A stretch of DNA of 64,000 nucleotides, from contig CAWCAG010000009.1 of NCBI GenBank assembly GCA_963793425.1, positions 416,001 to 480,000 of the forward strand. The letters run 5' to 3'. Under the pieces are notes generated by a model. That model had not been told where the DNA came from, ran no database searches, and worked only from the letters and a program-made list of their open reading frames with translations. Position 1 is the stretch's first letter. Every line of letters begins with the position of its first letter. Origin of the DNA: an uncultured cyanobacterium. Its GTDB lineage: Bacteria > Cyanobacteriota > Cyanobacteriia > Cyanobacteriales > CAWCAG01. The position numbers and the translations under genes are program-made. Below, one piece after another: positions 1 through 64,000 of the stretch.

Positions 1-88
1 AAGAAGAATTGTTTATCTTCAACGTCTACCTACTTTTTCGCATCGTTGGGAAGTCCTTAAGGGCTGGTTGGGATTAAGTAATAAGTAA
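1..88 (+). CDS. 3' end of a gene entering the window, probably a type-2 NADH dehydrogenase-like NAD(P)/FAD oxidoreductase (partial)
   Basis: Frame from base 2 reads RRIVYLQRLPTFSHRWEVLKGWLGLSNK* (TAA 86-88). It resembles the RRxxYLxRLPT C-terminus of cyanobacterial NDH-2 proteins, from memory. Confidence 0.5.
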   Translation, partial: RRIVYLQRLPTFSHRWEVLKGWLGLSNK

Positions 89-110
89 TAAGTAATAAGT
101 AATAAGTAAT
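75..110. repeat. STRR-type heptamer tandem repeat (TAAGTAA)x5
   Basis: Five perfect copies at 75-109, overlapping the stop of the upstream gene. Confidence 0.95.
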
Positions 111-160
111 GGGAACAATAATTGATATTAACAACTAGCAATTAGCAATTAGCAAAAACT

Positions 161-2047
161 ATGAAAGAAAAACCTCAAAATATTTGGGCATCTAAATTTT
201 CGCAAGTGTTTGGTTTCGATTTGCGATCGCTGGCTGCTTTTCGTGTTGGTTTGGCATTAGTTATTTTAGGAGATTTGTTTACTCGTTTAGGAGATTTAAC
301 GGCCCATTATACAGATTTAGGAGTTTTACCTCGTTCTGCTTTAGAAGATGGCATTCTTAAGCCCTGGTACTGGTCGATTCATCTAATTAGCGGTCAACCT
401 ATAGTCCAGTTTCTCATTTTTTTGACGGCAATTTTTGTTACTTTATGCTTATTAGTTGGTTATCGAACTCGATTGGCTACAATTGCTTGTTGGGCTTTGA
501 TAGTTTCGATGCACAATCGTAACTTAGCTTTAATTTTTGCTGCGGATGATGTGTTGCGAGCGATTCTCTTTTGGGCAATGTTCTTGCCTTTAGGGGCAGC
601 ATATTCATTAGATAGTGCTTTCAATAATTCCCCAAAAACTTTACCTAAGCGAGTAGTTTCTGGGGCAACTATTGCTTTACTAGCACAGCAGTGTTTTATT
701 TATATTTTCTCGGCTGCTTTTAAAACCCAGAGTCCAACTTGGTTTCCTGATTATACAGCAGTTTATTACGCTTTAAGTTTTGACCAATATGTTACTCATA
801 TAGGACGTTTCTTACTCAACTTTCCTCTCCTCCTAAGCATCTCCACAGCCATTACTTTAGTTTTAGAGTGGATTGGCCCTTTATTTTTATTAGTACCAAA
901 TAACCTAGTTCGTTTATTAACTGTACTTACTTTTATTGGCTTACACGCTGGCTTTGGTTTCACCTTAAATATTGGTATTTTTCCCTTCTTAAGTATTGCT
1001 ACTTGGTTAGCTTTTTTACCTTCTTCTTTCTGGGACAAGTTGGAGAGGAAGTTAGCAACTCAAGAAAGAAAAGGTTTACGGATTTATTACGATGCTGATT
1101 GCGGTTTTTGTAAGAAAGTAGTTTATATTCTGCGTACCCTCCTTATCTTACCGGGAACTCCTCTTTTAATCGCTCAAGATGAGCAATCTATTTATGAAGA
1201 TATGCAGAGAATTAACTCTTGGGTTGTGGTTGATGCTAAAGGAGATCGCTATTACAAATTTGGTGCGATCGCCTATGTCGTTAGTCTTTCTCCTGTTTTC
1301 TTCCCTTTAGCAAAAGTATTACGCTGGCAACCAATTATGAAGTTGGGAAATAGGTTCTATGAAACCATTGCTAATAATCGTAAAAAAGCGGGATTATTCA
1401 CCAAACCATTTCAGTTTCGCCCTCTCAAAGTTCGTCCCTCTTTACTCCTGAATGTTGTTACTTCTCTACTCTTACTTTTAACCTTTATTTGGAATCTACG
1501 CAGCTTTACCCAGCATTTTGCTTTCATAGATAATCAAAGTAAGCCTTTTACTAGTTTACGAAGAGTGACTACCAGTAGAAGCCTACAAAGAGTAGACCCT
1601 TTAAGTCGTATTACCAGATTAGATCAATCTTGGAATATTTTTGCTCCTAGCCCTCCTAAAGATGATGGTTGGCACGTTATGCCAGGGAAACTTAAAAATG
1701 GGGAAGAGGTAGATATTTTTCAAGACGGCGACTCTGTAAGCTGGCAAAAACCTACCTTAAATAAGCGCAATTCCCTTTATAAAAATATGCAATGGCGAAC
1801 TTATTTTATTAACCTCAATCGCAACATCGGCAAGAAGCTTTATCCTTACTATGGTAAGTATGTGTGTCAAGATTGGAATAAGCAACATATAGGGGAGGAA
1901 GAATTAGATAGCTTTGAGGTTTATTTCGTGGCAGAAGAAACAGCCGAACCAGGAAAAAAACAGAATCTAGAACGTAAAAAAGTCGGTGAATATTCTTGTT
2001 CGCAGCAAGATAAGGAAGTAAAGAGAGAAGGGCAAGAATCAGAGTAA
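161..2047 (+). CDS. HTTM-domain membrane protein with an inserted DCC1-like (DUF393) thiol-disulfide oxidoreductase domain
   Basis: Multi-TM N-terminus with DLRSLAAFR, SMHNRN and LPLGAAYSLD motifs typical of HTTM proteins. Central YYDADCGFC (DxxCxxC). C-terminal LDQSWNIFAP motif. Confidence 0.8.
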   Translation: MKEKPQNIWASKFSQVFGFDLRSLAAFRVGLALVILGDLFTRLGDLTAHYTDLGVLPRSALEDGILKPWYWSIHLISGQPIVQFLIFLTAIFVTLCLLVGYRTRLATIACWALIVSMHNRNLALIFAADDVLRAILFWAMFLPLGAAYSLDSAFNNSPKTLPKRVVSGATIALLAQQCFIYIFSAAFKTQSPTWFPDYTAVYYALSFDQYVTHIGRFLLNFPLLLSISTAITLVLEWIGPLFLLVPNNLVRLLTVLTFIGLHAGFGFTLNIGIFPFLSIATWLAFLPSSFWDKLERKLATQERKGLRIYYDADCGFCKKVVYILRTLLILPGTPLLIAQDEQSIYEDMQRINSWVVVDAKGDRYYKFGAIAYVVSLSPVFFPLAKVLRWQPIMKLGNRFYETIANNRKKAGLFTKPFQFRPLKVRPSLLLNVVTSLLLLLTFIWNLRSFTQHFAFIDNQSKPFTSLRRVTTSRSLQRVDPLSRITRLDQSWNIFAPSPPKDDGWHVMPGKLKNGEEVDIFQDGDSVSWQKPTLNKRNSLYKNMQWRTYFINLNRNIGKKLYPYYGKYVCQDWNKQHIGEEELDSFEVYFVAEETAEPGKKQNLERKKVGEYSCSQQDKEVKREGQESE

Positions 2048-2101
2048 GGAATCAATATTTTGGTAAGAAAAAATTACCCATTACCCATTACCTAATCATT
2101 C

Positions 2102-3589
2102 ATGCTTTTTAATTCCTACATTTTTATTTTCATTTTCCTCCCCATTACCTTAATTGGTTTTTTCAGCTTAACCAGGTTTAAATTAACTAAATTAGCCACA
2201 ATTTGGTTAACTGTTAGTTCCTTTGTTTTCTATGGTTACTGGAACCCACTTTACCTACCCTTACTAATTCTTTCTGTTGTCTTTAACCATCAAATGGGGG
2301 CGCAAATTGGCAAGCTGATTGCCCAAAGTAATCAGAAACAGGGCAAAATACTCCTTTGGATAGGAATTATTATTAACCTATTGAGTATTGGTTACTATAA
2401 ATACGCCAACTTCTTTTTCACTTCCCTTAACGATACTTTCGGTAGTAACTTTGCCATTTATAAAGTCATTTTACCTTTAGGTATCTCCTTCTATACCTTC
2501 ACTCAAATTGCCTATCTTGTTGATGCCTATCGAGGGGAAACAGAGAAATTAAACTACGACCTCTTAACCTATAGTTTATTCGTCTCCTTCTTCCCGCAAC
2601 TAATCGCCGGACCAATTCTGCGTCACGATGAACTTATCCCTCAATTTCGTCAATTAAAAAACTTTGTTTTTTCCCACAAAAACTTTGCTTTAGGTTTAGT
2701 TCTATTTAGCTTAGGATTATGTAAAAAAGTTCTCATTGCCGATAGCGTTTCCCCTTGGGTAGCTGATATTTTTGCTAATGCTGCTGAAGTCAACTTTATA
2801 GAAGCTTGGGTAGGGGCATTGAGTTATACTCTACAACTTTATTTTGATTTTTCTGGCTACTCTGATATGGCTATTGGTTTGGGTTTAATGTTTAATATCA
2901 ACCTGCCAATTAACTTCAATTCCCCTTACAAAGCAACTTCCATTAGCGATTTTTGGCGACGCTGGCATATCACCTTATCCAACTTCTTAAGAGACTATCT
3001 ATACATCCCTTTAGGAGGAAGTCGCAAAGGAGAAATACGCCGTTACTCTAATTTAATAACCACCATGTTATTAGGAGGATTATGGCACGGTGCAGGCTGG
3101 ACTTATATTATTTGGGGAGGCATTCATGGGCTTTATTTATCTATTAACCACGCTTGGCGTAAATATGCTTTTCCTTTACCCAAAATAATTGCTTGGTTAA
3201 TTACTTTTATGGGTGTAGTGTTCAGTTGGGTACTATTCCGCGCCTTAACTTTAAAAGATGGCATAGAAATCTTAAAAGCAATGGTTGGTTTCAAAGGTAT
3301 AGTTGTTCCCGGAGAAGCAGCAGGCAAATTAGGTTTTATAAGTAACTTTGGTATTCAACTCCAATCATGGAATAATATTACATATTTGCCAGAAACTAAC
3401 GGTAGTAAAATCATCACCTTAGCAGTTCTTTTCGGACTTATACTAGCAGTAACTTTGTTACCAAATACCCAACAAATCCTTCAAAAACTAAGACCAACTT
3501 GGTGGTGGGCAGTTAGTATTGGCTTATTAACCAGCTATTGCTTACTATCCCTCAACCGCGTTTCTGAGTTCCTTTATTTCCAATTTTAA
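2102..3589 (+). CDS. MBOAT family O-acyltransferase (AlgI/DltB-like)
   Basis: LPLGISFYTF, FFPQLIAGPI, YFDFSGYSDMAIG, FWRRWHITLS and GLWHGAGW (catalytic His) motifs; ends FLYFQF. Confidence 0.95.
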   Translation: MLFNSYIFIFIFLPITLIGFFSLTRFKLTKLATIWLTVSSFVFYGYWNPLYLPLLILSVVFNHQMGAQIGKLIAQSNQKQGKILLWIGIIINLLSIGYYKYANFFFTSLNDTFGSNFAIYKVILPLGISFYTFTQIAYLVDAYRGETEKLNYDLLTYSLFVSFFPQLIAGPILRHDELIPQFRQLKNFVFSHKNFALGLVLFSLGLCKKVLIADSVSPWVADIFANAAEVNFIEAWVGALSYTLQLYFDFSGYSDMAIGLGLMFNINLPINFNSPYKATSISDFWRRWHITLSNFLRDYLYIPLGGSRKGEIRRYSNLITTMLLGGLWHGAGWTYIIWGGIHGLYLSINHAWRKYAFPLPKIIAWLITFMGVVFSWVLFRALTLKDGIEILKAMVGFKGIVVPGEAAGKLGFISNFGIQLQSWNNITYLPETNGSKIITLAVLFGLILAVTLLPNTQQILQKLRPTWWWAVSIGLLTSYCLLSLNRVSEFLYFQF

Positions 3590-3707
3590 ATCCGTTGTCT
3601 AATTGAAACCATGAAGACTTTATCTCCAAAGCCCAATATTGCCAAGAGGCAGACTTATAATAATAGCTAGTCCGGAAAAAATATTAGTTACTGAGGATAT
3701 TTAATTG

Positions 3708-4598
3708 ATGAATTGGTTTGATAAAACTCTACATAACTTTCGAGTTAAAAAGCATCATTTAACACAAGAATATTCAAATCATTTGCGTTTTTATAGAACG
3801 TTTATTTTTCAATCAACAGAAATCATTAATCAAAAAGAGATCAGAGTTGTCGGAATACGTCGTACTGGCAATCATGCAATTATTGGCTGGATAAGATCCC
3901 AACATCCAGAATATGCCTTTCATATAAATCATCCTCCTGCTGGGCAAAACCCATATCAGTTTCTTTATACTCATTTCAAAACGCCAGAATTATACCAGGA
4001 AGCTATAGGAAAGTTTTCCCAAAAGAGTCTGCTAATTATTAGCTATGAAGATCAGGAACTTGAAAAGATTTATTCTGCAAAGTTTGAAAAGTTCCATGAT
4101 ACTTATGTTGGAGTTTCAGCAAGCCAATTTGATGTTCTCCTCCTGAGAGATCCTTTCAACTTAGTTGCTAGCAGGATTAAATCAAACAAGTCTAGCATAA
4201 CTGATGGTAGCGCAATAGAAGCTATCGAGCTTTGGAAATCTTACGCACGAGAATTTGTAGGAGAAACAGCATTTCTCAAACACAATAAATTATGTATTAA
4301 CTTCAACAAGTGGCATTATAATGCACAATATCGAGAAGAAATAGCTAAAAGCTTAGAGCTAGAATTTACAGATGCTGGTAGAGAAAGAGTCAGAGATTAT
4401 GGAGGAGGAAGTTCGTTTGATGGGCGCAAGCTTGATGGACAAGCTTCGCAGCTTGACATCCTAAATCGTTGGCAATTATTTGCAGATGAGGATTCGTTTT
4501 GGCATCTATTTAAGGATGAAGAACTACTATATTATATAGAACGTATTTTTGATAAAGAAACTCTACCATTTCATAAAATACAACTTAACAAACGTTAA
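3708..4598 (+). CDS. Sulfotransferase-like protein
   Basis: VVGIRRTGNHAI resembles the 5'-PSB loop and LLLRDPFNLVASR the 3'-PB motif of PAPS-dependent sulfotransferases. ATG at 3708 follows TTG 3705. Confidence 0.55.
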   Translation: MNWFDKTLHNFRVKKHHLTQEYSNHLRFYRTFIFQSTEIINQKEIRVVGIRRTGNHAIIGWIRSQHPEYAFHINHPPAGQNPYQFLYTHFKTPELYQEAIGKFSQKSLLIISYEDQELEKIYSAKFEKFHDTYVGVSASQFDVLLLRDPFNLVASRIKSNKSSITDGSAIEAIELWKSYAREFVGETAFLKHNKLCINFNKWHYNAQYREEIAKSLELEFTDAGRERVRDYGGGSSFDGRKLDGQASQLDILNRWQLFADEDSFWHLFKDEELLYYIERIFDKETLPFHKIQLNKR

Positions 4599-4609
4599 TT
4601 TTTTTAAAC

Positions 4610-5806
4610 TTGCTTCTACCATCGCCATTAGGTGCTTTCCAAATCAACCTTGTTTCTACGGCAAAAAAGAAACTTTCTCTAATCTTACCTACCTATAATG
4701 AAAGCAAAAACCTTCCTTTAATTATTCCCCAGTTAATCAGTTTATTAGATAGTAAAATACCAGAAAACTACGAACTAATTGTAGTAGACGATGATAGCCC
4801 TGACAAAACCTGGGAAATTGCCCAATCTTTGCTACCTAAATACTCGCAACTCAAGGTGATACGCCGCCAAGAAGAAAAAGGACTTTCCACAGCAGTAATT
4901 CGCGGTTGGCAAGCATCCCAAGGAAAGATATTAGGGGTTATAGATGCCGATTTACAACATCCTCCAGAAATCTTACTTTCTATGCTAAATACAATAGAAG
5001 AAGGGAGAGATTTAGTAATTGCCAGTCGTCATATAGAAGGGGGAGGTGTTAGTGACTGGAGTTTCAGTAGACGATTTTTATCTCGTGGCGCACAAACCCT
5101 TGGCTTAGTGATTTTACCAGAAGTTATTGGTAAAGTGTCCGATCCGATGAGTGGTTATTTTCTAGTTAAAAGAGAGGCGATCGCCCAACAAAAACTCAAT
5201 CCGCGAGGTTATAAAATTCTTATTGAAGTTTTAGCTCGTTGCAACATTGGTAAAATCGCTGAAGTAGGTTATATTTTTCAAGAACGTCAAGCAGGAGAGA
5301 GTAAGGTAACTTACCAACAATATTGGGATTATCTTCTACATTTAATTTCTTTACGCCTCTACTTATGGCAAACTAACCGCTTTATTCGCTTCGGTTTAGT
5401 AGGTTTAACGGGAGTACTTGTAGATATGAGTGTACTTTACCTCTTAAGCGATCCTAGTACTTTCGCTTGGGGGCTAACTCGTAGCAAGATTATAGCCGGA
5501 GAAGTAGCAATTATCAACAACTTTCTCTGGAATGATGCTTGGACATTTGCTGACATTGCCATGAAACAAAAAGGTTGGGGCAAACGCTTGAAACGCTTAT
5601 TAAAATTCAACCTCATCTGCTTGATAGGGTTATTTTTAAATGTCTTGATTCTCAACTTATTATTTAATTACTTAGGTTTTAACAACTTCTCTACTGGTAG
5701 ATACATAGCTAATCTCATCGCTATAGGCATCGTTACTGGGTGGAATTTTTGGCTTAACCTTAAATTAAGCTGGCGAGTAACGGAGGTTAATAGCAACAAA
5801 ACTTAG
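4610..5806 (+). CDS. GT2 polyprenol-phosphate glycosyltransferase (DPM1-like) fused to a GtrA flippase-like domain
   Basis: ILPTYNE, VVDDDSPD, IDADLQHPP, DPMSGYF motifs. C-terminal RFIRFGLVG with four TM segments. Confidence 0.9.
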   Translation: MLLPSPLGAFQINLVSTAKKKLSLILPTYNESKNLPLIIPQLISLLDSKIPENYELIVVDDDSPDKTWEIAQSLLPKYSQLKVIRRQEEKGLSTAVIRGWQASQGKILGVIDADLQHPPEILLSMLNTIEEGRDLVIASRHIEGGGVSDWSFSRRFLSRGAQTLGLVILPEVIGKVSDPMSGYFLVKREAIAQQKLNPRGYKILIEVLARCNIGKIAEVGYIFQERQAGESKVTYQQYWDYLLHLISLRLYLWQTNRFIRFGLVGLTGVLVDMSVLYLLSDPSTFAWGLTRSKIIAGEVAIINNFLWNDAWTFADIAMKQKGWGKRLKRLLKFNLICLIGLFLNVLILNLLFNYLGFNNFSTGRYIANLIAIGIVTGWNFWLNLKLSWRVTEVNSNKT

Positions 5807-5875
5807 CTAGGGAGGAACTCTAGAGATAAACCAAACTATAGTAACTTTATTCAATTTCTCTACTAAATATTTGTA

Positions 5876-7042
5876 GTGATGAACAAAACTTCTCGTAAAT
5901 ATCGTCAATATATTGGCATTTTTTTTGCTAGTGTTTGTATTCCTCTATTTGGGGTGGGTTTATTTAATATTATTATTGACCCTTATGGTGTCTTTAATCA
6001 AGAAGATATTCCCGGTATCAACCACGCTAAAGTTAATCAAGATAATAACGATAGGCTAGCAAAAGCTACAGATATTACTCGTATTAAACCTATAACCTTA
6101 TTATTAGGCTCCTCTCGTACTAAGCAAGGTTTAGATCCAGATCATCCTCAAATAGTAAAAGATCAACCTGCTTATAATGTAGCAATTAACGGTCCCAATA
6201 TGTATGAGGTAAAACGTTACCTAGACCATGCTATTGCTAACCAAGAAAATTTACAAACAGTCATCCTTGGCGTGGACTTTTTTATGTTCAATGCCAACTT
6301 AGACAATCAACCTAGCTTTTCCGATGCTAGATTAGGTAAACGTCACCTCATTATTCAAGACTTTATTAATATTGTCTTTTCTATAGATGCTTTTTATGCT
6401 AGTAAAGAAACATTATTAGAAAGTGGGAAGGAAGCTTATCAAAATGATAATTACGGAGAAAATGGTTTTCAACCCAATCGCCAAGCGAATGATGGCAATA
6501 CCAAATGGAGATTTGGTCAGTCTATCAAGCTTTATTTTGAGTTGCATTCTGATTATGACTTTTCCTCAAAATATTTTGCTAACTTTGAAGAAGTAGTTAA
6601 GCTTTGTCAAAAACATAATATTGACTTGAAAGTTTTCATTTCCCCAGCCCATGCTACCCAGTGGGAGTCGATTAGAAGTACAGGACGTTGGCCAGTATTT
6701 GAGGAATGGAAAAGAAAATTAGTTGCAGTTACTCCAGTGTGGGATTTTTCTGGTTATAACTCTATTACTAGAGAAAATATCAGAGATGAAATGAACAATT
6801 ATTCTGATAATTCTCACTATACTAAACCCGTTGGAGATTTAATCTTAAATCGTATTTTTAGTTATCAAGAAGAAAACATTCCTGAAGATTTCGGTATTTT
6901 ACTAACTCCAGAAAACATTGATTCTCACTTGGCAAAAATTCGAGCAGATAGAGAAAATTGGTTAAAGGAAAATCCAGAAGAACTTAAGTTAGTAAAAACC
7001 CTTCAGCAAGAACAGAAAGCTGAACAAAATGCTCAAAAGTAA
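5876..7042 (+). CDS. Membrane-anchored SGNH-like protein, probable periplasmic acyl-transfer partner of the MBOAT
   Basis: N-terminal TM ending IIDPYG, LLLGSSRT (GSS nucleophile block) and DNSHY (DxxH). Confidence 0.6.
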   Translation: MMNKTSRKYRQYIGIFFASVCIPLFGVGLFNIIIDPYGVFNQEDIPGINHAKVNQDNNDRLAKATDITRIKPITLLLGSSRTKQGLDPDHPQIVKDQPAYNVAINGPNMYEVKRYLDHAIANQENLQTVILGVDFFMFNANLDNQPSFSDARLGKRHLIIQDFINIVFSIDAFYASKETLLESGKEAYQNDNYGENGFQPNRQANDGNTKWRFGQSIKLYFELHSDYDFSSKYFANFEEVVKLCQKHNIDLKVFISPAHATQWESIRSTGRWPVFEEWKRKLVAVTPVWDFSGYNSITRENIRDEMNNYSDNSHYTKPVGDLILNRIFSYQEENIPEDFGILLTPENIDSHLAKIRADRENWLKENPEELKLVKTLQQEQKAEQNAQK

Positions 7043-7054
7043 CCAAAGGGGAGG

Positions 7055-7092
<38 letters not shown>

Positions 7093-7163
7093 CAGCGAGT
7101 AGGGTTTGAAAACTTTATTCGGTCGATTTTATAAAGGCACTTTAGTAACTGGATTTAGTCTTA

Positions 7164-7847
7164 TTACTTCTTTCTGTACCAATCCCTCAACCTAGTAGGA
7201 GAAACTCCTAAGAAATAACCGGCGATCGCAACTTGATTAATCAAAGTCGTTTTCACAACACCCAACTTTAACCAACGCCTTCCGGAAGTAACTACCTTCG
7301 CCGGTACAATAGCAATTTTCCCCAACCTTCTCAAACGACTTATCAACTCAAAATCTTCCATAATTGGTAACTCTGGGAAGCCACCAACTTCTTGAAAAAC
7401 AGAAGCTTTGAGGAAAATAGCCTGATCTCCATAGGGCATCCCTAAAATCTGCGATCGCAGGTTAACCATCTTTTCTACCAACCTTACGACAAGCTGATCA
7501 AGATCAATTCTGAGTTGAAAAGCCCCAGCGATGGTATAGGGTTGGGCAAGGGCAACACTAACTAGCTCTTCGTAACCGCGAGGTAAACAACTATCTCCGT
7601 GTAAAAATAGTAAAATATCTCCTTGAGCCATTGCTGCACCGACATTCATTTGTATTGCCCTGCCAGGGCAAGAAGTAATCACCTCAACTCCCATAGCTTT
7701 AGTTAGTTTAACCGTCTCATCGTCACTGCCCCCATCTACCACAATAATCTCCACTCCCACCGCTTCTTGCACTCTCAAAATGGTTTTTTCAATAGTTGCT
7801 GCTTCATTCAAAACAGGGATAATTACCGAAATTGTGGCAGCAATCAT
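7164..7847 (-). CDS. TIGR04283-type GT2 glycosyltransferase
   Basis: ISVIIPVLNE, VVDGGSDD, GRAIQMN, LFLHGD, PYGDQAIF, PIMEDFEL, TSGRRW motifs. Confidence 0.85.
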   Translation of the reverse strand: MIAATISVIIPVLNEAATIEKTILRVQEAVGVEIIVVDGGSDDETVKLTKAMGVEVITSCPGRAIQMNVGAAMAQGDILLFLHGDSCLPRGYEELVSVALAQPYTIAGAFQLRIDLDQLVVRLVEKMVNLRSQILGMPYGDQAIFLKASVFQEVGGFPELPIMEDFELISRLRRLGKIAIVPAKVVTSGRRWLKLGVVKTTLINQVAIAGYFLGVSPTRLRDWYRKK

Positions 7848-7879
7848 TGATTAAGTAATAAGTAATATAGGTTTAAAGT

Positions 7880-8764
7880 ATGCCTGATATTAACAAGCTT
7901 CTTAAGCAACTTGCTAGCCAAGAAAAAGCCTTACAAAACACTCAATTTTTGGCCCCCTGTGTAATGGGTTGTTCCCTACGCACCTCTGTAGCTAAAATAA
8001 TCTACACCTTTACACCTCAGCCCCAAAATTTCACTGGCTGGGGAATCTTCCAAGCTATTAATCCTCAAGTCGCTGAGTTAGTTACAGAAGCTAGCTTACC
8101 CCAAATAACCACTTACTTAGAATTACTACCTCCCCTACGTCTCCGCCTCGCCCAGCAAATCAGGGAACAAACTTGGTTAGCTTACCCCATCAACGAATCA
8201 GATATGCAACAGCGTTTCGGGGAAGCTAAGCCCCTCGTTGTACATTTGGTAGATCAAGGGGGGCAGTTTGAACCCATTGTTGCCCGCCTCCAAGGTTCCC
8301 ATTGCTGGTTTGAAACTATTGATCGCCGTGCCGAACCCCAACCTACAGAAACTCTAACCACGTATTTACACCAAGAAACTTGTCCTAAAGAAGTAAAATT
8401 CCCTGGCTTAACTCCAGAAATGCTGACAACTTACCAACTAGCTTGGGGACAAACAGAAAATGTTCTCATTCAAGAACAACACCGCCAGCAAGTGCAAGGA
8501 AAAGTCTCAAAGCCCACATCACCTCAAAACCCAGAAATCAGGTTGCAACAAGCCCTACAACAGGGAGGAGGTGAAATGAGAACCTATCGTGATTACGATG
8601 GTTTCTGGCAAGTAGAATGGCTAACGGCAGATGGACAACTCCATACCTCAGCAATATCTAAAGAGGATCTTACGGTAGTTAGTGCTGGAATCTGTTTGAG
8701 TGGGCGCGATCGCGACTTTGATCTCCAATCCTTAGTTGGTGTTATGGAACAGGAGTATGATTAA
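7880..8764 (+). CDS. Conserved hypothetical protein
   Basis: 294-aa ORF with ATG start and a conserved-looking C-terminus (SAGICLSGRDRDFDLQSLVGV). No function recognised. Confidence 0.75.
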   Translation: MPDINKLLKQLASQEKALQNTQFLAPCVMGCSLRTSVAKIIYTFTPQPQNFTGWGIFQAINPQVAELVTEASLPQITTYLELLPPLRLRLAQQIREQTWLAYPINESDMQQRFGEAKPLVVHLVDQGGQFEPIVARLQGSHCWFETIDRRAEPQPTETLTTYLHQETCPKEVKFPGLTPEMLTTYQLAWGQTENVLIQEQHRQQVQGKVSKPTSPQNPEIRLQQALQQGGGEMRTYRDYDGFWQVEWLTADGQLHTSAISKEDLTVVSAGICLSGRDRDFDLQSLVGVMEQEYD

Positions 8765-8965
8765 TTTGCCGAAAGAGCCAACAAGAAAGCGTAAGATGAT
8801 TTATTAAGCTAGGCTGAAGTTAGAGTTCAGGGCTTCTCAGAGATGGGTGCATCCTACAAGCATTAACCCCAGGAATCATTGCACGGCTTGCCGTTGCTGG
8901 AGGTATCATTGATAACACATAAGACAGGGCATGAAGTAGATAATTTAGGTCTGGTTGAGAGCATT

Positions 8966-10006
8966 ATGAATAAACCTGTCATTATTTGTATAGATGACGA
9001 ACCGACTATACTTGAAAGTCTCAAAATAGAGCTAAAAAAAGCTCTAGGGGATGCTTATATAATCGAAGCCTCAGAAGGGGGAGAAGAGGCTTTAGAACTA
9101 TTTAAAGAACTAATGGAAGATAAGTATGAAGTCGCCTTAGTTCTATCTGATTATATTATGCCCGACATCAAAGGAGACGAACTTTTAAAGCGTATTCATA
9201 CCATTTCTCCCCAAACCTTGAAAATCATGCTTACAGGGCAAGCTGACTTAGAAGCAGTGAGTAATGCGATTAAATATGCGAAGCTATATCGTTATATCTC
9301 CAAACCTTGGCAACCTGAAGATTTAAAAGTTACTGTTATTGAAGCAGTTCATAGTTATCTTCAAGATAAAAAACTCACTGAACAAAATACTAAGCTGCAA
9401 CAAATGAACCAGCAACTAGAAGAATTAACCCTTCATCAAGCAGCTTTAATTAACGAACGTACCGTTGAATTAAAACAAGCAAACCAAGAATTACATCTTC
9501 TCGCCAATCTAGACGGTTTAACCCAAATAGCCAACCGCCGCTGCTTCGATCAATATCTTACTCAAGAATGGCAAAGACTAGCTGAAAGCAAACAACCTCT
9601 ATCAATTATTTTTGCCGACGTAGATTGTTTTAAAAGCTACAATGATCAATACGGGCATCAAGCAGGAGATGAATGTCTACAAGCTATTTCCCAAGCCATG
9701 AGTACTACACTCACAAAAGGTTTAGTGGCGCGGTATGGAGGAGAAGAATTTGCCTTCGTATTACCAAACACTGAAACCACAGAAGCAGTGAAAATAGCGA
9801 TCGCTATTCAATTAGCCATTCAACAACTGAAAATTCCCCACCAAGGTTCAACTGCAAGGGAATATGTCACCCTAAGTTTAGGTATTGCCACAACTATTCC
9901 TCAACAGGAATGCTTGCCCTCAACCCTAACAACCCAAGCTGATATTGCTCTTTATGAAGCCAAAAAACAAGGTCGCAATAGATACTGTATCAAGAAAGCG
10001 GAATAA
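8966..10006 (+). CDS. Response-regulator diguanylate cyclase (REC-coiled coil-GGDEF), copy 1
   Basis: CIDDE, SDYIMP (phospho-Asp), KPW; DGLTQIANRR, YGHQAGDECL, RYGGEEF. Start moved to ATG 8966 by alignment with the paralog (MNKPVII). Confidence 0.93.
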   Translation: MNKPVIICIDDEPTILESLKIELKKALGDAYIIEASEGGEEALELFKELMEDKYEVALVLSDYIMPDIKGDELLKRIHTISPQTLKIMLTGQADLEAVSNAIKYAKLYRYISKPWQPEDLKVTVIEAVHSYLQDKKLTEQNTKLQQMNQQLEELTLHQAALINERTVELKQANQELHLLANLDGLTQIANRRCFDQYLTQEWQRLAESKQPLSIIFADVDCFKSYNDQYGHQAGDECLQAISQAMSTTLTKGLVARYGGEEFAFVLPNTETTEAVKIAIAIQLAIQQLKIPHQGSTAREYVTLSLGIATTIPQQECLPSTLTTQADIALYEAKKQGRNRYCIKKAE

Positions 10007-10179
10007 TTAATTGAGAAAGGATTATACCTTGTTTGATAGTTACCGAACCGATAGCCAAATTAAAATATCGATGATATGTTTAAGCTGTCAGGTGTCAAGA
10101 ATTACTTGATTAGGATTAGGAAGTAGGGGGCAGAAAAGAGTTACAGCTAATTTCAACTTTTCCTTAATTTTTCAATGTC

Positions 10180-10374
10180 ATGTCCCAAGCAGCAATTTTA
10201 AATATCGAGGATGAATATAGCAGCATTAGATTACATAGCCAAGAAATACTCTTTCCTGAAAAATCCCAGGATAATTATCTCTATGAATTTACTGAAAGTG
10301 TAGTTAAACTCTTGGAGACTATAAAGGAACTTAAAAAGCTAATTCGCAAAAACCTTGAAATCAAAAGGATTTAA
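10180..10374 (+). CDS. Small hypothetical protein (64 aa)
   Basis: ATG-started ORF on the same strand, between the two cyclase genes, with an amphipathic C-terminus. Confidence 0.3.
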   Translation: MSQAAILNIEDEYSSIRLHSQEILFPEKSQDNYLYEFTESVVKLLETIKELKKLIRKNLEIKRI

Positions 10375-10405
10375 TTAAAACTATTAAGTCTGCTGTAGCT
10401 GCCCT

Positions 10406-11464
10406 ATGAACAAACCTGTAATTATTTGTGTTGATGACGAACAAACTATCCTTGACAGCTTAGAAATAGAGCTGAAGAGGGTTTTAGGGAATGATTACCT
10501 AATTGAAACAGCAGGGGGGGGAGAAGAAGCTTTAGAGCTATTTTCTGGCTTACTTGAAGAAGATTACGAAGTTGCTATAGTCATGTCCGATTATATTATG
10601 CCGGACATTAAAGGGGACGAACTCTTAAAACGCATTCATACTATGTCCCCCCAAACCCTAAAAATCATGCTCACAGGGCAAGCGGATGTGGAAGCAGTGG
10701 GTAATGCCCTCAGAAACGCTAAATTATATCGTTATATCTCCAAACCTTGGCAATCAGAAGACTTAAAAATAACTACAATCGAAGCAATACATAGCTATCT
10801 CCAAGATAAAAAGTTAGCTGAACAAAACGAAAAGTTGAAATACCTTAATAAACAACTAGAAAGTTTAATTTGCGACCAAGCAGAATTGATTTCTCAACGC
10901 ACCTCTGAACTCGAACAAGCCAATCAGAAGTTACATTGCCTTGCTACTTTGGATAGTTTAACCCAAATTGCTAATCGTCGTCAGTTCGACCAATATTTAG
11001 CTGGAGAATGGCAAAAATCAGCCCGAATGAAACAACCTTTATCCTTAATTTTAGGGGATGTGGATTTTTTTAAAAGATACAATGATGAGTATGGGCATCA
11101 AGCAGGAGATGAATGTCTCCAGGCTATAGCCCAAGCCTTGAAGAAAGTTGTTGAAAGTAATTCCCCTCCCCAATCTTTAGTAGCCCGGTATGGGGGTGAA
11201 GAATTTGTGATTGTTTTGCCAGAAACAGAATACGAAGGGGCAGCAGAAATAGCAGTGGAGATTCAGTTTGCCCTCGAAGAACTCAAAATTCTGCACTGTA
11301 AATCAGATGTTAGTGATTATGTCACTATTAGTATGGGTATTTCTTTGGTTTTCCCCCAGCAACAGATATCTCCTTCGAGGCTAATTAATCTTGCTGATCA
11401 TGCCCTTTACGAAGCGAAAAAACAAGGGCGCGATCGCTACTATGTTTATGCTGTACCGAGGTGA
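10406..11464 (+). CDS. Response-regulator diguanylate cyclase (REC-coiled coil-GGDEF), copy 2
   Basis: Same architecture as copy 1 with long identical stretches (DYIMPDIKGDELLKRIHT, YGHQAGDECLQAI, RYGGEEF). Confidence 0.95.
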   Translation: MNKPVIICVDDEQTILDSLEIELKRVLGNDYLIETAGGGEEALELFSGLLEEDYEVAIVMSDYIMPDIKGDELLKRIHTMSPQTLKIMLTGQADVEAVGNALRNAKLYRYISKPWQSEDLKITTIEAIHSYLQDKKLAEQNEKLKYLNKQLESLICDQAELISQRTSELEQANQKLHCLATLDSLTQIANRRQFDQYLAGEWQKSARMKQPLSLILGDVDFFKRYNDEYGHQAGDECLQAIAQALKKVVESNSPPQSLVARYGGEEFVIVLPETEYEGAAEIAVEIQFALEELKILHCKSDVSDYVTISMGISLVFPQQQISPSRLINLADHALYEAKKQGRDRYYVYAVPR

Positions 11465-11469
11465 TGGGG

Positions 11470-11578
11470 AAGTAATAAGTAATAAGTAATAAGTAATAAG
11501 TAATAAGTAATAAGTAATAAGTAATAAGTAATAAGTAATAAGTAATAAGTAATAAGTAATAAGTAATAAGTAATAAGT
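11470..11578. repeat. STRR-type heptamer array (AAGTAAT)x15
   Basis: 15 perfect copies at 11470-11574 plus a partial AAGT, between convergent genes. Confidence 0.97.
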
Positions 11579-11621
11579 GAAGAATTTGCTGTTGCCTGTT
11601 GCTTAATTGAAAAGTAGGGTG

Positions 11622-11650
11622 GGGAGCTAGGGAGCTAGGGAGCTAGGGAG
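11622..11650. repeat. Octamer tandem repeat (GGGAGCTA)x3.6
   Basis: Immediately follows the queF stop codon. Confidence 0.9.
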
Positions 11651-11651
11651 A

Positions 11652-12053
11652 TTAAGCTTTTTGGTGTTTGACGGTAACAACTGTATGTACGTTGCCTCTG
11701 GGGGTAAAATCTCCTTTAACCACTGCTTCTAGGGGGTCACAGGTGGCTACGAAGTCATCTAGAATTTGGTTAACAGCCTCTTCATGGGGAATGTAGCGAT
11801 CGCGGTAACTATTGATGTAGAGTTTCAAGGATTTTAACTCTACTACCTTCTCATCGGGAACATATTTGAGATGAATAGCAGCGAAGTCAGGATAGCCAGA
11901 AAAAGGACATTTACAAGTAAACTCAGGTAAAGTAATCTCAATATCATAGCGCCGCCCTAAGCGAGGATTCGGAAAAGTAATTAACTTTCCTTCGGCAATT
12001 TCCCTCTCACCATATTTAAGCTCTTTTTCTTTTTCTTGTTGTTCCTGACTCAT
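11652..12053 (-). CDS. queF: NADPH-dependent 7-cyano-7-deazaguanine reductase
   Basis: PEFTCKCPFSGYPDF, VELKSLKLY, HEEAVNQI and PRGN motifs. Likely start ATG 12053. Confidence 0.95.
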   Translation of the reverse strand: MSQEQQEKEKELKYGEREIAEGKLITFPNPRLGRRYDIEITLPEFTCKCPFSGYPDFAAIHLKYVPDEKVVELKSLKLYINSYRDRYIPHEEAVNQILDDFVATCDPLEAVVKGDFTPRGNVHTVVTVKHQKA

Positions 12054-12157
12054 AACATTTATCATTAAACATTAAACATTAAACATTTTTAATTTAACCT
12101 AATGTAGTTATCCCAGGCTTAACTCATCATCGATAATCGATAACTGATAACTGATTC

Positions 12158-13075
12158 ATGGCACACAACCATCACCACGGACATCATCATGAACAACCAG
12201 CTAACTACAACCGTGTCTTTGTTATTGGTACTGTTCTAAATATTGCTTTTGTAGTTATTGAGGCTTTATTTGGTATTCTTACACAATCCTTAGCTTTGCT
12301 TGCCGATGCCGGTCATAATCTCAGTGATGTTTTCGGCTTATTGCTTGCTTGGGGGGCAAGCTGGTTGGCTCAACAACCTCCCACTCAACGTTATACCTAC
12401 GGGTGGCGACGTTCTTCAATTTTAGCAGCTTTAGGCAACGCTATTATCCTTTTAGTAGCTATGGGAGGAATTACTTGGGAAGCCATCAGCCGTTTTTCAC
12501 AACCCAGCACTGTACCTGCTTTAACCATTATTATCGTTGCCCTGGTAGGCGTTGTGATTAATACTGCCACCGCCCTTTTATTCTTTTCTGGTCGCAAAGA
12601 AGATTTGAATATTCGCGGTGCATTTTTACATATGGGTGCTGATGCTTTGGTCTCTTTTGGAGTTGTCTTAGCGGGGTTAGGTATTATTTTTACAGGTTGG
12701 TTATGGTTTGATTCAGTAACTAGCTTAATTATTGTTGTTGCGGTGGTAGTGGGAACCTGGCAGTTATTAACAGACTCTATTAAATTAGCTCTGGATGCTG
12801 TACCCCAAGGAATTGAGCCACAAGCGGTAAAAACTTATCTGGTTGAACTTCCTGGGGTGACTCAAATTCATGACCTGCATATTTGGGCTATGAGTACCAC
12901 ACAAACAGCTTTAACAGCACATTTAGTTATGCCAAAGGGTTATCCGGGGGATAGTTTTTTAAGCCAAACCTCTGGGGAGTTAGAAAAACATTTCGGAATT
13001 GATCATACAACCCTGCAAATAGAAACAGGAGATCCTAACTATCCCTGTGATTTAGCCCCAGATCACAAAATTTGA
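12158..13075 (+). CDS. Cation diffusion facilitator (CzcD/ZitB-like metal efflux)
   Basis: His-rich N-terminus, ALLADAGHNLSD, AFLHMGADA, HDLHIW, HTTLQIE. Confidence 0.93.
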   Translation: MAHNHHHGHHHEQPANYNRVFVIGTVLNIAFVVIEALFGILTQSLALLADAGHNLSDVFGLLLAWGASWLAQQPPTQRYTYGWRRSSILAALGNAIILLVAMGGITWEAISRFSQPSTVPALTIIIVALVGVVINTATALLFFSGRKEDLNIRGAFLHMGADALVSFGVVLAGLGIIFTGWLWFDSVTSLIIVVAVVVGTWQLLTDSIKLALDAVPQGIEPQAVKTYLVELPGVTQIHDLHIWAMSTTQTALTAHLVMPKGYPGDSFLSQTSGELEKHFGIDHTTLQIETGDPNYPCDLAPDHKI

Positions 13076-13099
13076 ATATTTTAATTAAGGATATTTTAA

Positions 13100-14242
13100 A
13101 TGAAACTAAAACTAATTTTATTTCTAACAGCGGCTATTTATTTACCAGTGCAGTTGTTAACGAAAGCACCTACTTTTGCTGCACAAGCTGAAGTCGTAAA
13201 GCAAGATTCTACACCGTTACTCATTGCCCATTATAATCCTGCCATACTTGAGGCCTTGAACCAAGCGATTAAAGAAAATCCTGATAATGCTGATGCTTAT
13301 AAAAATCGTGGTTTACTTCACCTTCATGTAGAAGATTATGAGAAGGCGATCGCAGATTTTAGCCAATTTATTCGTATTAAGCCCCAAGAAGCTGAAGGCT
13401 ATAACCTACGGGGGACAGCTTATTTTTGGATTAATGAATTTGAAAGGGCTAATAATGATTTCAATCAAGCCCTTGAACTTGATGATCAATTAGCTTTTAC
13501 CTATTTTAATCGTGGCTATGTACAAAGAAAATTAGGTAATAGAGAAGCTGCGATCGCCGATTTTAAAATCGGTGCTTCTTTAGCGAAAGAACAAGGAGAA
13601 ACAGAAGCTTACCAACAAGCAATCCAAATAATTACCGAACTTGAACAAGCCCCGCAAATGACGGCTGAGGAATTTATAGAACGGGGTATTATTAAAAGTC
13701 AGGAGGGGGATTCTTTAGAAGCAGTTAATGATTTTGATTCAGCCTTAGCCCTAAATCCTGAACTTGTAGAAGCTTACTCTAATCGAGGCTTAGCTAAAGT
13801 ACAATTAGGGGATTATGAAGGGGCGATGGCAGATTTTAATCAAGCTTTAACCCTCGATCCTAATAATGCTAATGCCTATAATCGACGCGGAAATACTTTT
13901 GCTACCTTTGGGGATATTACCAAAGCAATGGCGGATTTTAATCAAGCTTTAGCCCTCGATCCTAACCACGCCGACGCTTACTATAATCGTGGTTTAATTC
14001 GTACTGAATTAGGAAAATATCAAGAGGCGATCGCAGATTATGACAAAGCTATTAAACTTGATTCTTCTTTAGCTGAAGCCTATGGCAACCGGGGACTAAT
14101 CTATTATGAAAAGGGAGAGAAAGCTAAGGCATTAGCTGACTTGAAACAAGCAGCCCAACTATTTGAAGAACAAGAAAATATAGTTGCTTACCGCAAGACT
14201 ATTTATAATATTCAAATGATAGAAGAAGATGGTTTTCAGTAG
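13100..14242 (+). CDS. Secreted tetratricopeptide-repeat protein
   Basis: Signal peptide followed by repeated AYxNRG...AIADF/Y units in two blocks. Confidence 0.9.
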   Translation: MKLKLILFLTAAIYLPVQLLTKAPTFAAQAEVVKQDSTPLLIAHYNPAILEALNQAIKENPDNADAYKNRGLLHLHVEDYEKAIADFSQFIRIKPQEAEGYNLRGTAYFWINEFERANNDFNQALELDDQLAFTYFNRGYVQRKLGNREAAIADFKIGASLAKEQGETEAYQQAIQIITELEQAPQMTAEEFIERGIIKSQEGDSLEAVNDFDSALALNPELVEAYSNRGLAKVQLGDYEGAMADFNQALTLDPNNANAYNRRGNTFATFGDITKAMADFNQALALDPNHADAYYNRGLIRTELGKYQEAIADYDKAIKLDSSLAEAYGNRGLIYYEKGEKAKALADLKQAAQLFEEQENIVAYRKTIYNIQMIEEDGFQ

Positions 14243-14332
14243 TAATTAGTTGAGTTTTGGCTAGTTGCTAATCGCTAATTGCTAATCGTGATCTAGAAAA
14301 CGTAATAGTAAGCTTATTTTACCTATTACCTA

Positions 14333-15100
14333 TTAATAAGGTAATTGTTCCCCATTCCAAGAGAAAAATTCACCACTATCTTTGAGGGTGAGATTCTCAA
14401 TGACATCAAGTAATTGAGTTATAGTTTGTTCCACTGGAAACAACTTTTCTATGGGGACATTTTTTTGAAAAGGTTCAGAAAGCTGGGTATCTGTTGTTCC
14501 AGGATGCAACACAGTGACTATGGTGTTAGGACTTTTACGACTATATTCAATGGCGGTAGTACGCATGAACATATTCAAAGCGGCTTTAGAAGCACGATAG
14601 CCATACCAACCGCCTAAGCGATTATCACTGATGCTGCCGATTTTAGCAGAAATGGTTGCTAACAAATTGCGATCGCCGTGACGTAGTAGAGGGAGAAAAT
14701 ATTTTGCCAATAGCACAGCACCAATACTGTTAACTTGGAAATAACGTAAAAGATACTCTGGGTTAAGCTGTTTTAAGCTTTTTTCTGGTTGTAACTGCCC
14801 TTCATGCAAAATTCCTACGCAGTTAACCACCAAATGTAATTTATCTATCTCACTACGGATCTTCTCAACTGCTATAACAATCTGAGACTCATCTGTAATA
14901 TCCATCTCTAAACAAACTAACTTACCAGGATACTTGCTTCGTAGAGTCAGTAACTCAGCAGCATTTTCTTGGCGACGGTAAGTTGCAAAAATTCTTCCTT
15001 GTTTCTCGCTTTGAAGTAGTTTTCTGACAAAACCTAGACCAATACCTCGACTAGCCCCCACAATAAGTGAAGATGTATATTTCATCTTAAACTTGTCCAA
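14333..15100 (-). CDS. SDR oxidoreductase (CsgA/C-factor-like)
   Basis: GASRGIG, GWYGYRASKAALN (YxxxK), LHPGTTDT. Confidence 0.92.
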   Translation of the reverse strand: MDKFKMKYTSSLIVGASRGIGLGFVRKLLQSEKQGRIFATYRRQENAAELLTLRSKYPGKLVCLEMDITDESQIVIAVEKIRSEIDKLHLVVNCVGILHEGQLQPEKSLKQLNPEYLLRYFQVNSIGAVLLAKYFLPLLRHGDRNLLATISAKIGSISDNRLGGWYGYRASKAALNMFMRTTAIEYSRKSPNTIVTVLHPGTTDTQLSEPFQKNVPIEKLFPVEQTITQLLDVIENLTLKDSGEFFSWNGEQLPY

Positions 15101-15121
15101 TTTTTTACCAACATAATTGCT

Positions 15122-15580
15122 ATGTCCAAAACTGTAGCCGATGTTATGACCCCAGATCCAATTACTGTCAAACCTGAGACTTCTTTAGGGGAGGCCATTA
15201 AGATTCTGGCAGAAAAACGTATTAGTGGTTTGTTGGTGGTGGATGAAGAGGACAAACTCTTAGGTATTCTTTCAGAAACTGACTTGATGTGGCAAGAATC
15301 AGGAGTAGATCCCCCACCCTATATCACCTTTCTTGATAGTATCATTTATCTCAAAAATCCTGCTCGTTATGATAAAGATATTCACAAAGCTTTAGGTCAA
15401 ACGGCGGGGGAGGTAATGAGTGAAAAACCCATTACTATTGAAGCAACTCAAGCTTTGCGGGAAGCGGCGAAGTTGATGCACGAGGAAAAAGTGAGGCGTT
15501 TACCAGTGGTTAATGATGCCAAGCAGTTAGTTGGCATCATCACCCAAGGAGATATTATTCGCTCTATGGCAGCTAGTTGA
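15122..15580 (+). CDS. CBS-domain pair protein
   Basis: VADVMTPDPITV, GILSETDL, RRLPVV, GIITQGDI. Confidence 0.92.
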   Translation: MSKTVADVMTPDPITVKPETSLGEAIKILAEKRISGLLVVDEEDKLLGILSETDLMWQESGVDPPPYITFLDSIIYLKNPARYDKDIHKALGQTAGEVMSEKPITIEATQALREAAKLMHEEKVRRLPVVNDAKQLVGIITQGDIIRSMAAS

Positions 15581-15595
15581 GGCTATGCCAAGAGT

Positions 15596-16102
15596 CTAAT
15601 CACCTTCAGGGCGAGGGCCTCTAGGGCGATTTTCACCGCGACGCTGTTCCTTTAATTGGGCTAGTTGAGAACGTTGTTCGGGGGTTAAAACTTCGTTAAC
15701 CTTGAGCATAACTTCAAAACGGCGATCGCTAAGCTGTTGATGCAAACTCTGCATCTGTTGATGCTGTTGTTGTAGCTGTTGGGAAGAAGCCCCGTTAGCC
15801 ATGAGGGTTTGCATTTGCTCTTTGGCTGCCTTCATTTGTTCTCGCAAACCTTGGGAACTTTCCTTTGACTCCTGGTGAATTGCTTTGATGCGTTCTGATT
15901 GTTCAGTAGTTAAATTAAGTTCTTGTAACCAAGGAGGACCATTTTCTGAGTTTCTACTCTTGTTTTCTCCTTGAGGGTTTTGGGCAATTAATTGTGAGGA
16001 TTCAGCCCCAGCATTATGTAATTCTGGGTGAATAGCAGCAAAGGCAGTCATGGGAACAATTAATCCACCAAGGGCAATAATCGAAAAAGCTCGCCAGTTC
16101 AT
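15596..16102 (-). CDS. Spy/CpxP family periplasmic chaperone
   Basis: Signal peptide and two LTxxQ motifs (LNLTTEQ, VLTPEQR). Confidence 0.9.
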   Translation of the reverse strand: MNWRAFSIIALGGLIVPMTAFAAIHPELHNAGAESSQLIAQNPQGENKSRNSENGPPWLQELNLTTEQSERIKAIHQESKESSQGLREQMKAAKEQMQTLMANGASSQQLQQQHQQMQSLHQQLSDRRFEVMLKVNEVLTPEQRSQLAQLKEQRRGENRPRGPRPEGD

Positions 16103-16323
16103 AGTTTAATCTCTCTTAGTCTTATTGAGTGTGTGAGGTACGATTAATTCAATATTAGAAAATAATCCCCACCACTGACCTGGATCAAATCTCCTAAACT
16201 GAGTGCAACTAAGGTACTATTTTGAATCTGGTACTTTTGGCCTATCTGTGAAGTTTGCCGAAAACAGACCAACAAACAATACAATAGCTGAGAATCCTTA
16301 TAACTGCCTTTGGCATCGTTGCT

Positions 16324-17622
16324 TTGAGTTTAGCGATCGCACTACTAACTTTTACCTTGATTCTGGTTTTATGGCAACCGAAGGGTTTGGGTATGGGCTG
16401 GAGTGCTTTACTGGGGGCATTTCTCGCCTTAGCTACAGGGGTTATTACCTGGGAAGATATTGTAGTTGCTTGGGAATTATTAGGTAATTCCTTCCTTACC
16501 CTCATTGCTGTCAGCATTATTTGTTTAATCTTGGATGAGGCGGGTTTTTTCAGCTTATTAGCCCGCCCTATGGCTTTGTTAGGGTTGGGCTTAGGTTGGT
16601 GGCTATTTTGTTTGCTGGCTTTAGTTGCGGCTTTGGTAACTGCCCTGTTTACCAATTATGGCAGCATCTTAATTTGGACACCAGTGGTTATGGAAACCAT
16701 GCAGGTATTAAGTTTTCGCCCTAAACCAACTTTAGCTTATGTTCTGGCTACAGGTTTTATTGCCGATGCTGCGAGTTTGCCTTTACCTTTCAGTAATTTA
16801 GTTAATCTCCTCGCTATCGACTCTTTTCAAGTACCCTTAATTCGCTATGCCATAGTTATGGTTCCCATCCATTTTGTGGCCTTAGCCATAAGTTTTGGGG
16901 TACTGTGGTTTTATTTTGATTTATTAATCCCCCCTACCTATCAACTTGCCCAAACTACTCCGGCTTCAGCAGTTATTCGTGATCCTTTAATTTGTCGTTG
17001 GGGTTTTATTATTCTCGGTTGGCTATTACTCGGTTACTTCCTTCCCCACTTAACTTGGTTAGTAGCTTGGTTAGCTGTATTATTCCTCTTCGCCTTAGCA
17101 GGGCGTTGGTTTTATCCTGGGGGCGGGGTTTTATCCTTAAGGAAGTTATTAAAACAAATTCCCTGGCAACCACTTTTTTTCACCACAGGAATGTATTTTC
17201 TGATTATTGGCTTAGGCAAAGCGGGGTTAATTCCTTTACTCAGCCAACTGTTTTCGCAATTCTCCCGTTGGGGCATAACTTTAGCGAGTATGGGGACAGG
17301 GTTTACCGCTGCCTTACTTTCAAGCTTAAGCAATAATCTACCCGTTGCCGTCGTTAACAACCTCGCCTTACAAGAAGCCACCGCAGATCAAAGCGCGATC
17401 ACCGAAGCAATGCTTTACGCCAACCTCATTGGTACTAGTTTGGGGGCAAAATTGATTCCTTGGGGCAGTCTTTCAACTTTGTTATGGTTAGATATTTTGC
17501 GTCGCAAAGGTTTAAATCTTTTTTGGGGACATTATTTTAGGATTCACATCGCTTTAACTATCCCAGTACTGTTTATTTGTTTTTTAATGCTTGCCCTTTG
17601 GCTTCCTTGGTTAGTTGTTTGA
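16324..17622 (+). CDS. ArsB/NhaD-type arsenite or anion permease
   Basis: Polytopic membrane protein with LDEAGFF, FIADAASLPLPFSNLVN, NNLP and GSLSTLLWL motifs. Confidence 0.85.
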   Translation: MSLAIALLTFTLILVLWQPKGLGMGWSALLGAFLALATGVITWEDIVVAWELLGNSFLTLIAVSIICLILDEAGFFSLLARPMALLGLGLGWWLFCLLALVAALVTALFTNYGSILIWTPVVMETMQVLSFRPKPTLAYVLATGFIADAASLPLPFSNLVNLLAIDSFQVPLIRYAIVMVPIHFVALAISFGVLWFYFDLLIPPTYQLAQTTPASAVIRDPLICRWGFIILGWLLLGYFLPHLTWLVAWLAVLFLFALAGRWFYPGGGVLSLRKLLKQIPWQPLFFTTGMYFLIIGLGKAGLIPLLSQLFSQFSRWGITLASMGTGFTAALLSSLSNNLPVAVVNNLALQEATADQSAITEAMLYANLIGTSLGAKLIPWGSLSTLLWLDILRRKGLNLFWGHYFRIHIALTIPVLFICFLMLALWLPWLVV

Positions 17623-17645
17623 AAACCTATCATTCTAATTACCCG

Positions 17646-19838
17646 TTACTTATCACCAATTCCCAATTCCCTAACTTCCGGATTGTAAATAAGTAAATAA
17701 TTCCAATAATTACCAAAAACAGACTCTACATAACCTTTTGTTTCTGGAAAGGGAATATTTTCTATAAATACATCAGGATCTTCCCAACCGTATTCTTTTA
17801 CCCATTTACTCACATTACCAGGCCCCGCATTATAACTGGCGATCGCTAATAAAGAATTATTTTCATACTCTTGGTGAGTATAATTAAAAAACCAAGTCCC
17901 CAGGGTAACATTATCATTAGGATCAGTAAGAGAATAATCTTCAAGATTAATTTTTTCGGCTGCCCATTCCCCTGTGGAAGGTAACACTTGCATCAAACCT
18001 ACGGCCCCCGCTGAAGAAACAATTTCTTTTTCAAATCTTGATTCTTGGCGAATTAAAGAAGTAACCAAAAGGGGATTAAGTTGCCTTTGTTTTGACCCTT
18101 GTAAAATTACATCTTGATAAGGAAAAGGGAAAAGTGCTTGCCAATAATCTGGGCGTTGTCGCAAGACTGCCCATTCTGCTTTTTCTTCAGGTTCGCTGCG
18201 AAGTTTAAGACTCCAAATTTTCCCGATCCCTTGGATATATTCTTGTTGATTTAACATCAACAAACCATCAGTAAACTCTTCATTAACTGTTAGTTCTTCT
18301 TTCCCTCCTACTTCACCTTCCCACAGCATTTGTGCCTGATCATCTTGCCCCAGTTGATAGAGTTCTTGAAATTGTTCTGATCCAGCGGGAGGGGCAAACC
18401 TAATTTGAGGTTCCACAACTTCCGGGTTTAACTGCCGGACATTAGCAAAATCTCCTACATCCATTCCTAAAATAGATGCAGAACGCCAAGCATAATAAGA
18501 ATGGGGATGAGTAGCTAAAATGTAGCGAAAGGTTTTTTCTGCTTCTTGGGTTTGCCCTAATTGTTGCTGCCACTTCCCTACCCAAAAGGCAGCTTTAGGA
18601 GTAACCTCACTTTGGGGATTATTCTCAATAATTTTTTCTGCCCAAGTCGAAGCTTTTTCTAACTCTCCTTCTTTTGCCAACTTTTTCGCCACTTGCCAGC
18701 GATAATCTGCGGTAGTGTCGGATTCGGGATATTTATCAAGCAAAAATTGACGGACTTGGGAAGCAGAAGTTTTGCTTCTCATTTTGTCCAATAAATTAGC
18801 TTTTTTCATTAAAACCTCCGGGGCAGTATCAGGAAAAGCGGCGATCGCCTGATCATAATATTTAATCGTATCCTTGCTGTCAGACAAACTAGCTAAATGT
18901 TTGAGTGCCAAACTAGCTTCTTCTGTATCAGGAAACTGTTTAAGAAATTCCTGGTAATTACCCTTCGCTGCTTCGGTTTTACCCGTCAAATGCAAACCCC
19001 TAGCAATGCGATAGAGGTTTGGGGAAGTAGGAGGGTTTTTTTGGTAGGCTGGTATCGCTTGAGCATAAAGATCATTTTGCCAATAAAAATCGGCGATCGC
19101 TTGCCAGTTTTCTGAAGATAGCTGAGTTGAAGAATCGGTGATTCCTTTCTCCAATTTTGCCAATAAATCAGGGCTATTCGGGGCATATTCAACTAACCAC
19201 AAAACCAACTCAAACTGGTCAGGATTTTTCTCTAAACGTTCCCTAATCATTTGAGCAGTAAGGGGATGGTAAGGAAATTTCGCAATTGCCTGGTCCCAAT
19301 ATTGGGCATCGGTTTTGCCCAAATCATAAAGTGCTTTAACAATAACTGGCTCTTGAGGATAATCTATTAATAATTGGTTCAAGACTTCCTTCTCTTGTTC
19401 CAAGTCCCCCGTCAATTCATAAGCACCAGCTTGTTGCAGGGCAATTTGCGGCGCAAGAAGAGGATAACTTTTTGCCAAACCATCTAACCATTTTAGGGCT
19501 TCTTCCCCTTGTTCAGTAGCAATTAAATCAGCAGCTAACAAATAACGGGCGCGATACTGATCTAAAGACTTTTTACCCTCAGCAATTGATTTTAACTCAG
19601 TCTCCCTCTGTTCCGGTGACAAAGTAGCCAAAGGCAGAACTTGAGAATTAGCATCTTCCTCTTGCTGGCGTTGAGAGGATAATACTTCAGAGTTTTCTCC
19701 CCTTAAAATACCCAACCAACCTCTCTGGGCAGCTAACCAAAAAGTTGCCCCCAAACCAGAAGCGAGTATCACCACCAAAGCGATCGCTAAAGGAAGGTTA
19801 TTATGTTTTTGCAGCTTCCCCATTTTTTCAATGATCAA
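17646..19838 (-). CDS. Soluble lytic murein transglycosylase (Slt-like) with TPR repeats
   Basis: IRQESRF, GAVGLMQV, ASYNAGPG, IPFPETKGYV motifs; N-terminal TM anchor. Confidence 0.93.
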   Translation of the reverse strand: MIIEKMGKLQKHNNLPLAIALVVILASGLGATFWLAAQRGWLGILRGENSEVLSSQRQQEEDANSQVLPLATLSPEQRETELKSIAEGKKSLDQYRARYLLAADLIATEQGEEALKWLDGLAKSYPLLAPQIALQQAGAYELTGDLEQEKEVLNQLLIDYPQEPVIVKALYDLGKTDAQYWDQAIAKFPYHPLTAQMIRERLEKNPDQFELVLWLVEYAPNSPDLLAKLEKGITDSSTQLSSENWQAIADFYWQNDLYAQAIPAYQKNPPTSPNLYRIARGLHLTGKTEAAKGNYQEFLKQFPDTEEASLALKHLASLSDSKDTIKYYDQAIAAFPDTAPEVLMKKANLLDKMRSKTSASQVRQFLLDKYPESDTTADYRWQVAKKLAKEGELEKASTWAEKIIENNPQSEVTPKAAFWVGKWQQQLGQTQEAEKTFRYILATHPHSYYAWRSASILGMDVGDFANVRQLNPEVVEPQIRFAPPAGSEQFQELYQLGQDDQAQMLWEGEVGGKEELTVNEEFTDGLLMLNQQEYIQGIGKIWSLKLRSEPEEKAEWAVLRQRPDYWQALFPFPYQDVILQGSKQRQLNPLLVTSLIRQESRFEKEIVSSAGAVGLMQVLPSTGEWAAEKINLEDYSLTDPNDNVTLGTWFFNYTHQEYENNSLLAIASYNAGPGNVSKWVKEYGWEDPDVFIENIPFPETKGYVESVFGNYWNYLLIYNPEVRELGIGDK

Positions 19839-19979
19839 TAATCAGTTATCAGTTATTCAGTAATGCCTACGGTAACAGTGAAAAATCTTTCTCCGGTGTC
19901 ACCCAGTGTTCCCATCTCCCCATCTCCTTACTTCTTCCACTAAAATACTAGTTATCCGTACAGAGATTTAGAACAAGGA

Positions 19980-21458
19980 ATGCAAATTCGAGGAACGAAT
20001 CAATCCCAGTTAGACTGGGCTGGTGATGCCCTAGCTGTAGGCTTATTTGAAGAAGCCGTTGAAATTACGGGTGAACTGGCAACCTTAAATGACAAGTTAG
20101 CTGGAACCATTAAAGAATTAATTGCAGAAACAGAATTTGAGGGTAAAGCCAATAGTACAGCCGTAACTCGCGTTGGTGGTAATAGCCCCATTCGGAAAAT
20201 TATTTTAGTGGGTTTAGGAAAGCCCGATGAATTAAACCTAGACCGTTTGCGCCGTTGTGGGGCTGCGATCGCCAGAATTGCCAAACAGGAGAAAGTTAAA
20301 ACTGTAGGTATTAGTTTACCTGTAGTTCAAGAAGATTCTGCGACTACGGCTCAAGTTATTACTGAAGGCATAGTTTTAGCTCTTCATCAGGATAACCGTT
20401 TTAAGTCTGACCCAGAAGAAAAAAAAGAACTAAAACTAGAAACTGTTGATTTGTTGGGTTTATCAGGACAAGAAGCAGCCATCAACCATGCTGAACAAGT
20501 TAGCGCTGGGGTGATTTTAGCACGGGAATTAGTTGCTGCCCCAGCTAATACGGTAACTCCCCTTACCATGGCTGAAACTGCCCAAGAAATTGCCTCTGAA
20601 CATGGTTTAGAGTTAGAAATTTTAGAGCGGGAAGATTGTGAGAAACTGGGTATGGGAGCCTTTTTAGGAGTAGCGATGGCTTCGGATCTACCTCCTAAAT
20701 TTATTCACCTTACCTATAAACCTCAAGGTACACCAAGGCGCAAGGTGGCTATTGTGGGCAAAGGAGTTACCTTTGATTCTGGAGGATTGAATATTAAAGG
20801 TGCTGGTAGCGGCATCGAAACCATGAAAATGGATATGGGCGGCGGGGCAGCTACTTTAGGGACAGCTAAAGCTATCGGTTTATTGAAGCCGGATGTTGAG
20901 GTTCATTTTATCAGTGCTGTGGCCGAAAATATGATCAGCGGTCATGCTATGCACCCAGGAGATATTTTAACCGCTTCCAATGGTAAAACCATTGAAGTTA
21001 ACAATACCGACGCTGAAGGGCGCTTAACCCTAGCAGATGCTTTAGTATTTGCCGAAAAGCTAGAAGTAGATGCCATCGTCGATCTTGCCACCTTAACTGG
21101 GGCTTGTATTGTTGCCCTAGGAAACGAAATAGCGGGTTTGTGGAGTAGCGATGAGGACTTAGGGACACAAATTAAAGAAGCAGCAGAAGCAGCAGGAGAA
21201 AAGTTTTGGCAAATGCCTATGGAAGAGAAGTATTTTAAGGGTTTGAAATCTCCCATCGCCGATATGAAAAATACTGGCCCCCGTGCTGGTGGTTCCATCA
21301 CAGCAGCGTTATTCTTAAAACAGTTTGTCGAGAAAACCCCTTGGGCCCATTTAGATGTGGCAGGGCCAGTTTGGGCAGACAAAGACAATGGAGTTAACAA
21401 TTCTGGGGCCACCGGTTTCCCCGTCAGAACTTTAGTTAACTGGGTTTTACAAAGTTAA
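19980..21458 (+). CDS. pepA: Leucyl aminopeptidase (M17)
   Basis: [39 protein letters not shown]. Confidence 0.97.
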
Positions 21459-21478
21459 CCAACTACCCAAAAACAGTA

Positions 21479-21514
21479 ATTGACGCTTAAGATGATCTTC
21501 TCTTAAGCGTCAAT
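21479..21514. terminator. Stem-loop after pepA
   Basis: Perfect 14-bp inverted repeat ATTGACGCTTAAGA / TCTTAAGCGTCAAT with an 8-nt loop, 20 nt after the stop. No U-tract. Confidence 0.6.
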
Positions 21515-21837
21515 CACAACCCAAAACCTAGAATTGCACACAGACTTAATTTAATTAATATTTGCGGGTGTCATACTAAACTTAAGAGCATGACAATTTC
21601 TTTTAATAGTTGCACTTCCTTACCTTAAAATCAAGGTCTTAAAATTTTTCATTATTCAATAGTTAATACACCCTGAATAAAAACGACTCATCTAATTTGC
21701 TCCTATAAATATCATCTAGGATGTATGTTTGCGATTATGTATACGTTGGTGTTGATTTTTGTATACGTTTAGGGAAAATTAAAAAAAAGTCTGCTCTTTC
21801 AATAAACGTTGGGAGATGGGAAGAAGTTTTTAAAAAC

Positions 21838-21870
21838 AAAAGCAGAGAGTTAAATTAACTCTCTGCTTTT
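21838..21870. terminator. Bidirectional-type intrinsic terminator downstream of tRNA-Arg
   Basis: AAAAGCAGAGAGTTA-aat-TAACTCTCTGCTTTT perfect inverted repeat with A and T tails. Confidence 0.8.
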
Positions 21871-21907
21871 ACCATAAACTTTCTAATAAGGTCATGGGTT
21901 TAATATA

Positions 21908-21981
21908 CGGGCCAGGAGGGATTCGAACCCCCGACACCGTGGTCCGTAGCCACGTGCTCTAGTCCACTGAGCTACAGGCCC
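21908..21981 (-). tRNA. trnR-ACG: tRNA-Arg (anticodon ACG), CCA not encoded
   Basis: Reverse complement GGGCCTGTAGCTCAGTGGACTAGAGCACGTGGCTACGGACCACGGTGTCGGGGGTTCGAATCCCTCCTGGCCCG. Anticodon arm CGTGG-CTACGGA-CCACG; T-loop GTTCGAATC. Confidence 0.97.
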
Positions 21982-22019
21982 CTATCTAGATACATTATCC
22001 TAGCATATAATCTCAAAAC

Positions 22020-22538
22020 ATGGAACAAAATTCTTCCGCCCCAAAGCCCCTAACCCATTTAGATAGCCAAGGGCAAGCCCAAATGGTTGATGTATCCCAC
22101 AAAAACCCTACCCGCCGCCAAGCAGTGGCGATGGGTCAAGTGAAGATGTTACACAGTACCCTCGAAGCCATTGAAGCTGGCAATAGCCCCAAAGGAGATG
22201 TTCTGGGTACAGCCAGGTTAGCGGGTATTATGGCAGCGAAACAAACAGCACAACTTATTCCTTTGTGTCATCCTCTACCTTTACATAAAATAGAAGTTAA
22301 CCTAACCGCTGCCCCTCAGTTACCGGGTTATCTTATTCAAGCTTCTGTGATTACGAAAGCAGAAACAGGAGTAGAAATGGAGGCTTTAACAGCAGTTTCT
22401 GTAGCTGCGTTAACTTTGTACGACATGGCTAAGGCTTTGGAAAAGTCTATGGAAATTACAGATATTCATTTGGTTAGTAAGACTGGGGGGAAGTCGGGAA
22501 GTTGGGAGACTGAGAAACTGAGAAACTGGGAGAATTAA
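22020..22538 (+). CDS. moaC: Cyclic pyranopterin monophosphate synthase
   Basis: [45 protein letters not shown]. Confidence 0.97.
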
Positions 22539-22543
22539 TGAAC

Positions 22544-22566
22544 TTTCGCTTTGCCCCAAAGCGAAA
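22544..22566. terminator. Stem-loop between convergent moaC and the aldo/keto reductase
   Basis: TTTCGCTTTG-ccc-CAAAGCGAAA 10-bp inverted repeat. Confidence 0.7.
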
Positions 22567-23525
22567 TTACCATTTCCACATGACAGGATCGCTGTCGAGA
22601 TGATCGGTTACGTGGTGGCTGATTTGGTCGATTTCTTTGAGTTCTTCTTCAGAAAGCTTAACCTCGGCAGCCTTAGCGTTGGCGGAAGCTTGTTGGGCAT
22701 TTCTTGCACCGGCGATCGCATTACTTTGGGGTTGGGCGATTAACCAAGCCAGGGCTAGTTGAGCTAAACTACAATCATGATTCTTAGCTAAGGGACGAAG
22801 TTTATCAAGGGCTTCTTGCGCTCTTTGGTAGTTTTCTCCTTGAAAAAGCTTGTTTTTAGAACGATGATCACCTTCTGCAAATTGGTGATCTGGCCAAATT
22901 TTCCGGTTAATAATCCCTGGGCAAGGGAAGAATAGGCAAGAATAGAAATATTATTTTCTACACAATAATCCCTAGCATCGGTTTCTACTTGTCGCCAAAA
23001 TAGAGAATAGGGTGGTTGTAAGCTATCAATGCGCCCATATTGTGTGGCTTCAGTTAGCTGACTACGAGAAAAGTTAGAAACGCCAATCGCTCTGATTTTA
23101 CCTTGTTCTTTGAGTTTGTTCAGAGCGTTCATCGTTTCTTCTACTGGTACAACCTCACTATTAAAGTTACCAGAAGGCCAATGAATTTGGTAGAGATCAA
23201 GATAGTCGGTTTGAAGATTTTTTAAAGAGCGATCGCAAGCTTCAATTACTTGATCATACTTAAGATGGTTGGCAAAGACTTTAGAAGCATAAACAACCTG
23301 TTCTCTCACATCAGCCAAGGCTTTGGCAACAACTTGTTCTGAATGTCCTTCCCCATAAACCTCGGCTGTATCAATGGTAGTAATACCAGCCTCAAAAGCA
23401 GCCCGGATTGCTTTAATACTCTCTTCATCTTCAATACCCACCCACATCCGCTTACCGGCTTGCCAAGTTCCCATCAAAATTGGCGATATTTGTACCTCAG
23501 AGTTACCTAAAGTTCGTGTTTCCAT
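22567..23525 (-). pseudogene. Aldo/keto reductase split by a one-base deletion near 22892 (frameshift or sequencing error)
   Basis: DTAEVYG, YLDLYQIHWP, IGVSNF, LAQGLLTGKF. Adding one base continues as GPDHQFAEGDHR...LAQLALAWL...GARNAQQ...PVMWKW* with TAA at 22567-22569. Confidence 0.9.
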
Positions 23526-23648
23526 ACTTCGTACATCTGTTGTTAAATCTTCATTTTTATCTTGACACACAAAAACTCTTCCTATCTATAGCTGCTGGTA
23601 GTGTGATCGCTTCATTTTTTGTACATCAAAAGATTTAGGCGGGTATAA

Positions 23649-23663
23649 TGATAACCATTATCA
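23649..23663 (+). promoter_or_regulatory. Probable Zur (FurB) box overlapping a TATAAT -10 element
   Basis: TGATAACCATTATCA is one mismatch from the cyanobacterial 7-1-7 TGATAATnATTATCA. TATAAT at 23644-23649. Sits upstream of a Zn-binding lipoprotein gene. Confidence 0.8.
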
Positions 23664-23709
23664 TCAAGATTGTCTCCAATCTAGGTTTAAAGGATAGGAA
23701 GTAAAATTA

Positions 23710-24690
23710 ATGCTCAAAACTCTCAGCCTCTTAATCAGTGTTGCCATCACTACGGGTCTATTAGGTTGCACTGAAAGTAGCCAGATAAATAAAGAGAATA
23801 CCAACGCTACAGAAGCAAAAGGAAAGCCGCAAGTAGTAGTTTCTAGTAGCATTCTCTGCGACTTAACCGCAAAAATCGCCCAAGAAACCATCGCCCAAAC
23901 CTGTTTAATAGCAAGAGAACAAGACTCCCATAGCTACACTACAACTACTGCTAATCGCAAAGCCATTGAAACAGCACAGCTAGTTCTTTATGATGGGTAT
24001 GATTTAATACCAGCTATTGAGGATATAGTAGAATCATCTGTAGATACTCCTGCTAATAAGGTGGCTGTTTATGAAGAAGCTGTTACCGAACCAATCATGG
24101 CGAAGCATGACCACCATGAGCATGAAGGGGAAGAACTTGAAGCTGATCCCCATGTTTGGCATAATGTACAAAATGTGATTGCGGCTGTAGAAGTTATTGA
24201 AAAAGAACTAGCAGCCGTTAACCCAGAAGAAAAGCAATTCTATGAAGATAATGCCAAACAGTTTAAAAGAGAATTAGAAGAGTTAGATAGTTGGGTGAAA
24301 AAGCAAGTTGCCACTATTCCCCAACAAAAACGTACTTTGGTAACCACCCACGAAGCTTTTAACTACTACATCCAAGCCTATGGCTTTGAAGGTAGCGAAG
24401 CTTTGCAGGGATTAAGTACAGAGGATTCACCGGCAGCAGCGGATGTAAAAAAATTAGTTAAGATGCTGAGAGAAACTCAAGTACCAACTATTTTTTCTGA
24501 AGCAGCAAGTAACGACAAAATTATTGCGACAGTTGCCCGTGAAGCTGCGGTTAAGGTAGCTGAGGAGAGTTTGCTTACCGATGCTTTAGGGAAAAAAGAT
24601 AGTGAAACAGGTACTTACATTGGCATGATGGTTACCAATACCTGTACCATTGTCGAAGGTTTGGACGGTCAATGTAATGGCTTTTTCTAG
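23710..24690 (+). CDS. Zn/Mn ABC transporter substrate-binding lipoprotein (ZnuA-like)
   Basis: Lipobox LLGC, DSHSY, His-rich loop HDHHEHE, DPHVW, THEAFNYY. Confidence 0.9.
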   Translation: MLKTLSLLISVAITTGLLGCTESSQINKENTNATEAKGKPQVVVSSSILCDLTAKIAQETIAQTCLIAREQDSHSYTTTTANRKAIETAQLVLYDGYDLIPAIEDIVESSVDTPANKVAVYEEAVTEPIMAKHDHHEHEGEELEADPHVWHNVQNVIAAVEVIEKELAAVNPEEKQFYEDNAKQFKRELEELDSWVKKQVATIPQQKRTLVTTHEAFNYYIQAYGFEGSEALQGLSTEDSPAAADVKKLVKMLRETQVPTIFSEAASNDKIIATVAREAAVKVAEESLLTDALGKKDSETGTYIGMMVTNTCTIVEGLDGQCNGFF

Positions 24691-24748
24691 TGTTAAAAGT
24701 TATGGTTGACATTGGTTTCTCATTCATCCATCAATTCCTGTTAAGCCC

Positions 24749-25564
24749 TTGAATATTCGTTTATTAATCCTCGATATTGACGGCACAATTGCCGGGGAAT
24801 CTAACCAAGTACGTGATGCTGTAATTAAAGCAGTGGAAAAGGTACAAAAGGAAGGAATAATGGTTGCTTTGGCTACCGGAAGAATGTATTGTTCTGCCCT
24901 GCGGTTTTACAAAACTATTGGTTCTAAATTACCTCTTATTGCTTATAATGGCGCTTGGATACAAAACCCTCAAACCGGAAAACTTCTCCGGCATCTTCCT
25001 CTTCCATCAGAAGTTGCTGAGGAATTATTAGATTATTTAGAACAACAAAAGTTTGCTTCTCTATTGGGGATACATTTTTATATCCAAGATAAACTATATG
25101 TTCAAGAAATAACCCAAAGAACAAAGAATTATGCTGCACGTTCTGGTGTTCAACCAACCCAAGTAGAAGATTTACATCAAGTTATTTCTTCTTTGCCAAC
25201 TAAGGTTTTAACCCTTAGTGATGATGTGGAAATAATTAAGCAGTTGACCCAAAGTTTACAGGAGCATTACGAAAATAGTAAGGTATATATTACTCAATCT
25301 ACTCCTACTTTCGTAGAAGCAACTTCTATGACAGCGAATAAAGGTAATGCTGTTCGTTATTTAACAGAAGAAGTGCTGGGTTTAAAAGCAGAAAATGTGA
25401 TGGCTATCGGTGATAATTTTAATGATTGGGAAATGCTTAAATATGCTCAAATTGGTGTAGCTATGGGAGATGGGCCGGAAGAAGTACAAAAATTAGCCCA
25501 GTGGGTAGCTCCAGGAGTAGAGGAAGATGGAGTTGTAGCAGCGATTGAAAAGTTTTTGCTTTGA
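24749..25564 (+). CDS. Cof-type HAD-IIB hydrolase
   Basis: LDIDGT, ATGR, NKG, AIGDNFND motifs. Confidence 0.93.
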   Translation: MNIRLLILDIDGTIAGESNQVRDAVIKAVEKVQKEGIMVALATGRMYCSALRFYKTIGSKLPLIAYNGAWIQNPQTGKLLRHLPLPSEVAEELLDYLEQQKFASLLGIHFYIQDKLYVQEITQRTKNYAARSGVQPTQVEDLHQVISSLPTKVLTLSDDVEIIKQLTQSLQEHYENSKVYITQSTPTFVEATSMTANKGNAVRYLTEEVLGLKAENVMAIGDNFNDWEMLKYAQIGVAMGDGPEEVQKLAQWVAPGVEEDGVVAAIEKFLL

Positions 25565-25581
25565 AAAGGTAAGTAATAGAT

Positions 25582-26013
25582 ATGACTACTAAATCTCAAA
25601 TGAAAGCTTATAGTTGCCCTATTGAAAAGTTGCCTGGGCTGAGTGAACAGAATAAAATTCAACTTAAAGCTTGCGGCATCAATAATAGTAAGCAACTATT
25701 ACAAAAAGCTGGTACTGTTCAGTTACAAAATGCGATCGCAACTCAATTACAAATTAATGTTAACTACATTAAGAAATGGGTTGCCTTGGCTGATTTAGCC
25801 CGCTTACCTAATGTTGGTTATAAATATTGTGGAGTTTTGCTACATTCCGGCATTGCTTCTGTGGTTCAGCTAGCTCAAACTCCTCCCCACAGACTACATC
25901 GGCAAATTTTAAAAATGCAAGTAGCGACTATGCAACGCCGGGATTTGTGTCCCACAATAGATGAAGTTCAAAAGTGGGTTGAACAAGCAGGTACAATGAT
26001 CAATAATCATTGA
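25582..26013 (+). CDS. DUF4332-type helix-hairpin-helix protein
   Basis: IEKLPGL, KWVALADLAR, LLHSGIASV, WVEQA pattern. Confidence 0.75.
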   Translation: MTTKSQMKAYSCPIEKLPGLSEQNKIQLKACGINNSKQLLQKAGTVQLQNAIATQLQINVNYIKKWVALADLARLPNVGYKYCGVLLHSGIASVVQLAQTPPHRLHRQILKMQVATMQRRDLCPTIDEVQKWVEQAGTMINNH

Positions 26014-26023
26014 TCAATATAAT

Positions 26024-27049
26024 TCATTTCTGGCACAGGAGCAAGCCAAACCAACCCTGTTTATCTGCCCAAACTTGTAAGGAATTTAAACCTTGACTAG
26101 ATAAATATTGTTGCATTTTTTGTAAATCAAACTTACGAGATATTTCTGTTAAAATAGCTTCTTTTTGCTTAAACTTCACTTCTAAATCAAGACTTTTCAA
26201 GCAAACTGTTTGGTCAACTTCACTAACTAAATAAAGTTCGATTTGCGATTTTTCTGTATTATAAATAGCATGATGGGAAAACAGACTAAGGTTAAAATCA
26301 CCACGAAAACGCCAGTTTAAATGGCGTAGCATATTAAGATTAAATGCTGCTGTTATACCTTGGCTATCATTATAAGCCGCTTCAAGAACTTCTTGAGGTT
26401 TTTGTAAATCGATACCTAAAAGAAAATAATCTCCTGGTTCTAAAGAATTATTCACTTTTTCTAAGAAAAGATTGCACTCTTCCGGACTCAAGTTACCTAA
26501 AGTACTGCCTAAGAAGAAAACTAAACGGCTAGGAAAAGAAGAGGGATTAAGTTTAGCTAAAGCTTGTTCATAAGTGGCAACCAAACCTTCTATTTGCAGG
26601 GAAGTATAATCTTGCAGTAACTGCCTCGCACTATGTTCTAATATCTCCGCGCTGACATCAATAGGAATGTAGCGTAGATTAGGACTTAATTCTTGATAAG
26701 CATCTAATAAAAAGCGAGTTTTGGTTGAACTACCGCTACCTAATTCTACTAACTCACAAGCCCCCGTTAGGCGAGCAGTTTCTGGGGCATATTGCTTTAA
26801 TAAAGAGCCTTCAGTACGAGTTAAATAGTATTCTGGCAATTCACAAATTTTCTCAAATAATTGTGAGCCAACTTCATCATAAAAATAGCGAGGAGAAAGT
26901 GATTTTGTTGTTTTACTTAACCCTGCTATAACATCTTTACCGTCATCTACCTTTAGTTCTAAATCAGGCTTAAGTAAATGTCTAACTTCTAGACGATGTT
27001 CTTTTACAGCTAAGCTGGGGTTTTCTTTAGCACTCTGATAAGTTGACAT
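26024..27049 (-). CDS. egtD: L-histidine N(alpha)-methyltransferase (ergothioneine biosynthesis)
   Basis: YFYDEVGSQLFEKICELPEYY, ELGSGSSTKT, FLGSTLGN, AYNDSQGITAAFNLN, TEISRKF. Confidence 0.95.
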   Translation of the reverse strand: MSTYQSAKENPSLAVKEHRLEVRHLLKPDLELKVDDGKDVIAGLSKTTKSLSPRYFYDEVGSQLFEKICELPEYYLTRTEGSLLKQYAPETARLTGACELVELGSGSSTKTRFLLDAYQELSPNLRYIPIDVSAEILEHSARQLLQDYTSLQIEGLVATYEQALAKLNPSSFPSRLVFFLGSTLGNLSPEECNLFLEKVNNSLEPGDYFLLGIDLQKPQEVLEAAYNDSQGITAAFNLNMLRHLNWRFRGDFNLSLFSHHAIYNTEKSQIELYLVSEVDQTVCLKSLDLEVKFKQKEAILTEISRKFDLQKMQQYLSSQGLNSLQVWADKQGWFGLLLCQK

Positions 27050-27181
27050 TTCTAATGTATTTTAAGTTGTTGACTGTTGGTTGTTACTAAGTACAATTCT
27101 ATCAACTGTACAACTTATTAGCTATACTAAGCTATTAAACATTACCAAGGTAAGAAAAAAAGTATTATCACTTATTACTTG

Positions 27182-28003
27182 TTACTTATTACCTACCCAT
27201 TCCTGAAGCTGTACCAATTCTTCTTTAGGCATATTACGGAGATTTTCTAAACCAGGAAAACCACTTTTCTCTACATCTTTCTGGTAGCTTTTAATAGTTT
27301 CTAAAGTAAGAGCTTGATAGTCTTGATACTTTTTGGCTAATCTTAACTTCCGAGGAGTAATACCCAAAATATCATTAACAATCAGAACTTGACCATCAGT
27401 AAATCTGCCAGAACCAATACCAATAGTAGGAATTTGTAACTTGCTAGTAATAACTTGCCCTAACTCTTCAGGAACTAATTCCAACACCAGCATAAATGTT
27501 CCCAGTTTTTCTAGCTTAATTGCGCTGGAAATTATTTCTTTTGCTTGCTCAAACTTTTTACCTTGAACTGCTTTTTCTTGCTGAGTTTGAGGCATTAAAC
27601 CAAGATGCCCACAAACTTTAATATCTTGTTCTACTAAGCATTTCACTACATCCTCCCGCACCCCCTCTAACTTGACACAATCAGCCCCATTTTCTACCAG
27701 CCTCTGGGCATTTGCTAAAGCTTGTTGAGGAGTTTCATAGGATTTGTGGGGTAAGTCGGCCAGGATATAACTTTCTTTCACTCCTCGACACACTGCTTTG
27801 AGATGATGGACAATATCATCCATCGTCACTTGGGTTTCATCCTCATAACCAAGAATGTTAGTTCCTACACTATCTCCAACAAAGATGACATCTATGCCAG
27901 CACGATCTTCCAAAATTGCGGTAGGGTAATCGTAACAAGTTAGGGCAGTAATTTTTTGCTGCCGGAGCTTTTTTTGTTGTAGATACTCTGAAGTTTTCTT
28001 CAT
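27182..28003 (-). CDS. panB: 3-methyl-2-oxobutanoate hydroxymethyltransferase
   Basis: LTCYD, VGDSVG, ADLP, VKLEG, GHLGLMPQ, PTIGIG, DGQVL. Confidence 0.95.
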   Translation of the reverse strand: MKKTSEYLQQKKLRQQKITALTCYDYPTAILEDRAGIDVIFVGDSVGTNILGYEDETQVTMDDIVHHLKAVCRGVKESYILADLPHKSYETPQQALANAQRLVENGADCVKLEGVREDVVKCLVEQDIKVCGHLGLMPQTQQEKAVQGKKFEQAKEIISSAIKLEKLGTFMLVLELVPEELGQVITSKLQIPTIGIGSGRFTDGQVLIVNDILGITPRKLRLAKKYQDYQALTLETIKSYQKDVEKSGFPGLENLRNMPKEELVQLQEWVGNK

Positions 28004-28021
28004 CGAAGTATTCGACCGATT

Positions 28022-28684
28022 TTAATTCGGTTGCCTGTTGGTTGTTGTTGGGGAATCTGAGTTGTTTAAAGGAAATAGTTGAGGCAGAATCAAGCCTGAA
28101 TTAGCTTTGTATGCCTCAAACTCAGGGTAGCGAGAGAGAGAGGTGTCTTTTTTTCGCATATTGGGCAAGAAGACTGCGGCAACAAACAAGCCGAGAATAA
28201 GGAAAGGAAGCCAATGTTGCGCTAGCAAAGCAAAACCAGTGTAAATAAAAATTTCTCCCAAATAATTGGTATTGCGACAACGGGTAAAGAAACCTTCTGT
28301 GATTAAACCTTGTCTATATTTTAAGGTAAAGTATTTTTGGGCATCGCTGCCGTAATGGAGAAAGACACCAATTATGTTAATTGCGATCGCAAAAGCAATT
28401 AAGGGGGGTGCGGGTTCAGAACCACTACTAATTAATAGAAATGGTGCTACCCAATATAGCCCGATCACCAAAAAAACAATCGGACTTAGCCAGAGAGGAA
28501 TTTGTTGTTCCCATTGGGCATCGGGATAAATTTTATCTTTCAACAACCACAAGAACCCATAAGTACCATGAAGGGCAAGATAAACCCAAGGTGCAATAGT
28601 AAAGTTCTGGTACAGGAACATCAAGCCCAAAATAACAAAGAAGGTAAATCCTTTGTGCAAATTAATGATGTGTTTGATTTTCAC
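28022..28684 (-). CDS. DUF1295 / steroid-5-alpha-reductase / ICMT-like membrane protein
   Basis: Several TM segments, DAQKYFTLK, LITEGFF, RNTNYLGE, YPEFEAYK. Confidence 0.75.
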   Translation of the reverse strand: MKIKHIINLHKGFTFFVILGLMFLYQNFTIAPWVYLALHGTYGFLWLLKDKIYPDAQWEQQIPLWLSPIVFLVIGLYWVAPFLLISSGSEPAPPLIAFAIAINIIGVFLHYGSDAQKYFTLKYRQGLITEGFFTRCRNTNYLGEIFIYTGFALLAQHWLPFLILGLFVAAVFLPNMRKKDTSLSRYPEFEAYKANSGLILPQLFPLNNSDSPTTTNRQPN

Positions 28685-29123
28685 GGTTTAGTACATCCTA
28701 ACCAATGATAAAGGGAACCTAAAATTTCTAGTTCTCGTCAAACTCAGGATAATGTAGTTTAGTTAAGTTATCTCAGACAAGCTAGAAACCTCAGAGAGTT
28801 GAGACTCTTCTTATCAAAAATATTTGGCTTGCGACTCTATTTAAGAAAATTGAAGAAATTAAATTGACCTCTATTCTCACCATTCCTTTAATTTTGCCCC
28901 ATTACTTCTCGAAATCCTGGCCCCGGCTATCTTCCATTTTCTCCTCTAGAGAGCAAATAAAAATTAGTTTAATTCACCTCACTTAGGTTAATATATTTAA
29001 GCTTTATCACCGTAAGTAAAAAGGGCTAATCCTGCTGATCACCAGAATAGTTTCAGCATAGACAAACGACTCACCGATTTTATCTTTAATTAGTTATTTT
29101 TCACTTTTTTACGAATTGCTAAC

Positions 29124-30702
29124 ATGAGAACTCCCCTTATCGCTAAGTTCCAAGTCTTAAAAATTTACTGGTTCTTACTGACCCTTGGTTCTATTTTATT
29201 TCTCTCCTCTCCTGCTGAAGCTGGGAGACTAGTGAGGTGGAAATTCGACCGTACTCAAAACCGCTTAGAATTTAAAACTGACGATCGGGTTCAGCCTCAA
29301 GCACAATTAATTTTTAACCCTACTCGTTTAGTGATTGACTTACCGGGAACCACCTTGGGACAACAAACAGTGAACCAATCTGTAGGAGGTGCAATTCGCC
29401 AAATTAGAGTTGGTCAATTTAATGATTCTACTACTCGTATGGTGGTAGAACTCGCACCAGGATATACCATCGATCCGCAAAAGGTTGAGTTTAGAGGTGC
29501 TGATCCTACCCAGTGGTTTGTTACCCTGCCTACTCCCCAAAGAATATCTCAACAACCATCCCCATCCCCATCCCCATCTCCCACTCCATCTCCATCCCCA
29601 TCTCCCATCTCCAGCCCAAAACCTCCCCAATTCTGCTTTTCAAGTTACGAGGAATGGTTTAGTGGTTTCCCTAGCAGGGCAAAAATTAGCTGAAGACGAT
29701 ATTAGAATCAAACCCAATCGCCGTCGTGGATTAGTAGAAATTGATCTTAGAGGAATTACCTTACCTTCTAGTTTGGTAGATAAAGCTACTGCTGTTACTA
29801 GTGATGTAGTTAATCAAATCCAATTTAGTCAAGAATCAGAAAACTTAGCCCGTATCACTCTCCAAGTTCCTAAAGATAGTCCAGAATGGAATGCTTTTTT
29901 CAGCAATAGATTAGATAGTTTGCTGATCATACCAAGGGGAGGAGGAAACTTTGAACCCACAACCTTAGTAATTCCTCCTCAAAACGAATCTACTGACCCC
30001 GTAGTAACTAACCCCACCAACCCCGATAGGGACATTTCTGTTCCTCCCCCCGACTCAAATCAACTACCAACTCCACCACCCACCACCCCAGTTCCACCTA
30101 TCAGAAAAGATGGTAGAGTACTTGTTACCATAGATCCTGGTCACGGAGGCAAAGATCCTGGTGCTATTGGTATTGGCGGACTGCGGGAAGTAGATGTGGT
30201 TTTACCCATCTCCTTAGAAATGACGGAGATGTTGAACCAAAATGGGGTACAAGTACAATTAACCCGCGATGCAGATTACTTTGTTACCCTGGCAGGACGC
30301 ACTCAACTAGCTAATCGCGTTGGTTCTGATCTTTTTGTCAGCATTCATGCTAACGCAGCACCTGGGGCGCGTCCGGGGGCAAATGGAGTAGAAACCTTTT
30401 ACCATACCAGCGGTCGTAGCCTAGCAGCAGCAATTCAAAATTCCATCATGGAAAGGTTTGATATGAATAACCGGGGGGTAAAAAAGGCGCGTTTCTACGT
30501 TTTGAGAACTTCCAGGATGCCTTCAGCTTTGGTAGAAGTGGGTTTTGTCACAGGAAATGAAGACTCGCGGGTACTTGCTAACTCCGCTTGTCGCACAGAA
30601 ATGGCTAAGGCGATCACAGTAGGAATTTTGCGTTACAGTCGCATCCAAGAACCCTATACTGGTGTTGAGGCGGATGATTCGAGTTGTCCTGCTATTAAGT
30701 GA
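29124..30702 (+). pseudogene. amiC: AMIN-domain N-acetylmuramoyl-L-alanine amidase split by one extra C at ~29604-29606 (frameshift or sequencing error)
   Basis: First frame: signal peptide, AMIN (PTRLVIDLP, IRVGQF, TRMVVEL) and PS linker. Second frame: IDPGHGGKDPGA, LFVSIHANA, LVEVGF. Removing one C from TCTCCCATCT joins them. Confidence 0.88.
29556..29613 (+). repeat. Imperfect hexamer repeat (CCATCY)n encoding a Pro-Ser linker
   Basis: CCATCC/CCATCT units inside the amidase gene. Confidence 0.85.
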
Positions 30703-30774
30703 GGAAGAAGGTAGTGGGGAGTAGGGAGTTAGGGAAGTTGAGTTTCTTGTTCATTAACGTAACCTTTCTTGCCT

Positions 30775-32253
30775 CTAGTTTGTCGAATTGTTATTGGAAA
30801 TTCCTGCGTTATAGACTTTCTCGTTGGCTTGAACTGATTTTGCTAAATCCACAACAGGATGAGGATAATCAACACCAATCCTAACTCCATAGCGTTTCTG
30901 TTCTTCTGGTGAAAGTTGCCAAGGTTGATGAACTTTGTTGCTAGGTACTTGTTTTAATTCCGTTAGCCAATGTTTAACATACTTACCTTGGCGATCATAA
31001 TCTTTAGACTGTTTAAGGATATTAAAGTAACGAAAACCACGGGCATCGTTACCAACACCAGCTATATAATTCCAGTTCCCCCAATTACTACAAACATCGT
31101 AGTCGATGAGTAGAGACTCAAACCATTCTGCCCCCATTTGCCAATTTATACCCAAGTTTTTGGTGAGGAAGCTAGCTACATTTTGTCGGCCTCGGTTGGA
31201 CATAAAACCTGTGGCTGCTAATTCTCGCAGATTAGCATCTACTAAAGGAAAGCCAGTTTTTCCTTCTCGCCACAGGTTGAAGCGTTGCCAATCTTCTTGC
31301 CAAGGAATGTTGATACCTTGTAAACCAGATTTAGCAAAGATGCGATTCCCATGTTTAGCGCAGATGAAACGGAAGTAATCCCGCCAGAGTAATTCAAAGA
31401 TTAACCAATAAGTAGAATCGTTAGCAACCCTTTGTGTTTCATATTTTTTAACTTCGGCATAGATGTAACGAGGGGATAAGCTACCGTTAGCTAACCAAGG
31501 AGAGAATTTAGAAGAGTAGTCTGCCCCTAACATACCGTTTCTGGTTTGTTTGTAGGAACGTAAAAGGTCTTTTTGCCAAAAGTACTCTGCTAATCTTTCT
31601 CTAGCCGCAGTTTCTCCTCCTTGAAATGGTAATACTGCTTTGGAGTCAATGGGTGTGGTTTCTAGCCCTAAACTTTCTAAGTTGGGTATTTCTCCTGTGG
31701 CAATGTTAGGGAGAGGAGGTAGCTTTTTTGGTAGGGCTACAGGAGGACGAACAGAAGTCGATTTTTCTACTTTTTTGCGAAATTGAGTAAAGACTTCCGG
31801 GAGATAACTAATTTTGAAAGGTAAGTCTTTTGGGTGGAAAAGAGTCGCTATAGGATAGGTTTTTATTTCTACTTGCAAGGCAGTTAAGGCTTTTTTCAAA
31901 GCTTTTTCTACAGCTACTTCTTCAGCAGTTACTTCTTGGTGAAAATGAACTGTAGAAATAGAAAATTCCTCTACTAAGGCGGGGATGATTTTTTCTGGCA
32001 AACCGCGACGTATAACTAAATTGCTATGATGTGATCGCCATGATTTCCTTAGATCAATTAAACTTTCTAAAAGAAATTGGGTGCGAAAAGAACCAGTTTT
32101 GGAGAAGCCAAAGGAGGTTGTAGCAAATTGTCGAGGATCGAAGCAATAAAGAGGGATTAATAAAGATGTTTCTGCTTCAGCCTCAATAGTTTTGAAAGGT
32201 GGATAATCCCCCATACGCAAGTCGTTACGATACCAAATTAAATGAGTTTTCAT
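30775..32253 (-). CDS. Cryptochrome DASH
   Basis: WYRNDLR, YKQTRNGMLGADYSSKFSPWLA, ELLWRDYF, TGFMSNRGRQNVASFL, DYDVCSNWGNW. Start ATG 32253. Confidence 0.93.
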   Translation of the reverse strand: MKTHLIWYRNDLRMGDYPPFKTIEAEAETSLLIPLYCFDPRQFATTSFGFSKTGSFRTQFLLESLIDLRKSWRSHHSNLVIRRGLPEKIIPALVEEFSISTVHFHQEVTAEEVAVEKALKKALTALQVEIKTYPIATLFHPKDLPFKISYLPEVFTQFRKKVEKSTSVRPPVALPKKLPPLPNIATGEIPNLESLGLETTPIDSKAVLPFQGGETAARERLAEYFWQKDLLRSYKQTRNGMLGADYSSKFSPWLANGSLSPRYIYAEVKKYETQRVANDSTYWLIFELLWRDYFRFICAKHGNRIFAKSGLQGINIPWQEDWQRFNLWREGKTGFPLVDANLRELAATGFMSNRGRQNVASFLTKNLGINWQMGAEWFESLLIDYDVCSNWGNWNYIAGVGNDARGFRYFNILKQSKDYDRQGKYVKHWLTELKQVPSNKVHQPWQLSPEEQKRYGVRIGVDYPHPVVDLAKSVQANEKVYNAGISNNNSTN

Positions 32254-32312
32254 TGATGTTGCAAAACAAGAGAGACGAGGAGATAAAATAATTAGCAATT
32301 AGCAATTAGCAA

Positions 32313-33014
32313 CTACCCAAGATGTTTTTCAAGAAATTCCTTAGTACGTTGATTAGCCAGGGTCGCGGCTTGTTGATCATAACTTTGTCCCCCAACCCGT
32401 GCAAAACCATGATTCACATTACTGTAGGTGTAGAGGGTTACTCCGGGGTGATAATTAAAAGCATCTATAATTAAAGCACGGGCTTCTGGGGGAACAAATT
32501 CATCTTCTTCTGCTAAATGGAGAATAGTCGGCGTTTTGATGCTAGCAAGTTCATCAAGGCTATTTTCAATTCCTACACCGTAATAACTAATATCACAATC
32601 TGTATTTGTACGGGATGCCATCAAGTAGGCAAGCTTACCTCCTAAACAATAACCAACGCTGCCAACTTTTCCGGAACAATTGGGCATACTTCTAATGGTA
32701 TTGAGAGTTACCACCAAATCATCTATACCTTTGTCTTCGCTAAAACCCTCGTACAACTCCAAAGCCTGCTGTCCTTCTGCTTCAGATTGATCGCTAAGCT
32801 GAACTCCTGGTTCTTGTCGCCAGAATAAGTCTGGTACTATGACCAGATAACCTGCCTCAGTATAGGAATCTGCTAAGTCGCGCATCACTTGGTTAACACC
32901 AAAAATTTCCTGGATCAAAATTAACCCTGGGGCAGCTTCAACGGCGGGTTTAGCTAAATAAGCCTTAAAACTGCCACCATCGACAGCTTTGATCATGATT
33001 TCTTCACTGTTCAT
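32313..33014 (-). CDS. Dienelactone hydrolase (carboxymethylenebutenolidase) family
   Basis: QEIFGVN, PDLFWR, GYCLGG, HGF. Start uncertain between 33014 and 33035. Confidence 0.92.
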   Translation of the reverse strand: MNSEEIMIKAVDGGSFKAYLAKPAVEAAPGLILIQEIFGVNQVMRDLADSYTEAGYLVIVPDLFWRQEPGVQLSDQSEAEGQQALELYEGFSEDKGIDDLVVTLNTIRSMPNCSGKVGSVGYCLGGKLAYLMASRTNTDCDISYYGVGIENSLDELASIKTPTILHLAEEDEFVPPEARALIIDAFNYHPGVTLYTYSNVNHGFARVGGQSYDQQAATLANQRTKEFLEKHLG

Positions 33015-33090
33015 ATCATTGTTTCTTTGTAACACTCTCCAGGGTCTAGGTTATAACATTTATCATTAAACATTTGTCATCTGTAGTTAT

Positions 33091-34605
33091 ATGCGTTATT
33101 CATCCTTAATTTTATTAAGTTCTTTATTACTCCTTTTTCCTCATCCCACAACAGCTAACCAGGAAATAGAAAGAGAAACTTGGTTGGTACAAAGCCGCAG
33201 TCAAGCTAACTTTTGGCCAACTTCTGAAAACTTAATTCAAAAACAACTATCCATCCTTGCCCATGTAGAAACTGCCTTCGGTAGTCCGGAATATAATCAA
33301 GTTAATTCTGCTAAGGCTAGTTTGCTTTTACATTTAGGTAAAGTGGAACGCTTCTTGAAAAGCCAGTATCCACAACCAGAGTTGTTATGCTTCAACCGCA
33401 GTGATGGTTTAATATCTCCTTCTAGCTTAAATTCTCAACAAACCCAGGTTTATTGTACTCTCTACAAGTCCTTAGTGCAGCTAGAACCCATTGTTAAGTT
33501 GCTTGAGAGGCGCTTACCTTCCCTCTCTGCTTTGGCAACTGCTGATCCCCTTCCTGCTACTAATGAAGAGTTACCGAGGGATTTGTTACGTAGTTTTCCC
33601 TTTGATTTTGATAGCCCTGTACCATCACGATTTTATCGGGTTGAAAATTTCCCTCAACAGGAAACTGTTGTTGTGGATGGGGAAAGGAAAAAGCCCATCG
33701 CAGACTACAATCCCCCCTTACAACCTGCTTTACCCGGCATTCCGGGACAAGCTGTATTAGCTTTGGAAACAACCCGTAAACAGTTGTTAGAGACTCAACC
33801 CCTTTTCCCCTACGAGGTGAAATTTCGGGAATTTGCTAACAATGAAGAAGTAATTAATGATCTTCGTTACGGACTTTTACCCCCAGAACCCAACCTTTAT
33901 GCGGAGTTTCTCCAGCAACCCAATACAGGAATTATCCACATTCTCTCAGCAGAGGCCCATAATCCTAATCGCTTAAGGAATCGTTTAAAAGACCCTGTGG
34001 TTAATCGTTTTCCCTTAGCTGCTTTAGTACCGCCTAAAAAGAAAGATTTTGTACCCCGCTTAAATCTCCAAATTCAGGGAGACAATTTTGAGGTGATGAT
34101 GCCGGGATTAAATTATGGTTTCATGGTGGATCTCGGAGATGTAGCCATGGAAAATTTAGTTCCAGAAAAGGAAGAGAATCTCTTACGCAATTTTTCTTTT
34201 CTAACTCAACCGCAAAAAGAACTGTTCTTTAACTATCGTCCCCCAGAACAAATCAAAACCATCAATGAACATAAACAACGCTTTATTTTAGGGCAGAGGG
34301 CCGCAAATTTAGGAATTTTGCCCATACCAGCAGTAACTCAATTACCAATTCAACGCAACCATACTTATTTGCTACGTTTAGTACAATACGAACTCCCGGA
34401 AGCTTTAGTTACAGGAGAAGCAATAAGAAGAAGCGATCGCCGCTATCTTTCTGAAACTTTTGATGTTCCTAGCAGTGATTTATTATTAGCATTTCGTCCT
34501 GTACATCGGCGTATTGACGGAACCTATACGGTTCTTTGGCAAGTGATTAAAGAGTTTGATGATCCGCAGATTGTGGACTTGGAAGATTATGTAGAATTGG
34601 AGTAA
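33091..34605 (+). CDS. Secreted hypothetical protein
   Basis: 504-aa ORF with an N-terminal signal peptide. No family recognised. Confidence 0.8.
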   Translation: MRYSSLILLSSLLLLFPHPTTANQEIERETWLVQSRSQANFWPTSENLIQKQLSILAHVETAFGSPEYNQVNSAKASLLLHLGKVERFLKSQYPQPELLCFNRSDGLISPSSLNSQQTQVYCTLYKSLVQLEPIVKLLERRLPSLSALATADPLPATNEELPRDLLRSFPFDFDSPVPSRFYRVENFPQQETVVVDGERKKPIADYNPPLQPALPGIPGQAVLALETTRKQLLETQPLFPYEVKFREFANNEEVINDLRYGLLPPEPNLYAEFLQQPNTGIIHILSAEAHNPNRLRNRLKDPVVNRFPLAALVPPKKKDFVPRLNLQIQGDNFEVMMPGLNYGFMVDLGDVAMENLVPEKEENLLRNFSFLTQPQKELFFNYRPPEQIKTINEHKQRFILGQRAANLGILPIPAVTQLPIQRNHTYLLRLVQYELPEALVTGEAIRRSDRRYLSETFDVPSSDLLLAFRPVHRRIDGTYTVLWQVIKEFDDPQIVDLEDYVELE

Positions 34606-34642
34606 TTCTTTTGAGTAGTCGAAAAACTTTTCAATCTGTTAT

Positions 34643-35338
34643 TCAATTACTATCAAAAAGCAACGACATCAATACTCTTCTCCATTTCTTGACTACACGA
34701 ACGTAAATTATTAAATCCCCCAAACCATCAGCAACAGCGCCAGAACAGCGAATTAATTTATTTTGCATCCTTGGGTGGAGAGAAATTGAAAGTTGTGAAT
34801 CTTTTTCAGGATGTTGTATTTTGATTGTTTCTTGATTTTGTAATTGACTCTCAATAACAACGATTTCGGTATGAAGATTTAAGGAGTCGTCATATTTATG
34901 ATAGTGATTATTTCTTATTTGAGGAGGTTGATAAACTTTGAGCAACCAAGCGATCGCGATACCCAAAAGAATCAAAATACCGAGAAATAACCACGCCAGA
35001 AAATCAGTACTTAATGCAGGAAATATCACAGATGTTAAGACTGTTAAGATTGCTGTTACTAATGGTACTGCTACGATTGCTAGTAAAGAGAGAATGCCTA
35101 CAATATAGGTATTCTTAACTTGCTTCCAAGAAATTGGAACTTTAAGAACTCTATATTTATCTACAGGAAAAAACAAAAACTTCTCAGTTATTCTCCTAGG
35201 AAATACTCGGAAAGAACGTAGAGGTACAATAGGGAAGAAAATGAAGATGATCCATTCCGTAGTAACATAGGAACCATCCTGATTAAATTCTCTTTTACCG
35301 TAGAAATTTGTTCCGATGCCATTAATGGAGAAGGGCAA
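34643..35338 (-). CDS. Hypothetical membrane protein with a possible degenerate DnaJ C-terminal domain
   Basis: TTG start with a GAGG RBS; WIIFIFFPIVPL; two TM segments; C-terminal ...LIRCSG...GLGDLIIYVRV. Confidence 0.65.
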   Translation of the reverse strand: MPFSINGIGTNFYGKREFNQDGSYVTTEWIIFIFFPIVPLRSFRVFPRRITEKFLFFPVDKYRVLKVPISWKQVKNTYIVGILSLLAIVAVPLVTAILTVLTSVIFPALSTDFLAWLFLGILILLGIAIAWLLKVYQPPQIRNNHYHKYDDSLNLHTEIVVIESQLQNQETIKIQHPEKDSQLSISLHPRMQNKLIRCSGAVADGLGDLIIYVRVVKKWRRVLMSLLFDSN

Positions 35339-35910
35339 AGTTTTGACCTCTACTTCTTCAATATTAAAAGTTAGTATAACCCCAATAAAAGAATTGCTAA
35401 GTAATCTTTATAAAAATTTGATAGGTAGAATGTTTGTCTCCCTTGTTTATCTTAAATAAAGCTCCCAGCCCCACTCCAACAGAATATTATTTTTGAGATT
35501 GAGATAGTTCTGGACTTGCCACCAAGATAACCGAAAGGGATTTTAATTGACATTAATTGTTATCTTAACTATTTCAAATTTAGTCGAAGGAGATTGACCA
35601 TCTGAACCTGTACTAAGTTTAAGTTCCACATAATCTGTATTAAACTGTTCTTAAGATAACTTTATAAAAAAGCCAACAAATTGCTAATGTTTAAATAATT
35701 AAAAGCTTAACGAGAAGAAAGAGAAGTTTTACTTATTGGTTTTAATTTAAACAAAAGTATTGCTTCTGCTTGGTACGCTTTCCTTCTTGACATGATATTC
35801 TGTATATGGTGAAAAAGGTGCGTTCTTAAAAAGCAGTTTTCAAAACTATTTTTGCCTCAAGAAGCGATTGCGCTTAGGTTCAATGTTTAATGCTTAATGC
35901 TTAATGAAAA

Positions 35911-35970
35911 GGGCGGGTTATAGGTCAAGTTTTGGTAGGGAATGGACATTAATTCAAAACAAACCCGCCC
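35911..35970. repeat. REP-like inverted repeat (GGGCGGGTT...AACCCGCCC) just downstream of pdhC
   Basis: 9-bp GC-rich arms about 42 nt apart, 6 nt after the pdhC stop. Confidence 0.55.
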
Positions 35971-35976
35971 AATCTA

Positions 35977-37257
35977 CTACAAAGTTAAAGATTGAGGATT
36001 GGTTTCAATTAAAATGGCTAAATCCTTCAAGAAAGCTGCCGCATCAGCGCCATAAATAATACGATGATCGCTAGTCATATTAACCTGCATTTGATTCTTC
36101 ACTCCCATCATGCCATCAGAAGTTGCCACAACCGTAGGACGAGATGCACCAATAGCAAGAATCGAACCCTGTCCAGGAGGGAGGATGGCATCAAAGCGAT
36201 CTACACCAAACATACCTAAATTAGAAAGGGTGAAAGTACCACTGTTATACTCTTCCGGTTGCAGTTGTTTGGAACGAGAACGGTTAACTAAATCCTTCCA
36301 AGTACGGGAAAGAGAATAAATATCCATTTCATCTGCACCTTGTAAAACGGGGGTAATCAACCCTCCATCAGGCATCGCTACTGCTACAGCAACGTTAATT
36401 CCTGAACTATATTGAATCGCTTGTTCCCCATAACTGGCATTAACCACAGGATGATTTTTTAAGGTAACAGCTACGGCTTTGGCTAACAAGGCAGTCATAG
36501 TAACTCCCTTGGGTTTAATTTGTTTATAAAGCTTATCTAACTCGTTGGTGGTGATGGTATAACCAACTCGGAATACAGGAGTTTGCAAACTCGCCAACAT
36601 ATTATTAACCACAGCCTTTTGCATGGTATTCATCGCTACCTGTTCCCCCGCAACAACGGCAGGATTAGGGGTTTGAGGGGCTACTGTAGTTACGGTTGGG
36701 GTAGGAGGTGTAGCAACGGGAGTAGGAGAGGCTGAAGGTGCAGCAGCAGGTTTGCCAACAGCAGATTCCACATCAGTAGCCACAATTCTTCCATAAGGAC
36801 CGCTACCTTGCAAGCCCTTGAGTTCAACTCCTAATTGTTTAGCCAATTTACGGGCGCGAGGAGAGGCAACAGTACGGCCATTCTGATTAGCGGTCGAGGT
36901 TGTAGCCGGGGCAGCCGAAACTTCTATTGGGGCAGGCTTAGAGGCTTCTGGAGTGGCAGTCTTAGTTGCAGTGGGGGCAGAAGCACTAGCCTGTTGTTTT
37001 GCTGCCTCAATCTCTTCTTGAGTTTCTGCTAATAAGGCGATCGCATTTCCTACGGGGGCATCATCTCCTGCGGCGACGATAATAGTTGCCAAATAACCTT
37101 CATAGAAAGATTCAACGTCCATATCGGCTTTATCCGATTCAACAACCACCACGGTTTCACCTTTCTCCACTTTATCTCCTGGGGATTTTTCCCAAGAAAC
37201 AATTTTACCTTCGGTCATGGTGGAACTCAGGGCGGGCATGAAAATTTCGTGGATCAT
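35977..37257 (-). CDS. pdhC: Pyruvate dehydrogenase E2 (dihydrolipoamide acetyltransferase)
   Basis: MPALSSTMTEGK, ESDKADM (lipoyl Lys), ASPRARKLA, GTFTLSNLGMFG, DHRIIYG. Start ATG 37257. Confidence 0.97.
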   Translation of the reverse strand: MIHEIFMPALSSTMTEGKIVSWEKSPGDKVEKGETVVVVESDKADMDVESFYEGYLATIIVAAGDDAPVGNAIALLAETQEEIEAAKQQASASAPTATKTATPEASKPAPIEVSAAPATTSTANQNGRTVASPRARKLAKQLGVELKGLQGSGPYGRIVATDVESAVGKPAAAPSASPTPVATPPTPTVTTVAPQTPNPAVVAGEQVAMNTMQKAVVNNMLASLQTPVFRVGYTITTNELDKLYKQIKPKGVTMTALLAKAVAVTLKNHPVVNASYGEQAIQYSSGINVAVAVAMPDGGLITPVLQGADEMDIYSLSRTWKDLVNRSRSKQLQPEEYNSGTFTLSNLGMFGVDRFDAILPPGQGSILAIGASRPTVVATSDGMMGVKNQMQVNMTSDHRIIYGADAAAFLKDLAILIETNPQSLTL

Positions 37258-37452
37258 GGGGCGGTTTTCCGAGTTGAGGTAAGTAAGGTTAAACAATTAA
37301 AACCAGATCGTATTTTATCTCGATCTGGCTTTAATTGGTGAAGACGGGAGCAGTTGTCAAACTTAATCCCTATTAGCAATTAGCCGTTAGCCGTTAGCCA
37401 TTAAACATAATCAATGTTCAATGTTTAATGTTTAATGAGCAATAATCAATGT

Positions 37453-37902
37453 TCAAATGTCCCCACGAATTTCTTCTACAACTCCGTCACGAACCAATAT
37501 TTCGACGTTTAACTTAGAAACGAGGTTATCTCCTACTTCAAGGCGAAAAAAGCTTTCCATTTGTCCTTGGGCGACTTCTTGGTCTAATTCTAAAACCTGT
37601 ATTTGTTGCAGTTGCTGAAGAAACTGATTTTTTTGTTCAAGTATTTCACTCTTTTTTTGATTAACCTGGTTTTGAATACTATCAATTTGCTGATTAACTT
37701 GGGGACCGGGGGGTTGGATGCTTTGTTTTTTGATTTCGGCGATCGCCTTTTGCCCTTGCATATCCAACTGTTGGAGTTGATTATCAATTTTATTGATTTG
37801 GTCTTGCAGTTGTCGCTGCACTTCTTCTTTCCACCGGGGTGTAACAATTACTTTAAGGTTAATTGGGCGCTTTAATAGTAAATTTGATTTAGTTTCATCC
37901 AT
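37453..37902 (-). CDS. YlqD family protein
   Basis: LKRPINLKVIVTPRWKEE, Gln-rich coiled coil, ILVRDGVVEEIRG. Confidence 0.85.
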   Translation of the reverse strand: MDETKSNLLLKRPINLKVIVTPRWKEEVQRQLQDQINKIDNQLQQLDMQGQKAIAEIKKQSIQPPGPQVNQQIDSIQNQVNQKKSEILEQKNQFLQQLQQIQVLELDQEVAQGQMESFFRLEVGDNLVSKLNVEILVRDGVVEEIRGDI

Positions 37903-37979
37903 TAGTTTGTATCCTTTGTAATCATTTTCGAGGTGGTGATTGGCAACTGGTCTAAATCAACCAGTAACCAAACAATTGC

Positions 37980-39929
37980 TCAATTAAACATTCCGTCAAT
38001 CATATCGCGATAGCGTTCCCTGGCAACGGGACGGCGAATTTTTAGGGTTTGGGTCATCAGACCGTTTTCCTGGGAAAATGGTTCTAGAATAAGCTTGAAA
38101 GGGCCGATGCGGTCATCGGAGCGATAGCCTGGACGATCTTTGACCTCTCGGTTTAACTCTTGCCTGATCAACTTACCTACTTCTTCAACTTCATTCAGGT
38201 CAATTTTCGCTTCCTGATGAGATTCGGGTATTTCTAGAGAAAGGTTTTCTCGCACCGCCCATTGTTGTAGTGCTTCTAGGTTAGGAACAATTAAAGCCCC
38301 CAGGGAACGTTGATCTTGCCCTAATAACATAATTTGGTCTATATAAGCACTTCTGGCACAAGCATCTTCGATAGGTTGGGGTTCGATGTTTTCTCCGTTG
38401 GTAAGTACTATCGTATCTTTAGACCTTCCCGTGAGGACAATGTTATTGTTGGGGGTCAAAAAACCTAAGTCTCCGGTATCAAACCAACCTTCAGCATCAA
38501 TAGCTTTGGTGGTAGCTTCAGGTTTTTTGTAGTAGCCCTGCATAATCTGAGGTCCCCTGACTAAAACTAAGCCTTGTTGCCCTGTAGGTAATTCCTGACG
38601 GGTGGTGAGATCAACAATGCGAGTTTCTGTACCTGGTATGGGTAACCCCGAAGAGTAACGTAGATTTCCCCATAAGCGACGGGCATGGGTAACAGGAGAA
38701 GTTTCTGTCAAACCGTAACCAACGAGAATAGGGACTTCAACGATTTCAAAAAAGTCTTCTAAATGTCTGGGTAAAGAGCCGCCACCGCTAATAATTGCTT
38801 TGAATTCTCCTCCTGTAGCTTGGCGAACTTTTTCATAAACAATTTTTTTACCTAAACTATGAACAGGAAGTAGTAATAAAGATTTAATTTTGGCGCTGAA
38901 ACGTTCCCAACCAGAATATTGAGATTTTTTTATACATAGTCCTGCTGCCACCCTTTTAGCAAGGATATATTCTTGGGAAACTTTAAAAAAGAAGTTAATT
39001 AATTTTTGCTTGCTTTCTGGTTGTTGTCGAAACTGTTTTTGTACCCCTTCATAAATAGATTCCCATAACCGAGGTACAGCCACCATATAATTAGGTTTAA
39101 TTTTTTGTAGGTCTGTTTTAATGGAGCGTTTATTCGTATAAAATTGTGTACAACCTTGAGAAAGGAAAAAGTATTCAGCGCTGCGTTCGTAGGTATGCCA
39201 AGTGGGAAGAATGCTTAAAACCCTGTCACCGGCTTGGGGTTGGATCACTGTCCCCAAAGTAGTAACTTGGTGGAGGAGGTTATTATGGGAAAGCATTACC
39301 CCTTTTGGTTTGCCTGTTGTTCCGGAGGTATAAAGTAAGGTAGCTAAGTCGCTTCTTTTTTTGGGAATAAGTTCAAAATCATAACTTTCTCCGGCAGCCA
39401 TTACTTGAGAGAAATTAAGAATTTTATCAGGGGTTTCTTCAGTAATAGTTTCATCGGAGAGTAAGACAATAAAATCCAAATTAAAATTAGCAATTTCTGG
39501 TTGTAATTGAGCCAAAGCCTTTTTGTTTTCAATAATTAAACTCTGGCTATCACTATCTTCAAGAATATAAAGTAATTCTTGGGAATCTGCCTGGGAAGAA
39601 CGAGCAACATTAGAAGCCCCAGCCATCATACTACCTTGGTCAGCAATAAACCACCGAGGACTATTATCAGCAAATAGAGCTAGCCGAGAATTACCATTAA
39701 TGCCTAAACTCTGTAAACCGGCGGCAAATTGTTTTAATTGCTGGTATAACTCCCTATAGGTTAAAACAACCTCTGGTTTGCTATGGAGGTCATGAAGAGC
39801 TACAGTATCAGCAAACTTTTGGGCTGCTAAGAGCCAAACTTCTGGGAGATATTCTACAGAAAAGTAATCTGCCATACCTCGAAGCAAGTTTTGTTCGTGG
39901 GGGGTAAGTTTAATCCTGTCGGGTAACAT
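37980..39929 (-). CDS. aas: Long-chain acyl-ACP/CoA synthetase
   Basis: YTSGTTGKPKG, GYGLTETSP, WFDTGDLG, GRSKDTIVLTNGENIEP, TQTLKIRR. Confidence 0.9.
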   Translation of the reverse strand: MLPDRIKLTPHEQNLLRGMADYFSVEYLPEVWLLAAQKFADTVALHDLHSKPEVVLTYRELYQQLKQFAAGLQSLGINGNSRLALFADNSPRWFIADQGSMMAGASNVARSSQADSQELLYILEDSDSQSLIIENKKALAQLQPEIANFNLDFIVLLSDETITEETPDKILNFSQVMAAGESYDFELIPKKRSDLATLLYTSGTTGKPKGVMLSHNNLLHQVTTLGTVIQPQAGDRVLSILPTWHTYERSAEYFFLSQGCTQFYTNKRSIKTDLQKIKPNYMVAVPRLWESIYEGVQKQFRQQPESKQKLINFFFKVSQEYILAKRVAAGLCIKKSQYSGWERFSAKIKSLLLLPVHSLGKKIVYEKVRQATGGEFKAIISGGGSLPRHLEDFFEIVEVPILVGYGLTETSPVTHARRLWGNLRYSSGLPIPGTETRIVDLTTRQELPTGQQGLVLVRGPQIMQGYYKKPEATTKAIDAEGWFDTGDLGFLTPNNNIVLTGRSKDTIVLTNGENIEPQPIEDACARSAYIDQIMLLGQDQRSLGALIVPNLEALQQWAVRENLSLEIPESHQEAKIDLNEVEEVGKLIRQELNREVKDRPGYRSDDRIGPFKLILEPFSQENGLMTQTLKIRRPVARERYRDMIDGMFN

Positions 39930-40104
39930 AATTAATTTGAACTTATGGTTATTTAGTTCCTACCATATCTTCCCAGCAGTCAAAAAGGGAGCATGGGACA
40001 GACACCTTTACTTTTGTCTTTATGCCAGTGTACGACAGTAAGATTGGCATAATCTTGAATTATGTTGAAGAATTAAATTTCTGTAACGAAAAGGAGCAAC
40101 TACC

Positions 40105-40521
40105 ATGAATTCATTACCCCCTTATGTTTCCTATCTTGGTATTGGCGTTGCAGCAATCCTGGGTCTAATTGTGATTATTTGGGCTATTCTTGCTGCAAGG
40201 GTTTTTATGCTTACAAAAGGGCTTCCCAAGGTAATTACCGCTTTTTTTGCTTTGATAGTGGAAGGTGAAATCGACGAAGCATACCAGTCTACTACCAATG
40301 ATTTTAGAGCCAAAATACCGAAAAAGAAGTTTATTAAATTGATTAAAAATAACAAATTTAAACAATTTAAACGCACAACTATGGCTATGCCCAAGGTAGA
40401 AGGGGAGCGGGAAATTATTGATGTTACCTTAATCCTTAATTCTGGTCGAGAAATCCTTCTAGAAATGGCTTTTGCTAAAAAAGGTAAAGTTTGGAGAATT
40501 GATGATTTAAAGAAGAAGTGA
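40105..40521 (+). CDS. Membrane-anchored hypothetical protein (DUF4864/NTF2-like)
   Basis: AAGGAG RBS, N-terminal TM, AYQSTTNDFR and WRIDD pattern. Confidence 0.65.
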   Translation: MNSLPPYVSYLGIGVAAILGLIVIIWAILAARVFMLTKGLPKVITAFFALIVEGEIDEAYQSTTNDFRAKIPKKKFIKLIKNNKFKQFKRTTMAMPKVEGEREIIDVTLILNSGREILLEMAFAKKGKVWRIDDLKKK

Positions 40522-40543
40522 TTCAACTTCAAACTTCAACCAA

Positions 40544-41374
40544 CTAAACCACTGTTCCTGTTAAAGGAGAACTAGCAGTAGCATAAGCTTTAATGGGAAT
40601 GCGTCCAGATAAATAAGCTAACCTCCCCGCTTCTGTTGCCAAACCCATCGCTTTAGCCATCGCTACCGGATTCTTAGCTAAGGCGATCCCGCTATTAATT
40701 AGTAAAGCATCTGCCCCCAATTCCATAGCATAGGCAGCCTCACTAGGACTACCAATTCCTGCATCTACTACCACCGGAATTTTGGCTTCTTCAATAATAA
40801 TTTCAATATTGGCAGCGTTTTTAATGCCCTGTCCCGAACCAATAGGAGAACCCAAAGGCATAACTGTTACACATCCCGCTTCCTCTAAACGCTTGGCTAA
40901 AAGAGGGTCTGCGTTAATATAGGGTAGCACAGCAAAGTCTTCTTTAACTAACTGTTCTGCTGCTTCTAAAGTACCAATAGGATCAGGAAGTAGATATTTA
41001 GGATCGGGAATTACTTCTAATTTGACAAAATTATTATCTTCTTGACCTAATAATTTAGCCATTTCTCGTCCCAAACGAGCCACCCTTACGGCTTCTTCAG
41101 GGGTTTGACAGCCCGCTGTATTCGGTAACATCCACACTTTTTGCCAATCTAAGGCTTCTGCTAACCCTTCATGTCCTGGTGCTTTGGTTTGAACTCGTCG
41201 CACCGCAACAGTAACTATTTCGCAGGCACTAGCAGTAATACTTTGTTGCATATATTCTAGGTTGGCATACTTACCCGTACCCGTCATCAAACGAGAGGAA
41301 AAGCTACGGCCAGCAATGGTTAGTACATCATCATTGCCTATGGTTGCGGTAGGAAAAATCGTCAGGGAAGGCAT
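40544..41374 (-). CDS. thiG: Thiazole synthase
   Basis: [46 protein letters not shown]. Confidence 0.97.
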
Positions 41375-41446
41375 AATTAAAATTGCTAATAGCTAATAGC
41401 TAATTGCTAATTGGAGAAATGTTAGTAAAGTCGATTAATAAAAATT

Positions 41447-41495
41447 AGAAAGTATGAATTCAAGACTAATTTAAGATGCTCAATTCATACTTTCT
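41447..41495. other. 14-bp perfect inverted repeat upstream of thiG (hairpin or possible terminator)
   Basis: AGAAAGTATGAATT (41447-41460) / AATTCATACTTTCT (41482-41495), 21-nt spacer. Confidence 0.6.
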
Positions 41496-41517
41496 CTAGT
41501 TAGATATTTTAAGAAAA

Positions 41518-41886
41518 TTACCACAAAGCTCTTACTGGTTGTTGCTCTACTACCACTGGTGAGGGTGCAACGGCGGGAGAAGGAGTGACTACAGGGGCAG
41601 GAGTAGCTACAGGTTCAGGATTAATTACAGGTTCAGGATTAACCACTGGATCTGTGGTGTTGGGTTGTTGGGCAACGGCTGCTGGATCTTCTGTGGTGTT
41701 AGGTTGTTGCTCTGTTGCTTCCGGAGACTGGTTGGCTTGCTCTGTAGATTCAACATTTTCATCAGGGGCAACTTGATTAGCGCTTCTATTAAAGCGATTG
41801 TTAGGGCGCAAAAATCCTAAAGCGGAGCCTACAACTATAGCCAAGGCTGACGCAATTAAGATAGCGCCAATTACTGTTTTGTTCAC
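41518..41886 (-). CDS. Membrane-anchored Pro/Gln-rich hypothetical protein
   Basis: N-terminal TM, internal repeats (QQPNTT, NPEPV), ends VRALW. Confidence 0.7.
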   Translation of the reverse strand: MNKTVIGAILIASALAIVVGSALGFLRPNNRFNRSANQVAPDENVESTEQANQSPEATEQQPNTTEDPAAVAQQPNTTDPVVNPEPVINPEPVATPAPVVTPSPAVAPSPVVVEQQPVRALW

Positions 41887-42017
41887 TGCTTGTTTCCTCT
41901 ATCCCTCTTTGATTTCTTTTTTCTTTCTTATTTTAACAATAACTCTTTTTTTCTTACTTATAGATTAACAAGCAGATAACTCTAAGCCAAGGAGAAACTT
42001 TTCTTGTTCTACTCCCT

Positions 42018-42467
42018 TTAGTGAGACAAATTCTGAGGTAAATATTTTTGTACAACACTCCATCCTGTCCAACTTACCCATAAAAAAGCCCAGAAGAGGG
42101 TAATGTTAGTGCTAATGTGGAGTGATCGCCCCCAAGATTTGCGGTTGATTTGAGTTGCGCTGCCTGCGGAGAGCAAAACTAAAGAAACTACTATCAGTCC
42201 CGCTACTAAATGCCAAGAATGCCCTAAGCTTCCATAGTGACCTATTGTTCCCACTAAACCGATCGCTAGTAGCAGTAGCACTAAAACGACCAGGATTGTC
42301 CCGGCAATGTAGTGAAAAGGGCGTAACCAAGAAGGACGAAGGCTTTTAGCTTTCCTACCATTAAAGAGCCAAAAGCCACTTATACCTAGTACTAAATAAG
42401 CTAAGACAGATAAACTCATTGACCAAGCTGCAATTTTCCAAAGCCAGAGAAAAGAAGGTAAATTCAA
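42018..42467 (-). CDS. DUF4079-like membrane protein
   Basis: Four TM segments with conserved-looking His residues (LRPFHY, GHSWH, RSLH); MNLPSFLWLWKIAAWSM start. Confidence 0.75.
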   Translation of the reverse strand: MNLPSFLWLWKIAAWSMSLSVLAYLVLGISGFWLFNGRKAKSLRPSWLRPFHYIAGTILVVLVLLLLAIGLVGTIGHYGSLGHSWHLVAGLIVVSLVLLSAGSATQINRKSWGRSLHISTNITLFWAFLWVSWTGWSVVQKYLPQNLSH

Positions 42468-42598
42468 TTTGTATCCCCCAATAATCTTGAAACTTCATTT
42501 TTACCTAGTTTATCCTTGCTTGTTATTAAAAAGGGTTGCCTCAAAAGACAACCCCTAACTATTAACTATTTTTGTTATTTATGTTGTTATCTAAAATA

Positions 42599-42982
42599 CT
42601 AAGCCTTAGCTGTAACTAAAGTTTCTGTGAATTGGTTTTGTTGCTTAAGATTGTTGGCTACAGGAGTTTTTTCCTCACTTTTTTCCTCGTTTAATTGAGA
42701 AGAATTGTCTTCATTATCCAATTCACCTTCATCTATACGCAAACGTTCACAAGGAATAGTATCAGAAAGAATAGCACTGGCCATCTTTCCGGAATGAATT
42801 TCCAATAAAGCTTGTGGCAAAGCTTCAAATACTAACCGTTGTCCAGGAAAAACCACTCGTTCAAAATACCAATTAGTAACGTTAGTAATCCTAGCTATTT
42901 GAATTTGACTAGTAGCATTGACATAGCAGCAAAGTACGCTGCTTGTCTCACTCTGAGGGAGGGAATCAAGAATCTGAGCCAT
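42599..42982 (-). CDS. DUF1830 domain protein
   Basis: CCYVNATSQIQIARITN..WYFERVVFPGQRLVFEA...LEIH...SDTIPC. Confidence 0.85.
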   Translation of the reverse strand: MAQILDSLPQSETSSVLCCYVNATSQIQIARITNVTNWYFERVVFPGQRLVFEALPQALLEIHSGKMASAILSDTIPCERLRIDEGELDNEDNSSQLNEEKSEEKTPVANNLKQQNQFTETLVTAKA

Positions 42983-43024
42983 AGCAATTGTTAAATTTTG
43001 TTTTTTATAAAGACTACACTTCCT

Positions 43025-43067
43025 AAGCTAACACTCACTGATCCCGACTGGCTGTAAATCCTAATAC
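43025..43067 (-). promoter_or_regulatory. Probable NtcA-activated promoter of the DUF1830 gene
   Basis: GTA-AATCCTAA-TAC at 43054-43067, then 23 nt, then minus-strand TAGCTT (TAN3T) at 43030-43025. Confidence 0.65.
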
Positions 43068-43483
43068 CAATCAGAATTTACCTACTATAACAAAAGTAGG
43101 TTGATCTGGTCTTATGTTTCGTTTTTGACTTCCCTTAAAGAAATTCCTACGGAAATAGGCTTCCTACATCCACAGGCTAACTTCAACTCAGCTTAGGGGC
43201 TTACTAGTAAAGCTTACTTGCTCTAAGAACAATTATTTTTGTTTTACTAAAATAATTAATTAGTTGATAGCCAGGGTTGATGGCGCTAAAGTTAAGTTAT
43301 GTGAAAAAGGCTCTCATATTTTTGCCTTTCTCTCAGGTAAGTTTCTACATACTCAGTTGCTATTAGCTTTGACAACATCCCTTCATAGCAATCCAAATCA
43401 AACTATATCATCCTTGAGAAAGATGTCATCTTAAGTTCTCTTAAAACTTCTTGATTTTAACCAACAAAACACTTTAAAAAATA

Positions 43484-45049
43484 ATGGAAAAAGGTATTTT
43501 GTATGTTCGCCTACCCTGTAACCCGATTTTCCCCATCGGAGTAGTGTATTTAGCTGACCATATACACAAACTCTTTCCAGGAGTAGAGCAGCGTATTTTC
43601 GACATGGGTACTGTGCCACCTTTGGATTTTGCGACATCCTTAGATCAATATATAGATGAGTTTCAACCGACTCTATTAGTTTTTTCTTGGCGCGATATCC
43701 AAATTTATGCACCTGTGGGGGGTAGGGGAGGAAACCCTTTACAAAATGCTTTCGAGTTTTACTACGCTAAAAACCCTTTCATTAAGCTGCGGGGGGCTTT
43801 AGGAGGGTTTAAGGTTGCTAGCGCCTATTACGGTGAATTGTGGCGTAACGAGGGCTTAATTAAGCGAGGTTTAAAAAGAGCAAGGAAACACAACCCCGCA
43901 GCCAAAGCGGTGGTTGGTGGCGGTGCGATTAGTGTTTTTTATGAACAAATGAAAAACCAACTACCGAAAGGAACTATTGTTTCTGTAGGAGAAGGGGAAA
44001 CTTTATTAGAAAAATTGCTGAGAGGGCAAGATATTCAGGGGGAAAGATGCTATGTTGTGGGGGAAACTCAACCCCGCGATCGCCTGATTCACGAATGGCC
44101 TGAACCCATTGAAAAATCTGCTTGCAACTACGACTACATAGCTAAGATTTGGCCAGAGTTTAGCTATTATCTCCAGGAAAATGACTTTTACATTGGGGTA
44201 CAAACCAAGCGCGGTTGTCCCCACAATTGCTGCTATTGTATTTATACAGTAGTGGAAGGGAAGCAGGTACGCATAAATCCTGCCGATGAAGTTGTCAAAG
44301 AAATGCGCCAACTTTACGACCGAGGCATTCGTAACTTCTGGTTCACTGATGCACAATTTATTCCGGCCCGCAAGTTTATTCCTGATGCTATTGAATTGTT
44401 AGAAAAAATTCTGGCTTCTGGGATGAATGATATTCATTGGGCTGCTTATATTCGCGCTGATAATCTTACCCCTGAGTTGTGCAAGTTAATGGTACAAACG
44501 GGGATGAATTATTTTGAAATTGGCATCACTAGTGGTTCCCAGGAATTGGTGAGAAAGATGCGAATGGGTTATAACCTACGTACTGTCCTGGAAAATTGCC
44601 GGGACTTGAAAGCAGCAGGTTTTAATGATCTAGTTTCTGTCAACTATTCTTTCAACGTTATTGATGAACGTCCTGAAACCATTCGCCAAACTATTGCCTA
44701 TCACCGAGAATTAGAAAATATCTTTGGGGTAGATAAAGTTGAACCAGCTATCTTCTTTATCGGGTTACAACCCCATACTCACCTAGAAGAATATGCCTTC
44801 AAAAATGACATCATCAAACCAGGCTATAATCCTATGAGTTTAATGCCCTGGACTGCCAAAAAATTGCTTTGGAACCCTGAACCTTTAGGCTCATTTTTTG
44901 GTGAAGTATGCCTCCAAGCTTGGCAACAAAAACCTGATGATTTTGGTCGGGAGGTGATGCAAATTCTTGAAGATAAGCTAGGTAAATCTGAGTTAGAAAC
45001 AGCTTTAAGTGCCCCGGTGAAAGTAGAAAAACAACTAGCAGGTGTTTGA
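43484..45049 (+). CDS. B12-binding radical SAM protein (photosystem II high-light acclimation type)
   Basis: PIFPIGVVYLAD, VGEGE, RGCPHNCCYC (CxxxCxxC). Confidence 0.88.
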   Translation: MEKGILYVRLPCNPIFPIGVVYLADHIHKLFPGVEQRIFDMGTVPPLDFATSLDQYIDEFQPTLLVFSWRDIQIYAPVGGRGGNPLQNAFEFYYAKNPFIKLRGALGGFKVASAYYGELWRNEGLIKRGLKRARKHNPAAKAVVGGGAISVFYEQMKNQLPKGTIVSVGEGETLLEKLLRGQDIQGERCYVVGETQPRDRLIHEWPEPIEKSACNYDYIAKIWPEFSYYLQENDFYIGVQTKRGCPHNCCYCIYTVVEGKQVRINPADEVVKEMRQLYDRGIRNFWFTDAQFIPARKFIPDAIELLEKILASGMNDIHWAAYIRADNLTPELCKLMVQTGMNYFEIGITSGSQELVRKMRMGYNLRTVLENCRDLKAAGFNDLVSVNYSFNVIDERPETIRQTIAYHRELENIFGVDKVEPAIFFIGLQPHTHLEEYAFKNDIIKPGYNPMSLMPWTAKKLLWNPEPLGSFFGEVCLQAWQQKPDDFGREVMQILEDKLGKSELETALSAPVKVEKQLAGV

Positions 45050-45133
45050 GCTGTGTCCTTTCTCCCTTAACCCTTCTTCGTCAATCAAAAATTGACACTA
45101 AGATATCAATCAACTAAATAAACATCAACCGAT

Positions 45134-46480
45134 ATGTTGCAAGGCTCAATATTAGAAAAATTAAAAACCGCCCATCACGGTGGTGAGAGACCCCTCAATC
45201 TAGGAGTTTATTACAAAAACACTCTAGTCGCTCTTTGTCACGCCTTAGAAGACTTTATTTTAGAGTCTGACAGTTCCCCGATTATGATTACTGCTTTCCA
45301 GCAGGGTAAATGGTATTTACAAGAGGCAGAACGTTACAGGGAGTTAGCGGATCAATCTTCTCAAGTTGTGATTATGGCAGCCCCTAATGCTGGTTTTGCC
45401 GACCATCCTACCAGTAAAAAAGATAATGTTAATTTAGTCAACCTGAACACTGATGATCCGGTGGCCCAAGAATGGCATTTAATGATTATGTCGCCCCAGT
45501 ATACAGCCATGGTTCTCTGTCAGGAACTATCGGAGGAAGACTATGGTGCTTCTAGACAGCCCAAGGAAGATTTGGAGCGCAAATTCTATGGTTTTTGGAC
45601 TTTTGAACCGGAATTAGTTAAGGAAACCATAGATATTTCCCTTGCTCATATTGACAAATATGACCACAAATTAGCAACTCAATTAACCGCAAAAGCAGAA
45701 GGGATCGCTGCGAAATTTGGTGAGGAACCCCATGATGATTTAGGAAAGGTGGTTTCTCGCGTAGTAACATATCTCCAAACTAGCCAAGAACAGCTTGAAG
45801 AACCCCTTTCACAAGCTGTTTCTGCGGATTTGGATACTAATCTCCTCTCCAACGAAATGCAAGCCTTCCTGCGTATGGCGCAATTAATTAATCCCTCTAA
45901 TCAACCCATAGCCGCAGCAGAAGTTTCAGCTTTAGCAGAAAATATGGGTCAAATGCTGGATTTACCTGCTTGGCAAATTAAACGTTTACGTTTAGCGGGT
46001 TTACTTCACGGTATTGTACCTGGTTTGATGACCAAAGTTGCTTCAGAAGATGAAGCTCCTAGCTGCCCTCTAGTGCCAGAAGTAGAGGCCTTACGGATTA
46101 TGCCCCAACTCCAAGCCGTAGCCCAAATTATCACCCATCAACACGAACGTTGGGATGGTGAAGGCGCTCCTGCGGGTTTGGCTTATGATAATATCCCCTT
46201 AGAATCAAGAATTTTGGCTTTAGTTAGGGAATTTCGTGACCAAATTGCTCAACTATCTCAACAAAAAGATAACCTTAGCCAAGAAGAAGCCTTATCCCAA
46301 GCTTTAGCCAATTGCCAAAGCAAGGCAGGAGAAGTTTTTGACCCTAAGCTAGTTGAAGGACTCTCTTTGTTAGTGATGGGAATGCAGCAAGGGATGAGTA
46401 TTCAAGCTAGTCAGCCCAAAATAGCTGCGGGTATGTGGTTATTAGATGCTGATGCAGCAGAGAAAATTCAATATGTTTAA
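45134..46480 (+). CDS. DICT sensory domain plus degenerate HD-GYP domain protein
   Basis: KNTLVALCHALED, AFQ, EWHL, FYGFWTF (DICT). LLHG in place of HD; HERWDGEGAP in place of GYP. Confidence 0.85.
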   Translation: MLQGSILEKLKTAHHGGERPLNLGVYYKNTLVALCHALEDFILESDSSPIMITAFQQGKWYLQEAERYRELADQSSQVVIMAAPNAGFADHPTSKKDNVNLVNLNTDDPVAQEWHLMIMSPQYTAMVLCQELSEEDYGASRQPKEDLERKFYGFWTFEPELVKETIDISLAHIDKYDHKLATQLTAKAEGIAAKFGEEPHDDLGKVVSRVVTYLQTSQEQLEEPLSQAVSADLDTNLLSNEMQAFLRMAQLINPSNQPIAAAEVSALAENMGQMLDLPAWQIKRLRLAGLLHGIVPGLMTKVASEDEAPSCPLVPEVEALRIMPQLQAVAQIITHQHERWDGEGAPAGLAYDNIPLESRILALVREFRDQIAQLSQQKDNLSQEEALSQALANCQSKAGEVFDPKLVEGLSLLVMGMQQGMSIQASQPKIAAGMWLLDADAAEKIQYV

Positions 46481-46504
46481 ATGGGGAGCAGGGCTTAGGT
46501 AACA

Positions 46505-47146
46505 ATGGGTATGACCAATATAGAAACAATTAAAGCTGGCAAAGAAAAACAGTTTCCGGGAATAGATTTAGAAGATGAGGATCTTTGCCAACATCATTTA
46601 GAAAAGGTTAACCTATCCGGAGCAAATTTAGTCGGTACAGATTTTTCTGGCTCCAACCTTAAAGGCGCTCGTTTTGATGGGGCGAATTTACTCGGTGCTA
46701 GATTAGTTGGAGCTGACTTACGAGCCAATTTACTTGGTAGTAATTTGATGCAAGCAGATTTGACTAGTGCTGATTTGCGGGGTAGCAATTTGCGAGGTGC
46801 TAACCTGATGGGAGCTAAATTAGTTAAAGCTTCCTTAGCTGGAGCCTTTTTGAGTGGAGCAAATTTAACTAGGGTTAATCTGCAAGGAGTTGATTTACGA
46901 GGAGCCGATTTAAGGGGTGCTAACCTTAACAGCGCTAACCTCAAAGGGGTTGACCTTAATCAAGCAGACTTACAAGGTGCTAGTTTAAGCGAAGCAAATT
47001 TAGAAGAAGCGGATTTGCGCGGAGCTAACCTTTCTGGGGCTAACCTTTCTGGGGCTAATTTGCTCTGTGCTGAATTAGAAGGGGCTGAATTGGCAGGGGC
47101 TAGTTTCGACCGTACTTGTTTGTTAGGAACAGCAATTAAGCATTGA
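46505..47146 (+). CDS. Pentapeptide repeat protein
   Basis: Continuous A(D/N)Lxx repeats. Confidence 0.95.
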   Translation: MGMTNIETIKAGKEKQFPGIDLEDEDLCQHHLEKVNLSGANLVGTDFSGSNLKGARFDGANLLGARLVGADLRANLLGSNLMQADLTSADLRGSNLRGANLMGAKLVKASLAGAFLSGANLTRVNLQGVDLRGADLRGANLNSANLKGVDLNQADLQGASLSEANLEEADLRGANLSGANLSGANLLCAELEGAELAGASFDRTCLLGTAIKH

Positions 47147-47477
47147 CATCCCCCCATCACCTCGTCTCGACGGGAAGAGGAATAGTTTTAGAACTATTCC
47201 TGAGTAAATTATCCAAATATATCCCCGATTAAGATCATGGTGCGATCGCTCAAAACAACAACTCAACTAAACGGTAATGCCTAGCTCCCCACCCTCGACA
47301 TTTAACCTCATCTAAGTTAAAGTTGTAATGAGTCTGAGTTACCTTTACACAAAGAAAATCGCCTCAATCTTTGGGAAGGTGAGTTTTTCGTATTCAGGCT
47401 AAAATGGAAGGTGTCAAGGTGCTTAAAATAATTACTACATCTGTAAACATAAAAAAATTAAGGCGGGAGCCTGGCCA

Positions 47478-47933
47478 ATGAATGCTGAAGGCGCACAACT
47501 AAAACCAATCAAATCCCTAGAAGATGCTTTTGAAAGGTGTCAGGATCTGGGTATGCGTCTGAGCCGCCAGCGTCGCTACATTCTAGAGCTGCTTTGGCAA
47601 GAACAAGAACACCTTTCTGCTAGGGCAATATATGATCGCTTAAATCAGCAAGGGAAAGATGTTGGTCATACTTCGGTATATCAAAATTTGGAAGCTTTAT
47701 CAAGCCAAGGAATTATTGAGTGTTTAGAGCGGTGTGATGGCCGGCTTTATGGTAACATCAGCGATGCCCACAGTCACGTTAACTGCTTGGATACCCAGCA
47801 AATTATTGATGTTTATGTAGAATTACCCCCAGATTTGTTGGCACAGATTGAGAAACAAACTGGAGTGAGTATATCTGAATATCGCATTGATTTTTATGGC
47901 TACCGCCGTTCCCAAGACAACACCTCTCAATAG
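47478..47933 (+). CDS. furC: Fur family regulator, FurC/PerR type
   Basis: SLEDAFERCQ.LGMRLSRQRR, EHLSA, GHTSVYQNLEAL, HSHVNCLDT match cyanobacterial FurC as recalled. Confidence 0.85.
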   Translation: MNAEGAQLKPIKSLEDAFERCQDLGMRLSRQRRYILELLWQEQEHLSARAIYDRLNQQGKDVGHTSVYQNLEALSSQGIIECLERCDGRLYGNISDAHSHVNCLDTQQIIDVYVELPPDLLAQIEKQTGVSISEYRIDFYGYRRSQDNTSQ

Positions 47934-47975
47934 GAAAGGCTAAACTGTCCAGTTATGGCACAATTAACTGGGTAG

Positions 47976-49703
<1,728 letters not shown>

Positions 49704-49823
49704 GTGCAGAAAATCTACTTTCCCCGTCTGATGATTCTGAAACTATCCGATTAAGAGTTCCCTTGATTTGCTCCGCCCTCTCCTTCCTCACCAACAACCT
49801 CTGCAACTAAACACCAATTTTGT

Positions 49824-50243
49824 ATGACATACTGGGTCAAAGTTGATTACGAGCGCAAAAAATTTGTTGTCGATCTAGAGCGTATCAGTTCTTTTATCTG
49901 CGCTCCTAACGGCAGAATAACTTTTTGGCTACCTGATAGTTCTATACCTGTAATTATTAATAAGAATACTCACGCAGATGATTATAATCAAGTAATTGAG
50001 TATATAAATCAGCTTTTTGGTTCTCCTTTTGGTGGGGCTTGGTTAAGGCTCTTTTATGAACGTAATGAATATGTAATTGATTTGAGTAAGATTAGCAGTT
50101 TTTGTTACTCGGAGCGGGGTAAAATCACTTTTTGGCTGCCGGATAGCGCCACGCCTATTGTGATTAGCAAGCAAAATGATCCTAGTGATTATCAAAAGTT
50201 GCTTGATTTTGTGAGTACGAAAACAGGTTATTCTTTACCTTAA
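49824..50243 (+). CDS. Hypothetical protein made of two tandem ~65-aa repeats
   Basis: YER...DL..ISSF...G.ITFWLPDS..P..I.K....DY occurs twice. Confidence 0.85.
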   Translation: MTYWVKVDYERKKFVVDLERISSFICAPNGRITFWLPDSSIPVIINKNTHADDYNQVIEYINQLFGSPFGGAWLRLFYERNEYVIDLSKISSFCYSERGKITFWLPDSATPIVISKQNDPSDYQKLLDFVSTKTGYSLP

Positions 50244-50280
50244 AGTTGCTAATTGCTAATAGTTTTATCCCTGTTATCTT

Positions 50281-50505
50281 ATGATGACTATATTAGATTT
50301 AAAACCATTAATTAGCTTAACTAAAGAAGATTTTTATCAACTTTGTCGAGCTAATCCAGAAGTACCATTAGAATTAAGTCGCAACGGAGAATTAATTATT
50401 ACGTCTCCAGTGGGAGGAGAAGTTGGTAACAAAGAAGCTGATTTAATTTTTCGTGTTGGTTTTTGGAATCGCCAGAGTAAGCTAGGGTTAGTGTTTAGTT
50501 CCTCA
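50281..50505 (+). pseudogene. Uma2 (DUF820) endonuclease-family N-terminal fragment
   Basis: EDFYQLCRANPE..LELSRNGELII.SPVGG..GN...WNRQSKLG.VFSSS; similarity stops before the catalytic PD motif. Confidence 0.85.
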
Positions 50506-50947
50506 GAGGTTCGCTATTACAATACTAACCTTACTGAAATGGTTAAAATATTAGGCAGAGACCTATTAATGTAGAGGCTAAAGCTATGTCAGGGGATAAT
50601 ATCAGGCAAAAGGCAATTTCGGTATTGGTAACATGAGTGGTGGTGAAATTAAGGATTCTAAAGTTGCTGGAGTTATTAATGAAGCTGAACAACAAAACCT
50701 AGCCCAAGCTGCGGCGGAAATACAGCGATTATTAGAGCAATTGGAAAACTCCTACTCCACAGAAACCACAGCAGGTAAAATGCAACTCGCGACTGAAGCG
50801 ATTACACAGATTGAAAATAATTCTACCCAGAAAGCTAAAGTTATCAGGAGTTTAAAAGCTGGGAGTGTTTCATCGTTTGAGCAGTTTCTTAATCATCCTG
50901 CTGCTAGTTTTGTTATCGCGACGTTAGAGGAATTTCCGAAGAAATGA
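50506..50947 (+). pseudogene. Frameshifted C-terminal fragment of a larger cyanobacterial protein (tail resembling those on pentapeptide-repeat/COR proteins)
   Basis: Across two frameshifts (~50556, ~50600) reads NTNLTEMVKIL/RPINVEAKAMSGDN/QAKGNFGIGNMSGGEIK...QQNLAQAAAEIQRLLEQL. Confidence 0.55.
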
Positions 50948-51446
50948 ATGCTGCCTGAATGCGACGAGGAGCAATTTTTATTGACTCCCCAGGTTCAGGC
51001 GATCGCGTCCTAATCCCTCGATAAAGTACTCTAAATTACAATAATATTTGAAATAGGAGAAGTTTTTAATATACAAGCTGTAGATAATACAATAACTCAA
51101 GTTGAATTTGCTAGTTCTCCAACAGTTTCAACTACCTTATTAGACTATGGCAAAAACTTAGAAAATGCTGAACGTCTCAAAAGTTATTTAACATCTTATC
51201 GATTAATAGACTGATTAATAATTAATATAGCAGTTCTCAATCACATGAGGTACACTAGCATTTTCTAATGCTCCCTACTCCCTCAAACCAAGGTCTTTTG
51301 TACCTAACTAGTACGAGAATTGCTATAATTAATTTACTTTTCGTCACAATTAAAAAAATCCTTGGTGAGAGAAGCTATGTTGAAGACAACACAAATCAAG
51401 TATTTTTTCTCCCAGCAATGAGTAAAATAGTAGCTTCCCCTGAAAT

Positions 51447-52197
51447 ATACAAATACTGCTAGTGGTGTAATTCGCCTCAAACCACAGCAGTTTATTCACG
51501 TTTTAGATAACAACACTGGGGTAACTCGCTTAGAAGTTGGCCCCCAGACAATTACTCTGCAAGATGCAGAAAGATTGGTACTCAAACCAACGCCGATGGT
51601 AGTTGTACCACCCCGTCATTATTGTCTCATTGCTAATCCAGTGTTGCAAAACGTAAGGCTTTACATTTACGGGCTAAACGCACATTCACCGATATTTTCA
51701 ACCGCCAACGTCGGGCTGGGGATGAGTGGCTGGTGACAATTGAAGATGCAGAAATTCATTTACCTGATGTTTATGAGGAGGTGGTGGGGGAAGTAGAAAT
51801 CACTACCCTTAGCGATCGCCTATTGATATTCAATCCGTTGAACCAGTAGATGAAGAGACTTTGAAGAGTTTACAAAAATCTGTGCAAATCGCTATTCAAA
51901 TTACTACCGATGCCCAAGAAGCAGCGGCAAGCCAAGAAGCAGAGTTAGCCCACAAAGAGGCATTGAATGAGTTGGAAGTTGCTAAAGCAGAAAAAATGTT
52001 GGAGATTACAGCCACAGAATATCAACGCAAGGTTAGAGACAATTAAGGCGATCGCACAAGCCGGACTAGAAATGCCAGCGAGGTTGTTGCAAGGTTTAAG
52101 GATTCAAAGTGTTTTGATTACTGATGGTAAGATTCCTCTTAATCTTTTTGGGGCCGCTAATGGTATGATTGGTTTCCCTGAAAGTCAAGATGAGTGA
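51447..52197 (+). pseudogene. Major vault protein (MVP) homolog, multiply deleted remnant
   Basis: 51449-51649: VIRLKPQQFIHVLDNNTGVTRLEVGPQTITLQDAERLVLKPTPMVVVPPRHYCLIANPV. 51652-51819: [55 protein letters not shown]. 51822-52034: [36 protein letters not shown]...LEVAKA. 52036-52197: [13 protein letters not shown]...LITDGKIPLNLF. All collinear with MVP as recalled. Confidence 0.9.
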
Positions 52198-52272
52198 TAC
52201 TTCTGGAAAGAGGTAAGGTAGTTTATCTAGCCTCAAATCTTCTAGCATTAAGGGTATTGCTAAAATAATAAA

Positions 52273-53157
52273 ATGAAAATTTCTGATCTTGGTGAACTTC
52301 TACTCTTAGCTTCCCTTTGGGGGGCTTCTTTCTTGTTTATGAGGATAGCATCTCCTGTATTCGGTCCGGTTTGGCTAATGGAATGCCGGGTTTTAATAGC
52401 CGGATTAGCTTTGCTACCTCTGGTAGTTAAATTGGGTTTGTTAGGAGAAGTGCGCCGTTATGCAAAGCCTCTGTTTATTATCGGTTGTTTTAATGCAGCC
52501 CTGCCATATCTACTTTTTGCCTTTGCTAGTCTCTTTTTACCTGCTGGAGTCACCTCCATTCTCAATGCCACAACGCCCTTATTTGGGAGCATTGTCGCTT
52601 TTATTTGGTTAAAAGAAAAATTTACCTTGAGTAAGATAATCGGGTTAGTATTGGGCTTAGGTGGAGTAGTTGTTTTAGTCGGGTGGCAGAGTTTTGTGGT
52701 TACGCCAAACTCTTTGTTAGCAGTAGGTGGTGTATTGATAGCAACATTAATGTATGCGATCGCTGCCCCTTATATCAAAAAGCAACTCTCCGGAGTTCCT
52801 TCTTTAGTTATTGCCACAGGCAGTTTACTTTTTGCTCCTTTGTTCCTCTTACCTGCTATTCCTTTTACCGTACCAACAACAGCACCAACTCCCATCAGCA
52901 TAATGGCTTTATTTGGACTGGCTTTGCTTTCAACTTCTTTGGCATACATCCTCTATTTTCGCTTAATCAGTAATGTTGGTTCTACCAAAGCTTTAACTGT
53001 CGCTTATTTAATTCCTATCTTCGCAATGCTTTGGGGAGCAATTTTTTTAAAGGAAGCGATTACTGTATCTATGATTTTGGGTTGTAGTTTGGTTTTATTG
53101 GGGACTGCGATCGCTAATGATTTGTTTAAGAGTATGGTTTTAAAAAAGATGTTTTGA
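52273..53157 (+). CDS. DMT/EamA family transporter
   Basis: LWGASFLF, ILNATTPLF, LAYILYFRLI, YLIPIFAMLWG; about ten TM segments. Confidence 0.93.
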   Translation: MKISDLGELLLLASLWGASFLFMRIASPVFGPVWLMECRVLIAGLALLPLVVKLGLLGEVRRYAKPLFIIGCFNAALPYLLFAFASLFLPAGVTSILNATTPLFGSIVAFIWLKEKFTLSKIIGLVLGLGGVVVLVGWQSFVVTPNSLLAVGGVLIATLMYAIAAPYIKKQLSGVPSLVIATGSLLFAPLFLLPAIPFTVPTTAPTPISIMALFGLALLSTSLAYILYFRLISNVGSTKALTVAYLIPIFAMLWGAIFLKEAITVSMILGCSLVLLGTAIANDLFKSMVLKKMF

Positions 53158-53379
53158 AAATTCTCAAACCTTTTTGTTTGGTATTGCCTAATTGTTTGTG
53201 TTATAATTATTTCATCAGATAAAATTCAATCTTAACTAAAAAAATATTTCTTCGGAGCGGGGTTGGGAGCTTTCTTAAAATGGGCATGGAAGGCAAACTT
53301 CTGACCTGACAACTTTTCACCAGAATCACTTAACAGGCATCTCCAAAAATCAAAAACTTAAAAGCCTTTTGTTTTTTAA

Positions 53380-53724
53380 TTAAGGATTGCCGAGAGATTA
53401 CTGATTTCTGGCATTGGTGTAGAAGGTTTCCTGAGTGGTGTTTTTACCTCCTCTGGAGATGAGCAAAACATCAACACGGGTAAGGGAGGAAATATCACTG
53501 TTAACAACTCTGGTACAGTAACTCTCAGCATGGAATGGGCAAGTGTTGACAATGCTGTTGGTAGTAACAATGCAGCTATCACCGAAAAAACCCAAACTCT
53601 TTACCAACAAGCACAAGGTTGGGAAATAACTTCCGATGGTAAGATAATTTTAACCGCAACAGCAACAGAAGTTGCTTCTCATCAAAACCGAATGCAACAT
53701 CCCGATTGTGGTAGCGGAATGTAG
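53380..53724 (+). pseudogene. Remnant of a cyanobacterial filamentous-haemagglutinin-like exoprotein
   Basis: Start-less frame with SGVFTSS...TGKGGNITVN (beta-helix repeat) joined to QAQGWEITSDGKIILTA...C (typical C-terminus). Confidence 0.65.
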
Positions 53725-53755
53725 AAAGTTGAAAATTATCTCCTCTTTTTAATTC

Positions 53756-54727
53756 TCAAGCCTGGGGAGTACTATTATCTCCATACTTAATTAAAAGAGC
53801 GATCGCAATACTAACAGTAAAAATTAGTACCATACTCAAAGCTGAGCCAAAACCCCAATTACGGGTTGCTCCCAAGAATTGGTTATAAATTAAGCGGGAG
53901 ATAGTCATGCTAGAAAGCCCTCCCAAAATTTCTGGATCTACAAAGTCTGCTAAGGAAGAGATAAAGACTAGTAAAGAACCAGCAAAAATACCAGGAAAGG
54001 TTTGAGGGACAGTGATCCTCCAAAAAGTCTCCGCAGGTTTTGCTCCTAAATCCGCAGAGGCTTCTAATAGCTGTTTATCCAACTTTTCAAGAGAAGCATA
54101 GAGAACTAAGACCATATAGGGCAAATAACTGTAGGCCATACCAATTAAAACGGCTGTTTTGCTATACCACAGTGCCAATTCAGGGATGCCAAAAAGACCT
54201 AAAAAGCTATTTAATACTCCCGTCGGACGCAGAATGGTAATCCAAGCATAGGTACGTAACAACGAAGAAGTCCACAGAGGTAAAATAAACCCTAACAACA
54301 GGATATTACGCCAACGTTTCGGGGCCATTTGTGCCAGCCAATAAGCTACAGGAAAGCCTAGAGATAAGCAAATAATGGTGCTGCCAATGGCGAAAAAGAG
54401 CGAGCGACCCAAAACTTTGAGGTAAAGGGGGTTGAGTACTTCTAGATAATTACTAATACCATCCGGATTAACCACTTGCCCCGGTCTAATGCCAGATACT
54501 AAACTCAACTCAAAAATCACCAAAGTTGGTAATATCAGCAGTAAAAGTAACCATAACCCCGCAGGGCCAAGTAAAGTTAATATACCGAACCATTGAGACT
54601 CAGACGGACTCGTTTCTACAGCAACCGCTGATTTTTGGAGTTCGTTATTGACTTCTGGGTTAGATCGGGGAGGAGAAGTAGATTTTTTAGGCACGAGTGC
54701 AATAATATTTAAGGTTAAAGATACCAA
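53756..54727 (-). CDS. potB: Polyamine ABC transporter permease
   Basis: LPLWTSSLLRTYAW, YLPYMVL, EASADLGA (EAA loop), NWGFGSALS. Confidence 0.9.
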   Translation of the reverse strand: MVSLTLNIIALVPKKSTSPPRSNPEVNNELQKSAVAVETSPSESQWFGILTLLGPAGLWLLLLLILPTLVIFELSLVSGIRPGQVVNPDGISNYLEVLNPLYLKVLGRSLFFAIGSTIICLSLGFPVAYWLAQMAPKRWRNILLLGFILPLWTSSLLRTYAWITILRPTGVLNSFLGLFGIPELALWYSKTAVLIGMAYSYLPYMVLVLYASLEKLDKQLLEASADLGAKPAETFWRITVPQTFPGIFAGSLLVFISSLADFVDPEILGGLSSMTISRLIYNQFLGATRNWGFGSALSMVLIFTVSIAIALLIKYGDNSTPQA

Positions 54728-54742
54728 TAACTAATAACTAAT

Positions 54743-55945
54743 TTAACCACTAGTTAATTGAGTCCAGAAGCGGTCATAAATTTCGTTAACTTTTTCATCT
54801 AAAGGAATTAGTCCCTCACATTTTTCTAGGACAGATTCTGGGGGATAAAGGGTGTAGTCGTTTTGAATGTCTTGGGGCAGAAGATTATAAGCAGCTTCAC
54901 TAGGTACAGAAAAATGCAAGCGTTGACAAATCCGTGCAGCTATTTCCGGTTTGAGCATAAAATTAATCCAAGCATAAGCAGCATCTAGGTTAGGGGCGCT
55001 GCGAGGTATAACTAGGGTATCTACCCAAACTGAGGAACCGCTATCAGGAACTATATATTCTAAATCTTCGTTTTCATCAATAACTTCTGTCGCATCAGAG
55101 GAGTAACACATGGCCATGAATAAATCCCCAGAGAGGATTTGTGTTCGCCAAGCATCAGAATTTAATGAGGCAATGGTGGGTTTAAGTTCAACTAATTTCT
55201 CATAAGCTTGTTTAATTTCTTGGTAATCTGTGGAGTTGTAAGAATAACCTAAAGAACTTAAGGTCGCACCCATAACTTCTCGCACATCATTAGGTAAAGT
55301 GACGCGCCTAGCAATCTCTTGGCTATTTTCCCATAAGTAATCCCAATCTTCAGGTAGTTGAGAAAGTTTGTTGGGGTTATAAACTAAACCTGTGGTTCCC
55401 CAACTCAATGGCACACTGTATTGATTACCAGGATCATAAGCAGGATCTCTAAAATTGGGAAATAGTTGGTCAAGCCCTCTTATGCGAGACTGGTCTAACT
55501 TTCTCAATATCCCTAGCTCGACCATATTAATCACCATATACTCTGAAGGATAGATGATGCTATAGCCTCCGCCACCACTAGCTTGAATTTTAGCTAGCAT
55601 GACTTCATTGGAATCAAAAACATCTGCTACTACTTCGATACCTGTTTCTTGGCGAAACCGATCTAATAACTCGTCATCAGTGTAACCAGCCCAGGTGTAA
55701 ATATATAGTTTGTCTTGAGAACCTGTTTGAGGCGCGCTAGCTTCCTCTGAGGATTCTCCATCTTCCTCTTCCTCCTCTTCTTCACTAGCTGCTGGACTAA
55801 CGTTAGCAATTGTCCAACCACAACTAGATAGCAATAAGCTAGGAATTGTTACCGCCGCACCCTGTAAAAATTGACGGCGGCGAAGATGTTTTAATAACCT
55901 GTGGCGATGAGTAGAAGACACTGTATACCGTTTATCATTTATCAT
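54743..55945 (-). CDS. potD: Polyamine ABC transporter substrate-binding lipoprotein
   Basis: RRRQFL...LSSC Tat-lipoprotein signal, YTWAGY, FDSNE, WGTTGL, WVDTLVIP, AWINF. Confidence 0.9.
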   Translation of the reverse strand: MINDKRYTVSSTHRHRLLKHLRRRQFLQGAAVTIPSLLLSSCGWTIANVSPAASEEEEEEEDGESSEEASAPQTGSQDKLYIYTWAGYTDDELLDRFRQETGIEVVADVFDSNEVMLAKIQASGGGGYSIIYPSEYMVINMVELGILRKLDQSRIRGLDQLFPNFRDPAYDPGNQYSVPLSWGTTGLVYNPNKLSQLPEDWDYLWENSQEIARRVTLPNDVREVMGATLSSLGYSYNSTDYQEIKQAYEKLVELKPTIASLNSDAWRTQILSGDLFMAMCYSSDATEVIDENEDLEYIVPDSGSSVWVDTLVIPRSAPNLDAAYAWINFMLKPEIAARICQRLHFSVPSEAAYNLLPQDIQNDYTLYPPESVLEKCEGLIPLDEKVNEIYDRFWTQLTSG

Positions 55946-55995
55946 TTACCATTGAACATTTTAGCCTTCGGCAATGGCAAGCCGTACACCAATCA

Positions 55996-57135
55996 TTACC
56001 AATCTCCTAAAGCTAAACAATCTCTCGCAGACCAGTGGACATAAACAGGGGTATCAGCTTGTGGTAAATTAACTGACATATTGGGCTGCATAACTGTTAA
56101 AGAGTCTCCTGTAACTAATTCCACCACATAATGAACATGGGTTCCTAAATACATAATGTGTTTCAAGCGTCCCTCTAAACAATTATGCTCTCCGGTGGGA
56201 GGTTCAAGGCTCAATTTAATTTTTTCGGGACGAATACTAACCATAACTTTTTTATGCAAAGAAGAACGATCTGGTTCTTCTGTATCTGGTAATTGCACAA
56301 TAAGTTCTAAGCCGCGATTAGTGACAATTCTGCCAAAAGAAGCATCGCTAGCTTCGATAAAACCTTCAAATAAATTAGTATCCCCAATAAAATCAGCCAC
56401 AAAAGGAGTGCGGGGGCTTTCGTAAACTTCCGTAGGATGACCAATCTGTTCAATTTTACCCGCCCGCATCACAGCGATGCGATCAGACAAAGAAAGGGCT
56501 TCTTCTTGATCATGGGTAACCATCACAAAAGTAAGCCTCAACTCCTGATGTAAGCGAGAAAGTTCTACCTGCATTTCTTTACGTAACTTCAAATCTAAAG
56601 CCCCCAAAGGCTCATCCAACAGAAGTACCGCAGGACGGTTAACCAAAGCCCTAGCTAAAGCTACCCTTTGCTGTTGTCCCCCTGATAACTGATTGGGGAA
56701 ACGATTAGCATAAGACTCCATTTGTACACTAGCTAGGGCTTCTTTAACACCATTTTCCACTTCCAATTTGCCTAATCTTTTAACTTTTAGTCCAAAGGCA
56801 ACATTTTCTGCCACAGTTAAATGGTTAAATAGGGCGTAACTTTGGAACACCGTATTCACAGGGCGGCGATAGGGAGGGGCATTATTCATTAACTGATTTT
56901 GAATAAAAATCTTCCCCGCACTTAAGGTTTCAAAGCCAGCAATTAAACGCAAAACCGTGGTTTTACCGCATCCTGAAGGCCCTAAAATGCTGAAAAACTC
57001 TCCTTTACGGACGCTGAGGTTCACCCCGCCAACAGCAGTTTCGCCATCAAAAACTTTAAAGGCTTGGCGTAGTTCAACATCTATATTAGCTGAGCTATCT
57101 GTTGAGCGTTGTTCCCTAGAAGAAGTTTGCAGCAT
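55996..57135 (-). CDS. potA: Polyamine ABC transporter ATP-binding protein
   Basis: GPSGCGKT, VFQSYALF, LSGGQQQR, LLLDEPLGALD, VTHDQEEAL; C-terminal TOBE region. Confidence 0.93.
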   Translation of the reverse strand: MLQTSSREQRSTDSSANIDVELRQAFKVFDGETAVGGVNLSVRKGEFFSILGPSGCGKTTVLRLIAGFETLSAGKIFIQNQLMNNAPPYRRPVNTVFQSYALFNHLTVAENVAFGLKVKRLGKLEVENGVKEALASVQMESYANRFPNQLSGGQQQRVALARALVNRPAVLLLDEPLGALDLKLRKEMQVELSRLHQELRLTFVMVTHDQEEALSLSDRIAVMRAGKIEQIGHPTEVYESPRTPFVADFIGDTNLFEGFIEASDASFGRIVTNRGLELIVQLPDTEEPDRSSLHKKVMVSIRPEKIKLSLEPPTGEHNCLEGRLKHIMYLGTHVHYVVELVTGDSLTVMQPNMSVNLPQADTPVYVHWSARDCLALGDW

Positions 57136-57534
57136 AGATATTAAAAATATGACGTGTCAAAATATAATAACTCTGGCAATGGGCAAATTTTAGCTCACAC
57201 ACAAGCAAAAGATCATGCCTATTTGGGTAAAGGTTTTGCTTACAATGATACTTCCTCTGTTCCTTTAAAGCTCCTTTACCGTTTTACTAAAATTATTCCT
57301 TATTACTCCTTAAACCAGAAAATCTTTACTTTTGATAGTTTTGGTGCAGAATAAACTACATAGCTAAACAAAGAAATTTTCAAGCTAAACTTAGGGTGTA
57401 TTTTAGCAATTTAGGTGGGCAGACTCGTCCTGAAGATGGCAATATCAGTAAGAAGAAGTATTAAACTTACTAATTGGGCTTCGTTCTAGTTAACTTAACT
57501 ATTTAAAACCAACTACAAAATAACCTGTTCCCCA

Positions 57535-59349
57535 ATGACTATTATTCAGCCAGGTTCTAACCTTAGACGGCGACAACTCCCTCGCACTGTTGGTCGTCGC
57601 TACCAGTCTATTTTTATTATGAGTTTAATTACCCTCTTTTTATTGGGGGGAATTGGTTCTCGTCTAGCTTACCTACAGCTAGTACAGGGGCAAGAAAATC
57701 GCGAAAAGGCAGAAAATAATCGAGTACGCCTTCTCCCGAAACCACCGGTACGGGGAACAATTTTTGATCGTCAGGGAGATGTTTTAGTAACTAGCCGTTT
57801 GTCTCATTCAGTTTTTGTCTGGCCCTTAGCTAGTCAGAAGCCTTACTGGGACACTACAGTTAAGACTTTATCAGACATTTTAGATATCCCCGAAGCAGAA
57901 ATTCGCCAAAAAGTAGAGCAAGCCGGCTATGATTCTCCTACCCTAGTTAGGATTCAACGAGGGCTTGATAAAGCTCAAATTACTGCCTTTGAAGAATTAG
58001 AACCACAGCTTAAGGGGGCTAGCCTAGATATTGATCCTGTACGCCATTATCCCCACAAAGAACTAGGTTCTCATATTTTGGGTTATACCGGGGAACTTAA
58101 TGCTGAAGAGTTAGAGGAGAGTAAGCGAGAAGGCTACATCATGGGAGATGTGGTTGGTAAAATGGGTGTAGAAGCAGGTTTAGAACCCTTACTCCGGGGT
58201 GAATGGGGTGGCAAGCAGGTGGAGGTTAACGGTGCTGGTAAAGTGATGAGAGTGTTAGGGGAAAAAGAAGCAGAAGCTGGGGGAGATATTACCTTAACCA
58301 TTGACGTTGATCTGCAAAAAACCGCTGGTGCAGCTTTGGGAAACCGTAAAGGTGCTATTGTTGCCCTTGACCCTAGAAATGGGGAGGTTTTGGCCATGGT
58401 TAGTAATCCAGGTTTTGATCCTAACATTTTCTCAACACGAGTTACTCCGGATGTTTGGGAAGAATTACAAGGAAGAGACCACCCCTTCGTTAACCGTGCT
58501 TTAAGAGGATTTCCCCCTGCTTCTACTTTTAAGATTGTCACAGCAGTGGCTGGCATGGAAACTGGTAAATTCTCTCCAGATACCGTCTTGCCAACCTATG
58601 CCTATCTCCGAGTAGGAGGAACTAGTTTTGGGGAATGGAACCGGGCTGGATTTGGTCCTATGGGCTTTGTACAGGCTTTGGCTTGGAGTAGTAATACCTT
58701 TTTTGGTCAAATTGGTAAAGGTATAGGTGGGCCGGCTTTAATTGATTGGTCAAGGCGTTTCGGTTTTGGTTCTCCCACCGGTATCGAATTACCAGGAGAA
58801 GCGGCGGGGTTAATCGCTGATAATGAGTGGAAGAAGGACAATTTCGACGGCTGGGAATGGCACGTCGGCGACACAGTAAATATGTCCATCGGTCAAGGTT
58901 TTACCCAAGCAACTCCTTTGCAAGTAGCAGTAATGTTTGCTGTACCCGCCAATGGTGGTTATAAAGTTACTCCCCACTTACTCAAAAATAATGGTAAGCC
59001 CGATGAGGAATGGCGTGAGTCAATGGATTTAAACCCAGAAACAGTAAAAACTGTTCGGGAAGGGCTACGACAGGTGGTTAGTAGTGGTACGGGTAGGGCT
59101 GCACAAAGCGAAGGAATGCCCCCAGTAGCCGGGAAAAGCGGTACAGCAGAAGCCCCTCCAGGAGAAGCCCATGCTTGGTTCGGTGCTTTTGCCCCCTATG
59201 ACAAGCCAGAGATTGTTGTAGTCGCTTTTGCTGAACATTCCGGTGGGGGCGGAGGTTCAACAGCAGCACCGATGGTTAACCAAGTTCTCAAGACTTATTT
59301 TGGGGACAAGGAGAAGCAAGAGAAAGAGAAAGCAGATAGTCAAGAGTAG
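57535..59349 (+). CDS. mrdA: Penicillin-binding protein 2
   Basis: N-terminal TM, RGTIFDR, ASTFK (SxxK), SSN (SxN), KSGTAE. Confidence 0.93.
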   Translation: MTIIQPGSNLRRRQLPRTVGRRYQSIFIMSLITLFLLGGIGSRLAYLQLVQGQENREKAENNRVRLLPKPPVRGTIFDRQGDVLVTSRLSHSVFVWPLASQKPYWDTTVKTLSDILDIPEAEIRQKVEQAGYDSPTLVRIQRGLDKAQITAFEELEPQLKGASLDIDPVRHYPHKELGSHILGYTGELNAEELEESKREGYIMGDVVGKMGVEAGLEPLLRGEWGGKQVEVNGAGKVMRVLGEKEAEAGGDITLTIDVDLQKTAGAALGNRKGAIVALDPRNGEVLAMVSNPGFDPNIFSTRVTPDVWEELQGRDHPFVNRALRGFPPASTFKIVTAVAGMETGKFSPDTVLPTYAYLRVGGTSFGEWNRAGFGPMGFVQALAWSSNTFFGQIGKGIGGPALIDWSRRFGFGSPTGIELPGEAAGLIADNEWKKDNFDGWEWHVGDTVNMSIGQGFTQATPLQVAVMFAVPANGGYKVTPHLLKNNGKPDEEWRESMDLNPETVKTVREGLRQVVSSGTGRAAQSEGMPPVAGKSGTAEAPPGEAHAWFGAFAPYDKPEIVVVAFAEHSGGGGGSTAAPMVNQVLKTYFGDKEKQEKEKADSQE

Positions 59350-59391
59350 AGGATGGCGAGTGTCAAATCAAGACCAACAATTAGCAACTAG

Positions 59392-59718
59392 CATGAACCA
59401 TCCCGCACAGTAACTTGTCGAAATCTAGCAGGTGCGACAGGGGATATGATGCGAATACGATTACCTGATGGGCGAAGACGAAGACTAACTATTAAAGAAG
59501 CTGCAAGATTACAGAGTTTCCCTGATTGGTTTGAATTTGAAGGTAGTGAAACCAGCCAATTCAACCAGATTGGTAATGCTGTTCCGCCTTTGTTTGCCTA
59601 TCATCTAGCTACAAGCATTAAAGATTATCTGTTTTCAGATGCTAAGAAAATGACTTTGGAAGAAATCAAACAATACAACAGTTTAAACAAGCCTCCTAAG
59701 CAGTTGGCGTTGTTTTAG
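59392..59718 (+). pseudogene. C-terminal fragment of a C5-cytosine DNA methyltransferase
   Basis: PSRTVTCRNL..., RRLTIKEAARLQSFPDWFEF (motif IX), QIGNAVPP (motif X). Motifs I-VIII are absent and there is an in-frame stop at 59389-59391. Confidence 0.9.
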
Positions 59719-59726
59719 AGATTTAT

Positions 59727-60324
59727 GTGTTCAAAATGAAAAAATATCTTCTTAGTAGTACTGAAGCGCAAAATCTTGGTATTAAAGGTGCTTCTTATCA
59801 AACGTTTGATACGAAGACTCCTACGGTTCAACAGCTTGTAAATGAAGCTCTACATATTTTAGACAGTCTTGGTATTCCAATTGAAAATAAAACTGCTCGC
59901 AAGTTGGAACGGATGGCTTTAGCTTTCCTGGCAGTATGTGATGTGAAAATTAGTAATGACTGGGCTAAAGCAAAATCATTGGATGACGGACACGCTCTCA
60001 AAACTAGAGATATTATTGATTACATAAATGAACATTTTGCTGAGAATATCTCCAGAGGTTCTTATGATGATATTAGACGTATTGAAGCAGTACATTCTTC
60101 GGGGCCGATGAGTCCAGAAAGAATAACAACTTTACAGCCCTTTACTTAAAAACTGTATAGCAGATATCATTTTTATAACTGCATTTATAGACCGTGCTAC
60201 GTTTAGGAAATTTCTTGCTGATATAGCTTGGGAGACTGAAGTATGGATAGCTTCATCACCAGATCACTTAGTTCACTTTGATGGAGAGAAGTTTCTTGGT
60301 CCATATCGGCAAGGGCTTCAATAG
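59727..60324 (+). pseudogene. BsuBI/PstI family type II restriction endonuclease, internally deleted and frameshifted
   Basis: N-terminal ...SYDDIRR is joined directly to IEAVHSSGPM. After a shift at ~60140 it reads TAFIDRATFRKFLADIAWETEVWIASSPDHLVHFDGEKFLGPY, TAG at 60322-60324. Confidence 0.85.
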
Positions 60325-60342
60325 AAATAACTACTAACTGAT

Positions 60343-61320
60343 GTGAAAGCTTTTTTAACTGGAGGAACAGGATTTATTGGTTCTCATGTGGCGCGATCGC
60401 TACTAGCAGAAGGTTATGAAGTCAAGGCTTTGGTACGTTCTAGTAGCAGACTTGATAACCTCAAAGGTTTAGATGTAGAAATAGTTGCAGGAGATTTGAA
60501 TTCTCCTCACCTTGGTCAACAAATGCAAGGTTGTCAGGTACTCTTCCACGTAGCAGCACATTATTCCCTCTGGCAAGCAGATCACGATAAACTTTATCAA
60601 AATAATGTTTTAGGTACTCGCAACGTCTTTCAAGCAGCCTGTGAAGCGGGTATTGAACGTAGCGTCTATACAAGCTCTGTGGCTGCCATCGGAGTGGGGA
60701 AACCAGGAACTATTACCGATGAAACCCATCAAAGTTCTGTAGAAAAGTTGGTAGGAGATTATAAAAAGTCTAAATATTGGGGGGAACAAGAAGCGATTAA
60801 AGCAGTTCAAAAAGGGCAAGATATCGTTATTGTCAACCCCACTAGTCCTATTGGCCCTAGAGATATCAAACCCACTCCCACCGGAGAGATTATTGTACGC
60901 TTCCTAGAACGGAAAATGCCTGCTTATGTTGATACTGGCTTAAACTTCATTGATGTTAGGGATGTGGCCCAAGGACACCTCCTCGCTTTAGAAAAAGGTC
61001 AAAGGGGCGATCGCTACATCCTGGGTAACCAAAACTTAACCCTGAAAGAATTGCTAGATCAACTAGCAAAGATAACAGGTTTAAAAGCACCGGAAAAAAC
61101 CGTACCCTTGTGGCTACCTTTAACAGTAGCTTGGGTAGATGAGAAAATACTTGCTCCTTTAGGTAAAACTCCCAGCGTCCCCTTAGATGGTGTTAGGATG
61201 TCTGCCCAAACTATGTACTACAATTCATCAAAGGCAATTAAAGAATTAGGTTTACCCCAAACTCCTTTAAAAAAAGCTTTGGAAGATGCCGTTAAATGGT
61301 ACTTGGCCATGTTGCCGTAG
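60343..61320 (+). CDS. hpnA: Hopanoid-associated sugar epimerase
   Basis: TGGTGFIG, FHVAAHYSLW, YKKSK, GPRDIKPTPTG; adjacent to hpnH. Confidence 0.9.
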   Translation: MKAFLTGGTGFIGSHVARSLLAEGYEVKALVRSSSRLDNLKGLDVEIVAGDLNSPHLGQQMQGCQVLFHVAAHYSLWQADHDKLYQNNVLGTRNVFQAACEAGIERSVYTSSVAAIGVGKPGTITDETHQSSVEKLVGDYKKSKYWGEQEAIKAVQKGQDIVIVNPTSPIGPRDIKPTPTGEIIVRFLERKMPAYVDTGLNFIDVRDVAQGHLLALEKGQRGDRYILGNQNLTLKELLDQLAKITGLKAPEKTVPLWLPLTVAWVDEKILAPLGKTPSVPLDGVRMSAQTMYYNSSKAIKELGLPQTPLKKALEDAVKWYLAMLP

Positions 61321-61352
61321 TCATCAAGGATAACTGATAGAGGAGAAACACA

Positions 61353-62375
61353 ATGGCAATACATCTACAACAGGCTTTAGAAGTCGGCAAATATTTAGTA
61401 ACTCAACGTTTCAAAGGGCGCAAAAAATTCCCTTTGGTTTTGATGCTAGAACCCTTATTTAGATGCAACTTAGCTTGTCCTGGTTGTGGTAAAATTCAGC
61501 ACCCCAAAGAAGTACTCAAACAAAACTTAACCCCAGAACAATGTTTCGCTGCTGTAGAAGAATGCGGGGTCCCAGTGGTTTCTATTCCTGGGGGAGAGCC
61601 TTTACTCCATCCTCAAATTCAGGAGATAGTTGAGGGTTTGGTAGCACGGAAAAAGTTTGTTTACCTTTGTACCAACGGCATTTTATTAGAAAAAAGTTTA
61701 CCCAAGTTTACTCCTTCTCCTTACCTGACTTTAAGCATTCATTTAGACGGTTTGCAAGCACAACATGACCATTGTGTAGATCGTCAAGGGGTTTTCGATA
61801 CGGCAGTAAAAGCAATTAAAACTGCTAAGTCTCAAGGTTTCCGAGTGACAACCAATACAACGGTGTTTGAAGGTGCTAATCCCCAGCAAATGCAGGAATT
61901 TTTCGACTTCCTCACTGATTTAGATATTGACGGGATGATGATTTCCCCTGGTTATAGTTATGAAAAAGCCCCAGATCAAGATCATTTCCTACAACGGGAA
62001 CAAACGAGGGCTTTATTCCGAGAAATTTTAGCTCCTTTTAAAGCAGGGAAGAAGAAGTGGAATTTCAACCATAATCCTTTATTTCTCGACTTTCTCATCG
62101 GTAAAAAAGATTATGAATGTACGCCTTGGGGTAGTCCTAGCTATAGCGTTTTCGGGTGGCAAAAACCTTGTTATTTACTTAGCGAAGGTTACTACGACAC
62201 TTTCAGCGAGTTACTCAAGGAGACAGACTGGAGTAACTACGGCAACACCAGCGGCAATCCTAAATGTACTGACTGCATGGTACATTGTGGTTATGAACCC
62301 ACAGCAGCGATGGATGCTATGGAACTCCAGAATTTAACTCGTTCTATTGGTACTTTGTTGGGGGTTGCTAAGTAG
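61353..62375 (+). CDS. hpnH: Adenosyl-hopene transferase (radical SAM)
   Basis: [45 protein letters not shown]. Confidence 0.95.
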
Positions 62376-62403
62376 GAAGATGGGGAGCGAGGATTTGGTG
62401 TGA

Positions 62404-62867
62404 TTACAAAAACCTACTTAAATCAAACTCCCCTTCTGGTATATTCTCTTGAAACCTTTCTTGATTCAAGATTAACAAAAGCCTTTCTGTATAATCTACC
62501 GCCCCGCGTAATTCTTCTCTTAAGATTTCTAATCCTCCGTTAGCATATTCGTCAAAAATAGCTAAACGCTTTTCTTCTGTTTGAGGATCGTATGGCGAGA
62601 GAATTTTAGTATTTTGGGTTTCACTCAAAGCTAATAACTTAATCGTTAAATCATAACCCCTAGAAATAAACACCTCTAAACTAATTGGTCCTGGCTCATT
62701 TTTAGAAACTTCTGTTATGGCAACTCGTTTTTGCCTTTTGGCCCCAAAGCTGCGGCAAAGGCGATCGCATCAGCATAGGTTTGAAAAGGCCCTGTGGTAT
62801 CGCGGGAAGTGACTAAAGATTTGACTAATTCTGCTTTGTCTCTAGCAACCCTAATTCTACTGACCAC
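62404..62867 (-). pseudogene. DNA phosphorothioation (dnd)-associated protein 4-like, split by a one-base deletion at 62742-62745 (frameshift or sequencing error)
   Basis: GTG 62867 gives VSRIRVARDKAELVKSL...GPFQTYADAIAFAAALG; adding one G continues AKRQKRV...IFDEYANGGLEILREELRGAVDY...FDLSRFL* (154 aa). Confidence 0.75.
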
Positions 62868-63031
62868 AACAATTATCTTTACTCCTATTTGGATAATTAT
62901 ATAATCTATTTTGATTGAGAAAAAACAATAACAACTGTAATTTAGCTGATGAGATTAAAGAGCAGGGATGGAGTTTGAACCACGGAAGCTAAGATTTAGA
63001 TAAATAATTAAATAGCTTAGAGGATAAAGTA

Positions 63032-63238
63032 ATGACTATTCAATTGAAACCCGAACAGGAAAAGTTTGTTAAAGCGCAAGTCACTAGCGGTAAATACAAT
63101 TCTCCAGAAGAAGTGATGGATAGAATGTTTTTGCTTTTTGAGCGATTACAGTCTGCTGGTAGAAAAAATAATTGCTTAAAATTAGCCACAACTTCATTTT
63201 CTCTAACTAGCAACGTTTCTGCCTACCCTACTGCGTAG
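63032..63238 (+). CDS. ParD-like ribbon-helix-helix antitoxin, probably truncated
   Basis: GAGGA RBS; MTIQLKPEQEKFVKAQVTSGKYNSPEEV matches the ParD-like N-terminus; the tail is unlike an acidic antitoxin C-terminus. Confidence 0.65.
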   Translation: MTIQLKPEQEKFVKAQVTSGKYNSPEEVMDRMFLLFERLQSAGRKNNCLKLATTSFSLTSNVSAYPTA

Positions 63239-63291
63239 CTCCTATAATACTATTTGGTCAGCTTTTGGCTAATTTATCCCAATCACCAATT

Positions 63292-64000
63292 ATGTACAGT
63301 CGTCGTTATTTCTTATTAGGTATGGGTGCAGTTGCTCTGGGGCAAATGACTTCAGGGTGTAGCATTGGTAGCAAGCTTAAACTTAGAGTGCGATTACTGG
63401 AAAACTCGATTCCCCCTCAGTTGTTACGCAGCTTTCGGCAAGAATTAGAACAACCCATTCAATTAAAATTTAAAGCAGAAACTCAACTAGCTGGTTTGTT
63501 TAAGGGTTTAGAGGTTTGGCAGGAAGAATCTCAGCAAAAAGATACCCCAAACAAATTGATTCTGCCTTTACGTAGGTTGGTACGCTTAAGCCCTCCCGCA
63601 ACCCCAGATTTAGTTAGCTTGGGGGATTTTTGGTTAACTGGGGCAATTAAGGAAAAGTTGATTCAACCAATAGAAGTTAAACAACTTCCTTTATGGAAAA
63701 AACTGCCTCCCCGTTGGCAAGAATTAGTCAGACGCAACGAAAAAGGACAACTCAGCAAGTCTGGTAAAATTTGGGGCGCACCCTATCGTTGGGGTTGTAC
63801 AGCGATCGCCTATAACAAAGAGAAGTTTACATCAGAGGGTTGGGATTTACCAACAGATTGGCAAGACTTATGGCGACCGGAATTACGTAACCGTCTTTCT
63901 TTGTTAGATTCCCCCAGGGAAATTATTGGCTTAACTCTCAAGAAGTTGGGTTCAAGCTACAATAGCGCTAATTTAGTGGATGTAGCAGATTTAAAAAAAG
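63292..64000 (+). CDS. PotD-like extracellular solute-binding lipoprotein (runs off the window, absent from the ORF track)
   Basis: ATG 63292: MYSRRYFLLGMGAVALGQMTSGC...PDLVSLGDFWL...IWGAPYRWG...DWQDLWRPEL...LLDSPREIIG; open to the end of the window. Confidence 0.88.
   Translation, partial: MYSRRYFLLGMGAVALGQMTSGCSIGSKLKLRVRLLENSIPPQLLRSFRQELEQPIQLKFKAETQLAGLFKGLEVWQEESQQKDTPNKLILPLRRLVRLSPPATPDLVSLGDFWLTGAIKEKLIQPIEVKQLPLWKKLPPRWQELVRRNEKGQLSKSGKIWGAPYRWGCTAIAYNKEKFTSEGWDLPTDWQDLWRPELRNRLSLLDSPREIIGLTLKKLGSSYNSANLVDVADLKK

Follow-up and report, generated by a model that had tools for sequence, protein, structure and literature searches.

Does a short, interrupted region of a cyanobacterial genome hold what is left of a gene for the vault shell protein, the major vault protein (MVP), and if so, how and when was that gene lost? 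We addressed this question in a 64,000-nucleotide stretch of DNA from an uncultured cyanobacterium, which as a whole is called the window here. Translation and homology searches revealed collinear pieces of an MVP gene, in three reading frames, at positions 51446-52194 of the window on the + strand. A sequence-only reading had proposed such a remnant after comparing four peptides with human MVP, and all four quoted peptides were recovered in + strand frames by three-frame translation of 51447-52201. We queried each of the four stop-to-stop stretches bearing these peptides (Table 1) separately against all PDB chain sequences, and the significant matches of all four were MVP chains only, with E values from about 2e-29 to 2e-9. 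These matches, together with Pfam Vault and Vault_2, bear out the MVP identity. A confusion with generic SPFH/flotillin proteins lacking vault repeats, which the same reading had considered, was not seen: no Band_7/SPFH/flotillin family appeared in the Pfam results of any of the four pieces at E values up to 1.

With the blocks named as in Table 1, Pfam Vault (PF01505) matched block B (E 9e-14; 51.6 bits, cut-off 27) and Vault_2 (PF17794) matched block A (E 2.4e-6; 28.4 bits, cut-off 23.6). MVP has nine vault repeats, and approximately two of them are left in the remnant. The third and fourth pieces gave no Pfam match above cut-off, and MVP_shoulder (PF11978) had zero matches anywhere in the host genome. 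The missing shoulder match is as expected for a remnant, because the shoulder domain has been deleted; just its final few residues stand ahead of the cap helix. For comparison, an intact relative (L025) shows four Vault matches, Vault_2, Vault_3, Vault_4 and MVP_shoulder (E 2.5e-52). Matches to the cap helix, the middle of which is deleted, and to the cap ring follow in MVP order, collinear with the repeats.

We then compared the remnant with five full-length MVP genes from related cyanobacterial genomes, by blastn to all five and by gapped DNA alignment to three. Both methods agreed on the blocks and on the deletion sizes: five blocks, A to E, separated by missing DNA of ~493 nt (A/B), ~1046 nt (B/C), 273 nt (C/D) and 14 nt (D/E). 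A profile built from five intact cyanobacterial MVP proteins and run over the host genome likewise hit five collinear pieces, the second at profile positions 245-316 and the others as given in Table 1. By the domain boundaries of the rat structure, we take the surviving parts to be the first repeat and the beginning of the second, a middle repeat, the boundary of shoulder and cap helix, the last part of this helix, and the cap ring. The original stop codon survives at the end of block E. The first, second and fourth deletions shift the frame, whereas the third, of 91 codons, keeps it. For this reason the sequence-only reading, correct in describing collinear pieces in three frames, counted four fragments instead of five blocks, its third fragment holding the in-frame deletion. 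Altogether ~750 nt survive from a gene of ~2640 nt, some 70% having been lost, and the pieces run from the N-terminus to the cap ring, in agreement with the claim that a full-architecture MVP gene of more than 2.6 kb once stood here.

Table 1. Coordinates of the MVP remnant in the window and of decayed MVP copies elsewhere
Feature	Sequence	Position	Strand	Match or remark
Stop-to-stop stretch 1	window	51434-51733	+	rat MVP residues 3-70, E 2.7e-23 (PDB chains)
Stop-to-stop stretch 2	window	51637-51846	+	MVP residues 223-280, E 2.2e-29 (PDB chains)
Stop-to-stop stretch 3	window	51813-52043	+	MVP residues 636-700, E 1.8e-12 (PDB chains)
Stop-to-stop stretch 4	window	51967-52194	+	MVP residues 805-855, E 1.6e-9 (PDB chains)
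Candidate former start ATG	window	51418-51420	+	offset by +1 from the frame of block A
Block A, MVP N-terminus (repeat 1 and start of repeat 2)	window	51446-51653	+	L025 codons ~16-85; profile 14-82
Block B, one middle vault repeat	window	51654-51820	+	L025 codons 249-304; frame differs from block A
Palindrome GCGATCGC	window	51812-51819	strandless	right edge of block B, adjoining the ~1046-nt deletion junction
Block C, last shoulder residues and start of cap helix	window	51821-51929	+	L025 codons 653-688; profile 658-698
Block D, end of cap helix	window	51930-52033	+	L025 codons 780-814; profile 784-821
Block E, cap ring	window	52034-52194, plus stop	+	L025 codons 819-879; profile 824-872
Original stop TGA	window	52195-52197	+	end of block E
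Decayed MVP, Dapis sp.	L099	6001-7271		joins query residue 218 to 641
Decayed MVP, Floridaenema evergladense	L103	6001-7370		joins query residue 64 to 364
Decayed MVP, Okeania hirsuta	L105	6001-7697		joins query residue 429 to 742
Decayed MVP, Moorena bouillonii	L059	6031-8928		~730 nt between matches to residues 457 and 589
Decayed MVP	G100	C2:148685-149069		keeps just profile positions 3-54 and 178-255
Broken MVP gene	G161	C228:27299-28698		

At the 5' end, the frame of block A contains no ATG, GTG or TTG ahead of 51575. The VIRLKPQQ motif is preceded by about 17-27 residues in intact homologues, and an ATG (51418-51420) sits 52 nt ahead of the GTA of this motif in the remnant, a distance that would suit it as the old start. 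The eroded start that the sequence-only reading saw in AT-ACA at 51447 is only one possibility, and the ATG further upstream is an equally good candidate.

The breakpoints of the 273-nt deletion lie exactly 91 codons apart in 27/61 intact genes, namely those in which both motifs were located, and share a median identity of 67% over 21 nt in register in these genes. Random control windows 91 codons apart averaged 27% identity, and 0.2% of them reached 66%. Both breakpoint sites code for A-R-Q-(D/E)-A-E in the cap helix. Since the deletion is flanked by such imperfect direct repeats, slippage or illegitimate recombination between them is its most likely cause, as judged from the homologous genes. 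At the 493-nt junction we found no microhomology, the median in-register identity being 33% (31 of the 61 genes, those with both motifs located), and a VL|VL microhomology considered there is unsupported by this value. A possible CCAAT overlap was seen by eye at the 1046-nt junction. The palindrome at the right edge of block B is one of two GCGATCGC octamers in the remnant; the octamer or a near copy codes for S/G-D-R at the matching place in 5/5 intact genes inspected. This octamer is typical of cyanobacteria.

No single uninterrupted frame of ~850-900 aa is present, and the longest open stretch measures 100 aa. Pieces that lie in three frames and are split by stops mark a pseudogene of the MVP family, not a functional member. 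We conclude, with a probability of about 95%, that 51418-52197 of the window is a dead, heavily deleted and non-functional pseudogene of a cyanobacterial-type MVP. In the history that we propose, an ancestor would have carried an intact ~2.6-kb MVP gene of full architecture, from the vault repeats through shoulder and cap helix to the cap ring. Once MVP was no longer under selection, four internal deletions (~493, 1046, 273 and 14 nt) would have removed some 70% of it, and a small change at the 5' end would have cost it the in-frame start. The outcome would be the present five collinear blocks in three frames, unable to make the vault shell protein.

To date this loss, we aligned the translated blocks, as fragments filling 242 columns, with 61 intact MVP proteins. 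None of the 58 columns invariant in the intact proteins is altered in the remnant; of the 128 columns with a conservation of 95% or more, six are altered, against a median of 1 among intact rows treated alike, the highest of which mostly reach 4-7. Because the surviving codons are almost undamaged, the loss of MVP in the host lineage looks recent, in line with the claim that the lineage carried a full gene until recently. On the rough assumption of ~2.25 non-synonymous changes per codon per unit neutral divergence, neutral divergence since inactivation would be ~2% or less, a rough bound. Bacterial genomes have a deletional bias, and a gene in which point decay has barely begun whereas 70% has been removed by deletion fits that bias.

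The distribution of MVP among relatives was patchy. Of 60 genomes of the same order, five, all from other families, carried intact MVP frames of 878-903 aa. An even sample of 400 other same-order genomes gave Vault matches in 49 (about 12%), and by genus such matches cover 27/142 genera of the order, host genus counted; intact frames in the order span 865-950 aa. The one same-genus genome searched (G001) and the one same-family genome searched (G002) each showed no Vault, MVP-profile or remnant DNA match. Hence the suggestion that relatives would encode an intact MVP is correct for other families of the order and failed in these two closer genomes. A quick maximum-likelihood tree built from 62 bacterial rows placed the remnant inside the cyanobacterial clade, with no starred branch fixing its position. 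Its end branch is long (0.29 versus a median of 0.075) and its closest protein identity is 81% over 242 columns, indicating that the nearest sampled relatives are distant. We found no close intact orthologue, and both the ancestral sequence and the exact breakpoint positions given above are therefore deduced from distant homologues.

A scan of one genome per species yielded 73 MVP loci, most of them in filamentous cyanobacteria, including Moorena, Oscillatoria, Microcoleus, Laspinema, Symploca, Calothrix and Nostoc; cultured carriers among them are, for instance, Moorena producens 3L, Oscillatoria sp. PCC 10802 and Calothrix sp. NIES-2100. Others belong to Thiotrichaceae (Thiomargarita, Parabeggiatoa) and to Chloroflexota MAGs, with 67-72% best-segment identity, and in the 62-row tree these fall together in a starred group of their own, outside the cyanobacteria. 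These sequence relationships suggest that MVP may have been transferred between filamentous mat bacteria, binning errors being possible. Full-length cyanobacterial-type MVP genes were seen at L080, L082, L083 and L098 in Thiotrichaceae (giant sulphur bacteria) and at L084, L085 and L102 in Chloroflexota (Anaerolineae/Chloroflexaceae MAGs). One further locus (L081), from an Actinomycetota MAG by title, shares 81% identity with the query and clusters closely with a Coleofasciculaceae MAG; it is likely a mis-binned cyanobacterial contig. At least five other lineages have MVP copies cut by large internal deletions (Table 1), where G161 may be the same genome as L103. Two more loci (L094 and L101) show single frameshifts, which may be sequencing errors. 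The breakpoints differ between the decayed copies, which points to independent and recurrent losses of MVP.

We also inspected the surroundings of the remnant. Just upstream, at 51220-51328, lies a dispersed ~110-nt repeat that recurs in the host genome with 16 further matches, one at 98% identity, and has several matches in G001; it looks like a small non-autonomous element. A 97-aa ORF at 50281-50574 matches Pfam Uma2 (putative restriction endonuclease) over only profile positions 2-63 of 172 and is probably a truncated gene, in which case the whole of 50281-52197 looks like a patch of decaying DNA. A 139-aa ORF at 49824-50243 consists of two similar ~65-aa halves and has no Pfam match; its region is 92% conserved at the DNA level in G001, where it adjoins CTP synthase. 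On neither side is synteny with G001 preserved: there, the EamA gene and the CTP-synthase flank are on separate contigs, and similarity ends at the borders of the flanking genes. We did not find an orthologous or empty site for the remnant in G001, so decay in place and arrival in an already damaged state are not separable by such a comparison. An all-against-all comparison of flanking ORFs from five intact loci and the window returned no shared neighbour genes. Over 61 intact loci, the largest flanking cluster was of generic PAS/GAF histidine kinases (15/61, at -5568 to +3913), and the other clusters reflect lineage-specific synteny. Conserved partner genes of MVP were therefore rejected, as no neighbour is kept across the 61 loci. 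An Rfam scan of 50900-52400 gave 0 matches at E values up to 1. Promoter-like sites in 51000-52400 numbered 5 against 3.3 expected by chance, with none on the + strand downstream of 51093, and the promoter and terminator counts were near chance.

Could the remnant be something other than a resident gene in decay? That it is an artefact, be it eukaryotic contamination, a mis-assembly, or an SPFH/flotillin/TolA-like gene mistaken for MVP, we regard as having next to no chance. Such a reading draws on the protein pieces being unusually close to animal MVP and on the metagenomic origin of the genome (5.28 Mb in nine contigs, 98.6% complete). However, the blocks are 70-86% identical by blastn at the nucleotide level to MVP genes of cyanobacterial genomes, they contain two copies of an octamer of cyanobacterial character, and the protein matches are to vault repeats without any to Band_7/SPFH. 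The structure itself was recovered in Logan contigs from four runs of one study, contigs in which rare variants are invisible. In 4/4 runs a single contig spans all four junctions gap-free (51467-52207 or further), continuous with the downstream EamA gene. Runs X1, X2 and X3 had 0 differences to the remnant, and run X4 had nine substitutions, all at 52208-52229, downstream of the stop; of the four samples, that of run X4 is the one not flagged as a possible source of this DNA. With every junction bridged in all four runs, an assembly or binning artefact is very unlikely. An intact copy elsewhere in the assembly, for which the sequence-only reading had advised looking, did not turn up; the remnant is the sole Vault or MVP-profile match in the host genome. 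Very improbable too, if a little less so, is that a leftover ORF still makes a small functional protein, either of 76 aa (51967-52197, with an ATG start and the cap-ring segment) or of 61 aa (51861-52046). These ORFs do exist and their MVP-derived residues are well conserved, but recent loss explains that conservation equally well. For its first 23 residues the 76-aa ORF runs through block D in a frame other than that of MVP; within 51000-52400 no promoter-like site was listed on the + strand beyond 51093; and other lineages delete different parts of the gene, leaving no common minimal product.

More credible than either of these, yet still unlikely, is that the remnant arrived already broken by horizontal transfer, or that an intact gene was transferred, never became established and was promptly deleted. 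The patchy occurrence of MVP in the order, the similar copies in Thiotrichaceae and Chloroflexota MAGs, and the lack of a conserved neighbourhood across 61 loci would all agree with a mobile history, as would the position of the remnant beside a dispersed repeat and a truncated Uma2 gene and the absence of any trace of it in G001. On the other hand, all five pieces strictly keep the MVP order, share one orientation and retain the original C-terminus and stop codon, as stepwise deletion of a resident gene would yield, and no transposase or integrase was found among the ORFs of 49500-54000, five of which were Pfam-scanned. We favour, only provisionally, a resident MVP gene that would have decayed by deletion.

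The remnant, at least five independently deleted copies elsewhere and the ~12% presence in the order together suggest that bacterial MVP is dispensable and turns over fast. More broadly, and tentatively, since we hold it somewhat less probable than its opposite, cyanobacterial-type MVP may be accessory: it would pass among filamentous mat-formers from three or more phyla (Cyanobacteriota, Thiotrichaceae, Chloroflexota) and be lost time and again through large deletions, the remnant being a very recent loss. If true, pairs of carriers and fresh losers would be natural experiments on when a bacterial vault pays, and a route to the long-unknown vault function. The remnant itself serves as a marker that the host lineage held an MVP gene until recently, and such turnover is modestly useful for studies of vault origin or function. 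Decisive evidence on whether an intact bacterial MVP forms particles, and on their role, must come from intact orthologues of cultured strains, not from the remnant locus.

How does the remnant compare with vault proteins already known? According to the accessible text of Daly et al. 2013 (PMC3762200), MVPs of the cyanobacteria Lyngbya majuscula, Oscillatoria acuminata and Microcoleus PCC 7113 had been described, with a eukaryote-to-bacterium transfer suggested; the opposite direction is proposed in the available part of Sokolskyi 2019 (bioRxiv 10.1101/872010). MVP homologues in Oscillatoriales-type cyanobacteria have, by these partial texts, been in print since 2013 (PMC3762200; bioRxiv 10.1101/872010), and cyanobacterial MVPs were again catalogued in a 2023 preprint, as far as its accessible portion goes (10.1101/2023.11.10.566534). 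The sequence-only reading hence overstated the novelty of a bacterial vault gene. A passage of PMC9778704 states that vaults are absent in prokaryotic cells, and in the portion of PMC3762200 at hand the assembly of intact bacterial MVPs into a 78-subunit vault shell is an in silico prediction only. The word 'pseudogene' occurs 0 times in the accessible text of PMC3762200 and of 10.1101/2023.11.10.566534. Among the papers listed in literature searches, none described the isolation of a vault particle from bacteria, and none of those listed for Thiomargarita, Beggiatoa, Chloroflexi or Anaerolineae contained the term 'vault protein'. Within the literature covered, what is new here is the evidence of recent and recurrent MVP loss, together with a wider host range of three phyla.

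Overall, the remnant adds a new, decayed member to a bacterial MVP family that is known but has yet to be characterised. It belongs to the same family and clade as the cyanobacterial MVPs of Moorena/Lyngbya majuscula 3L (F4Y3B4), Oscillatoria acuminata (K9TKX8) and Microcoleus sp. PCC 7113 (K9WB38), and intact cyanobacterial MVPs are 70-86% identical to it in nucleotides and at most 81% in amino acids over 242 columns. The published proteins are, in the text available, intact ORFs of ~880 aa, whereas the remnant is ~70% shorter, startless and spread over three frames. Rat and human MVPs (PDB 4hl8, 7pkz, 9z4w and others) are collinear with it, most aligned positions being identical or similar. 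Unlike these eukaryotic proteins, the remnant has a bacterial host and, by boundaries that we take from the rat structure, has lost repeats 2-4 and 6-9 together with most of the cap helix and almost the entire shoulder. The other decayed cyanobacterial copies resemble the remnant in their large internal losses and frameshifts but differ from it in their breakpoints, and among those examined only the copy in G100 is more reduced.
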